From Felis catus (taxonomy: Eukaryota): a stretch of DNA of 64,000 nt. Under the pieces are notes generated by a model that had not been told where the DNA came from, made no database searches, and saw only the letters and a list, made by a program, of their open reading frames with translations. A program made the position numbers and the translations under genes. This document shows, piece by piece, positions 1 to 64,000 of the stretch; within the stretch, counting starts at the first letter, position 1, and each line of letters opens with the position of its first letter. The stretch is from positions 91,700,001 to 91,764,000 of the forward strand of contig NC_058368.1 of the NCBI RefSeq assembly GCF_018350175.1, read 5' to 3'.

Positions 1-495
1 GGGGTGAAAGTCCTGGCACCCCACTTGGCCTTCTCTGAAACCACCCCAGCGCAAGTATTAGGATGCCCCCTTGTACATAGCCTCATGCACATGCATTTGA
101 TGTTTTCTCTGTGGTGTCTGGCTGGAGTAGGGAGGTGACTGTCTAAACGTCCTCAGCCATGCCAAGATGCCCCTTTCCAGGTCCTTTGGCTAGGGAGAGT
201 CAGCTTTTGCTGGGACAGTTTTGTCTGTGCCCATTGGAGTTTTCAGATTGCTGGTTTCTTCAGCTCCAAGTCTGGGATGGAGGAAGCAAAAAGAAAACCC
301 AGGGACTCATCACTGTGTTGTTCATTCTTTGGGTCTCAAGGTATCAAGCTGATCTGCCTTCTTCTCTCCACCATAAGTATGTTCTTGTGTTTTATATAGA
401 CTTGTTTTATATCTAATGCCCATAACTTTTCATTATGCTTAGTGGAAAAAGAAATAGGAAGAAGTATGTCTATTGCATCTTCCTAGAAGGGGAAC
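1..495 (-). mobile_element. Old L1 (L1M-type) 5' UTR fragment
   Basis: Reverse complement resembles recalled L1M 5'-end consensus (…aagatgcaatagacatacttcttcctatttc…ggagagaagaaggcagatcag…gagtccctgggttttctttttgc…cccagacttggagctgaagaa…). Confidence 0.6.
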
Positions 496-499
496 GAAC

Positions 500-1685
500 C
501 CTTGCTGACTTGTAAGAGTTCTTTATGTATTGTGAATACTAATCCTTACTCCAAGATGAAAAATATTACTTTTCAGTTTGTGGCTTTTTAAGAGAATTTC
601 TACCTAGTGCTCTTTGACATGTTGTGCCAGATGTTCTTGATTTTGATGTGGTTGTGCTTACCAGTCTTTCCTTTTTCTTTTTAGAGTTAGTGGGTTTTAT
701 TTCTTGTTTAAGAAAGAATTCCTTATCCAAAATGTAGAAAAATAATATCCCATAGTGCCTTCTTAAAAATTTTTCTAAGTTTATTAATTTATTTTGAGAG
801 AGAGAGAGAAAGCACATGGGAGGAGCAGAGAGAGAGAGAGGGAGAGAGACAGAATTCCAAGCAGGCTCTGCACTGTCAGCACAGAGACTGATGCAAGGCT
901 CAAACCCACAAGCTTGTGAGATCATGATCTGAGTTGAAACCAAGAGTTGGACGCTTAACTGACTGAGCCACCCAGGCACCCTGCTTCTAAAATTTTTAAT
1001 GCTTTTGCTTCTCATGTTTAATTTCTTAATCCACCTGGAATTGATTTTAGGTTATGTTACAGGGTAGGGGTCCAATTTAATATTTTCAAACAACCTCACT
1101 GAAGTATAAATTAACATACAATAAAAAAGACATATTTAAAGTGTATATTTTAATAGATTTTGACATATATATGTATACACTTGTGAAACCATCACCACAA
1201 TAAAGAAAATGAACATATCCATCACCCCAAAAGTTTCCTCCTGCTCCTTTGTAATCATTTCTCCCTGAACCTCCTCACCTTCCCTCCAGCCTCAGGCTAC
1301 CAATTGGCTTTTGTTACTCCAAATTAGTATGGACTTCTGAGATTTTTGTATAAATGTAATCATACAGTTCCTACTATTTTTGTTTGGTCTAGTGTCTTTC
1401 ATTCAGCATAATTATTTTGGGGTTCATCCATGTTGTAGCATGTAGTTAATAGTTCATTCTTTTTATTGCTGAATACTATTCCATTGTGTGTCTGTAATGC
1501 AATTTTTTATACATTGACTTGTTGGACATTGGGTTGTTTTTATTTGAGACTGTTAGGGATAAAGCTGCTATGAACATTTGTGTACAAGTCTTTGTATGGA
1601 ATATGCTTTCATTTATGTTAGTTATAAATACATTGGAGTGGAATGGTTGATCATATGATAGATGTATGATTAATGTGTTATTCAT
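500..1685 (-). mobile_element. Degenerate L1 ORF2-end / 3' UTR fragments (L1M), interrupted by a SINE
   Basis: Typical antisense L1 text (gctgctatgaacatttgtgtacaagtctttgtatgga; ttcatccatgttgtagcatg). ORF 1476..1685 gives 'TKTCTQMFIAAL', an L1 ORF2 C-terminal remnant. Confidence 0.8.
770..981 (-). mobile_element. CanSINE (SINEC)
   Basis: Reverse-complement tRNA-like head (gactgagccacccaggcaccc), (GA)n tract and T-rich tail. Confidence 0.95.
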
Positions 1686-2484
1686 AGTTCAGAATGTGTT
1701 CTGGTTTCTTTTTGTTTCACTCGAAGTTAATATTTGCTTGGGATTTGTATTTGCTTCATTCATTTATGTGTGTGTCTGTTGCTAATTCTGGTTGTCTTTT
1801 ATACTTGGTAAGGGTCATTATCCCAGGATGTTTTTCTTCTTTAATTTGGAGAGTCTCTTACCTTTTTTCCTGTATTACATTTCCTATTTTCTGGATCCCA
1901 TGTCTCTTTCATTCTTAGTTTACCTTCTCATTTTTGTGGAGAACAACCTTCAGTAAGGTGCATTTAGAAAAAAAAATAAATTAATTAAATATTTTACATC
2001 TCTTACATCTGAAAATATTATTTTATTTGGACATTTCATTGGTGATTCGGATGGGTATAGAATTCTAAATTAGAAAGCCTATTCTTTCAGAATTGTGAAT
2101 GAATTACTCCATTGTCTTCTTATTTCCAGTGTGGTTGAGAAGTTTCAAATTTTTGTGATCTTCTCTTTGTCCCCAGTGTTTGAAAGTGTTCTATTATGCT
2201 GAGTCTTCAGTGGATCCTGTCGGTTTGGAAATTTATGTCCTTCAGTTTGGGAGATTTTCTTGAATTATTTTAGAGGATGACTTTCTCTTCTTTTTTCTGG
2301 TTTTTTTTTTCTTCCTGATACATTTGGCGGTTGGATTGTATTTTAATTTTCTTATCTTTACTGTTCTACTTTCAAACTGTTAAGTTGCTTTACTTTCTGA
2401 GATGTTATCTTAACACTGTCTTCTAACCCTCTTAATGAGTTTTTGATTCGCTATTGTGCTTTTAATTTTAAAAAACTCTTTTAA

Positions 2485-2692
2485 ATTTTTTTTAACATTT
2501 ATTTTTGAGAGAGAGAGAGAGAGCGAGTAAGCAGGGGCAGGGAGTAGACAGAGAGGGAGACACAGAATCTGAAGCAGGTTCCAGTCTCTGAGCTATCAGC
2601 ACAGAGACTGACACAGGGCTCAAACCCACAAACTATGATCATGACCTGAGCTGAAGTCAGATGCTTAACCAACTGAGCCACCCTAGTGTCCC
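2485..2692 (-). mobile_element. CanSINE (SINEC)
   Basis: Full body with gacacagaatctgaagcagg…cagcacagag; flanked by aaa(a/g)ctctttt TSD-like copies. Confidence 0.95.
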
Positions 2693-2718
2693 AAAGCTCT
2701 TTTTAAAACAAACTTTTT

Positions 2719-2935
2719 GGGGTGTCTGGGTGGCTCAGTCAGTTAAGCGTCCGACTTCGGCTCAGGTTATGATCTCACAGTTTGTGGGTTCGAGCCCCGC
2801 ATTGGGCTCTGTGCTGGCGGTTTAGAGCCTGGAGCCTGCTTCAAATTCTGTGTCTCCCTCTCTCTCTGCTCCTTCCCCACTCATGCTCTGTCTCTCTCCT
2901 TCAAAAATAAATAAAAACATTAAACAAATTTTTTA
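2719..2935 (+). mobile_element. CanSINE (SINEC)
   Basis: ggggtgtctgggtggctcagtcagttaagcgtccgacttcgg head, (CT)n, aaaataaataaa tail. Confidence 0.95.
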
Positions 2936-2939
2936 AATA

Positions 2940-3255
2940 AACTTTTAAATTTTAGAATAGATTTTGACTTACAGAAAAAATGGAGATAGGACAGGGAGTT
3001 CCTGTATACCCCACACCCAGTTTTCCCTACTGTTAACAACATCTGACATTAATATGATAAATTTGATATAATTAATGAGCTAATATTGATACATTATTAC
3101 CAACTAAAGTCCATACTTTATTCAAATTTCCTTAGTTTTTACTTAATGTCCTGTTTCTCTTCTAGGATTCCATACCAGACCCCAGATTGCTTTTAGTTGT
3201 TATATCTCCTTAGACTCCTCTTGGCTGTGATAGTTTCTTAGACTGTCCTTGTTTG
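2940..3255 (-). mobile_element. L1MC-like 3' end
   Basis: tttagaatagattttgacttacagaaaa…ccacacccagttttccctactgttaaca…aactaaagtccatactttattca matches recalled L1MC 3' UTR. Confidence 0.7.
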
Positions 3256-3279
3256 TTTGGTTTAATTGTTAATTTTTTT

Positions 3280-3331
<52 letters not shown>

Positions 3332-3489
3332 ATGAGTGGTGGGGAGGAAGAGAGGGGGAGAGAGAGAGAGAATCTCAAGCAGGCTCCACACACTGCCCAA
3401 TGTGGGGCTCAATCCCATGACCCTGGGATCACAACCTGAGCTGAAATAGCGAGTGGGACGCTCAAATGACAGAGCCAACTAGGTGCCCC
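3256..3489 (-). mobile_element. CanSINE with long (GA)n tract
   Basis: SINE head ends at 3489; long GA repeat about 3284-3330. Confidence 0.93.
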
Positions 3490-5487
3490 TCCTGTGTATA
3501 CTTTTAAGATCCTCTCTTTGTTTTTGATGTTATGTAGTTTTAATTTACCTAGATGGGACTTCTTTTTATTTATCCTACTTGGGATATGTTTTGCTTCCTA
3601 GAGTTGTGGATTCATTTTTTTTTATCCCTATTAGTCCTAGGAAATTCATAGACATGATCTTTTTAAAATATTATCTCTTCTCCACTTTTTCTATTCTCTC
3701 TTTTGTGGATTCATTCTGTTCTCAGTATCTTTTAACATCTCATTTGTATTCATACCCTGTCTTACTCTGGTTCGTTTTAGTGATATCTTTGTCTTTTCCA
3801 GTTCACTGACTCTCCAGCTTTATCTAGTCTACTGTATAAAAAATATATTGTTTTTTATTTCAACCATCATATTTCTCACATATAGAAGCCATATTCCAAA
3901 CCCCCAACTTCCTGTTAATTCCTCATAGTCCTTTCTTATTTTTTTTCTCATCTTTGTGATTGCCTCCTCTTTTTTCTGTGTGTATATACACATCTTCTGT
4001 AATTCTGTTCCTGAAATTTTTAATATAGAAAAGAAGATACCTGTTGTTTATTGTTTCTGCTGATTATTATTCAACAGGGTCTTGCCTTATTACATGTTAA
4101 TCCTTGATAATGAACCCACAGCTTGATACTAATCTCTAAGAGTCCTGAGTCTGAAGCGGAGATTTCCTCCAGATTAGATTTGCCTGTCCTTCAGCTGGCT
4201 TGCCATGGGGAGCCACTGCCCTGAAACCTTATCAGCCACTCTTAAGGATCTTGACCTAGTGAAGCTCGAAATTCCACTCCCAAGTTTCTTTTGCTGTTGA
4301 CCCAAGGCACTATGTCCTTATATGTTTTATTGCCACTTGCCGTTAGGACAGATTCTGGCCCCTCACTGTTCAGGCTACACGTAGCTCATGTTTTGTTTTG
4401 CATTTGGTGGGTGAGGTTCTTGATGAAGCATTACTCTTTTGATAGCAGCACTGCTTAAGGAGCACTTCCTGTTAACACCTCGACATCCATAATGTCAGAA
4501 GCAGAGTTCTGAGAACAGATTTTTAACTCATCAGGCAGGAATCCAAATGTAATCCTTGGAACTTAGAAAAACGTGTCTCAGTAGAATGGGGACCCTTTCA
4601 GAATAGTTTGTGGCCTTGAAAAATCAGGTCTCAGGCTCCAGTGTTTCAGAGAACCATTAGTCACCGTGTTCTCTATATAAAGATTCAGCATGAGAAATTT
4701 TTTTTCAGAACTTAGTGCCAGGAAAAATCTTGTCTTCCCAGAGGGGTTGGCCAGCTTCCTCTGCCTTATGACAAGAACTTTAGAGTACATCTTATTTCCC
4801 TTTTTGCCCAAGCTGCCAGGAAGCATTGGTCAAAACAGATGCCAAATCATGTCAACTTTTTAGTCCTTAGGACTGAAAAAGATGCCTTTCTCCTCTTTCT
4901 CAGTCATTATTTTTAGTTTCTATGTTAATAGATTTATAGCCTATCGACCTCTATATCTCTTTTATGGACAGAGGCAAGTTATAAGTAAATTTAGTTAAAG
5001 TTATAAACATTTTGCATGTATATTTCCTTCTCTTGTGTTCTTAAAATCCAAAGGGGAGGCATAATCTGAAATATTTATGCAAATTGACCTGGCTCCAACT
5101 TCTGAAGCTTCATACTCAAGGCATGAGTGAACAAACACAGCTTCCTGTAAACATGAGGGCATTTCTCTGCTCCCCCCTTGTGGCCAGCTGTGTCCTGACT
5201 ATGTTGAACTGGAATTCTCTGCACACCTCCTTTGCCTTCAGTGTTGACCAGGGGGAGAGTGAATTGCTCTGGGGCTTCACCCTGCTTCCGAGTAAGAAAC
5301 AGACCTTGGATGTACTGAGGTATTCTCTCAGAGAGTTGAGTAGACTCACATACATTCTGTTCACAGCAGGTGAAAAGGGGCCAATTTTTACAACCCCCGT
5401 ATTGTAGAAGTCAGGACTGAGGGACCCTTGATAGGCTCATGCTGTGAGTTCTGACTCCTGCTCTGGCCCATCTTTTGAGTCACAGTT

Positions 5488-5734
5488 TGTTTGTTTGTTT
5501 GTTTGTTTTTAATTAAAAAAATTTTTTAAAACATTTATTTATTTTTGAGAGACAGAGAGAGACAGAGTGTGAGTAGGGGAGGGGCAGAGAGAGGGTGAGA
5601 CACAGAATCTGAAGTAAGCTCTAGGCTCCAAGCTATCAGCACAGAGCCTGATGCAGGGCTTGAACTCACAAACCTCGAGATCATGACCTGAGCCGAAGTC
5701 GGACGCTTAACCAACTGAGCCACCCAGGTGCACC
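5488..5734 (-). mobile_element. CanSINE
   Basis: Full body; TSD ttgagtc(a/g)cagtt at 5475 and 5735. Confidence 0.95.
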
Positions 5735-5814
5735 TTGAGTCGCAGTTATTGACTGGTGCCTCTGAGCGAAGACGTGAAATGAAATGCATAGGAACATGGG
5801 CTTAGGAGCTAGTT

Positions 5815-5975
5815 CATATCCCTTCACCAATCACTATGTACTCACTGTGTGACCTTCAGCAAAGTTACTTAACCTCTCTGTGCCTCTGTTTGCTACAACT
5901 GTTATAAGGACAAAAAGATGAAATGTGGGAAGAGTACTTAGAAAGTATAGCAAGCACTCCTAAATGTCAACCGTT
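5815..5975 (+). mobile_element. MIR SINE fragment
   Basis: Core ctgtgtgaccttcagcaaagttacttaacctctctgtgcctc. Confidence 0.75.
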
Positions 5976-6139
5976 ATTATGACTACTAGTTTTTTAATTA
6001 CTGTTACCATGGTTATTATTGCTGCAGGGACTACACTGAACAGAAACATACCATTGGAACCTCCCAGTTGTCACATTCCAGGAACTTCTCCCCATTTTGT
6101 ACTTGTTGCATGGGCGTCTCTAGCTACGACCCCACTGCT

Positions 6140-6340
6140 TTCTTCTTCTTTTTCTTTTAATGTTTATTTATTTATTTTGGAGACAGAGAAAAAAATGAGA
6201 ATGGGGGAGGGCAGAGGGAGAGGGAGAATCCCAAGCAGGCCCTACACTGTCAGTGTGGAGCCCAGCGTGGGGCTCGAACTCACGCCTGAGCTGAAATCAA
6301 GAGTCAGGCACTTAACCGACTGAGCCACACAGGCGTTCCC
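6140..6340 (-). mobile_element. CanSINE with internal deletion
   Basis: SINE body lacks the aactgtgagatcatga segment (reads gaactcacgcctgagctg). Confidence 0.9.
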
Positions 6341-7744
6341 AGACGCCACTACTTTCTTAGTGCAATTTGATGCTGTCTTCGCCCCTATGCCCTCTCTTCT
6401 TCTGTTCCCACTCTGCTTGGCCAACTTCATCCACCCTCATGCTTTTGAATTCCTTCACAATCTGATGGTTGCAAATTTCTTACCAGCCTTTTCTCTGGGT
6501 AGTGATGCCCTTTATCCAACTTATTGTCAACCTCTTTACCCTTTTTCCCCATTTCAGAGTGGCAGCTGGTATCCTTTCTTAGGATTCAAGCTGCTGGGTT
6601 AAAATTTTTCATTCATTCATTCATTCATCCCAGTAGTACCTCAACTCCTTCCTCTCTGAGGTTCACGACTGACCTGCAAGTCTGGGGCTGTGTCACTGCA
6701 TTTTCCACATCCTTGATTTGAGCCACTTAGGGTTCTCCCCATGAGCAAAATACTTAATCTGCTTAATCCCAAATTCCAGTTTCTCTGAATTGCTCGCCTG
6801 TCCTATCTCCGGTTATTCAGTGGGACCTCTGACATCTAAGTAACAGTGAGGACGCTGCTGCTGATGGCTGGACCAGAAGGAAGCTATGGTCCAAGGAACA
6901 TAGTCTCATGCCTGGGGAGAAGTTGGTGGGTGATCTCTGCCCATATGGGAGATTGAGTACTGGGGTTCTGGGTGAATCTCAGTTCAGAGCTGGCAGGATC
7001 AGGAGGAGGACACCAGGCACACCTTTGGCAACCCTAGTTTTGTGAGGATCCAGTCCTGATGGGCACATCGTGAGTGGTGTCAGAGTCGCAGTGTCCCCAC
7101 CTGACATCTGATGCCACCCACACTTGGCCCCCAGTTTACTGGGACCCAGAGACAAATGTGCATGTGCAGGGGCAGGAAAAAGTTCTTCCTTGTGATGATG
7201 GGGGCCGAGGTCTTCTAAGGCACGACTAAGATAGCAACCACAGTGACTAACAGGAAGCATCCTGAATACTGGATAGGGTGGAAAAAGGGAGACTATTGGG
7301 TGGTGTTGGGGACGCCCCAGAGAGCGGGTGCTGTTTTGTTTGGAGCATCAGTGGGAAGCAAGTCACTGTGTTTGATGTCTGTGCCCCTCACCCAGCGCCT
7401 TTGAGGCAGAAGTGGCCTCAACGTGGCCACCTGAGTCTGACCTTTGTTCCAACTGGAGTGGTGATTCAATGGATTCATCTGTTGCGGCTCCTGTATCCAG
7501 ATGCCATAGGCTAGGGGGTGGGGAGGGGAGAGCTTACACAACAGAAATTTATCTTCCCTTAGGTCTGGGTGCTGGAAGTCCAAGATCAAAGTGTCAGCAT
7601 GGTTGATATCTGGTGAGGACTCTATCCTTGGGTTGCAGACCACCGCCTCCTCACTGCCCTCATGTGGGCTTTCCTCTGTGCTTATAGAGTCAGTGAGAGT
7701 GAGAAAGAGAGAGCACTCTGGTGTCTCTTCCTTTTCTTTTCTCT

Positions 7745-7785
7745 TATTCTTTTTATGTAAATTTTTTTAAAGTTGATTGATTTAT

Positions 7786-7826
<41 letters not shown>

Positions 7827-7987
7827 AGGGGTGGGACAGAGAGAGAGGGAGAGAGAGAATCCCACACAGGCTCTGCACTGTCAGCGTAGAACCCAAAGCA
7901 GGACTCTAACTCACGTACTATGAGATCATGACCTGAACTGAAACCAAGAGTTGGATGCTTTAACTGACTGAGCCACCCAAGCACCCC
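7745..7987 (-). mobile_element. CanSINE
   Basis: Full SINE body with (GA)n. Confidence 0.95.
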
Positions 7988-7999
7988 TCTTTCTCTTCT

Positions 8000-8224
8000 T
8001 TTTTCTAAAATTTTTAATGCTTATTCACTTTTGAGCGATAGAGACAGAGTGTGAGTAGGGGAGGGGCAGAGAGAGAGGGAGAGGGGCAGACACAGAATCC
8101 AGAGCAGGATCCAGGCTCTGAGCTGTCAGCACAGAGCCTAATGCAGGGCTCGAAATCACAAACTGTGAGATCAAGACCTGAGCCGAAGTCGGACACTTAA
8201 CTGACTGAGCCACCCAGGTGCCCC
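8000..8224 (-). mobile_element. CanSINE
   Basis: Full SINE body. Confidence 0.95.
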
Positions 8225-9231
8225 TCCTCTTCCTCTTCTTATAAGGCTATAGTTCTGTTGGATTACGACCTCATCCTTACGACCTCATTGAACCTCACTT
8301 GCCTCCTTAAAGGCTCTGTCTTCAAAATGCAGTCACAGTGGGGGTTAGGGCTTCAACATCTGAATCCTGAAGGGACACAGTTCAGTCCCAGCACCCTCTC
8401 AACCCTTCACTTTCCTGGCATGTGACCTGCTGTTGTTGAGCCAGACCACTGACCCCCTCACCTCTTGAAGGAAGGGCGGTGTGATGTTTGCGTTGGTCAG
8501 CCCTCCATAAATGTCTGCTGAATCAAAGCTGAATAATGTGTCCTTCTGGGCGAATGAAAGCTGAATTTATTTGCAGAATGTTTTAAGATTTTCACAACCC
8601 CCTCTTGATATAATTGAGACACCCTGGGGTATTGCAAAACTAGACCGGATCCACACTCCTATATCGCTTTCCCCCTGCCCTGCTGTGGTCTCTCCACTAG
8701 TTGAATTGGAAACAGACCGGGTTGCCAGAACAAACCCCTGTGTTTCCACACACAGGAAAGAGGGGCTTAAATTGCACTTTCTTAAGTAGTGGCAGTGGTG
8801 TTCACACTGGTGGCTCAAACCTAGTAAAAGTGTGTCCTGGGATCAGTGAAGGAAAAAGGCTTGAGATTGGCAGTGGCCGGTGGCCTGGCGTGATTGCAGG
8901 CTTTGGCCTTAGCTGGTGGGACTTGGTTCCCCCTGGAGAAGACCCTGCCAGGAGCGGGTGGTATTTGGCGGGCCAGCCCGAGGAATATGTGTTTCCAGAG
9001 CTGGAAGCTCTGCTTTGAAAGGGCGTGGATCCTTCTCCCGTGGCCCCTGTGGCTGCAGAGGTCACATCTGCCAGCCACCCCTGCTCTACCCAGGTCTGGA
9101 TGGGACAACAGAGAAAGTGGTTCCCTCGAACTCACCTCTCTGGGACCCTTGACATGTGAGGGCTTCTGGTAGGGGCTGGCCTGGCTGCAGGGCCTGAGGC
9201 ATGGTCTCCAGAAGCACTCCACAGGGGTGTT

Positions 9232-9452
9232 GTTGTTGTTGTTTTTGTTTTTTAATGGTTATTTATTTTTGAGACAGAGAGAGAGAGAGACAGAGCAGGG
9301 TAGGGGCAGAGAGGAGGGAGACAGAATCTGAAGCAGGCTCCAGTCTCTGAGCTGTCAGCACAGAGCCGGACGCGGGGCTCGAACTCATGAACTGGGAGGT
9401 CATGACCTGAACTGAAGTCAGATGCTTAACTGACTGAGCCACCCAATGCCCC
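9232..9452 (-). mobile_element. CanSINE
   Basis: Full body; flanks ccacaggggtgtt (9219) and ccacaggggcatt (9454). Confidence 0.95.
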
Positions 9453-9469
9453 ACCACAGGGGCATTTTA

Positions 9470-9959
9470 TTTTATTTTATTTTATTTTATTTTATTTATT
9501 ATTTTATTTTATTTTATTTTATTTTATTTTATTTTATTTTATTTTTAAATATATGAAATTTATTGTCAAATTGGTTTCCATACAACACCCAGTGCTCATC
9601 CCAAAAGATGCCCTTTTCAATACCCATCACCCACCCTCCCCTCCCTCCCACCCCCCATCAGCCCTCAGTTTGTTCTCATTTTTTTTTATTTTTTTATTAA
9701 AAAAATTTCTTTTTTAATGTTTATTTATTTTTGGGACAGAGAGAGACAGAGCATGAACGGGGGAGGGTCAGAGAGAGGGAGACACAGAATCTGAAACAGG
9801 CTCCAGGCTCTGAGCTGTCAGCACAGAGCCCGACGCGGGGCTCGAACCCACGGACCACGAGATCATGACCTGAGCCAAAGTCGGACGCTCAACCCACTGA
9901 GCCACCCAGGCGCCCCATGTTCTCATTTTTTTAAGCGTCTCTTATGCTTTGGCTCTCTC
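9470..9959 (-). mobile_element. Strongly 5'-truncated felid L1 (L1_Fc-like) 3' end with (TTTTA)n tail, split by a SINE
   Basis: atatgaaatttattgtcaaattggtttccatacaacacccagtgctcatccca…tcagtttgttctca…gtctcttatgctttggctctctc; perfect 16-bp TSD ccacaggggcatttta at 9454 and 9960. Confidence 0.88.
9686..9916 (-). mobile_element. Young CanSINE nested in L1
   Basis: CpG-rich body; TSD tgttctcattttttt at 9671 and 9918. Confidence 0.95.
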
Positions 9960-10499
9960 CCACAGGGGCATTTTAATGCCAAGATGAGAGTTGTGGGCCT
10001 GAGGGGCGGTGTTGCTGGCCTCAGAACTCTGAGAGTGAAGCTGGATGACCCCGTGTGGACAGAGCTCTCTCCTGGTGGAGAGGAATTGTGCCAGTGCCTC
10101 CCTGGATAGGATCTGAGTTTTATGGCTTAGAACAGTCCTAAATCCGCTGTAAAGCGTGTGTTCTCTTCCAAGAAAAGTTACAAGTCCTGGTGAACCCTGG
10201 GCCTGCTGAGCTGGGAGGAGTGGTTCCATTAGGGCCATATCCATAGCTTTATAGAGTTATAGGGAGGGAGGGATGATGGCACAGAAGGTATTTCTAAATC
10301 TCTTGGTCTCTGTGATCCACAGAACATTGAGCTAAGGGTCCCTGGAGATTCTCTCGTCTCCATCACAGTGAAGAACAGGGCATTCATTCAGTGCATTGCC
10401 AGAAAGTGGGGATCCTCGATCAGCGTTCCCACCCTAGAGACCTACAGTTAAAGGTTGACCTGCATAAATCAGCAGTTAAAAATTGACCTGCTAGATTAC

Positions 10500-10730
10500 A
10501 CTTAAGTGGCACTTACTGAGTGCCTGACACTATTGGGAACACTTTGCCTGAATTAAGTCGCTGAGTCCTGGTGATAACCCCGTGAGGTGAGCACCACTGT
10601 CATTCACTTTACAGATGAGGAAACTGAGGCACAGGGAAGCTTGGTAACTGACCCAAGATCACAGGAGAGTAAATGGTGGGAGCTGGCATTCTATTGCAGA
10701 TAGCCTGGCCCTGGAGTTGGTGCTCTTTAC
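10500..10730 (-). mobile_element. MIR SINE
   Basis: ttacagatgaggaaactgaggcacagggaag…aactgacccaagatcacag (reverse-complement MIR core). Confidence 0.85.
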
Positions 10731-11160
10731 ACCCTCAGGGGTAAGTTGGGACTCACAAGTGGACGGGCAGCTGACACTAGCCAGGGGCCAGGAGTTGACA
10801 CTACAGCCCCTCCAGGTGGAGAATCCTGCCAGGTGGAGAAAAGGTGGGAAGCCAGTGTAGGCAAGGGCATGTGTGTGCAGAGGTGGGGAGGGGTTAAAAC
10901 GGCCCGGCCTGTCGGGAGCGTGGCTGGGATCGAGTCTGTGTGTGACCTCCCCCCACCCCCGGCAGCCAGTAGGTGGAAATGGATGTGGAAAGTGGGTAGT
11001 CAAATGTGGCCCCTTTTTGGTTTTCATGGTGTTACGAAACCACTTTTCTTTATATTATGGTAAAATATACATAGTATAAAATGTATCATTTTAATTATTT
11101 TAAAGTATATGATTCAGTGGCATTAAGTTTGCACTATTACATAAACATCACTTCTGTGGG

Positions 11161-11351
11161 TTTTTTTTTTAGGTTTATTTATTTATTTAGGGTGGGGGAG
11201 GTGTAGAGAGAGTGGGGATAGAGAATCCCAAGCAGGCTCTGCACTGTCAGCACAGAGCCTGACGTGGGACTCGAACTCACAAACTGTGAGATCATGACCT
11301 GAGCCGAGATCAAGAGTTGGACGCTTAACCAACTGTGCCACCCAGGTGCCC
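11161..11351 (-). mobile_element. CanSINE
   Basis: Full body, embedded in L1 3'-end remnants. Confidence 0.93.
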
Positions 11352-11520
11352 TGTGGTGGTTTTTTTTTAAGTCAAGCTCATTGAGGTAAAATTGAATTTA
11401 CATACAGTAAAATACACCCTTTTAGGTGTTCACCTTTGAGCATTTGATATACCAAGAGATCGTGACTGAGCTACCCAGATGCCTATAGAACAGAGGTGAT
11501 TTTAAATGTGACTCACGTCT

Positions 11521-11705
11521 GGGATGCCTGAGTGGCTCAGTCATTTAAGCATCCAACTCTTAATTTTGGTTCAGGTCATGATCTCATGGTTCATGAGATC
11601 AAACCCTGAGTTGGGCTCAGCACAGAGCCTGCCTGGGATTCTCTCTCTCTGCCCCTCTATTCCCTTGCTATCAAAATAAGTAAATAAACTTAAAAAACAA
11701 GTAAA
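11521..11705 (+). mobile_element. CanSINE (diverged)
   Basis: gggatgcctgagtggctcag head; TSD aaatgtgactc(a/c)c(g/a)tct at 11504 and 11706. Confidence 0.9.
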
Positions 11706-12339
11706 AAATGTGACTCCCATCTAACCAGTCCTGTGATGCAAGGTTTTTAGTGGGTCTTGGTACCCCGATTCAAGTTTGGTTGGAACTGATGTATGTAGTT
11801 ATCATAAAAGAGCCAGAGGAAATGCTGACTAGCTTAAGTAAGGCTTCTCTTTCTACACCATCATTTATCCATCCCACCAACCTTCCTAGGAGGGAGGTGA
11901 GATTTTGCAGCAAGTGAACTCTCCAGGGTCATTCCCAGGGCAAGTGTCACAGCCTGCGTAGGTATCTGGCATTCCTGGGGTAGATCCCTGTTGCACCCAA
12001 GTTCCTCTAAAAGCTTCCAAAAAAATAAGGCTAAGCCTAGCATCATGGCTACCTTCAGACACTGACTGGCCGTGCTGGAGACCATGTGTAATCTGGGAAT
12101 CCAGCGTGGCCCTGCCATGGAGCATCAGGATTCCGAGAGAATCCTGAAGAATCACCTGTGAGGTGAGGCGCTGGGGGAGAGGCTGGATAGGTTGATTCTA
12201 GAACTTGTAGGTCCCTGGCTCACTGGTATAAAATGGATTAAAATTGAAAAATCAGGTGCTGAGTGTCCAATTTACATCCTATACCACTAATGTAGCTGTT
12301 AGGGGAGAGTGACACCAGGAGGCCCAGAGGTGGGATTTT

Positions 12340-12487
12340 TAAGTTTTTTAAAAATTTACTTTGAGCGGGGGAGGGGCAGCAAGAGAGAATCAGTGCTGTC
12401 AGTGCAGAGCCCAATGTGGGGCTCGAACCCACAAACCATGAGATTGTGACCTGAGCTGAAACCAAGACTGAGCCACCCAGGCACCCC
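12340..12487 (-). mobile_element. Internally deleted CanSINE
   Basis: Shortened body; TSD aggtgggatttttaa on both sides. Confidence 0.9.
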
Positions 12488-13567
12488 AAAGGTGGGATTT
12501 TTAATTTTGCCACACCCTGTCTGATCCCTCAGTTCTCTGCTCATTGTGTCAAATGCTGTCCTGATGGTGCCCTTCTTAGAGTCCAAGGCAAGCTAGTGAG
12601 GTTTCTGTGAATCTTCTCATTCTCAAAGACACCTTCTAACTGGTCCTAGTCACCTTGGCCCTTGTTTAGAGGAAGCACCTCTTTGCCTGGGCATATGTGA
12701 AGCAGGCTTTTGGTTCCACTGACTGCCTAGCTTCTGGCTCACCTTTTATCTTGTCTCCCCCACAGCCTTCATCCCCTTGACCTTGAGTTATCTCCACTTG
12801 ATAAAACCATTGGTCTCCCCCTGAAATAGCGTCTTTGCATTTGCCAATTATTCATTTTCTTTTAAGCCTCCAAGTTCCCTTCTCTTGCTTGACTTCTTAA
12901 ATGTTCATTCTGCCTTTCCCTAACTAATGACTGTGTTTTGTCAACGTGTTACTTTCCACAATGGGGTATTTGTGCAGTGGACTTCCTGGACTTCCATCAT
13001 GGTTCATGCCCTCGGTATTTTCTGCACCAGATCTTCTTTGTGACACAGGAAGGGACTCCTCCGAAACCCTGACCTTTCTGTTCATCCAGAGCAGGGGTTG
13101 TGGTCACCTGTATACATCACCTGAATATAATTACTCTAACTTTGCAGCATCCTGAATCTTCTTGAATGTTTCCACATCTTCAGAACGTTGAAGGTGATCC
13201 ACATCTTCCAGAGTGTTTTTGAAATTATGTGTCGAAGTGTTCAGTAGTCAAAGTTGGCACCACATGTATGACCTAGATTGACATATATAAGCGCACATGA
13301 GCATCAGTTTAACCCACTGTCATTCTGCAGGTTTCCATACCATGATCAGGTCATTTCACACAATTTTAGCTAGTTGAGGCATCATGACTTGAGGGCAGAA
13401 GTTTTTGCCATCTTTCAAAGGTTGAGGAGTAGGCAATTTATATTTCTTGCTGGTGGGAGTCTTTTTTATGCAGACCTCATCATCACCACTATACCTGCTG
13501 CCCAGTGCAATGGACACTTGGAAATTGAGGCTCTACTTACAAACTCAGCTTGCTGGCGGGTTTCCTT

Positions 13568-13785
13568 TTATTTTTATTTTTTTTAATGTTTGTTTATTTT
13601 TGAGAGAGAGACAGAGTGTGATCGGGGGATGGGCAGAGAGAGAGAGGGAAACACAGAATCTGAAGCAGGTTCCAGGCTCTGAGCCGTCAGCACAGAGCCT
13701 GACGTGGGGCTCAAACTCATGAACTACGAGATTGTGACCTGAGCTGAAGTCAGACGCTCAACCGACTGAGCCACCCAGGTGCCCC
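13568..13785 (-). mobile_element. CanSINE
   Basis: Full body; TSD-like gggtttccttt on both flanks. Confidence 0.95.
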
Positions 13786-14052
13786 TGATGGGTTTCCTTT
13801 TTACTGTCAAGTTTTATATCTGTGCTTAGTTTCTTGATGAGTAAAATTACACCAATTTCATGTCATTGGAACGAGGTGGGAAGTAAATGTGTAAATTGAC
13901 TGATATATTGTAGGGATTTTAGGAGGGCATTTTTACAGAGTTGAGAAATTTTTTGGAAGCTCACTGTGCTGAGTTGATAAGCACTGGAGAGCGATGGCCA
14001 GAGTCTGACCTCTGAAGGGCACATCCTATGTGCTGGACTCTACAATTATGTT

Positions 14053-14264
14053 CTTTTTTTTTTTTTTATGTTTATTTTTGAGAGACAGAGAGAGAGAGGG
14101 AGGGGGAGAATGTGAGGGGGGAGGGGCAGCAAGAGGGGGACAGAGAATCTGAAGCAGGCCCTGTGCTGACAGCAGAGAGCCCTGTGCGGGGCTCAAACTC
14201 ACAAACCGTGAGATCTTGACCTGAGCCCATCAGATGCTTAACTGACTGGGCCACCCAGGCGCCC
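14053..14264 (-). mobile_element. CanSINE
   Basis: Full body; TSD tacaa(t/a)tatgttct. Confidence 0.93.
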
Positions 14265-14741
14265 CTACAAATATGTTCTCTTACTCATCAGAAAGAAATG
14301 AAACATCATGTCCAGTGCCATCATGCTTATGGTCTGAGGAGCCAGATGCAGAAGTGGCCATTATGTCATGTGCTCATGGTGATAGCCTCCTGCACAAGGC
14401 TCCTGGGATGGGACAGGCAGCTCAGCCCTTGGGACCCCGTCCTTATTCTTTCAACAAACTGCCCTTAGGTTTGTTTGGTGATTTTGCTTTGTTTCATTTT
14501 TGATAGATTTGCAGTTTGAATCATCCTCCAAACAGAACAAATGAAAACAAACTTCTTTGGAAAATCGCGTGCCTAGCACAGAGTTTGGTGCCCAGGGAAA
14601 CGTGTGCTGTCCTCGGGGCTAGCAAAGGGACATTCCTGAATGTGTATTCCTTTTTTCTTTTTCTTTTCTTTTCTTTTTTTTTTTTTTTGTGCACTCACCA
14701 ACCCTAGTATAAAAGTTTCCTTTTAAAGACAAACTCTCCAA

Positions 14742-14900
14742 ACACCTGGGTGGCTTAGATGGTTGAGTGTCCGACTTCGGCTCATGTCATGATCTTGCAA
14801 TCTGGTCCATGGGTTTGAGGCCTGCATTGGATTCTCTTTCTCTGCCTCTCCCCTGCTTGTGCTCTCTCTCTCAAAAATAAATAAACATTAAAAAAAATTA
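14742..14900 (+). mobile_element. CanSINE with central deletion
   Basis: cacctgggtggcttag head, (CT)n, A tail; TSD-like taaagacaaa(c/t)tctc. Confidence 0.85.
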
Positions 14901-15303
14901 AAGACAAATTCTCTTGCACAATGCTCCTTACGACTTCGTGGGGTAAAGATGGCCCTGTTGGAATTACAACTCACACATAAGCCAAACTGTACCTAATATT
15001 GGAAGGATGGACCAGGACCAAAACAAAAGCAGAGGAATATAAAACAAACCAGCAAGGGAGGGAACTGGATGCATACGGATAGAAGCTAAACGTTTCTGAA
15101 TATGACTTGTGGTTTGTAGATGGGACTTTGGAAACGTAAATATTTAAGCATGTAAAAAGTTAAATGATTTGTTTTTAAACTTGACCTCAGACTTCTTATT
15201 TGCTCCCATGTGACCCCCTACTTTTCCACGTTGTAGTCAGCTGAGGTGCTGGAAAAGCCCAGAGAGGGGAAGATGTGAGCAGAGAGCATCTCCAAGTTCT
15301 GTC

Positions 15304-15857
15304 TTTTTTTTTTTTTTTTTACATTTATTTATTTTTGAGACAGAGAGAGAGCATGAACAGGGGAGGGTCAGAGAAAGAGGGAGACACAGAATCTGAAACA
15401 GGCTCCAGGCTCTGAGCTGTCAGCACAGAGCCCAATGCGGGGCTCGAACCCACGGACCACGAGATCATGACCTGAGCCGAAGTCGGATGCTTTACCGACT
15501 GAGCCACCCAGGCGCCCCACCAAATTCTGTGTCTTGAGAGAGTCTGTCTGTCCCTCTGAGCACTCTTGTTCCTTGGATCTGAATCTGATAGCACTGGGGA
15601 TGCTGCCCACGGCCAACTTACCCACCTTTTGGAGATTTTTTTTTAAAAAGTGTTTGTTTATTTTTGATAGAGAGGGAGAAAGATAGAGCACGAGCAGGGG
15701 AGGGGCAGAGAGAGAGAGGGAGACACAGAATCTGAAGCAGGCTTCAGGCTCTGAGCTGTCAGCACAGAGCCTAACGCGGGGCTCAAGCCCACACACCATG
15801 AGATCATGACCTGAACCACAGTTGGATGTTTAACCGACTGAGCCACCCAGGCACCCC
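15304..15857 (-). mobile_element. Two co-oriented CanSINEs (15304-15518, 15636-15857)
   Basis: Two complete SINE bodies about 120 bp apart. Confidence 0.95.
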
Positions 15858-15884
15858 TGGAAGATGTCTGTTCTTAAAACCCAA

Positions 15885-16000
15885 CCATACTGGCAGCGCA
15901 ATCTTCAACTTCAACTTCCAGAACTGTGAACCAAACGTTTCTGCTGTTTCTAAGCCGCTCCGTGCACGGTATTTTGTCACAGACAGAATGGATTAAGACA
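15885..16000 (+). mobile_element. MaLR LTR 3' fragment (MLT1-like)
   Basis: cttccagaactgtga…ttctgctgtttctaagcc…ggtattttgt…taagaca. Confidence 0.7.
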
Positions 16001-16310
16001 CTACAAATAGACCATATTGTTCATCCATTCATGTGTTGATGGACACTTGGGTTGTTTTCCATCTTTCGGCTATTGCTTATGAACACTGGCGTATACGTAT
16101 GTGTCTGAGTCCCTGCGTTCAGTTTTTTGGGTAGGTACCTAAGACTGGACTTTCCGGGTCATATGGTAATTCTCTACTTAACATTCTGAGAAACTGCCCA
16201 ACTGTTTTCCACAGTGGCTCTGTCATTGTTATGTTTCCACCAGCAGTGCACAAGGGCTCCGATTTCTTTACGTCTTAACGAATGCTTGTTGTTTTCTCTT
16301 AAAAAAAAAA

Positions 16311-16702
16311 GTTTGTTTATTTATTTATTAAAGTTTATTTATTTGTTTTGAGAGAGAGAGAGGGAGCAGGGGAGGGGCAGAATCTGGCAGGAAGAGAGAG
16401 GGAATCCCAAGCAGGCTCCATACCACCAGCGCAGAGCCTGATACAGGGCTCAAACCGACGAACTGTGAGATCATGACCCGAAATCAAGATTCGGACACCT
16501 GACCACTGAGCCACCCAGGCACCCCATGTGTATTTATTTATTTGAGGGGGGTGGGAAGGGGCAGAGAGAGGTAGAGAGAGAGAATCCCAAGCAGGCTCCA
16601 TGCTGTCAGCGCAGAGCCCGACATGGAGCTTGATCTCACGAACTGTGAGATCGTGACCTGAGCCAAATTTGGAGCTTAACCCACTGAGCCACCCAAGCAC
16701 CT
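16311..16702 (-). mobile_element. Two abutting CanSINEs (16311-16525, 16527-16702)
   Basis: Two heads (ccacccaggcacccc; ccacccaagcacc); one probably inserted into the other's tail. Confidence 0.92.
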
Positions 16703-16803
16703 CCCTCCTTTTTAAGTCATAGCCACAATAATGGATGTGCATTAGTATCCTTTGTGATTTTAATTTGCTTTTTGCTAATGACATGTGATATTGGGCATCT
16801 TTT

Positions 16804-17436
16804 TTTAATTGAATAATAAATGTATTTTTATTTTTTGTTTTATATATATGTTTATTTAATTTTAATTCCAGGATAGTTAGCATACAGTGTTATATTAGTT
16901 TCAGGGGTACACTGTGGTGATTCAGCAATTCTATACAATACTCAGTGCTCATTGTGATAAATGTGCTCTTAATCCCCGTCACCTGTTTCACCCATCCCCC
17001 CCCCCATCCCCTTCCACTCTGGTAACCATCAGTTTGTTCTCTATAGTTAAGAGTCTGTAACCTCTTTGTTTGTTTTGTTTCTTAAATTACATATATGAGT
17101 GAAATCATATGGTGTCTGTCTTTCTCTGACTGACTTATGTTACTTAGCATTTTACTCCCTAGCTCCATCCACACCGTTGCAAAATGGCACGCTTTCATTC
17201 TTTTGTGGCTGATAATATTCCATTGTATATGTATACCACCTCTTTATGCATTCATCTATTGGTGGACACTTGGGCTGTTCCAAAAGTTTGGCTATTGTAG
17301 GTAGTGCTGCTATAAGCATTGCGGTGCATGTGCCCCTTTGAATCAGTATTTTTGTGAATACCCAGTAGTACAATTACTGAATCATAGAGTAGTTCTATTT
17401 ATATTGTTATTTAAATTTTTTTAATGTTTATTTATT

Positions 17437-17483
<47 letters not shown>

Positions 17484-17790
17484 ATGAGCAGGGGAGGGGC
17501 AGAAAAAGAGAGGGAGACACAGAATCTGAAGGAGGCTCCGGGCTGTCAGCACAGAGCCTGACGTGGGGCTTGAACCCATGAACCATGAGATCATGACCTG
17601 AGCCAAAGTCAGACGCTCAACCCACTGAGCCACCCAGGTGCCCCGAGTAGTTCTATTTTTAAGTTTTTGAGAACCCTCCATACTGTTTTCCACAGTGGCT
17701 GCACCAGTTTGCATTCCCACCAACAGTGCAAGAGGGTTCCCCTTTCTCTGCATCCTCACTGACACCTGCTGTTTCTTGTGTTTTTTATTT
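16804..17790 (-). mobile_element. Carnivore L1 (L1_Carn-like) 5'-truncated copy
   Basis: tagttagcatacagtgttatattagtttcagg…ggtaaccatcagtttgttctctatagttaagagtctg; TSD tgatattg(g/a)gcatctttt at 16786 and 17791. Confidence 0.85.
17401..17644 (-). mobile_element. CanSINE nested in carnivore L1
   Basis: TSD gagtagttctattt at 17387 and 17645. Confidence 0.95.
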
Positions 17791-18521
17791 TGATATTGAG
17801 CATCTTTTCATGTGCTCAATTGCTGTTTGTATATTTTCTCAGGTGACATGTCTATTCAAGTCCTTTGCACGTTTTTAATTGTCTGTTTTGTTGTTGAGCT
17901 GTAGGGTTTCCTTATGCATTCAGGATATTAACCACTTATCAAATATATGATTTGCAAATATCTTCTTGCATCCTGAAAGTTGTCTTTTCACTCTGTTGAC
18001 ACTGTCCTTTGATGCACAAAATTTTTTCGTTTTGACAAAACCCAGTTTATCTGTTTTGTTCTTTGTTGCTGGTGGTTTTGGCATCATAGCCAAGAAATTG
18101 TTGCCAAATTCAGTGTCATGAAAAGTTTTCTCTCTGTTTCCTCCCGAGAGTTTCATAGTTTTGACTCCTGGGTTAAAGTCTTTGATCCATATTCAGTTAT
18201 TTTTTATACGTGGACAAAATTTATTTTTTATATAAAAGTATCGATGAATATCCCTGAGGTCTTATACAAAGGTGGACTCACACAGTCAAGTCTGCTTGAA
18301 CCTGTGAAAAACAGACTTTTTTTTTTTTTTGCATCCTTGTTGACCAGATATCTGGATGTTATCTGTGACCATTAGACTTTCATTTACCTTGGGAGTTTCC
18401 ACTGTAACACTTCCTTCGGGGTGTGGGCTGTTGAATGCAGACTGACAGACATACCGTTGACTACATTCAAGACAAAGACATGTCATTCAAAGCAGGAGAC
18501 TGAAAAATACCACTGGGGCCA

Positions 18522-18681
18522 TTTTTAAAAATATTTATTTATTTTTGACAGAGGAGGGGGGAGGGAGCATGAGTGGGGGACGGGCAGAGAGAGAGAGATT
18601 AAGAGAGAAACAGAGAATCCCAAGCAGGCTCAGCCAAAATCAAGAGTTGGACGTTTAACCAACTGAGACACCCAGGCACCC
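18522..18681 (-). mobile_element. Internally deleted CanSINE
   Basis: caggctcagccaaaatcaagag junction; TSD tggggccattttt. Confidence 0.88.
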
Positions 18682-19084
18682 GTCAATGGGGCCATTTTGA
18701 ATTGTTCTTAATAGAAGAATGCTTATGTGCTTGGGTTACAGTGGTGTGGCAAGGTCTTGGGGTGGGGTGAGAGTGGGGGTCCACTGGGTTCGGGAGCTCT
18801 GGGAAACTGGGCCATGCACCAGGGTTCAGCTGGTTGAGGTCTCCTACAGCCTCCTGGGGAAAGAGCAGTGGGGACTTGGGTGGCAGCTGGTAGATCTGGG
18901 ATGACAGCAGGATTAGGACCTAGACTGAGGGTACAGTTTAGCACAGTTCAGTTTGGTTTGGAGACTAAGCTTCTGATTCCCCACCCCACCCCCACCCCCC
19001 ACCATGAACCTGTATCCCTGGCTTCCACAGTTATCATCAATTTGCTGATCTGGTTTCATCTGCCCTTTTTTTTTTCCCTAGAGT

Positions 19085-19268
19085 ATTTTATTTTATTATT
19101 TTTTTAAGTTTATTTATTTATTTTGAGAGAGAGAGTGAGAGTGTGAGCAGGGAAGGGGCAGAGAGAGAGGGAGAGAGAGAATCCCCAGCAGGTGCCGCAT
19201 CATCAGTCCAGAGCCCGATGCGGGGTTTGAATGCGGACGCTCAACCAACTGAGCCACCCAGATGCCCC
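19085..19268 (-). mobile_element. Internally deleted CanSINE
   Basis: Body jumps from gggtttgaa to cggacgctcaacc. Confidence 0.88.
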
Positions 19269-19699
19269 TTCTGGAGCATCTTAAAGCAAATCCCAGGCCC
19301 CTTATATTTCACTTGCAAATATTTCATTGTGCATTTCTCAAGGATTAGGGTGGGTTTGTTTCCCCTTATAACCTCCATGCCATTGTCACACCTAAAATTA
19401 ATATGAATCCTGAATACTACATAATTCCAGTCCCAATTCGGATATCTCTACTTGAATTAAATCATGTCACCTCACTATAGTATCACACCGACCCCCTCTG
19501 CCCCCTTCCTCGGAACTGGTCCCACATCCTCTGGCTTGAAGGAACCAGAATTCTTTGTGGAATATAATCAAGAATTGAAAATACTTGTGCGAGGGGTGGG
19601 GAGCGTCGCCATGGGGCAAACTGGCACCCCCAGCGGCTTCCCGGGGAGGGGCCATGAGGGAGAGGCAGCCACTGGCTGGAGGTGAGGTTGTACATGTCT

Positions 19700-19900
19700 G
19701 TGGTCAGGAGCACAGGTTTGGGGTAAGATAACCTGTGTTCAGGTCTTGGCTCCTGTCACCAGTGTGACCTTGGGTAGGTGACTTTACCTCTCCGAACCTT
19801 CATTTCTTCAGCTATGAAATGGGGACAGAGTTCCTACTTCCTATTAAATATTGCGCCAGAGAGCCTCACAGTGTTGTTAAGTACTCAAGAAGGCTGGCTG
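19700..19900 (+). mobile_element. MIR SINE
   Basis: gtgtgaccttgggtaggtgactttacctctccgaaccttcatttcttcagctatgaaatgggg. Confidence 0.8.
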
Positions 19901-21289
19901 TTGTCATCAACAGTGCCACCACCGTAATCATTACTGTTATCCTGGTAAAGATCACGGGCCACTTGGCTGTCCCCCCCCACCCCCCCAGGGACACGGCCTG
20001 GGGACACCAAGGTTACAGGGAAACCCAGTGATTTGAAGAATGGTACCTCTTGGAACCCCACTGGTGTTTTGATGTTCCAGTATGGCGTCCAAGTCCAGAA
20101 ATTCTGGCAGAATCTCTCTGCTGGCTTGCATTTCAGGACCCTGGGATGATCTCTGTGCCCTTGATCTCCAAGGCAAACCTTTTGATAAAGTCTTCCATAA
20201 CTCAAGGGCACAAATGGAAGGCACTGATACCTTCAAAGGGCTACACCACCTTCCTTTGTAGCTACTTCTCTCTCAACCCGAGTATATCTTGGCTTCGAAG
20301 GTAACACAACTGGCCTGGGTACTTTTCCCAAATATTGATGTAAAACATTAGATTCCTCCAGACACTCTCTCCGTGGACACAGGAAGGGAGGGGGCTGGCA
20401 GAGGAAATGTTTGCTGCCCAGATGGGACCCATTCGAGGGGAGGCCACCCAGATGTTCCTGGGTCCATGGGCCTTGATGTTGGTATGGAAGACGCTGGAAG
20501 GAAAGAGCAGCTTCCAAGTAAAAGGGACCAGAGCTAGGAAAACCCGCAGCATTTGGGTAATAAATAAATAGCATGTCGATTATATAAGAAATGACAGCTA
20601 TTGTTTTGAGTCTGCAGGCTGGTTCCTTCTGCAACAGTCAAACGTGTAGCCCAGGGGAACAGCTGTTCTAGTTAGCCCAGGATAATATGGGTTTGTTTCC
20701 ATGTCCCAAACCCTCAGTGAATTCTCCTGACTGCCCCCCCACCCCCACTGCCGTCCCCACGCCTGCCCACCGGCCCCAGGCTTCTTGGCAACCCATTGGT
20801 TCTTCTGGCCAAACTCTGGTATCTTCCCACCTCACATGTAAAACTCCTGAACAGGGCTCAGAGAGAGCTTTCATGTCTAATGCCCCAGTGGGGTTCGCTG
20901 GTGTCTGCCAGGGTACCCACAGGCAGCCTCTGGCTCAACTGGGTCAAACCTCGCCAGACCCCCAGCCCCGGCTGCTTCCCTGCCTACTCTCCCCATAGCT
21001 GGGGTCTCCCTCCCCACCTCCACCCCATCTGTGTTCCCAGCTACGTCCAGGCCCTGAGACCTCCCAGCCAAAATGAGGGGCCTGAGACTGTGCTCCTCTG
21101 ATAACTGGCATCTGCCCCCTCACCTGTAGTTCCCTCTGGGCCTCAGTTTCCTTAGCCATGAAATGGGCACGATCATTCCTACCTCATAGGCATGAGCCTC
21201 TAAGTGGCAAATATCACCCAAGGGAATCAATATACCAAACCGTCTTACCCTGTAAAACAAATGACTTCCCTGCTGTACTTTAAAAGTTT

Positions 21290-21481
21290 TCTTCTTTTTT
21301 TAAAAAAATGTTTATTTATTTATTTCTGAGTGAGCGAGCGAGAGAGAATGAGAATCCTAGTCAGGGAGCGTGCTGTCAGCACGGAGCCGGACGCAGGGCT
21401 CCATTTTACGAACTGCAAGATTATGACCTGAGCCAAAACCAAGAGTCAGATGCTTAACTGACCGAGCCACCCAGGCGCCCC
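21290..21481 (-). mobile_element. CanSINE
   Basis: Head ccacccaggcgcccc ends at about 21481. Confidence 0.92.
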
Positions 21482-22269
21482 TAAATGTTTGCTTCTTATT
21501 TTATGTTCTTTTGGGAAGAGAAAGAAGGCGGGGTGGGGGGATATGTGGATGGTTGTAAACATACATGTTTTCACTTGAAGAGGGGCTCAGGCTGTTTTGC
21601 ATTTTTGTGAGGAGGCTTCAGATGTGTCCTTCAATTAGGCAACAGGCACAGTGATTAAACCGCTCTTCCCTTTGGGCCAAACTGTCTAAAACACCTACTG
21701 GCGTCTAATAAGGAGGCATGAAATACACTCTTTGGGGGACGATTCTGCTTCCACTGTCTGCTTTCCATTTAAACAAGCCATTTGTTTGCATGCAAGATGG
21801 TTTACTGGGCTGCACGAGTGAGTCAGTGCCCTGCATGAGTACGGGTAACACTGGAAGGTTCTGCTCAGATGTGTCTCTGGTTTGAGCCAGTCCAGCCACC
21901 CTGCCTCTGCTCAAGGGTTGATGCTTTTCCCCCAGAGCCCAGGTGCTGCTTCTCCCGCTCAGAGCTCGGTGATCCTCGAGATGACTTAATGCTTTGGTTG
22001 TTTTCTGAATCCTCGGGTTGCCTGGAAAACAACTTCTTCCAGTAAAAGAAGATAAAAGTGCTTAACGGGAATGTCAACATTCGCTCAGCCTTTTATGGCC
22101 CTTCGCTGTTTAGAAAATGCAGTGCAGCCATGATGGCTTAGAAAACCCAAACACTAGCCCTGAGAGGGAGGAGGCACGGATATCCTGTTAACCCCACTAT
22201 ATGGATGGGCAAAGTAAGGCTCGGAGGAGGGGAGTGACACAGGTAGAAGCTAATCATGTTAGAACAGGA

Positions 22270-22470
22270 CTTCTGATTATCTGACACCCTGGGTTCAAGT
22301 CCTGGCTGTGCCTCTTGGTATTTGAGAGCTTAGAGAGGTATTAAGTCATTTGAGCCCCATTTTTTTCATCTGTGTAACAGAGAAGTTGATAATGCCTGCT
22401 TTCAAGGGAGAGTTGGATGACATTGCACATTGAAAGTCCCTTAGGATGGGAGCTGGCATTGTTCTTGCTA
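22270..22470 (+). mobile_element. MIR SINE
   Basis: cctgggttcaagtcctggct…tttttcatctgtgtaacag. Confidence 0.7.
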
Positions 22471-22642
22471 AGACTATTATTTAATAATAATTACCATCAT
22501 TATTATTCTTGCTACGTCAGAGGCAAAGAGGCAGGTGCCCAAGCAGCCCCGCCCACATTGTTGGCAAGTACCATGGGTGCATACAGAGCACTTACGCTGC
22601 CCAGAGATGGCTGGAAGTTACTGCAATGTGCGTGGAGTTGGG

Positions 22643-23208
22643 TATGGCAGGCAGGGTCCTGATGGTCCCCAAGATTCCTGCCCCTTGGTGTGCAACTCTG
22701 TGATCCCTTCCCCTGAGAGTGGGCAGAACCTGAGAAGGTGGTAGGATGTTACTCCTGGGATTATGTCACATTCGATGGCAAAGGGATTTTGAAGATGGAG
22801 TTGAGGTTACCAGTCAGCTGAGTTGGAGTTAATCAAAGGGAAATTATCGGGGTGGGCCTGACCTCATCACATCAGCCCCTTAAATCTGACTCTAGAAGTA
22901 GAGCCAAGAAGAAGTCAGAGGGATCTGAAGCATGAGATGTCTTTGGGGAGAGCCACATGGCCTCTAGGAGCTAAGAGTGGTCCCTCAGGCCAACATCCTA
23001 CAACCTCAGGGAACTGATTTCCGTCAACAACCATGGGCACTTGGCCCCTGAGCTTCAGAAAGGAATGTGATGTCACCTTGATTTCAGCCCTCACAAGGCT
23101 TGCAGTCCTTGAGCAGAGAACCCAGACTTCTGACCTACAGAAACCCTGAGTTAAGTTTTAAGCTGCCAAGCGTGTGGCAATTTGTTGGTAGCAACAGAAA
23201 ACAATGCA
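22643..23208 (+). mobile_element. MaLR solo LTR (MLT1E-like)
   Basis: gatggtccccaagattcctgccccttggtgt…aagggattttgaagatg…aaagggaaattatcggggtgggcctgacctcatca…ttttaagctgccaag…gcaacagaaaac. Confidence 0.8.
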
Positions 23209-23234
23209 ATAAGGCAGAGCCACTGCAGGGTAAC

Positions 23235-23370
23235 TAGCAGTTATGTGTTGCTGCGAACGAATGACCACAAATCTTAAGGACTTAAACTGCATTTAGCATC
23301 TCACAGTTTGAGAGTTAGAAATGCAGGTGCAGCTCTATGGGACGCCTCTCCCTCAGGGTCTCTGCTTGGA
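23235..23370 (-). mobile_element. MaLR LTR fragment (MLT1-like)
   Basis: gttgctgc…accacaaatcttaaggacttaaa…catctcacagttt. Confidence 0.55.
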
Positions 23371-23506
23371 CCCAGCTGTCCTCAGAACTTGGTCCTTCAG
23401 TTAGATTCCTGTTCCAGTGACTCCTCCTCCAGGAGGCCTCCCCGACTTGCTGGCATCCATCACTCTCTGTCTCCCGTATAGCCACTTACTTTTTTTCATG
23501 GTACCT

Positions 23507-23951
23507 GTCGTATGTTGAATTGCATCCCTCCCAAAGGCATGTTGAAGTCCTAACCACTGCTATGTGTGAATGGGATCTTATTTGGAAATAAGATCTTTGC
23601 GGATGTGACCAACTTTGTATGGGGGTGGGGGGGCGGGTAGCCTAATGACTGGTGTCTCTAGAAGATGAGAGACATTTAGACACACAGACATGCAGGGGGA
23701 ACACCATGTGACCAACAGAGGCAGAGATCAAAGTGCATCTACAAGCCAAGGAATGCTAAGGGCTGCTGGCCACCACTGGAAACTAGGAGAGGCCAGGAAG
23801 CGTCCTCCTCTAGAGCTTTCAGAGAGAGCATGGCCCTGCTGACACCTTGATTTTGGACTCCCGGCTTCCAGAACCATTAGACAATAAATTTCCGCTGTTT
23901 TAATCTCCAAGTTTGTGCGTATTTGTTATAGCAGCCAAAGGATAATAATAT
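23507..23951 (+). mobile_element. MaLR solo LTR (MLT1C-like)
   Basis: gttgaattgcatccc…catgttgaagtcctaacc…cttatttggaaataag…caagccaaggaatgc…ggccctgctgacaccttgattttggac…tttgttatagcagcc. Confidence 0.85.
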
Positions 23952-23981
23952 AGTACTTTTTACCATCGCTCTTTTTCATCC

Positions 23982-24250
23982 TATGTATATATCTATGTAT
24001 TTATGTATGTATCTATATGTATCTATCCATGTATCTATGTATCTTTCTGTGTTTATGTATCTATCTATGTATCTGTTTATTGTGTATCTATGTATTTATC
24101 TCTGTATCTGTGTATATCTATGGGTGTATCTATGTGTGTTCTATGTATCTATCTATGTATTTATGTATCTGTGTATCTTTCTGTGTTTATCTATGTGTCT
24201 ATGTATCTATGTATCTAATTATCTATGTATCTGTATCTATCTATCCTATG
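23982..24250. repeat. Degenerate (TATC/TATG/TGTA)n compound microsatellite
   Basis: About 270 bp of mixed tatc/tgta/tgtg tetramers. Confidence 0.9.
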
Positions 24251-25339
24251 GTTTATAGTTTATAGTCTGTGTTTCCCACTGGCATTAAGTTTCTTGCGAA
24301 CAGTTGACTTTTTTTGTTTCCAGTGCCACCCCTGTACCTAAATCAGTGCTTGGAACGGGACTTAATAAAAATGTGCTGAGTGAATTGATGAATATTTATT
24401 TAGTTAAAAAGTCTCCATGATATAAATCCTTTCTGTGCCACATGCTTCTACAGTTAAAAAGGGTAAGAAAGAAATATGGTGAGCTCTACTGATCTGTTTC
24501 ATTTTGGATTTATTTTTTAACATCCCACAGAGGGAGAGAAGATACTGAATCTTTAGGAAAAAGATATTTCCAATAAAAACCTCAGACGTGAAATTCAAGA
24601 AAATAATGATTTCGTTATGAATAAGAAAAAGGAACAGAACTATTGAAAATTTATTTTTCATGTAGCCTGCTGCTGTATCATAAACTATTTGTGAGCTAAA
24701 TTCCACTGACCGCCTGGTTTTGGACCAGGATGTAGTTTTGCTGACAAGAGAAAAGGGGACTGGGGAGGGTAACCCTTAAAGTTAATTAGGAAAGAAATTG
24801 ATGGAAAACTCTGACTTTTGAGGGGCTCCTGTGAAAATCTGATGAAAGCTAAGGACTTAGACAAAAGTGCCCATTCATGCAAAGCCTCACATGTAGTGTC
24901 AGGGTTTTGAGGATTTGCTGAGGCCTGAGGTTAAGAACTCTTGTTCTGAAGAATCTGTCAAAGCAAGTCCACGTTCCCGACTGGGACTGACCCCAGTCCC
25001 CTTGCTGAAGTACACGTTCTCTTGGCCAAGGGTTAGTTGGGCTAGCGTCTCTACACCCCTTCTTCAGTGCAATAAAAATGGTTCACTCTTATTAAGGGAA
25101 ATGAAATAGTATGAACACAAAATAATCACCTCGTGGTGTTGTTCAGCACCTTTCTTTCAAAGTTCTCAGGGCACTTTTTTAAAGCATCTATGCACAAAAC
25201 CCCATAGGGGTGTGTTGGGTGATAGGGTAGGAGTTGGTGAGCCCCTTCAGGGAGGTTTTGGGGATATAAGGTGTTGTTCATTGGACCGTGGCCTTGACTA
25301 TTCAGAAGTGATGTTAGAAGGAACTGGAAAAACAATACT

Positions 25340-25520
25340 GGCTTTGGGCAGACTCAAAATCCCAGCTCTCCCATTGACACGCTGTGTGATCTTGGGTAAG
25401 TTACTTAACCAGTCTGAGTTTCAGTTTTTCCATCTGTGTAAGAGGAGAATAACAATACTTACCTTTTAGGACTGTTGTGGAAATGAAGAATTACACATCA
25501 CAAGCACAATAGCTGGCACA
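25340..25520 (+). mobile_element. MIR SINE
   Basis: gctgtgtgatcttgggtaagttacttaacc…cagtttttccatctgt…aggactgttgtggaaatgaa. Confidence 0.85.
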
Positions 25521-26690
25521 GGGGCACCTGGGTGGCTCATTTGGCTAAGCACACGACTTCAGCTCAGGTCATGATCTCACAGTTTGTGACTTTGTGCCCC
25601 AAGCTGGGCTCTGTGCTGACAGCTCAGACCTGGAGCCTGCTTCAGATTCTGTGTCTCCCTCTCTCTCTGCCCCTCCCTTGCTCATGCTCTTTCTCTCTCT
25701 CTCAAAAATAAATAAACATGAAAATTTTTTTGAATGAATGAATGAATGAATGAATGAATGAATAAATCAATAAATCTCTCAGACTTTCCCCTCTTCCCAC
25801 CAGCCAGAAGAAACTCTGCTTCTAAAGGGCTGTGGTGGCTCACCTGGGTGGCTCAGTCGGTTAAGCATCCGACTTCGGCTCAGGTCATGAACTCGTGGTT
25901 TGTGAGTTTGAGCCCCGCATTGGGCTCTGTGCTGACAGCTCGGACCCTGGAGCCTGCTTCAGATTCTGTGTCTCCCTCTCTCTCTGCCCCTCCCTTGCTC
26001 ATGCTCTTTCTCTCTCTCTCAAAAATAAATAAACATGAAAATTTTTTTGAATGAATGAATGAATGAATAAATAAATCAATAAATCTCTCAGACTTTCCCC
26101 TCTTCCCACCAGCCAGAAGAAACTCTGCTTCTAAAGGGCTGTGGTGGCTCACCTGGGTGGCTCAGTCGGTTAAGCATCCGACTTCGGCTCAGGTCATGAA
26201 CTCGTGGTTTGTGAGTTTGAGCCCCGCATTGGGCTCTGTGCTGACAGCTCGGACCCTGGAGCCTGCTTCAGATTCTGTGTCTCCCTCTCTCTCTGCCCCT
26301 CCCTTGCTCATGCTCTTTCTCTCTCTCTCAAAAATAAATAAACATGAAAATTTTTTTGAATGAATGAATGAATAAATAAATCAATAAATCTCTCAGACTT
26401 TCCCCTCTTCCCACCAGCCAGAAGAAACTCTGCTTCTAAAGGGCTGTGGTGGCTCACCTGGGTGGCTCAGTCGGTTAAGCATCCGACTTCGGCTCAGGTC
26501 ATGAACTCGTGGTTTGTGAGTTTGAGCCCCGCGTTGGGCTCTGTGCTGACAGCTCGGACCCTGGAGCCTGCTTCAGATTTTTCAGATTTTTTGTGTCCCT
26601 CTCTCTCTGCCCGTCACCTGCTCACATTCTCTCTCTCTCTCTCTCTCAAAAATAAATAAACTTTAAAAAAATTAAAAGAAAAGAAAAGAA
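25521..26690 (+). repeat. Tandem array of four CanSINE units (one A, two B/A chimeras, one B) with a thrice-repeated (GAAT)n + unique spacer; period 305-309 bp
   Basis: cacctgggtggctcagtcgg recurs at 25841, 26150, 26455; spacer aaatctctcagactttcccctcttcccaccagccagaagaaactctgcttctaaagggctgtggtggct occurs three times identically. Confidence 0.97.
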
Positions 26691-27371
26691 AGGCCAGTGA
26701 GAAAAGATGCCTAAGAAAAATAAAACCATGTTTGCATGATGAAGGCTCCCTTTGGGCCTCTGCACAGTGGGCTGGCTGGATGAGACACTCGCAATCTGTC
26801 CCCACGTCCAGGCTAGAAGGTTCTCTCCATTCTAGGACTGTTGGGGAGGCACATCCCACCTCCTGCCATGACCAAGTCTGCATATCAGCAGCCGCCACCG
26901 ACCTGGCCCAGGAGATGGGACGCTTGGCCACTCTGCCTGCAGGTGGGGTGCTCTCTGAGAGGGCAGCAGATGGCAGGGTGTCCCCAGGCTCTGTCAGATG
27001 CTGACAGACACGACACCCATTATGGCTGCCTGCCTTGTGCTTGGCTCACCCAGGGACACTAGGCTGGGGCCTTTGTCCAGGATCCGGGGTGCCGATTGCC
27101 CCATGTCCCGCTCTTCACCCAAGCCTTGGATTCTGGAACTGACACTTCTTCAGAATGTGGCTCCTCCAGCACATGTGCATAGAGTGCATAGAATTTGCAG
27201 AATGTTGTGGGCGGAGAGAAACAATATCTCAGAGTAAGGATGTGAATACTGTCTAGGCAGACGAGGCTGGGAGCAGGGAGGGTTAGACAGGAGGTGGACA
27301 GAGGGAGCCTACTCATGGGCAGTGTCCCAGAAGGAACAAGGGCCTTTCTGCTCATGTTTAAAGTTGAGAAT

Positions 27372-27429
27372 CTTTTTTAAGTTTATTTTTATTTATTTTG
27401 AGAGAGAAAGAAAGAGCTAGTGGGGGAGG

Positions 27430-27473
<44 letters not shown>

Positions 27474-27590
27474 CCCAAGAAGGCTCTGTGCTGTCAGTGC
27501 AGAGCCCGATGCAGGGCTTGAACTCAAGAACCATGAGATGGTGACCTGAGTTGAGGTTAAAAGTTGGACGCTTAACCGACTGAGCCACCT
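27372..27590 (-). mobile_element. CanSINE
   Basis: Body with long (GA)n; TSD aagttgagaat. Confidence 0.93.
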
Positions 27591-27599
27591 GAAGTTGAG

Positions 27600-28126
27600 A
27601 ATTTATCTGCTTCTGGGTTATGTACTCAAAAGAGTTGAAAGCAGGGACCCGAACAGATATTTGCACACCTATGTTTGTAACAGCATTATTGACAGTAGCC
27701 AAAAGGTGGCAGTAACACAAGTGTCCATTGAGGGGTGAAGCAAATGGAATATCATTCCATCTTAAAAAGGAAGGGGATTCTGGCACACGCCACAACAGGG
27801 ATGAACCTTGAGGACACTATATACTAAGTGAAATCAGCCAGTCACAGATGAGGAACCATCTTGTGGTGAGATCCACAAGATCAAAGTAGAAGAGTGATTG
27901 TCAGCGGCTGGGGAAGGGGAGGCATGAAGGGTCATGTGATACAGACAGAGTTTCACTTTTGAAAGAGGGAAAAAGTTCGGGATGGTGGTAATGGCCACAT
28001 TAATGTGAATGGACTTGATGTCAGTGAACTCCTACCTAAAAGTGGTCAACATGGTAAAATTTTTTAAGTTTTTTTTTTAATGTTTCTTTATTTTTGAGAG
28101 AGACAAAGCGTGAGTGGGGGAGGGAC

Positions 28127-28167
<41 letters not shown>

Positions 28168-28342
28168 ATCTGAAGCAGGCTCCAGGCTCTGAGCTGTCAA
28201 CACAGAGCCCCACACAGGGCTCAAACTCACAAACTGTGAGATCATGACCTGAGCTGAAGTCAGATGCTGTTTAACTGACTGAGCCACCCAGGCACCCCCA
28301 AAGTGGTAAATTTTATGTTGTATATATTTTGCCACAATAAAA
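27600..28342 (+). mobile_element. L1 (L1MA/MB-like) 3' end, interrupted by a SINE
   Basis: tttgcacacctatgtttgtaacagcattatt…gatgaaccttgaggacactatatactaagtgaaat…ggtaaattttatgttgtatatattttgccacaataaaa. Confidence 0.85.
28058..28299 (-). mobile_element. CanSINE
   Basis: Full body; TSD-like tggtaaa(a)tttt. Confidence 0.93.
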
Positions 28343-28352
28343 GCATGTTTTA

Positions 28353-28520
28353 AGGGGGGCCAGGGTGGCTCAGTAGGTTAAGCAGCATACTCTTGATTTC
28401 AGCTCGGGTCATGATCTCATGGTTCAGGAGTTTGAGCCGTACATCAGGCTCTGCATGGAGCCTGCTTGGGATTCTCTTTCTCTCTTCTCTCAAAATAAAT
28501 AAATAAACATTAAAAAAATT
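28353..28520 (+). mobile_element. CanSINE
   Basis: ggggggccagggtggctcag head; TSD-like aaaagcat(g/t)ttttaa. Confidence 0.9.
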
Positions 28521-29062
28521 ATCAAAAGCATTTTTAAAGTTGGGGATGTATAAATTAAACATTGGGTCCTGAACACCACAGAGGGGAAACACAGGCTCCA
28601 GGGCCTTGGCCCAGCCCTCCTCTCTGAGCTATAGAGGTGACAGGGTCTTGTCTGGGCTGCAGGGCCACCTGGAGAACCAAGGGAGGTGGCCAGCTCCACT
28701 CCTGGCCCACCTTGGGCTCTCCCCACTGCCAGCCCCTCCCCTCCCCTCGGGCTCCCCGGCACGCCTGGTGTGTTTGCACTGTCACCTGGCTCAGAGGGAT
28801 GGGGTGATACATGGCCCATGAGTGAGATGTGGGCGTGATTTCAGCCACTGTCACAGCGGAGGGAAGAGAGTGTTTTTGAAGCTCAAGGCCAAGTACTGCA
28901 GGGTCTCTCATAGTAGAATGATCCACTGTGAGAGGGTAGGTCTCTCTCCCACCTGTCTGTCCCTCTGAAGTGGGGTAAGGATTAAGTGAAAGGATGCTAT
29001 CCCGTCCCCAGAAGAGTACTACCCCAGAAAGCCCTCAGGGGCCAGTGGAGTCATTGATATTC

Positions 29063-29118
29063 CTTTTTTTTTTTTTTTTAAGTTTATTTTATGATGGAGA
29101 CAGCACGAGTGGGGGAGG

Positions 29119-29166
<48 letters not shown>

Positions 29167-29293
29167 CCCAAGCAGGCTCTGCACTGTCAACACAGAGCCC
29201 GACTTTGGGCTCGAACTCATGAAACTGTGAGATCATAACCTGAGCTGAAACCAAGACTTGGACGCTTAACCGACTGAGCCACCCAGGTGCCCC
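29063..29293 (-). mobile_element. CanSINE
   Basis: Full body; TSD gtcattgatat. Confidence 0.95.
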
Positions 29294-30299
29294 AGGGGTC
29301 ATTGATATGCTTGCATTCACTGTCATCTGCACCGGTTCCCCTCACACGCTGAGTCCTGTCTCCTTCCTCCCCAAACGCAGAACCAAACCAGACAGACTTC
29401 CAGCACCTTCTCCAGCTCCAGCGCCTTCTCCCAAAGCAGGCAATGTGCACCCCCAGGAGAGGTTCTTCCGCGATGCACACACGGGGCATTAAATAACATC
29501 AGCCTACCTTGCAGCACGTTGCCCCGTTCCAGTTCTTTCTCCATGACCTCGAGGAGAAAACCTCACATTGGTGCTGGTGTGTCCCTCACGCTTCTCACTC
29601 CTGCTTGTTCCCCTTTTTCGCAAACGGAGAGTGTAGGCCTCAGACTCTGTGACTCCAGTGGGCTGCGGTGTCTGGTTATAATTGAATAACTTCCTTTCCT
29701 CGTATTTATTTTTAGGGCTTCTTTCTATTTTTGGCAAGTGTAACTGGTTTTCTATTTACCGGAGTGTATAACGTTTACTTGTGGAATAACTTAAAAAAAA
29801 AAAAAAAAAAAACACGAATTGGTTTAAACAGAACTCGTCTGCATCCGCCAGACACTGGCCCAGACGTAAGCTCTTCCCTGCGGTTTTCCAGGACGTCCCA
29901 CCCCCACCGTCTGAACGACAGAAGAGCAGGTAGCGGCCGATGTTCGCAGCACATGTCACAGTGTGTGGAAATTGCCTCTTTGTAGGTGTAAAGAATACAC
30001 TTACTTGAGACGGGGAGCAAGACGGGCCACTTCCCTGCCCCCAGTCCCCATCTTGCAGCCAGCCAGGAGCTGTTTGTCATCAGGAGTGTTTGTCACCTCT
30101 AGGCTGCTGGCTGAGAGGGGAGGAAGGATTTCCCCCTTGGGCACAGGGACAGGGTGAGGTCAGCACTCTCTCTCTTTCCCAAAGGCCCCCTTGGTCCAGG
30201 CAGGACCAGGAGACTCCTAAGAATTAATTTAGTCCACGTGGCTCCACTCATCATGTTATGAGATCCTCCAACTTAATCTTGTGTTTTAAAAAAAAAAAA

Positions 30300-30805
30300 A
30301 AAAATTTTTTTTAATGTATTTATTTTTGAGAGAGAGAAAAATCATGATCAGGGGAGGGGCAAAGCGAGAGGGAGACACAGAATCGGAAGCAGTCTCCAGG
30401 CTCTGAGCTGTCAGCACAGAGCCCGACACGGGGCTCGAACTCTCAAGCCGTGAGATCATGACCTGAGCCGATGTCTGATGCTGCTTAACTGAGCCACCCA
30501 GGCACCCCGACTTAATCTTGTAACAGTAACTAGTGTATTACTACAGGTCTATGGCATTTCACATCTCCTACCTTTTCTCCTCCTTTTCCTCCTCCTCCTC
30601 CTTCTCCGTTTGTTTATTTTTGAGAGACACACACACAGAGCATGAGTAGGGGAGGGGCAGAGAGAGGGAGACACAGAATCTAAAGCTGGCTGCAGGCTCT
30701 GAGCTGTCAACACAGAGGCTCACACAGGGCTCGAACCCACGAACCTTGAGATCATGACCTGAGCCGAAGTTGGCTGCTTAACTGACTGAGCCACCCAGGC
30801 GCCCC
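30300..30805 (-). mobile_element. Two co-oriented CanSINEs (30300-30508, 30608-30805)
   Basis: Two full bodies; the first has TSD acttaatcttgt. Confidence 0.93.
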
Positions 30806-31480
30806 TCATACCTTTTATCACACCTATTCTTTTATTTATTCTTCAAAATAAGCCCTCAGTGGAGGGACTCTTATCCCCATTTTACAGCCAGGGAAACTGA
30901 GGCTCAAGCTTGCCCCACAGTCATGCAGCTGGAATAGGGACACACTGCCATGTTCCACTTTCTGTACCCTTTCGGCTGCCCCACTTTGGCTGCTGTGTCA
31001 CCAGCTGACCTTCAGACATGGCTGTCCCCCACCTGGCCTGGAGGGCTTGGTGCTGCTTTGATAGCCCCTCCCACTGGGCGGAGGTGTTATGTATGGATCT
31101 TCTGCAGAAGCACACTCACCTCCCATGGACTGTGTCCGTGGCTCTGATGTCATCCTGTGTGGCCAAGAGGCAGCAGGTGCAGGGCCACTCCCTCCACCCC
31201 CTTCCCCAGCTCTAAGGACCCAGAAAACAACCTGCTTGGCCTATGGACTGGCAAGACCAGAAGGAGCGGGTCCCTGACACCTGGCCTGGGGATGACGGTG
31301 CTGGCTTGTCGTGCACACTCCAGCCTGGAAGGTGCTAAGCTGGGCCTGTCTCAGGTTTCTGCCACTGTGGCTGCTGTGTCCTTAAGCACTGGGACCCTTC
31401 AGCCTGGGGAGCCTCAGAATGATCACACGAAGAAAGGTTGGCACTTTCCTTTGTGATAGCTATAGAAAAAAAAAAAACAG

Positions 31481-31697
31481 CTTTTTTTTTTTTAAGTTTA
31501 TTTATTTATTTTGAGAGACAGAGTGAGCATGAGTGGAGGAAGGGTGGAGCGAGAGGGAGAGAGTGAGAGACTCCCAAGCAGGTTCCACACTATCAGCACA
31601 GAGTCTGATACGGGGCTCCAACTCACGAACGATGAGATCATGACCTGAGTGGAAACCAAGAGGTGGCCATTTAACAGACTGAGCCACCCAGGTGCCC
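31481..31697 (-). mobile_element. CanSINE
   Basis: Full body. Confidence 0.92.
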
Positions 31698-31714
31698 TTA
31701 CCTCAGCTTTTTAT

Positions 31715-31940
31715 AAGAAAGAAAAGAAAAGAAAAGAAAAGAAAAGAAAAGAAAAGAAAAGAAAAGAAAAGAAAAGAAAAGAAAAGAAAAGAAAGAAAAA
31801 AGAAAGAAAGGGGGAGGGAAGAAGGAAGGAAGGAAGGAAGGAAGGAAGGAAGGAAGGAAGGAAGGAAGGAAGGAAGGAAAGAAGGAAGGAAGGAAAGAAG
31901 GAAGGAAGGAAGGAAGGAAGGAAGGAAAGGAGAAAAAAAA
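31715..31940. repeat. Pure polypurine compound microsatellite (GAAAA)n-(GGAA)n
   Basis: About 226 nt with no pyrimidine on the + strand. Confidence 0.97.
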
Positions 31941-32040
31941 CCTATTATGACAATGCTGATGGCTAGTAAGCAGTGTTGCCCGTGCCCAAGGTATACCTGC
32001 TCATCTCATCCTCCCACAGTGTGGGTCTTGTTGATGTTCC

Positions 32041-32337
32041 TATTTTATTTTATTTTATTTTATTTTATTTTATTTTATTTTATTTTATTTTATTTTGTTT
32101 TATTTTATTTTTTAAATTAAATTTAAATTTAAATTTAATTTAATTTAATTTTATCATTTTAGAGAGAGAAAGAGAGAGTGGGGAAGAGGGGCAGAGGGAA
32201 AGGAGAGAGAGAATCCCAAGCAGGCTCCATGCTCAGTGCAGAGCCCAACGTGGGGCTCGAACCCACGACCCTGGGATCATTACCAGAGCTGAAAGCAAGG
32301 GTCGGACGCTCAACCGACTGAGCCACCCAGGGTCCCC
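32041..32337 (-). mobile_element. CanSINE with expanded (TTTTA)n tail
   Basis: Pentanucleotide tail about 32041-32150, then SINE body. Confidence 0.92.
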
Positions 32338-32634
32338 GATGTTCCCATTTTAAAGATGTGGAATGAGCAAAGCAAGTAAGGAGTGGAGATGCATTTAGAA
32401 GGGAAGCAGGTGGCCCTCTAGGACAGGGATGATGGCTAGGGAGCTTGAGGTCTGGTGTGACAGGCCTCTGAGGAGCAGCAGCAGAGAGTCTGGCAGAGTG
32501 GGCTGGTGTGGACACTTAAGAGACTTTCTCAAAGGCTTCCTGAAGCATGCACTGTGTATGAACATCTGGGGTCGAGGCTGGACTAGAAGTGAGCAGTCGC
32601 CAGTGTCCCTGTGTCACTCAGTCGTTCGTATTTA

Positions 32635-32910
32635 GTATGACCCAGAGAGACAAATACTACGTGATCGAATTTACATGAGGAATCTAATAAAATAGACTTA
32701 GAGGAGCAGAGAGCGGATGGTGATAGCCTGGGGCTGGAACGAGGGGGCATCAGGAGGTGATGGTCAAAGGTACAAAGTCTTGGTTACATAGGGCAAGTGA
32801 GTTCTGGGGGTCTGCTGTCCAGCCTGGTGTCTGTAGCTGACAATGCGTTAGCATATACTTCAGTGTTTGCCAAAAGAGTAGATCTTATGTTCTTATTACA
32901 CACACACACA

Positions 32911-32961
<51 letters not shown>

Positions 32962-33140
32962 CAATAATAATAAAGAAGTCCAGAAGAATCTTTTGGAGGT
33001 GATAGATATATGTTCATGGCATAGACTTTGGTGATGGTTTTACCTCCAAATCATCTCCCAAATCAAGTTATATGTTAAACATGCACAGCTTTTTTTGTAT
33101 ATCAGTTATACTTCAATAAAATCATTTAAAATATATATTT
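32635..33140 (+). mobile_element. L1MA-like 3' end(s) containing (CA)n at 32898-32960
   Basis: gacaaatactac…gatggtcaaaggtacaaag…aaagagtagatctt…ttttggaggtgatagatat…tcagttatacttcaataaa. Confidence 0.8.
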
Positions 33141-33142
33141 AA

Positions 33143-33345
33143 GGGCACCTGGGCGGCTCATTCAGTTGAGCGTCCGACTTCGGTTCAGGTCATGATCTCA
33201 CGGCTCATGAGTTCGACCCCTGCGTTGGGCTCTGTGCTGACAGCCCAGAGCCTGGAGCCTGCTTCAGATTCTGTGTCTCCCTCTCTCTCTGCCCCTCTCC
33301 CACTTGAGCTCTGTCTCTCTCACTCTCAAAAATAATCATTAAAAT
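33143..33345 (+). mobile_element. CanSINE
   Basis: gggcacctgggcggctca head, full body. Confidence 0.93.
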
Positions 33346-33406
33346 CAGAAATCTCCCCACTTTTGGCATACCAAATCTCTCATAGTACTCATCACCTTTT
33401 AACATG

Positions 33407-33407
<1 letters not shown>

Positions 33408-33466
<59 letters not shown>

Positions 33467-33658
33467 GAGTTTGTTTGAGAGAGAGAGAAAAAGAATGCAA
33501 GCAAGGGAGGGGCAGAGAGAGAGGGAGAGAGAATCCCAAGCAGGCTCCACACTGTCAGCACAGAGCCAGATCAGATTCGGGGCTCAAACCCAGAAAACTC
33601 TGAGACCATGACCTGAGCTGAAACCGATGCTCAACCAACTGAGCCAGCCAGGTGCCCC
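33408..33658 (-). mobile_element. CanSINE whose tail region is a (TCTA)n tetranucleotide STR (33408-33466)
   Basis: About 14 perfect tcta units followed by the SINE body. Confidence 0.9.
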
Positions 33659-34676
33659 AGTTACCTACTTACCACATTACACCCCGCATCCCTCTGGAAT
33701 GTGGCCCCCATGAGGGCAGGCTGTTTGCAGTTCTGTTCACTGCTGTGGTCCCAGCACCAAGGGGCTCAGATCATGCTAGAGAGAGTATGCTGGGGGCTGG
33801 GGGCGGCCAGAAGGCACACCCAGGCCAGACAAGGCCTCTTCTTCTGCCTTCAGGCGAGCTGGGTGGGGGCCATAGGCGGGGCTCAGCCAGCAGGCCTGCT
33901 CCAGGGCAATGTCAGCGGGGGTTATCTGTGGCTGTGTGAAGAATGCTTTTAAACTGGTGCCTGGGTTCCTGACCTCCCAAGAGAGAAAACAGATGCACGC
34001 TTTAACCCCTTCTTGCTCCAGGAGGAGCCCAGCCTGTAAGGTTTTAAGGAGTCTAGCTCAAGCTAGAGAATTTCTGGCCTTTGGACCCTAAGGGTTAATG
34101 AGAGCCTGGTGCTCCCAGGACCAAATCTTCTAATTCCCAGAACTAACAGCAGGATCTCTGAACCCCAGTCCTCGGAAGCCTGTCACCTGTCAGGGTCTCA
34201 TTAACAACTGGAAGGCCCACCCGTGCTTCCCAGAGGGTTCGATGTATACACCACGCGGGTCATGGAGGTGGAAGTACTGTTTTCTTTTGCCACTGGGAGG
34301 TCAGGAGCACCTCAGAAGACCACTCTGCACCTGGCTGGGCTTTGGATATGCTTTTTAAATCGAATTAACTCTTTTCAGGGCTCTCCTCAAAGCCTCTGCT
34401 TCAGTATTGTTTACAATAACGTATTAAATACACAGGCCACCTTGTCGTTTGCCATATGATGTTTTGGAAGGAGACTGAGCTTAAGCTGAATACTTCTGTT
34501 CAAGTGCAGCTGCTGCTGTGTGACCTTGGGCAACTCACTTAAACTCTCTGCGCTGTTTCCTGGTCTTCAAAACCCTGCTGCATGGAGCTGTTATCAGGCC
34601 GAGGGGACACTGGGGATCTGCAGACCTAGCTTCCGAGCCAGTTTTGTTTTGTTTAAAAGAGCGTTTTAAAGTATTT

Positions 34677-35270
34677 GAGGGGCGCCTGGGTGGCTCAGTC
34701 AGTTAAGCATCCGACTCTTGGTCTCGGCTCGAGAGCCAAGAGTTCGAGCCCTGCGTCAGGCTATGCCCTGTCAGTGCGGAGCCTGCTTGGGATTCTCTCT
34801 CTTCCTCTCTCTCTCTCTGTCCCTCCCGTTATCTCCCTTTTTCTCTCTCAAAATAAATGCACTTTTTAAAAAAATTAAAAATAAATAAAGCTTTTGAATG
34901 AATTGTTAAAAATATAGATATCCCTTAAGTCCTGCTTCCCAAGCTCTTTTACAAGTGGGAAGTTCTAGCAGCAGGGCTGACATTCCTGCATTTCCACAGT
35001 GAGGGCCGAGTGACAGCCACAGCCTTCACGTGTACCCCGGGGATGACAGTGCCTTATAAATAGCAGTGTGCTATAATTACGTGTGTTACATCAGGGAGGA
35101 GATACTGTGTCTAAAAGGGGTGCCAGGGGCACCCGGTGGCTCAGTCAGTTAAGCATCTGACACTCATGGTCAGGTTATGATCTCACGGTTCATGAGATTG
35201 AGCTCTGCATTGGGCTCTGTGCTTGGGATTCTCTCTCTTCTTCTCTCTCTCTGTCCCTCCCCTTGCTCAT

Positions 35271-35306
<36 letters not shown>

Positions 35307-35345
35307 CCCCCCCCAAAATAAATAAATAAACTTAATAAAAATAAA
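34677..35345 (+). mobile_element. Two CanSINEs (34677-34890, 35126-35345)
   Basis: Two heads, (CT)n tracts and A tails; the second has TSD taaaagggg t. Confidence 0.9.
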
Positions 35346-35356
35346 GGGGGTACTGA

Positions 35357-36080
35357 ATATGGAAGCAGACAAATGTCCATCAGTAGAAGCACAGAGAAAC
35401 AAAATGTGTTGTTTACATTGGAATATGGAAGTTTACAAATATAATATTTACAATGGAATATTAGTCAGCCTTAAAAAGAAGGGCATTCTGATGCATGTTA
35501 CAACATGGATGAACCTTGAGGACATCACGCTAAGTGAAATAAGCCAGTCACAAAAGGACAACTACCATATGGTTCCACTTGTATGAAGAGCGGATTCCAG
35601 CTCCCTGGAGTTGTCAGATTCATAGAGACAGAAAGGAGAAGGGGGTTTCCAGGGGCTGGGGAAGGGGGAGATGGGGAGTTAGTATTTGACGGATAAAGAG
35701 TTTCAATTTGGGAAGATGAAAAAGTGCCAGAAATGGATGCTGGTGATGGTTGCACTAAGTGTGAATGTACTTCACACCCCTGAACTCTACACGTTTAATG
35801 TTTGTTTTTAGTTTATTTTATTAAAATTTTTTATAACGTTTATTTATTTTTGAGAGACAGAGCATGAGCAGGGGAGGGGCCAACCGAGAGGGAGACACAG
35901 AATCTGAAGCAGACTCCGATCTATCAGCACAGAGGCCAATGGTGGGGCTCAAACTCACAACAGTGAGATCATGACCTGAGCCAAATTCGGACGCTTAACA
36001 GACTGAGCTACCCAGGCACCCCTGAACTTTATACTTAAAATGGTTAAGATGGTCAATTTTATGTGACGGGTATGTTACCA
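35357..36080 (+). mobile_element. L1MB-like 3' end, interrupted by a CanSINE (35795-36022, - strand)
   Basis: acaacatggatgaaccttgaggacatcacgctaagtgaaataagccagtcacaaaagga…cttaaaatggttaagatggt; SINE TSD ccctgaact(c/t)ta(c/t)ac. Confidence 0.88.
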
Positions 36081-38289
36081 AATGGAGATGGCGGGGTAAA
36101 TGTGACACCTGCAAACTGGGGGGCGTTAGATTTCTGCCCCTAAGCCTGCACCCTTGCCCTGTGATCATTGGAGACCCTGTACAGCAAGGAATGAGCTCCT
36201 TCCCATGAATGCTCCATAACCAGGCTGGTTTCCCCAAACGGGGAGACCTCCTGGTATTTACGCCACGTGGCCCAAGCAGGGCAGAGGGCCCATACCTGCA
36301 CAGTGTCCTCAGCTGCAAAGGCAAGACCAGATGTTTGAGCTCTTCCTTGTTTATAAACGAAGCGTCTGTTCCCATCCCAGCACTCTGTGTTTACAGGATG
36401 GAAGGGGAAGAGGCCCGGGGTGGGGGTGGGGGGGTGGCAGTGCACACTTGGGAACCTTCTGGGGCAAGTCTCTCTTGGCGCCCCGCCTCCCCCCCCCCCC
36501 CCCCGCCATCCTTAGCTGTGGGACCTTCAGGGAGTTAATTAACTTCTCCCACCTGTCTCCTCATCTGTGGAACAGAGATACTAACAATGCCATGTCACAG
36601 GGGCCAAGTCTCCGGGAATGTTTGCAAAGCACTCAGGACAGTGCAGGCACACAGCAACCATGGTCGGAGTTTGTTACATTATTCTAGCCCGCTTTCCTGG
36701 CCTTTCCCCCACCCCTCTTGCTTCTGCTGGCCCTCGCCAGACACAATAATGCTTTTATTCAGCCCCACAGCCCCAGCCTGGGAAAAGAAAGCCAACCCCA
36801 CGGACATCTTGGGCTTTCTGAGAAAATAAACTCGTCTCCACGCATCTTAATTAAAAGCAGAGTTTTTGCCAACACTTAAAATTCAGAATGTTTGTTTATT
36901 CTCCAGTTGGGAGCAGAAGGAAATCTTTCTTGGACTCATGTGTCACCTAGCCTGATGTGAAAGCCCTCGCCGCGGCTGGGAAGGTGTGCAGTGGCTCTCA
37001 AAATAAGTGAAATCCCCAGAGCGAAACAGCCCATCAGGGCGTCTGAAGTTCAATTACACTTAAGAAAATATTTCCCTTTATTTAGCTGTGTAGTGAGGCA
37101 TGAAATTGCACCTAACCAGCCACTTACTTGGCCCTTTGAACATTTTCCCCCTCCACGAGCGTGTGGGCAAGGTATGGGGTACCAGCCTTCAGCTGCTTCT
37201 GCTCTGCTAATTATGCCAAATAAATAGCAAGTGCTGTCCTCTCCTTTTTCTGATGTTGTCTGCTGTTGGTAAATGTTCGCTAATTTTCACACCAGTTTCC
37301 ATTTTGGCTCTAGTTCTGAAGAGGGAAGCGTGGGGACGTCTGTTAATGAAAAATCTGGGCAATTTGATTTGGGAACTGTTCTCTCCTCCTTGAACACTTA
37401 ATTGTTGAAAGGATCTAACTTGTAATTTGTAGTTAAATTTGTTAAATCCTGGAGGGCTTTGATTTTGTCGTTTCTGCAGAGCAGAGTCGGAAGTGAAGTG
37501 AAGTTTTCCACGACTGTTGGGCCTGGCTTTGTATTTTCATTAGCTGTTATGGATGGGGAATATTGAAAAGCACAACAATAGTAATTTAGGGATTTCAGAG
37601 CTTGATGGGGGGGATTTTTAGAAACTTGAAGCTCTTAGCCCAATATTTTGTTAAAATGTTTCCTCTTATTGTGCCTGATTTAATACAGACTCTTTTGTTC
37701 TTTATTTCTTCAAATGACCGAAATAAGTTAAATGCATACAGGTTTATCTTAGCCTCAAATGCAAAGATAAAAGGAATCAATATGAAAAACTCCTTATAAG
37801 TTATACCAATGACAGAAGAATGTTGAATTTTCATTACTGACCGGGGTAAATGCCTCAGCTGCTTTTGTTTAAAAGCTGTGTTGGGGATTGGGCCCCATGG
37901 CTGCGGGGAGAAACCTCGGACTTAACCTCTTGGAGACTCAATGCCATCTGTGAAATGGTGGTAATAAAACAAGGGATAAATTATGTGGAAATGTTTACCA
38001 TGCTTGGCACAAGGCAAGTGTTGAATACATGGCTGCTCTCATCTCAAGTCCTCCCCAGATATTGAATAAGCACCTACTATGCGCCAGGAGCCCAGCGCTG
38101 AGCAAACTCACCCGCTCAGAACCAATTCTGCAGGATGGGATGTGGTTGCTTGAGTGGGAACTTTTGGGCATTTTCCCCTGACGTTTTCCTGCAGTCACTC
38201 TTGAATTTCTGTCGAATTCCTGTGATTTCAAATAGGGAAAAAAGCACAACAAACGTCTGTAGTATGTATGGAGGACACGCCATGTGCTT

Positions 38290-38420
38290 GCCAAGACCAC
38301 CTTATGCCCATAGCCTCAATCCTCACATTCTCCCCGAGGTAAATACTGTTCTCTTCCTTATGTTACAAGGAAACTGAGGTCCAGAGAGGTGAAGCAACTT
38401 GCCGAGGTCACACAGCTTGG
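38290..38420 (-). mobile_element. MIR SINE
   Basis: ggaaactgaggtccagagaggtgaagcaacttgccgaggtcacacagct. Confidence 0.85.
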
Positions 38421-38517
38421 AGGAACTTCCAGATGAGGTGCCTTTGTATACAACTGTGGCATATTGGCTACCCCAATCTCTCCAAAGTAGAGATGTTTTT
38501 TAAATGCCCAAAGTACA

Positions 38518-38742
38518 GGGGTACCTGGGTGGCTCAGTCGGCTGGGCGTTCGACTTCAGCTCAGGTCATGATCTCACGGTCCGTGAGTTTGAGCCCCGCC
38601 TAAGGCTCTGTGCTGATAGCTCAGAGCCTGGAGCCTGCTTTGGATTCTGTGTCTCCCTCTCTATCTCTCTGCCCCTCCCCTGGTAAAGCTCTGTCTCTGT
38701 CTCCCTCAAAAATAAATAAACATTAAAAAAATAAAGTAAAAT
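38518..38742 (+). mobile_element. CanSINE
   Basis: Full body; TSD taaatgcccaa. Confidence 0.94.
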
Positions 38743-39342
38743 AAATGCCCAAGTGCATTCACAGTTGCCTGAACTATTGAAAATTGGTCCTGTATTTTCA
38801 GGGAGCAGTACCTGTTCGCCACACCACCGAGGGGCCCTTCCCTGGTGGGACTTGTGCTGCTGGGGCCCGGCGCCTGCTGGAGCCCCACTTTGGGAAAGCA
38901 GAGGCACTGGGGAGTGGTCAGCCACCTGATCCCCCCACCCCCAGCATCCAGCCCCTCTTTTCAGGGTGGGGAAGACAGGGTGCCTTTGCCGCTGCTGCCC
39001 CCTGTGGCGGAAGTAGCCATTACAGTCAGGAAAGGTGACCAGAGATGGTCTGGCCTGACTCAGCGGAGGTGAGCAGCCTGGGTACACACCCTGCAGCTCT
39101 CTGGAGAGTCCTTTGGCTGTAAGGTCAGGGGAACTGACCCGTCCCCAAGGGGCGAGGCAGCACCAGGCATCCAGCTCCTGGGCTGTGGCCAGTTCCCATC
39201 TCTGCACTAATGTCCTGCTGCTAGAACAAATAGAGGGGCTCATTTCTGCCCACCAGCCTCCCTGAGGGAACAGCTCTCTTCAGGGAGATGCCATTCAGAC
39301 TCTTCCATAGGAATCTCTCCTCTTTATTTCCTTATCCTCGAC

Positions 39343-39557
39343 GTTTTTTTCTAAATTATGTTTTATTTTATATTTGAGAGAGAGAGAGCATGCCTGAGCA
39401 GGGGAGGGACAGAGAGCGAGAAACACAGAGTCTGAAGCAGGCTTCCAGGTTCTGAGCTGTCAGCACAGAGACCGATGCAGGGCTCGAGCTCACGAGCAGT
39501 GAGATCACGACCTGAGCCGAAGTCGGACGTTTTACAGACTGAGCCACCCAAGTGCCC
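39343..39557 (-). mobile_element. CanSINE
   Basis: Full body. Confidence 0.93.
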
Positions 39558-39584
39558 AGCTTTTTTTTTAAAAAAGCTTGTATG

Positions 39585-39814
39585 GGGGCGCCTGGGTGGC
39601 GCAGTCGGTTAAGCATCTGACTTCAGCCAGGTCACGATCTCGCGGTCCGGGAGTTCGAGCCCCGCGTCGGGCTCTGTGCTGATGGTGGCTCAGAGCCTGG
39701 AGCCTGTTTCCGATTCTGTGTCTCCCTCTCTCTCTGCCCCTCCCCCGTTCATGCTCTGTCTCTCTCTGTCCCAAAAAGAAATAAACGTTGAAAAAAAAAT
39801 TAAAAAACAAAAAT
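39585..39814 (+). mobile_element. Young felid SINE (SINEC_Fc-type)
   Basis: Diagnostic ggtggcgcag…cagccaggtcacgatctcgcggtcc…gtttccgattc…gtcccaaaaa…aaacgttgaaaa; perfect TSD aaaagcttgtatg (39572, 39815). Confidence 0.96.
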
Positions 39815-40954
39815 AAAAGCTTGTATGAACTGAGACGTCCCATCCACAGCTCCCTCCACAAACTCGAATATCATAAAATGGGGGAAAGGAATTGGGATAT
39901 CTTGGGTGTCTGAGTTCCCTCCCCAGGGGGCTGTAAACTAGGCATCAGCAAAGCCTAGGAATTAATCCCCCCTCCCCCATAAGTCCTAATGATGTAGGGT
40001 CGGCAAAGTTGTGAGTCCTTTTATAAAATGCAAAGGACAAAAAAAGAAAAAGTTCCCTTTCTTCTTCCTACAGGAGCAGGGATAAGGCAAGAAAAGGAAG
40101 GAAAAAGGTTCTATGGGTATGTCAGTTTTCGTTAGGACACAAGGCAGCTAGGTAGGGGGTAGATTGGTCAGATTAGATGGTGGAACTTTCTGGAAGCTAG
40201 GCTTTCACAACAAGTTGAATCCTAAAGGTGAATCTTTATTAAAGGGGGGGAGAGTGGTCCCACCCAATGAAATGAACTCCTTTAACCACTGCACCTTCTC
40301 ACAGAGCCTCTTCTGGTAGCCCAAATTATATTTCCTAGTTGGGATTCATAAGTTATTAGGATTTTTTTTTCAGTGACTGAGCTTTCCTTACAGGTTTTGT
40401 TTATGTTGTTGGCACAAATCCCATGCCCATCATGGCTAACGGTCATGGGCCCCCTGCCTGGTACTGCTCTGTGCCCGTGGGCCCTGGGCTGGGACCAGCT
40501 GTCCCCTCCTGGGAGGGGCACTGCTGTGCTCATCTTTGCAAAGAAATACATTCTGCTTGGTTCTTTCTCCCTCAAGGTAAAGACTTGTGGGCTCTGTAAA
40601 GCCTTGGCCCGATAAAAGCACTTCCGTATTAGGTCTACCGAATGTTGTTTATTTTATCAAGTCTGGGGATTCTCTGCACGGTGAGGGTCTCTTGGTTCCC
40701 AGCAGTTCCAGAGACTGTTGGCAGTGGTTGGGCTGAAGCAGAAGTAAACACACGGTGAGCATAACAACTTGGTTTTCCTTGACAAATTCCAAGTTAAATG
40801 CGTTTAAAAATATATTTCTGTTCTTCTAAAGTACGGTTTACTAACTGTAGAAAACAAAATACAAAGAAAAACCACCCATCACACCGCCGTAAAGAGATAA
40901 CAATTGTAATGCACAATTACGTTGAGTTTTCTTCTTTTTGCCTTAAAGTTCTTT

Positions 40955-41006
40955 CTGTCTTTTAAGTTTATTTACTTTGAGAGAGAGAGCATGTGAGCAG
41001 AGGAGG

Positions 41007-41055
<49 letters not shown>

Positions 41056-41176
41056 CAAGCAGGCTTCATGCTGGGCGCAGAACTTGACACAGGGCTCTAT
41101 CTCACAATAGTGAGATCTAGACCGGAGCCAAAATCAAGAGTCAGACATTTAACCAAACTGAGCCTCCCAGGCGCCC
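40955..41176 (-). mobile_element. CanSINE
   Basis: Body with long (GA)n. Confidence 0.92.
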
Positions 41177-41309
41177 ACAAAATTCTTGATGTATACATAA
41201 TAAGACTGAAATAACAGTGTGTATTAGTTTTGTAGTTTTTTGCATAGCCATATCTTGAGCATTTCCCCACATCACTAAATTGTTTTGAAAAAATTTTTAA
41301 ATGTTTTAA

Positions 41310-43270
41310 AAGGCTTTTATTATGGAAAATTCCAAACATTTTATACACTAGAGAGAATAGATTGGTACCCCGGATACCAATCACCTGGTTTTCAATAATT
41401 ATCAAATCATAACCCATCTTGTTGCATCTCAGCTCCTACCTATTAACCACCTGGATTATTTGGAAGCAGTTATGACCATCATATGTTTTTTCAGACAATA
41501 GTTCAGTGTATATATGTGAAAGTGAAATGCGTTTTTAAAAAACATAGCCAAAATACCATTTATTGTACCTAAAAGATTTTAAAGTTAGCAAATACTTAGT
41601 ATCAATTAAATATCCCATTGGTGTTCAAGTTTCCCCAATTTTTTTTGTGATTTTTTTTTAATACTTTGAATCAGGATCCAAATAAAGTTCATAGGGGCAC
41701 CTGGGTTGCTCAGTTGGTTAAGCATCCGACTTTGGCTCACGTCATGATCTCAAGGTTCATGAGTTCAATCCCCACATCAGGCTCTGTGCTGACAGCTCAG
41801 AGCCTGGAGCCTGCTCCGGATTCTGTGTCTACCTCTCCCTCACTGCCCCTCCCCTGCTCGCACTCTGTCTCTCAAAAATAAATAAACGTTAAACATTTTC
41901 AAAACCAAGTAAGTTCATATGTTGTGATTGGTTGATGTCTGTTAAGTCTCTTTTGGTATAGAGGTTCTGTGTCCTTGTCTTTCAGTTTCCCTTGCAATGT
42001 ATTTATTGAAGAAACTGGTCATTTGTCCTGCAGTTTCCCACAGTCTGGATTTTGAGGATTACATTCCTGCGGTGTCATTTATTATGTTCCTTTTCCTCTA
42101 TACTTCCTGTAAATTGGTGGGTAGATCTAGAGGCTTGATGAGATTCAGGTTTGGTTTTGGGGGTGGGGGTGGGGAAAATACTTACCAAGCTGTGGTGCGT
42201 GCTGTCACCAGAAAGCACATGGTGGACTGTGTCTCTTTCATGATGTCAAGGGACATTGATGGTCATTGCGCAGATCTGTTCGTTTACTGGGTGGTAAAAT
42301 GGTGATAGTCTAATTCTGCCGCCTTCTTTATTTATTAGCTGGAATACTTCTGTAAAGACCAACTGTTTGGTTAACACGTGGTAGAGTACACTTAAGAACA
42401 GCAGAATACATGGGGGTTTTTCCCTCCAATTATTTGCTAATTTTCAAAATAATGAGTTTGCTCCGAAGCATCCTGAAAGATGACTGCTGAGTTCTCTTTT
42501 TTAAAGTACCCTTATGCCATACATTCAAACACCTTTGGGGGCATCTGGGTGGCTCAGTCGGTTAAGCGTCCGACTTCGGCTCAGGTCATGATCTCACAGT
42601 TCGTGGGTTCGAGCCCCACATCGGGCTCTGTGCTGACAGCTCTGAGCCTAGAGCCTGCTTCCGATTCTGTGTCTCCCTCTCCCTCTGCCCCTCCCCCGCT
42701 CGTGCTCCGTCTCTCTCTCTCAAAAATGAATAAACATTAAAAAACATTTTTTTTAAAGCACCTTTGGTGTTTTTTAATCCATTGCACTTATTTTTTTTGA
42801 CATTTAAAGGGGTCTTAACTTCGGCCAGTGGGAACCTCTTCAAGTTGAGCCGTGAGTCCTTTTTGACCCTAATTGTTTCTGTAGTTTCTTTGCTTTGACA
42901 ATGACTAGATGGTCTGGATTCATCTTCTATATTGAAGTAGGAAATTTATAGAGACCATAATCTGGGCGTTGTGGGTAAGCTAGTCATTTTTGTTTTCGGC
43001 CTTTTCAGTGGAAAGAACTAGAAAGAACTAGAAAATGTGTACTTGTTGTTAAGGTAAAATGCATCCTCAGTTAATGCTGCTCTTTTCAATTTGCATTCAG
43101 GCCTGCAGGGTTCGCATTTAACGTGATCTTTTCTCATCCTGAATATCCTGCTCTCAACCACACACTGAATTCACTTGGTTTATCCTAGAATACACGTACG
43201 ACAATCTTAGAATAAGTGTCACACTACCTTCATCTATAGGATTACTATACACAATTTAACTTTTTTTTTT
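41310..43270 (-). mobile_element. Old L1 (L1MC/ME-like) 3' UTR with two + strand CanSINEs (41694-41900, 42537-42755)
   Basis: ttttattatggaaaattccaaacat…gaatcaggatccaaataaagttcat…tatttattgaagaaactgg…gtagatctagaggcttgatgagattcagg. Confidence 0.75.
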
Positions 43271-43689
43271 TTTTTTTTTTTTTGGCATTTCTTTTAGTCT
43301 TGAAGGAGCACCTTTTTTGTTGGGAGAGGGGGCCATGATAGTCCATATTTGAGGCAGAATTTTTTCCACTTTTGGACGTTAAGGCTACATTCAAATGTTT
43401 GCTATTATAGATAATGCTGGGATAAACACCCTTGCCTTTGCTTTTATTTCTGATTGTTTCTTTAGACCAGACTTTGGGGAGTGAAACGAGACAGTCAAAG
43501 GTAGCAGACATGTGCAAGCCCCACATGCATAGTAGCCGGTGCCTTTCTCAGAACCAGCTGTGCGTGGAAAGACCTGCATCCTTGTATCCCGGAAGGCCCA
43601 AGATAGGGTGCCTCATGGTTTTACCTGTGTGTGTGTGTTTTTGTTATTATTATCAGCCATCTGTTTATTAGATGGTTTAATTTCTTTTT

Positions 43690-44141
43690 TTTGTTAAAAA
43701 CTTTTAAATGTTTATTTATTCTTTTTAAGTTTTTTTAACGTTTATTTATTATTGAGAGGCAGAGAGAGAGCATTAGCTTGGGAGGGGCAGAGAGAGGAGG
43801 AGACACAGAATCCGAAGGAGGCTTCAGGCTCTGAGCTGTTAGCACAGAGCCCGACGTGGGGCTTGAACTCACAAACCCAGCGAGATCATGACCTGAGCTG
43901 AAGTCAGCCGCTCAACTGACTGAGCCACCCAGGCACCCCAAATGTTTATTTATTCTTGAGAGAGAGACAGAGCATGAGTGGGGAGGGGCAGAGAGAGAGG
44001 GAGACACAGAATCGGAAGCAGGCTCCAGGCTCCCAGCTGTCAACACGGAGCCTGATTGCGGGGCTCAAATGCACGAACCACCGTGAGATCATGACCTGAG
44101 CCCAAATCAGACACTTAACTGACTGAGCCACCCAGGTGCCC
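43690..44141 (-). mobile_element. CanSINE nested in the tail of another CanSINE
   Basis: 18-bp TSD aaatgtttatttattctt at 43706 and 43940. Confidence 0.95.
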
Positions 44142-44400
44142 TTAGACAGTTTTAGGTCTATTTAGAATTGTCTTTGGGATGAGGAATCAGAGAGTTCTAG
44201 TGTTTTTCTTACTGATCTGCAAGATCTTTTTAATATCTTAAGGATGGTGATCCTTTATGTTTGTTGCAAATGTTTTCCTCATTTTTTCATTTGCGTTTTG
44301 ATATTTATGTTTTTTTAATGTATATAATTTGAAAATTTTAAATACAGCATATTTGTTGATCTGTTTGTTTCATTGTTTTCATGTTTAGAAAGTCACAGCT

Positions 44401-44626
44401 GGGGCGCCTGGGTGGCGCAGTCGGTTAAGCCTCCGACTTCAGCCAGGTCACGATCTCGCGGTCCGTGAGTTCGAGCCCCATGTCGGGCTCTGGGCTGATG
44501 GCTCAGAGTCTGGAGCCTGTTTCCGATTCTGTGTCTCCCTCTCTCTCTGCCCCTCCCCCGTTCATGCTCTGTCTCTCTCTGTCCCAAAAATAAATAAACG
44601 TTGAAAAAAAAAATTAAAAAAAAAAA
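44401..44626 (+). mobile_element. Young felid SINE (SINEC_Fc-type)
   Basis: Same young diagnostics, long A tail, perfect TSD aaagtcacagct (44389, 44627). Confidence 0.96.
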
Positions 44627-45129
44627 AAAGTCACAGCTGATATCGGTTGAATGTTTACCTCTCTGTCCTTCCTTCTAGTTTGTACAAGGCTTCATTTATT
44701 TTTCCACCTTTATTATTCATTCCCTCTTAGTACAAAAGGAATACGTGTTTGCTACAGAATTATAAAAGCTTAGGGAAAGCAGCGAGGGCTTCATTTATGT
44801 GTTTAACTTCTTTAAATCTGTAATTTGTTGGGATATATGGAGCAAGGAGAAAATCTGACTTGAAGGTCTTCCAAATAACTAGTTAAGCCAACACGATCTG
44901 TTTTCTCCTGTATTATGTAGTTTAGTTCACATCTTTGTTTTTCCAAATCTGTACCAATGCCAATTTGTTTAAATTCATGTGGTTATGTAATACTCCTTAA
45001 CAATTCAAGTCACTTTCTGGTTACATTTCCTTTTCAAGAATGCCATCGCTGTTCTTGTATGTTTATTGTCTAAATATACATGGGAATTATTTTGTCAAGT
45101 TAAACCAATGATATATTGATTGGCATGAC

Positions 45130-45340
45130 TTTATTTATTTAATGTTTATTTATTTATTGTGTGCATGGGGGGTGTGTGGGGGGGAGGGGCAGAGTGAGAG
45201 AGGAGAGAGAGAATCCCAAGCAGGCTCTATGTAGTCAGTGCAGAGCCTGACATGGGGCTCGATCTCACCAACCATGAGATCATGACCTGAGCTGAAATCA
45301 AGAGTCGGAGGCTTAACCCATCAAGCCACCCAGGTGGCCT
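45130..45340 (-). mobile_element. CanSINE
   Basis: Full body; TSD-like tgattgg(c/g)atg. Confidence 0.92.
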
Positions 45341-46036
45341 GATTGGGATGTCTCTAAATAGAGTTGGGACTTCCTCCAATGGGAGCGTGTATGCACCAAG
45401 GCAAGTTTCACTCGAAGCGTGGTATGTTGAGGTCTGTGTTTCCCGTGGTTCCTCCGACCTGATGGCCACATGGAACAGGGGCCAGGAGATGCTGCTGCTG
45501 TGCAGGAGAAGGATGCTGGGGTCCCTGCCAGCCAGTAGGGCGTGGCTGGAATGGCATGGAAGCATGGTGAAGGGATGGTAAGGACAGGATGACGTCACGC
45601 TTGCATGTGGAGAGTGGAGCAGATGGGAATCTGGGATGACCCCTTAGTCTCCTGTTTGGTCAACCGGGTAGAAGGTGGAGCTTTTCACTGTCATGGGATC
45701 CAGGTTCTGTGCTTCTGTGACTTGAGAAGAAAAATGCACCCCATGCTTTGTGCACCTGTGCGTGCTGGTGTTTTACCCAGGTGGTGAGGGGCTGCTATTT
45801 TATCTAGGAGGAACCAAGAAGCACATCACTGAGTAGCTTGCCCTGGTCACACAGGGTGGGTGTATGTGGCGGCCCTGGGATTCACACCCTGTTGTGTCTG
45901 CCAGAGTGGGGGCTGACCCTCCCACGGTCACTCAGGGCCAGCACCTCCTGTCCCTGAAGAGACCCAGCAGAAGAGGTCTAGGGCAGGGCCTGATGTCTCC
46001 TTTGTCACCTTGCATTACCAGGCTCAGTAAAGCCTT

Positions 46037-46487
46037 GGTCGGTGTTGAACTGTATCCCCCAACAAGATCTGTGGGAGTCCTTCCTGCCAGCGCTTCAGAA
46101 TGTGACTTTATTTGGAAGCAGGGTCATTGCCAATGTTGTTAAGATGAGGTCATACTGGAGCAGAGTGGGCCCTCGTGTCGTATGACTGGTGCCCTTATAA
46201 GAGGGAAAATACGTGAAGACAGACACACAGGGAGCGTGCCCTGTGACCATCCTGACAACAGAAGCAGAAACTGGAATGTCACAGCTGTAAGCCAAGGAAC
46301 CGGGATTGCTGGCCACCCCCCAAAGCAAGGACGGAATGTAGCAGAGTCTCAGGGGGAGTGCGGCCCTGCTGACACCCCGATTTCAGGCTTCTGGCCTCCA
46401 GAAGTGGGAGAGAATAGAGTTCTGTTGCTTAAAGTCACCAGTTTGCGGTACTTTGTTAATGTGTGGCCGCCCTGGAAACTCCTGTCA
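46037..46487 (+). mobile_element. MaLR solo LTR (MLT1C-like)
   Basis: gttgaactgtatcccc…cagaatgtgactttatttgga…taagatgaggtcatactggag…atgactggtgcccttataagagg…ggccctgctgacacc…gtttgcggtactttgtta. Confidence 0.85.
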
Positions 46488-46715
46488 GTTCCTGTGAAGC
46501 CGTGTGAAGCGCAGACCTTTACCCACTTAGGTAGGAATGCCTTCGCTCACAGACTCAAGGGCCTGTGGTCTCCAGGGGCCTATGGCGATCATGTGAACCG
46601 GAGAGAAGAAAGGAAAGGCCCCAGTGCTGAGCCTCTGGCTGGGAGCCAGGCTCCTGAATCCTCAACAGGTTTGCTCACCTGAGCCTCACAATTTTGCAAA
46701 AAAGGGTACTACTCT

Positions 46716-46937
46716 GGGGCGCCTGGATGGCTCAGTGGGTTAAGCGTCCGACTGCCGCTCAGGTCTTGAGCTCGCGGTTTGTGAGTTTGAGCCCTGCGTC
46801 GGGCTCTGTGCTGGCGACTTGGAGCCTGGAACCTGTTCCGGATTCTGTCTCCCTTTCTCTCTGCCCCTCCCCCACTCACACTCTGTCTCTGTCTCTCTCA
46901 AAAGTAAATAAACATTAAAAAAAAATTTTTTTTTTAA
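46716..46937 (+). mobile_element. CanSINE
   Basis: Full body; TSD-like aaaaaagg(g)ta(c/t)tactct. Confidence 0.93.
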
Positions 46938-47689
46938 AAAAAGGTATTACTCTCCCCATTTCACAGACAAGGAAACTGAGGCCCATACACATCTAATGCC
47001 TTGCCCAACAACTGCAGGGTTCTCCTTTTTGGCTACACCCTGCTGAGCCAGAGGGACCCCTGCCCGTCTGTCATTGCTTGGGGGCTGTGGGGATCCTACT
47101 CCTGGACACATTCTTTTCGGCTGACAGCGTGCAGGCCTAGGCTGTTAGTCCATTTGATAACTATAAAGAAAGTGGCTGTTTGTGCACTTTTTGATCTCTG
47201 CTTTGTATGGGCTTTGAAATTTAGAAACTGGCTTCAGTGAAGGACTATCATGAGCTTTATTACTGCGTGTCCGTGACTCTCTCAAACATTGCCTGGATCT
47301 GTTAACCTAGTACTTGCGGAGGGACTGGGGGTGAGTGGGCCGCACATTGAAAGGAAGTCCCGTCAACTTCATCTGTGATCGCTTTTCAGGGCTGTGACTT
47401 AACGAGCCAAATGCTGTGTTTGTATGTAATAATTATTGTGCCACACTGTATGGAGAGGGAAAGGTTTGCAAAGACAGAGATAAATGTCTCTCTGTTCTGA
47501 GAGTGACATATCTGAACTCTCTGAAATGGTTTTATTGTAATCTCTAACTGCCTGCCCACGATACCTAAACAAACCCTGGCTCCTGAACGGAAGCTCCCAG
47601 AAGATGGAGGAGGATTTTTTCTTCTATTTGGATTGTCTCTAGTCTGGCACAGACATGGCTTTGAAGAGGTTTTGAGAGTTCATATGGAA

Positions 47690-47830
47690 TCGTGATGAGA
47701 AGCAAACAGACTGCCTGGGTTTGAATCCTTACTCTGCCACTTCTAGACAGAGAGTGGGTGGATGTCAGCAAATCATTTGGTCTCACCGTGCCTCAGTTTT
47801 GTCATCTGTAAAATGGGAATAACATCCATC
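47690..47830 (+). mobile_element. MIR SINE
   Basis: cagactgcctgggtttgaatcc…ctctgccactt…cctcagttttgtcatctgtaaaatggg. Confidence 0.88.
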
Positions 47831-47943
47831 ATCATCACCATCATCTTTGCCTTTATCTTCATCATGGCAAGTTGGTTGATTGAACAAATGGACTGGCCAC
47901 ACGTTACTAAACGGGTGACTAGTCTCAAGAATCCTAGTATATC

Positions 47944-48297
47944 GGGGCGCCTGGGTGGCTTGGTCAGTTGAGCATCCAACTTCGGCGCAGGTCATGATCT
48001 CATGGTTTGAAGGTTCAAGCCCACATTGGGGTCTGTGCTGACAGCTCAGAGCCTGGAGTCTACTTCAGGTTCTGTGTCCCCCTCTCTCTCTCTGCCTGTC
48101 CCCCACTCATGCTCTCTCTCCCTCTCTCTATCTCTCTTAAAAATAAATAAACATTAAAAAATTAAAAAAAAAAAAAAAAGAATCCAAGTATCTCTGGGAT
48201 GGCTGGATGGCTTAGCCAATAGAGCATGTGACTCTTAATCTCAGGCCCGTGAGTTCAAGCCCCATGTTGGGTGTGGAGCCTACTTAAAAAGAAAAAG
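47944..48297 (+). mobile_element. CanSINE (47944-48180) followed by a short older-type SINE (48195-48297)
   Basis: TSD aagaatcc(t/a)agtat; second element tagagcatgtgactcttaatctcagg…gagttcaagcccc. Confidence 0.9.
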
Positions 48298-48389
48298 GAA
48301 AGTCTAGCATCACTTCTTTAAAACAAAACAAAACAAAAAATCTTAACTGTGAGCTCTGGGATTCTGTCAGATTTTAAACTTAAAAAAAA

Positions 48390-48732
48390 ATTTTTTTTTT
48401 TAAATATTCTTTTTTTTTTTTTCAACGTTTACTTATTTTTGGGACAGAGAGAGAGACAGAGCATGAACGGGGGAGGGGCAGAGAGAGAGGGAGACACAGA
48501 ATCGGAAACAGGCTCCAGGCTCCGAGCCATCAGCCCAGAGCCTGACGCGGGGCTCGAACTCATGGACCGCGAGATCGTGATCTGGCTGAAGTCGGACGCT
48601 TAACCGACTGTGCCACCCAGGCGCCCCTTTTTTAATTTTAAGTAGGCTCCACTCCCAACGTGGGACTTGAACATCATGACTCTGAGATCAAGAGTCACAC
48701 TTGCTACCAGCTGAGCCATCCACGCAACCCCC
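48390..48732 (-). mobile_element. Young SINEC_Fc-type copy (to 48626) inserted in the tail of a short older SINE (48627-48732)
   Basis: ttcaacgtt…gggacagaga…aatcggaaaca…catcagcccag…atctggctgaag diagnostics, followed by a second head. Confidence 0.9.
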
Positions 48733-48929
48733 TGAAGTTGAAACTTTTTAATTAAGGAGAAGATTCCACGTCTCAATGAAGCTTGGGGTGCTTGTCGCCC
48801 TTGAACAGAATGGGACAAAATTCCAAATCCACACCCCAATCCCTCAGAGCACTTATATGAGCACCATATACACAGGAAGTACCTGGGAAATGAGTGGGTA
48901 ATGGAGAGAAGAAGAAAAGGGATCCAATA

Positions 48930-51420
48930 CGTTTGTTTTTTCAATGGCTGATAAAAAATGTAATGGGTGACACACTCACATGGTTGAAAAATGTTGGTGT
49001 ATATAGGGTGTGCTGTGTATATGGTTTTCCAGACGCCCAGTTATCTTCTTCACAGAAGATATATTATATATACATATATGTACATGTGTATGTATACATA
49101 CATACATATATATAATTCAATATGCAACCAGAGGTTTTTAAAAATGTGTTATATATAATAACATATTATTCCATTTACAACCAGAGTTTTTTAAAAAATG
49201 CATGTAATATATACTTGTGTGTATACAGTCATCCCTCCCCTTATATGCAGTTGTGCTTTCCATGGCTTCAGTTGTCTGTGGTCTCCCGCGATCTGAAAGC
49301 AGGCGACCCTCCTGATACGGCATCAGAGTAGTAATAGCCAAATGCTACGTCACAAGGCCTGTGTCCTACACCCCATCCCATCTCGCAGGCGTTTCATCAC
49401 CTGACATCGTCATGAGGAGGCTGGGTATGGTACAAGAAGATATTTTGAGAAAGAGAAAAAACTACATTCACATAAGATTTTCTGCATTGTGTTGTTGGAA
49501 TTGTTCCCTTTTTTATTGGTAGTTATTGTTAATCTCTTACTGTGCCTGATTTATAAATTAAACTTTATTATAACTGTGTATGTACAGGAAAAAACACACT
49601 ACATAGAATTCAGTGTTATTTGCAGTTTCAGGCATCCACGGGGGGTCTTGGAATGTATTTCCCACAGATAAGGGGGACTTCTGTATCTCTTTTCCCCACT
49701 TTCTTACGACCCACAAACACACAGAACACACTGCTGTGTGCTTATTTCCTTCACTTAACAATACATTTTGGAGATCTTTCCCTATCACTGTATGAAGCAC
49801 TTCCTCATTCATTTCTCTTGCTATACAGTATTCCTTTGCACGGACGTGTCCTGGTGTCTTTAGCCAGCCCTCCTCGTGAACATTTAGGTTATGTCTACCT
49901 CTTGCCATTATAAACAATACCAGGGGGAAAAGTTTATGAATCCGTAATTTCCAATACGTAGACATCCACCTAATCAATTCCCAGTGGACATCGTGGGTCA
50001 AAGGATACCCGCGTTGTTAATGTTGTCAGACATTGACAAATTGCCTATTATCAAAGTGCACCGTTTTACACTCCTGGTTTTACCCCCACCTCTGTGTGTT
50101 ATCAGGTATTGGATCCAGGCCATGCTAGTGAGTAAAAAAAAATGCTCTCTCAGAGAAGTCTTCACTTGCAACACTCTTGTTATGAGTGTTCTTGGGTATC
50201 TTTTCCTCTTCTGTAAATTGTGTCATCATTTTGCTTTTGTTTCTATTAGGTTGTTGGGCTGTTCCCTAACAATGAGTAGGAGTTCTTTGTGTATGAGGGA
50301 AGGAAACTCTTTGTAAAATGAGTTGAATGTTATGTATTTCTTCCCTGTGTATCGTTACTCTCTTGATTCTGCTAGCAGTCGTTTTTAGATATATAGACAT
50401 TCTTACTTTTCGTATGGTCCATTTTATGAGTCTTTTAGGGCTACTGGGTTAGAAAGAGCCTCATTGGGGGCAGCTGGCTGCCTCAGTCGGAGGAGCATGA
50501 GACTCTTGATCTCAGGATTGTGAGTTTGAGCCCACATTGGGTGCAGAGATTACTTAAATAAATAAAAACTTTTTGAAAAGTCTCGCCATTCCAAGTTTCT
50601 AAAATAATTTTTCCTTGGTTTCTCTTAGACCATTTTACAGTCTCATGTTTACCTTTCCGTCTTTCATCTATTTGGAATTTATCTTGTACAAAGTATGAGA
50701 TGTGAATCCAACTTTTTTAAAATATGGTTGTTTAGTTCCAACTATTGTATACACCCTTCCCATGTTGTTTTGAGATGTCACCTTTCTCATAAATTGAATT
50801 CTTGTATGTAGTTTCATCTGTTTTCTTTTCAACTTTTTATTGTGTCCCATTGATCTTTCACGTGTCAGTGCTGCTTAATTACCAAGACTTTATAGTTTGT
50901 TTTAATATGTGATGGGGCTGTTCCTACCTTGTTAGTCTTCTTTTAAAAATTTCCTTGTTTGGTCTTACATGTTTAGCTTCCCATATGAGCTTGGGAATAT
51001 GTTTGTCTAGTTCAAAGAAACATCCTGTTGGTATTTGTGTGTGTGTGTGAATTGCATTGACTGTCAAGAGTAGTATAGGAAGAATTGACACCTTTATGAT
51101 GTTGTTTTCCTGTCCCACATGCCCTACTTCTCCAGTGGTTCAGACCTTCTTTGGCATCTCTTAGAAGACTTAATCATTTTCTTCATGCAGATATTATAAA
51201 TATCTCAATACATTTATTCCTATGTATCTTATTTTAGAATAGGGTAGGATAGAATACAATATACTAGAAATAGGATTTTTCTTCCATTATATCTTATAAC
51301 TTGGTTGTTTTTATATAGGAAAGCTACTGATTTCTATATTCATTTTTTATGTTGCCATATTACTGAATTCTTTCATTGTTTATGATTGTCTTGGAATTCC
51401 TAGGTAAACAATTATCCCAA
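48930..51420 (-). mobile_element. Degenerate old L1 (L1ME/MD-like) 3' UTR and ORF2 remnants; contains a short + strand SINE at 50466-50570
   Basis: ORF 50924..51118 'NIIKVSILP…NAI…IPTGCFFELDKHIPKLIW' is a degenerate L1 ORF2 segment. Confidence 0.75.
49226..49683. mobile_element. MER44-like (Tigger7-derived, Tc1/mariner) non-autonomous DNA transposon
   Basis: Imperfect TIRs cagtcatccctccccttat… / …ataagggggacttctg, flanked by TA at 49224 and 49684; internal ttgttaatctcttactgtgcctgatttataaattaaactttat. Confidence 0.85.
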
Positions 51421-51611
51421 AGATCAAAGTGTTTTGGTGTAAAATTGAGGTGGTGAAGGAAAATAGGATAAGAATGTTACCGATGAAGAAGAAAAATGGG
51501 GAATGAAGTGATCTTACCTTTCTCCTTTGGGGGATTATTCTTGAAAATACCAATTCTTAAAATGTAAATAGTTGTTCAATAGATTTAAAGTTTTCCCTTT
51601 TCTCCCTTTTT

Positions 51612-51640
51612 AACAACAACAACAACAACAACAACAACAA
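51612..51640. repeat. (AAC)n trinucleotide STR
   Basis: About 9 perfect aac units. Confidence 0.9.
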
Positions 51641-51809
51641 AGCCTTGATTTCAAAGCAAAGTCATGTAATAGAAGTTGAGAACTGAGTTCTGCCAGGATT
51701 GAGATCCTTATGTTATTTGTGCTCAGAATTAACTTTGATTTTAGAAATAGTATGTCCTCAAAAATAATTTGGTAGAAAGGAAAAATACCTAACTTAGAGT
51801 AAGGACCCA

Positions 51810-52040
51810 GCTCAAGGTAATGGGAAGAGTCCTAAACTGAGTTCAAAGATGAGTTCAAGTCCTGGCTCTGTCACCAATTCATTGTAATGTTGCCCACCTC
51901 CCTGGGCCTCAGCTTCCCAGTCTATAAAATAGGAATGATGATAACTAATTAACAGGGTTTTTGTGAGGAATCAAACAAGATCATGTATATTGAGATCACC
52001 TAGCATGTTGCCTGACACCTGGGAATACATGATGGCTATT
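51810..52040 (+). mobile_element. MIR SINE
   Basis: gagttcaagtcctggctctgtcacc…ctgggcctcagcttccc…tataaaatagg…gggtttttgtgaggaatcaaa. Confidence 0.82.
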
Positions 52041-52077
52041 ATTATTAATATATCTATTAATTTAAACCATCCTTAAC

Positions 52078-52460
52078 GTGTTACGATACAGATTAGGCTG
52101 ATGTTACTTAGACCCCTAAATACTGTAGATAAACAAGACAGAAATGTGTTTTCCATCATCTCATGGCCCCAGTGGCTACTCCAGCTCTTGCCATGGCATT
52201 TTCACTCAGCCCATGGGAAACAAGAAAGGGAAGCGGGAGGTGTGTGTGGGAACGGGGGGAGATGCACTTTGCCCTTAAGATCATGCCCAGGAAGCTGATC
52301 ACATCACTTCTACTCGTGTGCCTTCGGCCATAAACTAGTTCTATGGCCACAGCTAACTGCAAAGGAACCTGGGAAATGTAGTGTTTATGCCCTTCTAAAA
52401 TTTTTCTTCATGTAGAAGAAGGGAAAAATGAACGCTGGGACCACTAGCAGTAGGAGCCAT
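52078..52460 (-). mobile_element. Old MaLR LTR (MLT1J/K-like)
   Basis: aaacaagacagaaatg…ctccagc…catcacttctactc…ggccacagctaactgcaaaggaacctgggaaatgtagt. Confidence 0.6.
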
Positions 52461-53749
52461 ACATATTATATGAAATTGACACTTGCCATGTACCACTGAT
52501 GGACACATACCTGGGCCTGGTTGGGACCCATTTTGGTGGTGAGGTGGGAGGCATGGGAGGGCTCAGAATCTGATGTTGTACCTTATTTCATTGTAGGGCT
52601 GTGAAGGTGTATGATTGCCATACCCAGATCAGCATTGCTCATTCTCTGGCACTTGCTGGTGAGTGTGTCTTAATGTAAGGTGATGAGGTATAACCTGGAC
52701 TCCGATATCTTAGTATTTGCTGAAGTGAAGTGGACACTCCTGGGAGACATCAAACCTTGAAATTTTTGCCTACCATCTCAGTGCCTGGACAGTGCCAGGT
52801 ATACAGTATGTGCCCATAAATGTTGATTGATGGCCTGTAGACTGATTCCAGTGAAAGGATCATTGGGACATAATCAACAAAGTTCAGTTCACATCCCTCG
52901 CTGAACAGTGCTGGATGTGATCGCGTGCCAATGTTTTTGTCTCAGGATGTGGAGGAGGATGCTTTATGTATAAATCTTTTTAGCAGCTTATTAAGACCAG
53001 ACAACAAAAGCCTCCCTGTCTCTCAGGCCACTTCTCTAATTAGGAAAAATAGTAAGTAAAAAGATGGGGGTGGGGTGGGGGGGTTGCGGCATCTTTCGAG
53101 TTTGAAAGCTGTGTTTAGGGCAGGACAGTTGTGCCTTTAATTATCCTGTCTGAGTTCACTTTAATGAGCATTATTTTTAATGCCTTCATTTCAAGGGGGG
53201 AAAAAAAGAGTGCTTTTAGCATTCAAGCATGTAAAACGGTTTTATTCACTAAGCTTGAAAGAAAGAGTCAATGCTGTTGGGTCTATTGCAGCTCTGAGCC
53301 AGAAACCTCCTATGAGGGGGAGCCTTGGCCAGAAGACACACAGCCAGTCGCTATCAGGGAATCACTGTGTGTCCTGAGAGTCTGCCATTTCCTCATCTAG
53401 TTTATGATTGACAAGCCATACAAACTGTCCTCATCCCAGGTTGAGGCGCCACCCAGTTCATTGCCCCAACTGGAAACCTGAGTTAGCGCTCAAACCTTGT
53501 CAGCCCCATGTTCCAAGGTCCTCACCAGGAGAACCAGCATTCTCCAGCCTCACTTCAGACCCCTTGTCCCCCTTTCATCATATTCTCCATGTTGCCACCC
53601 AACTTACCTCTTCTTTTTCTCTTCCATGTATAATTTTTTGGGAGAATAAAAGTAATATAGCTACATTTGGAATAGAGAAAAAAGGAAGAAATAGTCATCT
53701 GCAATTTTATATCCTAACAGCCATCAGTAATTTTCATACATGTCTTTCT

Positions 53750-53950
53750 TATATTTTTGATCTTTTTTGGGGGGATTAGGGAGAGAAAGAGAGCACAAGC
53801 ACGGGAGAGGGGCAGATGGAGAGAGAGAATCTTAAGCTGGCTCCACATTCAGTGTGGAGCTCAATGCAGGGCTTGATTCCACGACCCTGGATCATGACCT
53901 GAGCTGAAATCAAGAGTTGGACGCTCAACCGACTGAGCCACCAAGGTGTG
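53750..53950 (-). mobile_element. CanSINE
   Basis: Full body. Confidence 0.9.
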
Positions 53951-54586
53951 CTATGGTATTTTCAATCATAAGCATAATTATTCTCATAATGATAATTATA
54001 ATTGATAAACAGCCTTTTATCTTGGTTTTCTCTCCATGTGTTGAGGAGCCTTTGCCTAAAAATTCTGTTTAGTTGTTCAGTAGATATAATCATTTTTATT
54101 TTATCACTCTTCTCACGTAGGATACTATGGTTGGCTTCTAATTTTTCACCTTTGCAAAGAGCATTTGAGTAAACATTTTCTTTTTCACGCGCATAACTTT
54201 TTCAGTATTTTGAACTATTTCTCTGGGATAGATTCACAAAGTCAAAGGAAATGAAGTTTAATAGTCTTTAATATGTTGCAAAATTGATGTTCAGAAGTTG
54301 CATACTGATCTATAATGCTTCAGCCAATGTTTGAAAGCTACTACTTTCATACTTATGACAGTCATGACTTCATGCTCTTTTCTAAATTTTTTCCCGCTTT
54401 GTAAAGGTGAAAATGATTACATGAGAAAAAATTGTTTATTCTTATTGGAAAAAGTAATACATCCTTGTATAAAATTTAGAGAAGCCAAAAGAAAGTAAGA
54501 TTACTATAATCTTGCCCTTGTGCCATAAACACTGGTAATATTTTGGTATGTATCCTATCTGAAGTTTTAAAAATATGTGCATATAG

Positions 54587-55271
54587 GGGTGCCTGGGTGA
54601 TTCAGTCAGTTGAACATCTGACTTCGGCTTAGGTCATGATCTTGTGGTTCTTGAGTTCGAGCCCCAAGTCAGGCTCTGTGCTGACAGCTCAGAGCCTGGA
54701 GTCTGCTTTGGATTCTGTGTCTCTCTCTCTCTCTCTGCCCCTCCCCTGCTCACATTTTCTCTCTCTCTCAAAAATAAATAAATATTAAATATATATATAT
54801 ATGTGTGTGTGTGTGTATAATTCCTTTTTTTCTTTCCTTCTTTTCCTTTTTCTCTTTAGTTGCTTTTTAAAAATGGAATAAAAATATTTTTCATGTATAT
54901 GAACATCTTTTTAGGACATTACATACCTTCTCATAAAATTCCCCAATTTTGGAAATTTGGATTCTTTTCAGTTTTCTGCTATCTTAAATAATATTGGATG
55001 ACAATATTTGTAACTACCTCTTTGCAATGTTAAGACTCCTGTGTGTAAGAACACCCTCTGACCTGGGTCTTCTACACTGGGTATTTGTTAAAATGTTAAA
55101 AAAGATATATATTGGGGGCGCCTGGGTGGCTCAGTCAGTTGAGCATCTGACTCTAGATTTCAGCTTGGGTCATGGTCCCAGGGTTGTGAGATCGAGCCCC
55201 ACATTGGGCTCTGCACTGAGTGTAGAGTCTGCTTAGTAATTTCTCTTTCTGTCTTCTCCTTCCCCACTCGT

Positions 55272-55305
<34 letters not shown>

Positions 55306-55624
55306 CCTCTCTCTCTCTCTGTCTCTCAAAAAAGAAAGATATATATTGGGGAAGTTTCAGGTAAAAAAAACTATCATATTACTATCTCATTTAGTAATTC
55401 ATTTTTTAAAAAATATTTTTTAATGTTTATTCATTTTTTAGAGAGAGAGAGACAGAGTGCGAGTGGGGGAGGGGCAGAGAGAGAGGGCGACACAGAATCC
55501 AAAGCAGGCTCCTGGCTCTGAGCTGTCAGCACAGAGCCTGACGTGGAGCTTGAACCCACAAATCTCGAGATCGTGACCTGAGCCGAAGTCAGACGCTTAA
55601 CCAACTGAGCCACCCAGGTGCCCC
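54587..55624. mobile_element. Three CanSINEs: 54587-54790 (+), 55115-55335 (+), 55403-55624 (-)
   Basis: Full bodies; TSDs aagatatatattgggg and ctcatttag. Confidence 0.92.
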
Positions 55625-56136
55625 TCATTTAGCAATCGTTAACTTGTTTGGGTTCATGTAATTAAATAAATGAAAGGTGTTTTCATATGCTTATGGTACA
55701 GTTGTATTTCCTTCTTTGTGAATTGTTCTGTTCCTTTTTTTTCTCTTTTCCAGTAGATATTTAAACTGTTTACCATATTACAAAATCTTTCTCAGTTTAT
55801 TCTGGTTTGGTGTTTTCATTTTAATTTTTTGATTCTAAATCTTCTCCTTCATGGCCCCTGTCTTTGGTGTCATACCTTGGTGAGATCTTTCATACTCCGA
55901 GCATCACAAATATTCCCTTTTAGTATTTATAAGGTTTAATTGTCTATACGTAACTCTTTAGACTCCCTCTCCTTCATCTTGCCAGTTGTAAGTGTAGGTT
56001 TTCATCCACTTTTTCCCCCCAAATAGCTAATGATCATTCGAAATGGTGATGTCATAGAGATAGCTGGCTGCCCATTTTAGAGGCCAACTCTTTTCAAATC
56101 AATTTCTGAGTTTTGTACAATTTTCATCAAAATCAA

Positions 56137-56600
56137 GGGGCACCTCAGTGGCTCAGTTGATTGAGCATCTGACTCTTGATTTCGGCTCAGATCATGATCC
56201 CAAGGTCATGGGATTGAGCCCCGGGTCGGGCTTTGTGATGAGTGTGGAACCTGCTTAAAATCATCTCTCCCTATGGGGCGCCTGGGTGGCGCAGTCGGTT
56301 AAGCGTCAGACTTCAGCCAGGTCACGATCTCGCGGTCCGTGAGTTCGAGCCCCGTGTCGGGCTCTGGGCTGATGGCTCGGAGCCTGGAGCCTGTTTCCGA
56401 TTCTGTGTCTCCCTCTCTCTCTGGCCCTCCCCCGTTCATGCTCTGTCTCTCTCTGTCCCAAAAATAAATAAACGTTGAAAAAACTTAAAAAAAAAAAAAT
56501 CATCTCTCCCTCTCTCTCTGCCCCTCCCCCCAACTCATGCATGCGTGCGCTCTCACTCTCTGTCTCTCTCTCTCTCTCTCTATCTCTAAAAAATAAATTG
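56137..56600 (+). mobile_element. Older CanSINE split by a young SINEC_Fc-type copy (56275-56495)
   Basis: 16-bp TSD aaaatcatctctccct at 56257 and 56496. Confidence 0.95.
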
Positions 56601-57394
56601 TGATGAGACATGTGGGGAATTCAACCAAATGATCCTAAATTTCATGTGAGACAAGCCATACATTAAAAACAGCCAAGAAAATTTTAGAAAGATAAAGTTC
56701 AAAGGAGATGGACTTAGGCTATCAGATATTAGAATATAAAGTCATGGTCGTGAAAATGAAAAACACGTGTTGCCAGTATGAGACTGTCAAATCAGTGAAA
56801 CAACAGAAATTTCTGAAACAGATCCAAGCATATAAAGTAATTTGGTACAGCATTTCATTAGAGCGAAATATTTCATACCAGTGGAAAAGGGAAGGATTGT
56901 GACATGAACGCGTTTGGCTGTTAATGTTTTGAGTCCTGTTAACAAGTTTTGTAATACTGAGCCAACCTTACAATTCTAGAATAAATACTACTTGGACATT
57001 GTGCAGTGTTCTTTTAGTCTGTGTTATAACTGGATTTGCTAATGTTTTATTTAAGACATAAGGTACCTGCCTTCCTAAGTTTGGGAATCGGAACTGAATT
57101 GGTGATGATGTACCCACATGTCTTCCTCCCTCCCCAGTTATCTTGCCAGAGTCTAGAATCATTTTCCTACCTCTCAGCATCTCACAAATCCAATAGCTCC
57201 CTTCCTTTCTCCTCTGCTTCCCGTGGCTGCCCACCTCTGCTATGGCTTCTACTATACCCACTGTCCTTATAACAGCTAAGTTAATTTTTTTTTTTTTTTT
57301 TGCATAAGGTGTCTGTTTATTAACTTTTGCAGTCAATTAAAAAAAAACAGTGTTAAGTTGCTTGATTAGTTGAGCTTTTTGTTTGCATTTTTTT

Positions 57395-59600
57395 CCTATT
57401 AATGAGGTAAAATACACAACACGTAAAATGTACCATTGTAACTGCTGTAAAGCATATGATTGGGTGGGATTGAGTACCTTCTCAGTAGTGTGCAACCATT
57501 GCTATTATCTAGTTCTAGAACTTTTTTATTGCCCCAAATAGGAATCCCATGCCTATTAAGCAGTCACTTCCCATTCTCCACCACCTTCAGCCACTGGCAA
57601 CCACTAATGTATCTACTTTCTGTCCCGATGCATTTGCCAGATTTAGATATTTCATATAAATAAAATCGTACAATATATGGCCTCCTGTCTCTGGCTTATT
57701 TTATTTAGCACAATGTTTGCAAGGTTAATTTATGTTGTAGCATTCTCAAAACTTCATTCCTTTTGCGGCTGAACAATATTCCATTGTATGAATATACCAC
57801 AGTTTGTTTATCCATTCATCCTTCGGTGGACATTTGGGTTAATTCTACTTTTTGGCTATTATGAATAGAGCTGCTCTGAGCATTTGTGTGTATGTGATTA
57901 TTTGTTTGAATATCTGTTTTCAAATGATGGGCCCGTTTCTGATGGACAAATGGAGTTGCTGAATCATATAATAATTCCATATTTACCTTGCTGAGGAACT
58001 GCCAAACTGTTTTCCAAAGTGACTGAACGATTTTACATTCCCACCAGCATGGGTAAGAGTTCCAGTTTATTCTATGTTTTTGCCAACGCTTCTAAGAAAA
58101 CAGCCAAATTTGGCTCTTAAATTTAGGTCTTTCAACCATTTTGAGTTAATTTTTGTGTATAGTATGAGGTAAGAGTTTGCATGTGGTCATCCAGTTCTCC
58201 CACTACCATTTATCGAAGAGACTACTCTTTCTCCATTAAGTGGTCTTGGCACCCTTGTTGAAAATGAATTAACCATAGATGTATGGGTTTATTATGAACT
58301 TACAGTTCTATTGCATTGATTTGTGTGACTATCTTTTTTTTTCTAAATTTTAAAAAAAAATTTCTTTTAACGTTTATTATTTATTTTTGAGACAGAGACA
58401 GAGCATGAATGGGCGAGGGGCAGAGAGAGAGGGAGACACAGAATCAGAAGCAGGCTCCAGGCTCCGAGCCATCAGCTCAGAGCCCGACACGGGGCTCGAA
58501 CTCACGGACCGTGAGATCGTGACCTGGGCTGAAGTCGGACGCCCAACCGACTGAGCCACCCAGGCGCCCCTTGTGTGACTATCTTTATGGCAGTTGCATA
58601 CGGCTTGATTATTGTAGCTTTGTAGTAAATTTTGGAACTGGGTAGTATGAGTCCTCTAAGTTGGTTATTCATTTCTCAAGACTTTTTTGGCTTGCTCAGG
58701 TCTTTTGCAATCTCATATGAATTTTAGGACCATAGTTTCCATATGTAAAAAAGGCCATTGGGGTTTTGAGAGGGATTCCATTGAATCCATAGATCACTTT
58801 GCGGGGAGTATTGTTGTTGTAACAATATTGAGTTTTCCAATCCATGAACATGGGATGTTTTTTCATTTGTTTAGGTTTTCTTGATATCTTTTAACAATAT
58901 TTTATAGTTTTCAGTGTATAAGACTTGCATTTCTCTGGCTAAATTTATTCCTAAGTACCTTATTCTTTTTGATGCTATTGTAAATGTGATTTTTTTTCTT
59001 AATTTCCTCTTTGGATTTTTCATTGTTAGTGTATAAAAATGCAACTGATTTTCTGTATTGATCTTGTGTCCTGCAACTGCTAAATTTATCATCCCTAACA
59101 GGTTTTTTTGTGGGTCTATCAGGATTTTTTATATATAAGACAATGCCGTCTATGAATAGAAATAATTTTACTTCTTCTTTTCTAGTTTTGATGTCTTTAT
59201 TTATTTTTCTTGCCTAATTATTCTGGCTAGAACTGCTAGTACTATGTTGAATAGAAGTGGCAAAAGCAGGCATTCTTGTCTTGGTGCTGATCTTTGGTGG
59301 AAAGCTTTCTGGCTTTCACCATTGAGGATGATGTTAGCTGTGGGTTTTTCACAGATGCTACCAACCTTCCATTTCTGGTACAAATCCAGTTTGGTTGTGA
59401 TGTTTAATCCTTTTAATATTCTACTGGATTCAGGTCACTAGTATTTTGTAGAGGATTTCTGCATCTATATTCGTCAAGGTTATCAGCTTATTTTGTTGTA
59501 ATGTTTTTGTCTGGCTTTGGTATCAGAGTAATGTTGCTCTCATAGAATGAAGTAAGTGTTCCCTCCTCTTTTATATTTTCGAAGAGTCTGAGAAGGTTTG
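57395..59600 (-). mobile_element. L1 (L1MB-like) 3' UTR plus ORF2 remnants
   Basis: ORF 59201..59383 '[11 protein letters not shown]…[26 protein letters not shown]' and ORF 58871..59092 'VAGHKIN…FTIASKRIRYLGINL…LYTENYKILLKDIK' match L1 ORF2 reverse-transcriptase region motifs; frames are broken. Confidence 0.92.
58337..58570 (-). mobile_element. Young CanSINE in L1
   Basis: Perfect TSD ttgtgtgactatcttt (58321, 58571); CpG-rich. Confidence 0.96.
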
Positions 59601-59620
59601 ATGTGACATAGTGATCTTTT

Positions 59621-59830
59621 AATTTTTTTTTTAACGTTTATTTATGAGACAGAGAGAGACAGAGCATGAACGGGGGAGGGTCACAGAGAGAGGGAGACAC
59701 AGAATCCGAAACAGGCTCCAGGCTCTGAGCTGTCAGCACAGAGCCCGACGCGGGCTCAAACCCATGGACCGTGAGATCATGACCTGAGCCGAAGTTGGAC
59801 GCTTAACCGACCAAGCCACCCAGGCGCCCC
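59621..59830 (-). mobile_element. Young CanSINE
   Basis: Perfect TSD catagtgatctttt (59607, 59831). Confidence 0.96.
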
Positions 59831-59849
59831 CATAGTGATCTTTTTAAAC

Positions 59850-60460
59850 GCACAATTAGATCACCATGCTCTCAAGTTTAAAACCCTGTCCTGATTTCTT
59901 ATCAGAATTCCTAACATCGCCCACTAGACCCTGAATGTACTTACTCCTCATTTCCTGCTCTGCTCCAGCCACACTGGCCTACAGCATTTTTCATATTACT
60001 TATTCTCAACTAGAAACGACCCTGAAACTCTTTCATTGCACATAGGCTGGGAAGCTCTCCTCTGACCCATGAAGCCCTTTACTGCCCCAGGACCTTTGCA
60101 CATTCTCTTTCTGCTACCTTCCAGATCTCTTCTTGTTCTGTTTTACCCAGCTAAATGTACTCATCTTTCCGGAAGTCTTGCCTAAATCACCAACCTATAT
60201 ATAGTAATTTAAGTTTCTTTTGGTTATTCTCCTTCACAATACTTTGAACTTTCTTTATAGCAATAACCTCTATTGTAACTATTGCTAGTGCTGGGGTCTT
60301 GGGAGAGGGGTATTGTAACTAATTATTGATGTGATTTTTGGTTTATTCCTGTCCCCCCATAGATTTGGGGTGCCATGATGGTAAGTGTCTGTCTTTAGCT
60401 TGCTATTAAGAACTCAGTGCCTGCCCAAGTGTCTTTGACATGGTAGACACTTGATAAATA
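59850..60460 (+). mobile_element. L2 LINE 3' remnant
   Basis: ctctgctccagccacactggcct…caggacctttgcacat…cagtgcctg…catggtagacacttgataaata. Confidence 0.6.
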
Positions 60461-60978
60461 TCTACCCAAAATATGAAGGATGATAATAGCTTCTTAGAAA
60501 AAAGAACGGAGAGGCTTGCTAAATTTCTTAAGATGTGAAAAAGTTTATGGTAAGTAAAAATTGTTCTTTCAATGGCTCAAGCAACATGCTTATTAAAACA
60601 CCAGTTGAACCCAGGACTAGTCAATTCTAATAATTCTGTTTTTCTTTCCAAAGAAGTGTTTGAGTTTCATGTAATATTCACATACAGTGTTTTCTAGTCT
60701 CTCAGACCTCTAATCTGTGCTGCTAAGTATAGTGATTTTGCTGTATTTATTCTTGATTAGGTTTTCCAAAAATATATGTGTTCTATTTCCCTGCAATTGA
60801 ATCTTTTAATTTCTTTTGGATCTAAGCATTTAGAAAAATAGGAGTCTTTAAATTTTTTTCTGAGCTATTTTTACATTAAACTTTTATTATTTATTCTGGC
60901 TGTATAGCCTAATGGTCAGTGTATGTACCTTCTGTTTGGGGAACTACAATATATTGTGACTTAAAAATATGGTCACCT

Positions 60979-61210
60979 GGGGCTCCTGAGTGGCTCAGTC
61001 GGTTAAGTGTCCAACTTCGGCTCAGGTCATGATCTCACATTTTGTGAGTTTGAGCCACCGCATCAGGCTCTGTGCTGACAACTCAGACCCTAGAGCCTGT
61101 TTCAGATTCTGTGTCTCCCTCTCTCTCCATCCCTCCCCTGCTTGTGCTCTGTCTCTCTGTCTCTCAATAAATAAATAAACATTAAACAAATTTAAAACAA
61201 TAAAATAAAA
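60979..61210 (+). mobile_element. CanSINE
   Basis: Full body; TSD tatggtcacct. Confidence 0.94.
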
Positions 61211-61595
61211 TTATGGTCACCTATAAAAATATATTGTATAAAGAAAGATATAAAGCAAATGTCAATAAATTCCCCCAAATATCAAGTTAGGTCTCTTTTT
61301 TTATTATTATTAATTTTATCTGCTACTCAATGAGACCTTTTGAGCTTAAGACTCAGGGAAGACTACCGAGTATTCCTTTCACGGTTATTTTCCTCGGTTC
61401 TCTCCTGAAATTTCTACTTTGAGTATATGTGGGTGTGTATTAGTTCTCCCCCCCTCCTTTTATTTTTGGAGAGACAAGGGAGACAGCAAGACAGTACAGC
61501 TTAATGACATAATGAGGTAAACTACTTAACCTTTTCTGCTTCAATTTCCCCATCTGTAAAATGGGGATAACACGGCACCTACCTCACGTGAAGGC

Positions 61596-61983
61596 TGTCA
61601 AAGAACAGAAATCCAACTGAGTAAATTTGAAAGGTCTAATTGGCTTTATTGAATGATTCATGAATCAGGCAGCATCCCATCCGTCAATGAGAGGGGAGCC
61701 CCAATGTACAAAGTAGAACATTTTTATTGGGGGGGGGGGCAAGAATGTTTTTAGCAAAAGAAAAGGATTATCAAGGCTAGGTTGTTTTCCCTTAAGGGGT
61801 CTTATCATGCTGATGACCTCATCTTCCTTTGGGGGGAATGGAGAGGCCCCCCTTGTGGCAGATTCATTGGCACTGATCAGTCAATTCCTGACTGGCCAGT
61901 TAAGACTGTATTTCTGGGGCAAGTTGCAACTGTAATTGGATTAGGCATTAATGCCATTTGGAGCCTGTGGTTTATTTTTCACG
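61596..61983 (-). mobile_element. ERV-type solo LTR (family uncertain) inserted within a MIR (61490-62060)
   Basis: Starts with TGT; ctttattg gives AATAAA on the minus strand near its 3' end; MIR text acctacctcac…|…ggactaaaggagttaa…cagcacttagcac resumes afterwards. Confidence 0.6.
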
Positions 61984-62164
61984 GGACTAAAGGAGTTAAG
62001 GTGTACACAGCACTTAGCACTGCCCTGGCATATCCCAGGTGCTCAGTAAATGTCACCTGTGGTTTGTGTCTGGGAAGGGGGCATCGTTCGGCTGGTGCCT
62101 CCACGCTCAGGGCAGGAACCACACAGAGCCTCTCAGGGAGCAGCGGCTGCGATGAAGCCGGCTC

Positions 62165-62600
62165 TGTGAGTAAAAGTGGAATGCTTTGGTGGCAAGTGAC
62201 AGAAAAATCCGACTCATGATGCCTTAAACAAATAGAAATGTGTTCTTTTCACATGACCAGACCTCTGGAGAGTTGACTCAGTTGCTTGACAATGGCACGA
62301 TTGGTGGGGCTCTCTCTGCCCCACTGTCTTTGGTGTGTTGGCTCTGGATCTCATGTTTGGACTTCTGTGGCCCCAAGATGACAGCTCCACCCCCAGCCTG
62401 GTCTTTGTACCAGAAGGGAAGAAAGAATAGGAGGAAAAGGCTTTCTTCTGGTGGGGCTTTACCCCTTCATTCAGGGAGGTAGCCCTTCCCTGCAAACTTC
62501 CTCTTCTGTCTCTTTAGCCTGAATTATCACCTGCCCATCCAAAGAGAATGAACCAGCCATGATTCAACCCTCAGTCTGGGTCTGGCTCTGGGTCAGGATG
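62165..62600 (-). mobile_element. Old MaLR LTR (MLT1K/L-like)
   Basis: ggcaagtgacagaaaaatccgactca…ccttaaacaaataga…ccaagatgacagc. Confidence 0.55.
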
Positions 62601-63659
62601 GGGACCCACCTTTCATGAAACTGTAGCATCTCAATGTCCTCCCTAACCAAACTGAGTTCGGTTAGTGGGGAAGAATATGGAAAGAGATCTGCTGTAGGAT
62701 AGACATTTCAACATGGTTGACAGCTTTTTCCAAACACACCTATGCAGCTAGTATACAGGGATATCCCGAGAGACTTTTTCACCTGTTTGCTAATCCTCAT
62801 TCCAGATGTCAGAGATGGGGTGGTGGGGGCGCCTTCTGGCTACACTACACCTGTGACACTCACCTCACTGTTGAGAAGCAAAACATGGCTAATTTGTAAT
62901 GAGTTGTCCTTAGGGATCCACAGCACCTCCAGCACTCACCACTGTCTGGCCTCAGGAGTTGCATGGGTTTGCTCATTCTGCAATTCACGTAGCCTTCTCT
63001 CTAGATTTTCTATCTTCCTTCTTCAGAATCACCTGTTAGCAAAGACTGAGACAAATGATGATGTGTCTAAGTGGAATTACTCTTTCCGTTGCAATCCAGT
63101 GGGTAAAAACTTGCAACCTCCATGCCCTTGTCCTGAGGCTAGATTGTTTAAGTTGGGTTTACCGGTAAACTTCTTTGGATAAGATGTAAGGAAGCCCACA
63201 CTATGTTGGAATCCAGCAAGAGGGTTTTTTTTTTTTTTACCAGTGGTGCGTGTGCAAGGAGGCATAACCATCTGTTTGAATCAGCAATTATGGTCCTCCT
63301 GCTGTGTGCCATCACCATGCTGAACACAGTGTTGGTTCTCAGATGAACTGGTGGCTACAGTTACAGCAGGAGGAGGAATGGATGTGGGGCTGGGAGATCT
63401 CCGTGTGAGTAAGGTGAACCTCTTAACCTCCTGCTGCTGGTTTTCTTGATAGTAAAATGGGCGTAATGATATCTACCTCCTGGTGCTCTGGAGAAAATTA
63501 AGGTTATGTGTGTGAACTGGAGTAGTGCCTGGTTCTTTGTGGGCATTCAAAGCACATGAGATGCATCTGAGCGAATAGAATAAAAGGCAATCTCTACCTT
63601 CATAGGGAGATAACATACATTGAAACAGCTTTAATACATGGTAGAAAGAAAGAGATATC

Positions 63660-64000
63660 ATGTCTTAAACTTTCTGGCCATGTAAGACTGGTTCAACATA
63701 CTAAAATCAATGGATAAAATCCCCTCATATTAGCAACTAAATAGGAATGATCATGTGATCCTATCAATAGCTGCAGAAACAGCATTTGATAAGTTTCAGC
63801 ATCCATTTGCAATAAAAACTCTTAGCAAAGTAGAAAGGAAATAGAAAGAAACTCTCAGAAATAGAAAGTAACACCTTTAACCTGAAACCAAAGGTAAATC
63901 TCAGCAGGTATTTTTCCATTTGCATGACATTCTGGAAAAGGCAAAACCGTAGTGATGGTAGTGATGGTAGTGATGGATCAGTGGTCTCCAGGGATCAGGG
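63660..64000 (+). mobile_element. L1 ORF2 / 3' fragments
   Basis: ctggttcaacata…aaaatcaat…tcaatagctgcagaaacagcatttgataag…cagcatccattt…aaaactcttagcaaa. Confidence 0.7.

Follow-up and report, generated by a model that had tools for sequence, protein, structure and literature searches.

The 64-kb stretch of DNA analysed here (the window) contains a tandem array built from two SINEs, A and B, and the sequence between them. The array consists of three copies of a segment that runs from the 3' half of SINE A through a GAAT microsatellite and a 69-bp unique spacer into the 5' half of SINE B, and the joints between the copies are in register. We propose, with a probability of roughly 60%, that a single A-spacer-B ancestor gave rise in two steps to the three copies of ~310 bp and, with them, to two full-length chimeric SINEs that combine a B 5' half with an A 3' half.

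Four SINE units, all on the plus strand and thus co-oriented, occupy positions 25522-26688 (see the table), with unit anchors at 25525, 25841, 26150 and 26455. Tandem Repeats Finder describes the array as 3.7 copies of a 309-bp period. The core-to-core segments D1, D2 and D3 differ from one another only in the microsatellite and at one site, which reads A, A and G, respectively; the difference between 317 and 309 bp corresponds to the loss of three GAAT units and the gain of one AAAT. All three spacer copies are 100% identical, and there is no further full-length match to the spacer elsewhere in the 64-kb window. An earlier note on this DNA had described the array, and the unit positions, the three spacers and the GAAT counts of 8, 5 and 4 all lie where it placed them. 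Its account of the unequal periods by GAAT counts is right about the counts and misses the AAAT units, of which D2 and D3 have two and D1 has one. The 5' end of B (26449-26469; copies at 25835 and 26144) lacks the usual G-run start and contains a short direct repeat of the nine A-box-proximal bases.

Table. Coordinates of the array, its parental and chimeric SINEs and associated features in the window.
Feature	Position	Strand	Remark
SINE A, parental upstream felid-type CanSINE (A 5' and A 3' halves, tail ends in T7)	25522-25731	+	single-copy depth of A-5' contig
20-bp core shared by A and B, junction interval	25629-25648; copies 25946-25965, 26255-26274, 26560-26579	+	
Duplicated segment D1, 317 bp, A at 25919	25629-25945	+	(GAAT)8(AAAT)1
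Duplicated segment D2, 309 bp, A at 26228	25946-26254	+	(GAAT)5(AAAT)2
Duplicated segment D3, 305 bp, G (intact CpG) at 26533	26255-26559	+	(GAAT)4(AAAT)2
Unique 69-bp spacer, copy 1	25772-25840; identical copies 26081-26149, 26386-26454	+	
Chimeric SINE 1 (B 5' half, A 3' half), full length, in register	25835-26048	+	
Chimeric SINE 2	26144-26357	+	both halves identical to chimera 1
SINE B, parental downstream CanSINE, AAAAG tail	26449-26688	+	single-copy depth of B-3' contig
9-bp tandem micro-duplication private to B, start inside junction core	26572-26589	+	absent from A and both chimeras
Candidate left TSD of B, weak	26438-26448	+	9/11 match with 26689-26699

The two middle units are divided between the parental SINEs at the core. 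At sites where A and B differ, the middle units agree with B at 17 of 17 positions 5' of the core and with A at 16 of 16 positions 3' of it (Fisher p = 9e-10 for the partition), which is the clean B-5'/A-3' division that the earlier note had expected of a four-unit alignment. Compared base by base, they differ from the 5' half of B at 1 of 105 positions, the A/G site (25919, 26228 and 26533 in the three copies), and from the 3' half of A at none of 86. They carry mutations of A and B that are absent from all 33 other near-full-length SINE copies in the window, and each has the left flank of B and the right flank of A. The junction falls in the best patch of A-B homology, where perfect tracts of 21 and 20 bp are separated by two differences; the 21-bp tract is the longest perfect match between the two elements. 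At the A/G site, G is the majority allele, present in 20 of the 33 other copies, and D1 and D2 carry A.

The 33 other copies provided a background of 528 pairs, whose mean pairwise identity is 79% for 5' halves and 71% for 3' halves; the most similar pair reaches 96% and 99%. The corresponding values for A and B are 84% and 71%. Both A and B lie 10% from the local majority, and the middle units lie 7% from it. Being as divergent as unrelated copies, and each at this distance from the majority, A and B are independent insertions; the same distance places their origin long before the amplification. Immediately 5' of the core, A and B are both missing the majority G. We considered gene conversion as the cause of this shared absence and judged the coincidence to be chance over ~190 sites.

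We take the four units to be CanSINEs on the basis of their anatomy and a published description. The unit anatomy, with a tRNA-like head, a CT repeat and an A/T tail, fits feliform CanSINEs as they are presented in the accessible text of that description (PMC4084570). A, B and chimera 1 all lack the subfamily I motif given there. Of the 7 bases of the subfamily II motif, B and chimera 1 have 6; none of the three elements matches it in full, and A shows no such match.

TSDs give limited guidance on the ancestral arrangement. No recognisable TSD was found at SINE A, whose score of 6 is at null level (nulls 1-24, where 24 is a chance match near 2497). B scores 12 (nulls 1-13), a value reached by 2 of 33 mismatched control pairs, and 29 of the 33 other SINE copies score at least 15. 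Pairing the flanks of a middle unit gives 3, and the A5'/B3' pairing, of the sequences upstream of A and downstream of B, gives 6, again null level, so that no TSD brackets the array. TSDs thus lean only slightly towards B as an intact element and do not fix the ancestral state. Because A has no TSD and that of B is weak, the parental elements may have an earlier history of their own; in A, the missing TSD could reflect a small target-site deletion or a rearrangement of older date. The left flank at 25330-25521, which resembles an old MIR-type repeat, ends at SINE A, and weak matches to it occur at 10611-10690 and 34515-34550.

As far as our tests reach, the locus is intergenic or deep intronic. 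Pfam gave no matches in 257 of 266 stop-to-stop frames of at least 60 aa lying mostly outside SINEs (9 simple-repeat frames were excluded), in a scan that left out 210 frames of 45-59 aa and could miss short exons. Rfam gave none within 20000-32000, and the window has no CpG-rich 1-kb bin. The array most likely represents neutral non-coding variation, and nothing links it to a gene or function. SINE-like sequence makes up about 21% of the window. Three other co-oriented SINE pairs in the window, with gaps of 89-255 bp, have formed no such array. On the minus strand at 43734-44138, two SINEs that are 82% alike stand head to tail with no spacer, and the downstream copy has its own 18-bp TSD derived from the tail of the first, which marks a serial insertion. 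In each of two inverted pairs (2482-2927 and 39350-39797), the SINEs stand head to head, 27 bp apart. Four copies at 39585-39813, 44400-44628, 48407-48627 and 56274-56499 are 93-96% identical, with clean TSDs in three, and form a young subfamily. A degenerate CTAT/CTATGTAT compound microsatellite of ~270 bp (23981-24250) lies 1.3 kb upstream of the array.

Sequencing depth in other animals makes an assembly artefact unlikely. The stretch is contained in 24 public runs from one organism and 9 studies, and we examined contig depth in four of them (X1, X2, X12 and X22). Depth was taken only from individual listed contigs with a perfect match to the locus; other SINE copies swamp the binned depth, the joints and the loose ends, and these were discarded. 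X1, X2 and X12, which come from three studies, are among the top runs for the words of the window and are in that sense a biased pick. In these runs, the 1,720-nt left-flank contig has depths of 33.1, 41.1 and 24.6, respectively, and the spacer contig stands at 3.30, 3.67 and 2.59 times the flank. These values are per-contig mean word depths rather than read depths, and the spacer contig, of 90-98 nt, includes 28-29 SINE bases, as it runs unbroken into the start of the B 5' half. The A-5' contig is at 0.91-1.10 of flank depth and the B-3' contig at 1.11-1.22. In simulations of Poisson sampling, spacer depth exceeds the one-copy expectation by 8 to 20 SD and the two-copy expectation by 2 to 9 SD, and both control contigs lie within 1.5 SD of one copy. 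The pattern in the three studies agrees with the prediction of one A 5' half, three spacers and one B 3' half, and it stands without X1, a possible source sample. Given its presence in three studies, the array appears to be common rather than private.

The fourth run, X22, has a left-flank contig at depth 45.9 and the A-5' contig; the spacer contig, which has three places in the array, and the B-3' contig are absent among its 8 listed contigs. Because the records are filtered, a gap of this kind is not informative, and we counted this run neither way. Both of its contigs that cover 25518 read G for A there, so that its left-flank haplotype differs from that of the window. Long contigs are missing from the right flank (26664-27000) in all four runs, and none of the 8 contigs listed per run crosses the B5'/A3' junction or the array.

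The same depths offer a hint, which is not a demonstration, of copy-number polymorphism among X1, X2 and X12. The best-fitting numbers of copies per haploid genome are 3-3.5, 3.5 and 2.5, and homogeneity of the three spacer ratios has a p value of 0.017-0.046 under Poisson sampling only, with read length assumed and bias not modelled. The suggestion in the earlier note that the locus is a VNTR still varying in copy number finds a marginal depth difference in its favour, and at p 0.02-0.05 it is weaker than originally put. The share of the window's words is 0.88-0.91 in 19 of the 24 runs, 0.80 in one and 0.66-0.69 in four. In models, a one-copy allele gives a share of 0.92-0.93, two copies give 0.97-0.99, an A-B deletion gives 0.66-0.67 and the absence of B gives 0.71. 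We treat these shares as a lead and not as evidence: the top shares cannot separate one copy from three, the low shares have several explanations, and contig depth comes from only 4 of the 24 runs. One could envision, as a tentative and rather doubtful extension, a SINE-seeded minisatellite caught at birth, common and with many alleles, with 0-4 spacer copies segregating in one cat species, A-B deletion products among the alleles and both parental SINEs intact. If this were true, one could follow in full how two dispersed SINEs became a VNTR and use pedigrees to measure its mutation rate; any polymorphism in copy number would make the locus a small natural model for the onset of a VNTR.

From the structure, the junction interval and the multi-copy spacer depth in other animals, all of which are observed, we infer the ancestor, the order of events and the repair pathway. 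In the first step, a DNA end or stalled fork in the 20-bp core of B would have annealed to the core of A, ~310 bp upstream. A microhomology-guided, MMBIR-like template switch would then have recopied the A 3' half, the spacer and the B 5' half, leaving two copies and one chimera. One copy may next have taken the CpG G-to-A change. In the second step, the ~99%-identical 310-bp copies could have mispaired, through unequal crossover or slippage, to add the third copy. This mutate-then-recopy order is the simplest because D1 and D2 share the derived A and D3 keeps the CpG G; this one CpG transition is the sole basis for ordering the two steps. D2 combines the microsatellite ending of D3 with the A of D1. 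Such a mix is expected from an unequal D3-D1 exchange within the spacer region, and a later private change in the D1 microsatellite fits as well.

For the first step, a comparison of the two elements makes a microhomology template switch more likely than classical unequal crossover. Classical NAHR is doubtful here because no perfect A-B match exceeds 21 bp, and more than 100 bp of perfect identity is needed according to the accessible part of PMC9675761. The second step has such a tract (D1 and D3 are identical in alignment columns 131 to 290). Junctions of the type seen here are attributed preferentially to SSA, MMBIR or MMEJ in the same part of that paper, and among these, replicative template switching would be the one that yields a gain. 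Sequence alone cannot name the repair pathway. The earlier note had proposed a chimera made by homologous crossover and then duplicated again. Its in-register B5'/A3' junction and its re-amplification are upheld by the full partition of informative sites; its crossover, as the first step, does not sit well with a 21-bp tract.

D1 and D3 differ at 1 of ~265 non-microsatellite sites (0.4%, 95% range 0.01-2.1%). At 0.86e-8 per generation and 3.8 years, values available to us from part of 10.1101/2021.04.06.438608 and used on the assumption of a cat-like rate, the amplification would be ~0.8 million years old (range 0.02-4.6). This estimate is probably biased old because the differing site is a CpG.

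Other origins of the array can be weighed against the two-step template-switch reading. Meiotic unequal crossover, with A of one homologue or sister chromatid mispaired with B of the other, would yield exactly this in-register chimera and, as its reciprocal product, an A5'/B3' deletion allele. A and B share ~200 bp of homeology at roughly 80%, and a cross of two haplotypes could introduce the A/G difference together with those in the microsatellite. However, the perfect tract falls short of the length needed, and most such events are likely RAD51-independent in the text of PMC9675761 open to us. We regard this origin as unlikely. Alternatively, a single event could have produced all three copies, either by repeated fork slippage from the B core to the A core or by a ~310-bp circle that was excised, rolled and reintegrated, with the 9-bp duplication in B as the scar of a last short slip. 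Both junctions are indeed identical, and the duplication starts inside the junction core. Yet such an event requires that one and the same CpG, out of 7, changed independently from G to A twice, that D3 mutated back, or that conversion followed, and we consider it improbable. Micro-duplications beside T runs arise without rearrangement, which counts against reading this one as a slippage scar.

The remaining explanations have little to recommend them. A false tandem duplication or merged haplotypes in the assembly could account for copies that are nearly identical, but the copies bear distinct variants, and the earlier note had tied an artefact to raw long reads with one spacer only. By contig depth, the spacer is at about three times single copy (2.6-3.7x) in three of four runs, representing three studies, with flat single-copy controls; the chance of an artefact is very small. 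It is just as hard to credit that the middle B5'/A3' unit is the original SINE, duplicated with its flank, and that A and B became chimeric later, through two deletions with other SINEs. A convincing TSD is missing from both A and B, and the middle units are nearer the local majority than either, but a TSD is equally missing from the middle unit (score 3) and from the A5'/B3' pairing (6), and B is the best of the four pairings at 12. This history would also need two extra deletions, both switching in the same 20-bp interval. Least probable of all is retrotransposition, whether by serial SINE insertions at one site or by a template-jump concatemer in one insertion. The part of PMC4084570 available to us puts tandem CanSINE arrays by repeated insertion on record, and the window has its own serial-insertion pair at 43734-44138. 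In the array, however, a unique genomic spacer and a microsatellite are copied between units, private mutations of the flanking A and B are shared by the units in a position-dependent way, and a TSD around the array is lacking. The copied spacer and the A/B partition refute both the concatemer and the serial insertion.

We conclude that the locus is an Alu/Alu-type duplication with several copies, mediated by TEs through a known process. Its breakpoints lie in separate TE copies (A and B are at background similarity, and the junction is inside both) in direct orientation, with all four units on the plus strand. The junction consists of full-length in-register chimeras with a 20-bp core, and there are more than two copies with depth support, three in the window and 2.6-3.7 times the flank in three of four runs. 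In these respects it resembles the TEMR-HR mCNVs of PMC9675761, as far as the accessible text describes them: breakpoints in two co-oriented copies of one SINE family, a full-length chimera with microhomology, ~80% similarity and later copy gain. Unlike those cases, the SINE here is a felid CanSINE rather than an Alu, and the unit is mostly SINE. At ~310 bp, the unit is at the short end of the range in that account, where human TEMR duplications have a median of 1,085 bp and all TEMRs span 93-25,425 bp. The human set includes 33 duplications among 493 events in three genomes, and four TE-flanked higher-order amplifications, one of them a triplication in intron 1 of DNASE1, so TE-flanked triplications are an already described class (PMC9675761, in the same text). 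Our literature search, which had partial coverage and excluded supplements, found no description of this locus or of CanSINE-CanSINE triplications. ~300-bp gains of this kind resemble SINE insertions in short-read variant calls.

Human TEMR and AAMR junctions share direct orientation, ~82% similarity and microhomology mostly below 25-40 bp (PMC9675761 and PMC6071635, from the available portions). As at our locus, AAMR produces a chimeric hybrid at the junction, with microhomology mostly below 25 bp, and template switching has been proposed for it; the portion of PMC6071635 at hand concerns 219 human disease deletions, whereas the event described here is a non-coding gain with no known effect. 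In the cat itself, a tandem duplication in LYST has SINEC_Fc at its central junction, and NAHR was proposed, but that duplication is 20 kb long, exonic and pathogenic, and the SINE at its joint is not separated there into halves from two parents (PMC6952417, accessible text). A preprint, in the part open to us, finds that full-length copies, tRNA-SINEs included, drive SINE-mediated insertions and deletions across vertebrates (PMC13320814); it offers genome-wide tallies, with a median of 1,140 bp. TE-derived tandem repeats are likewise seeded by flanking direct repeats, and such repeats are common (PMC3389668, again from the accessible portion). The array is a clean teaching case, real but ordinary, in which closely spaced CanSINEs act in cats as Alu pairs do in people. 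What sets it apart from these last two surveys, within what their accessible text covers, is that both parental elements survive, so that the origin of the array can be followed at single-base resolution.
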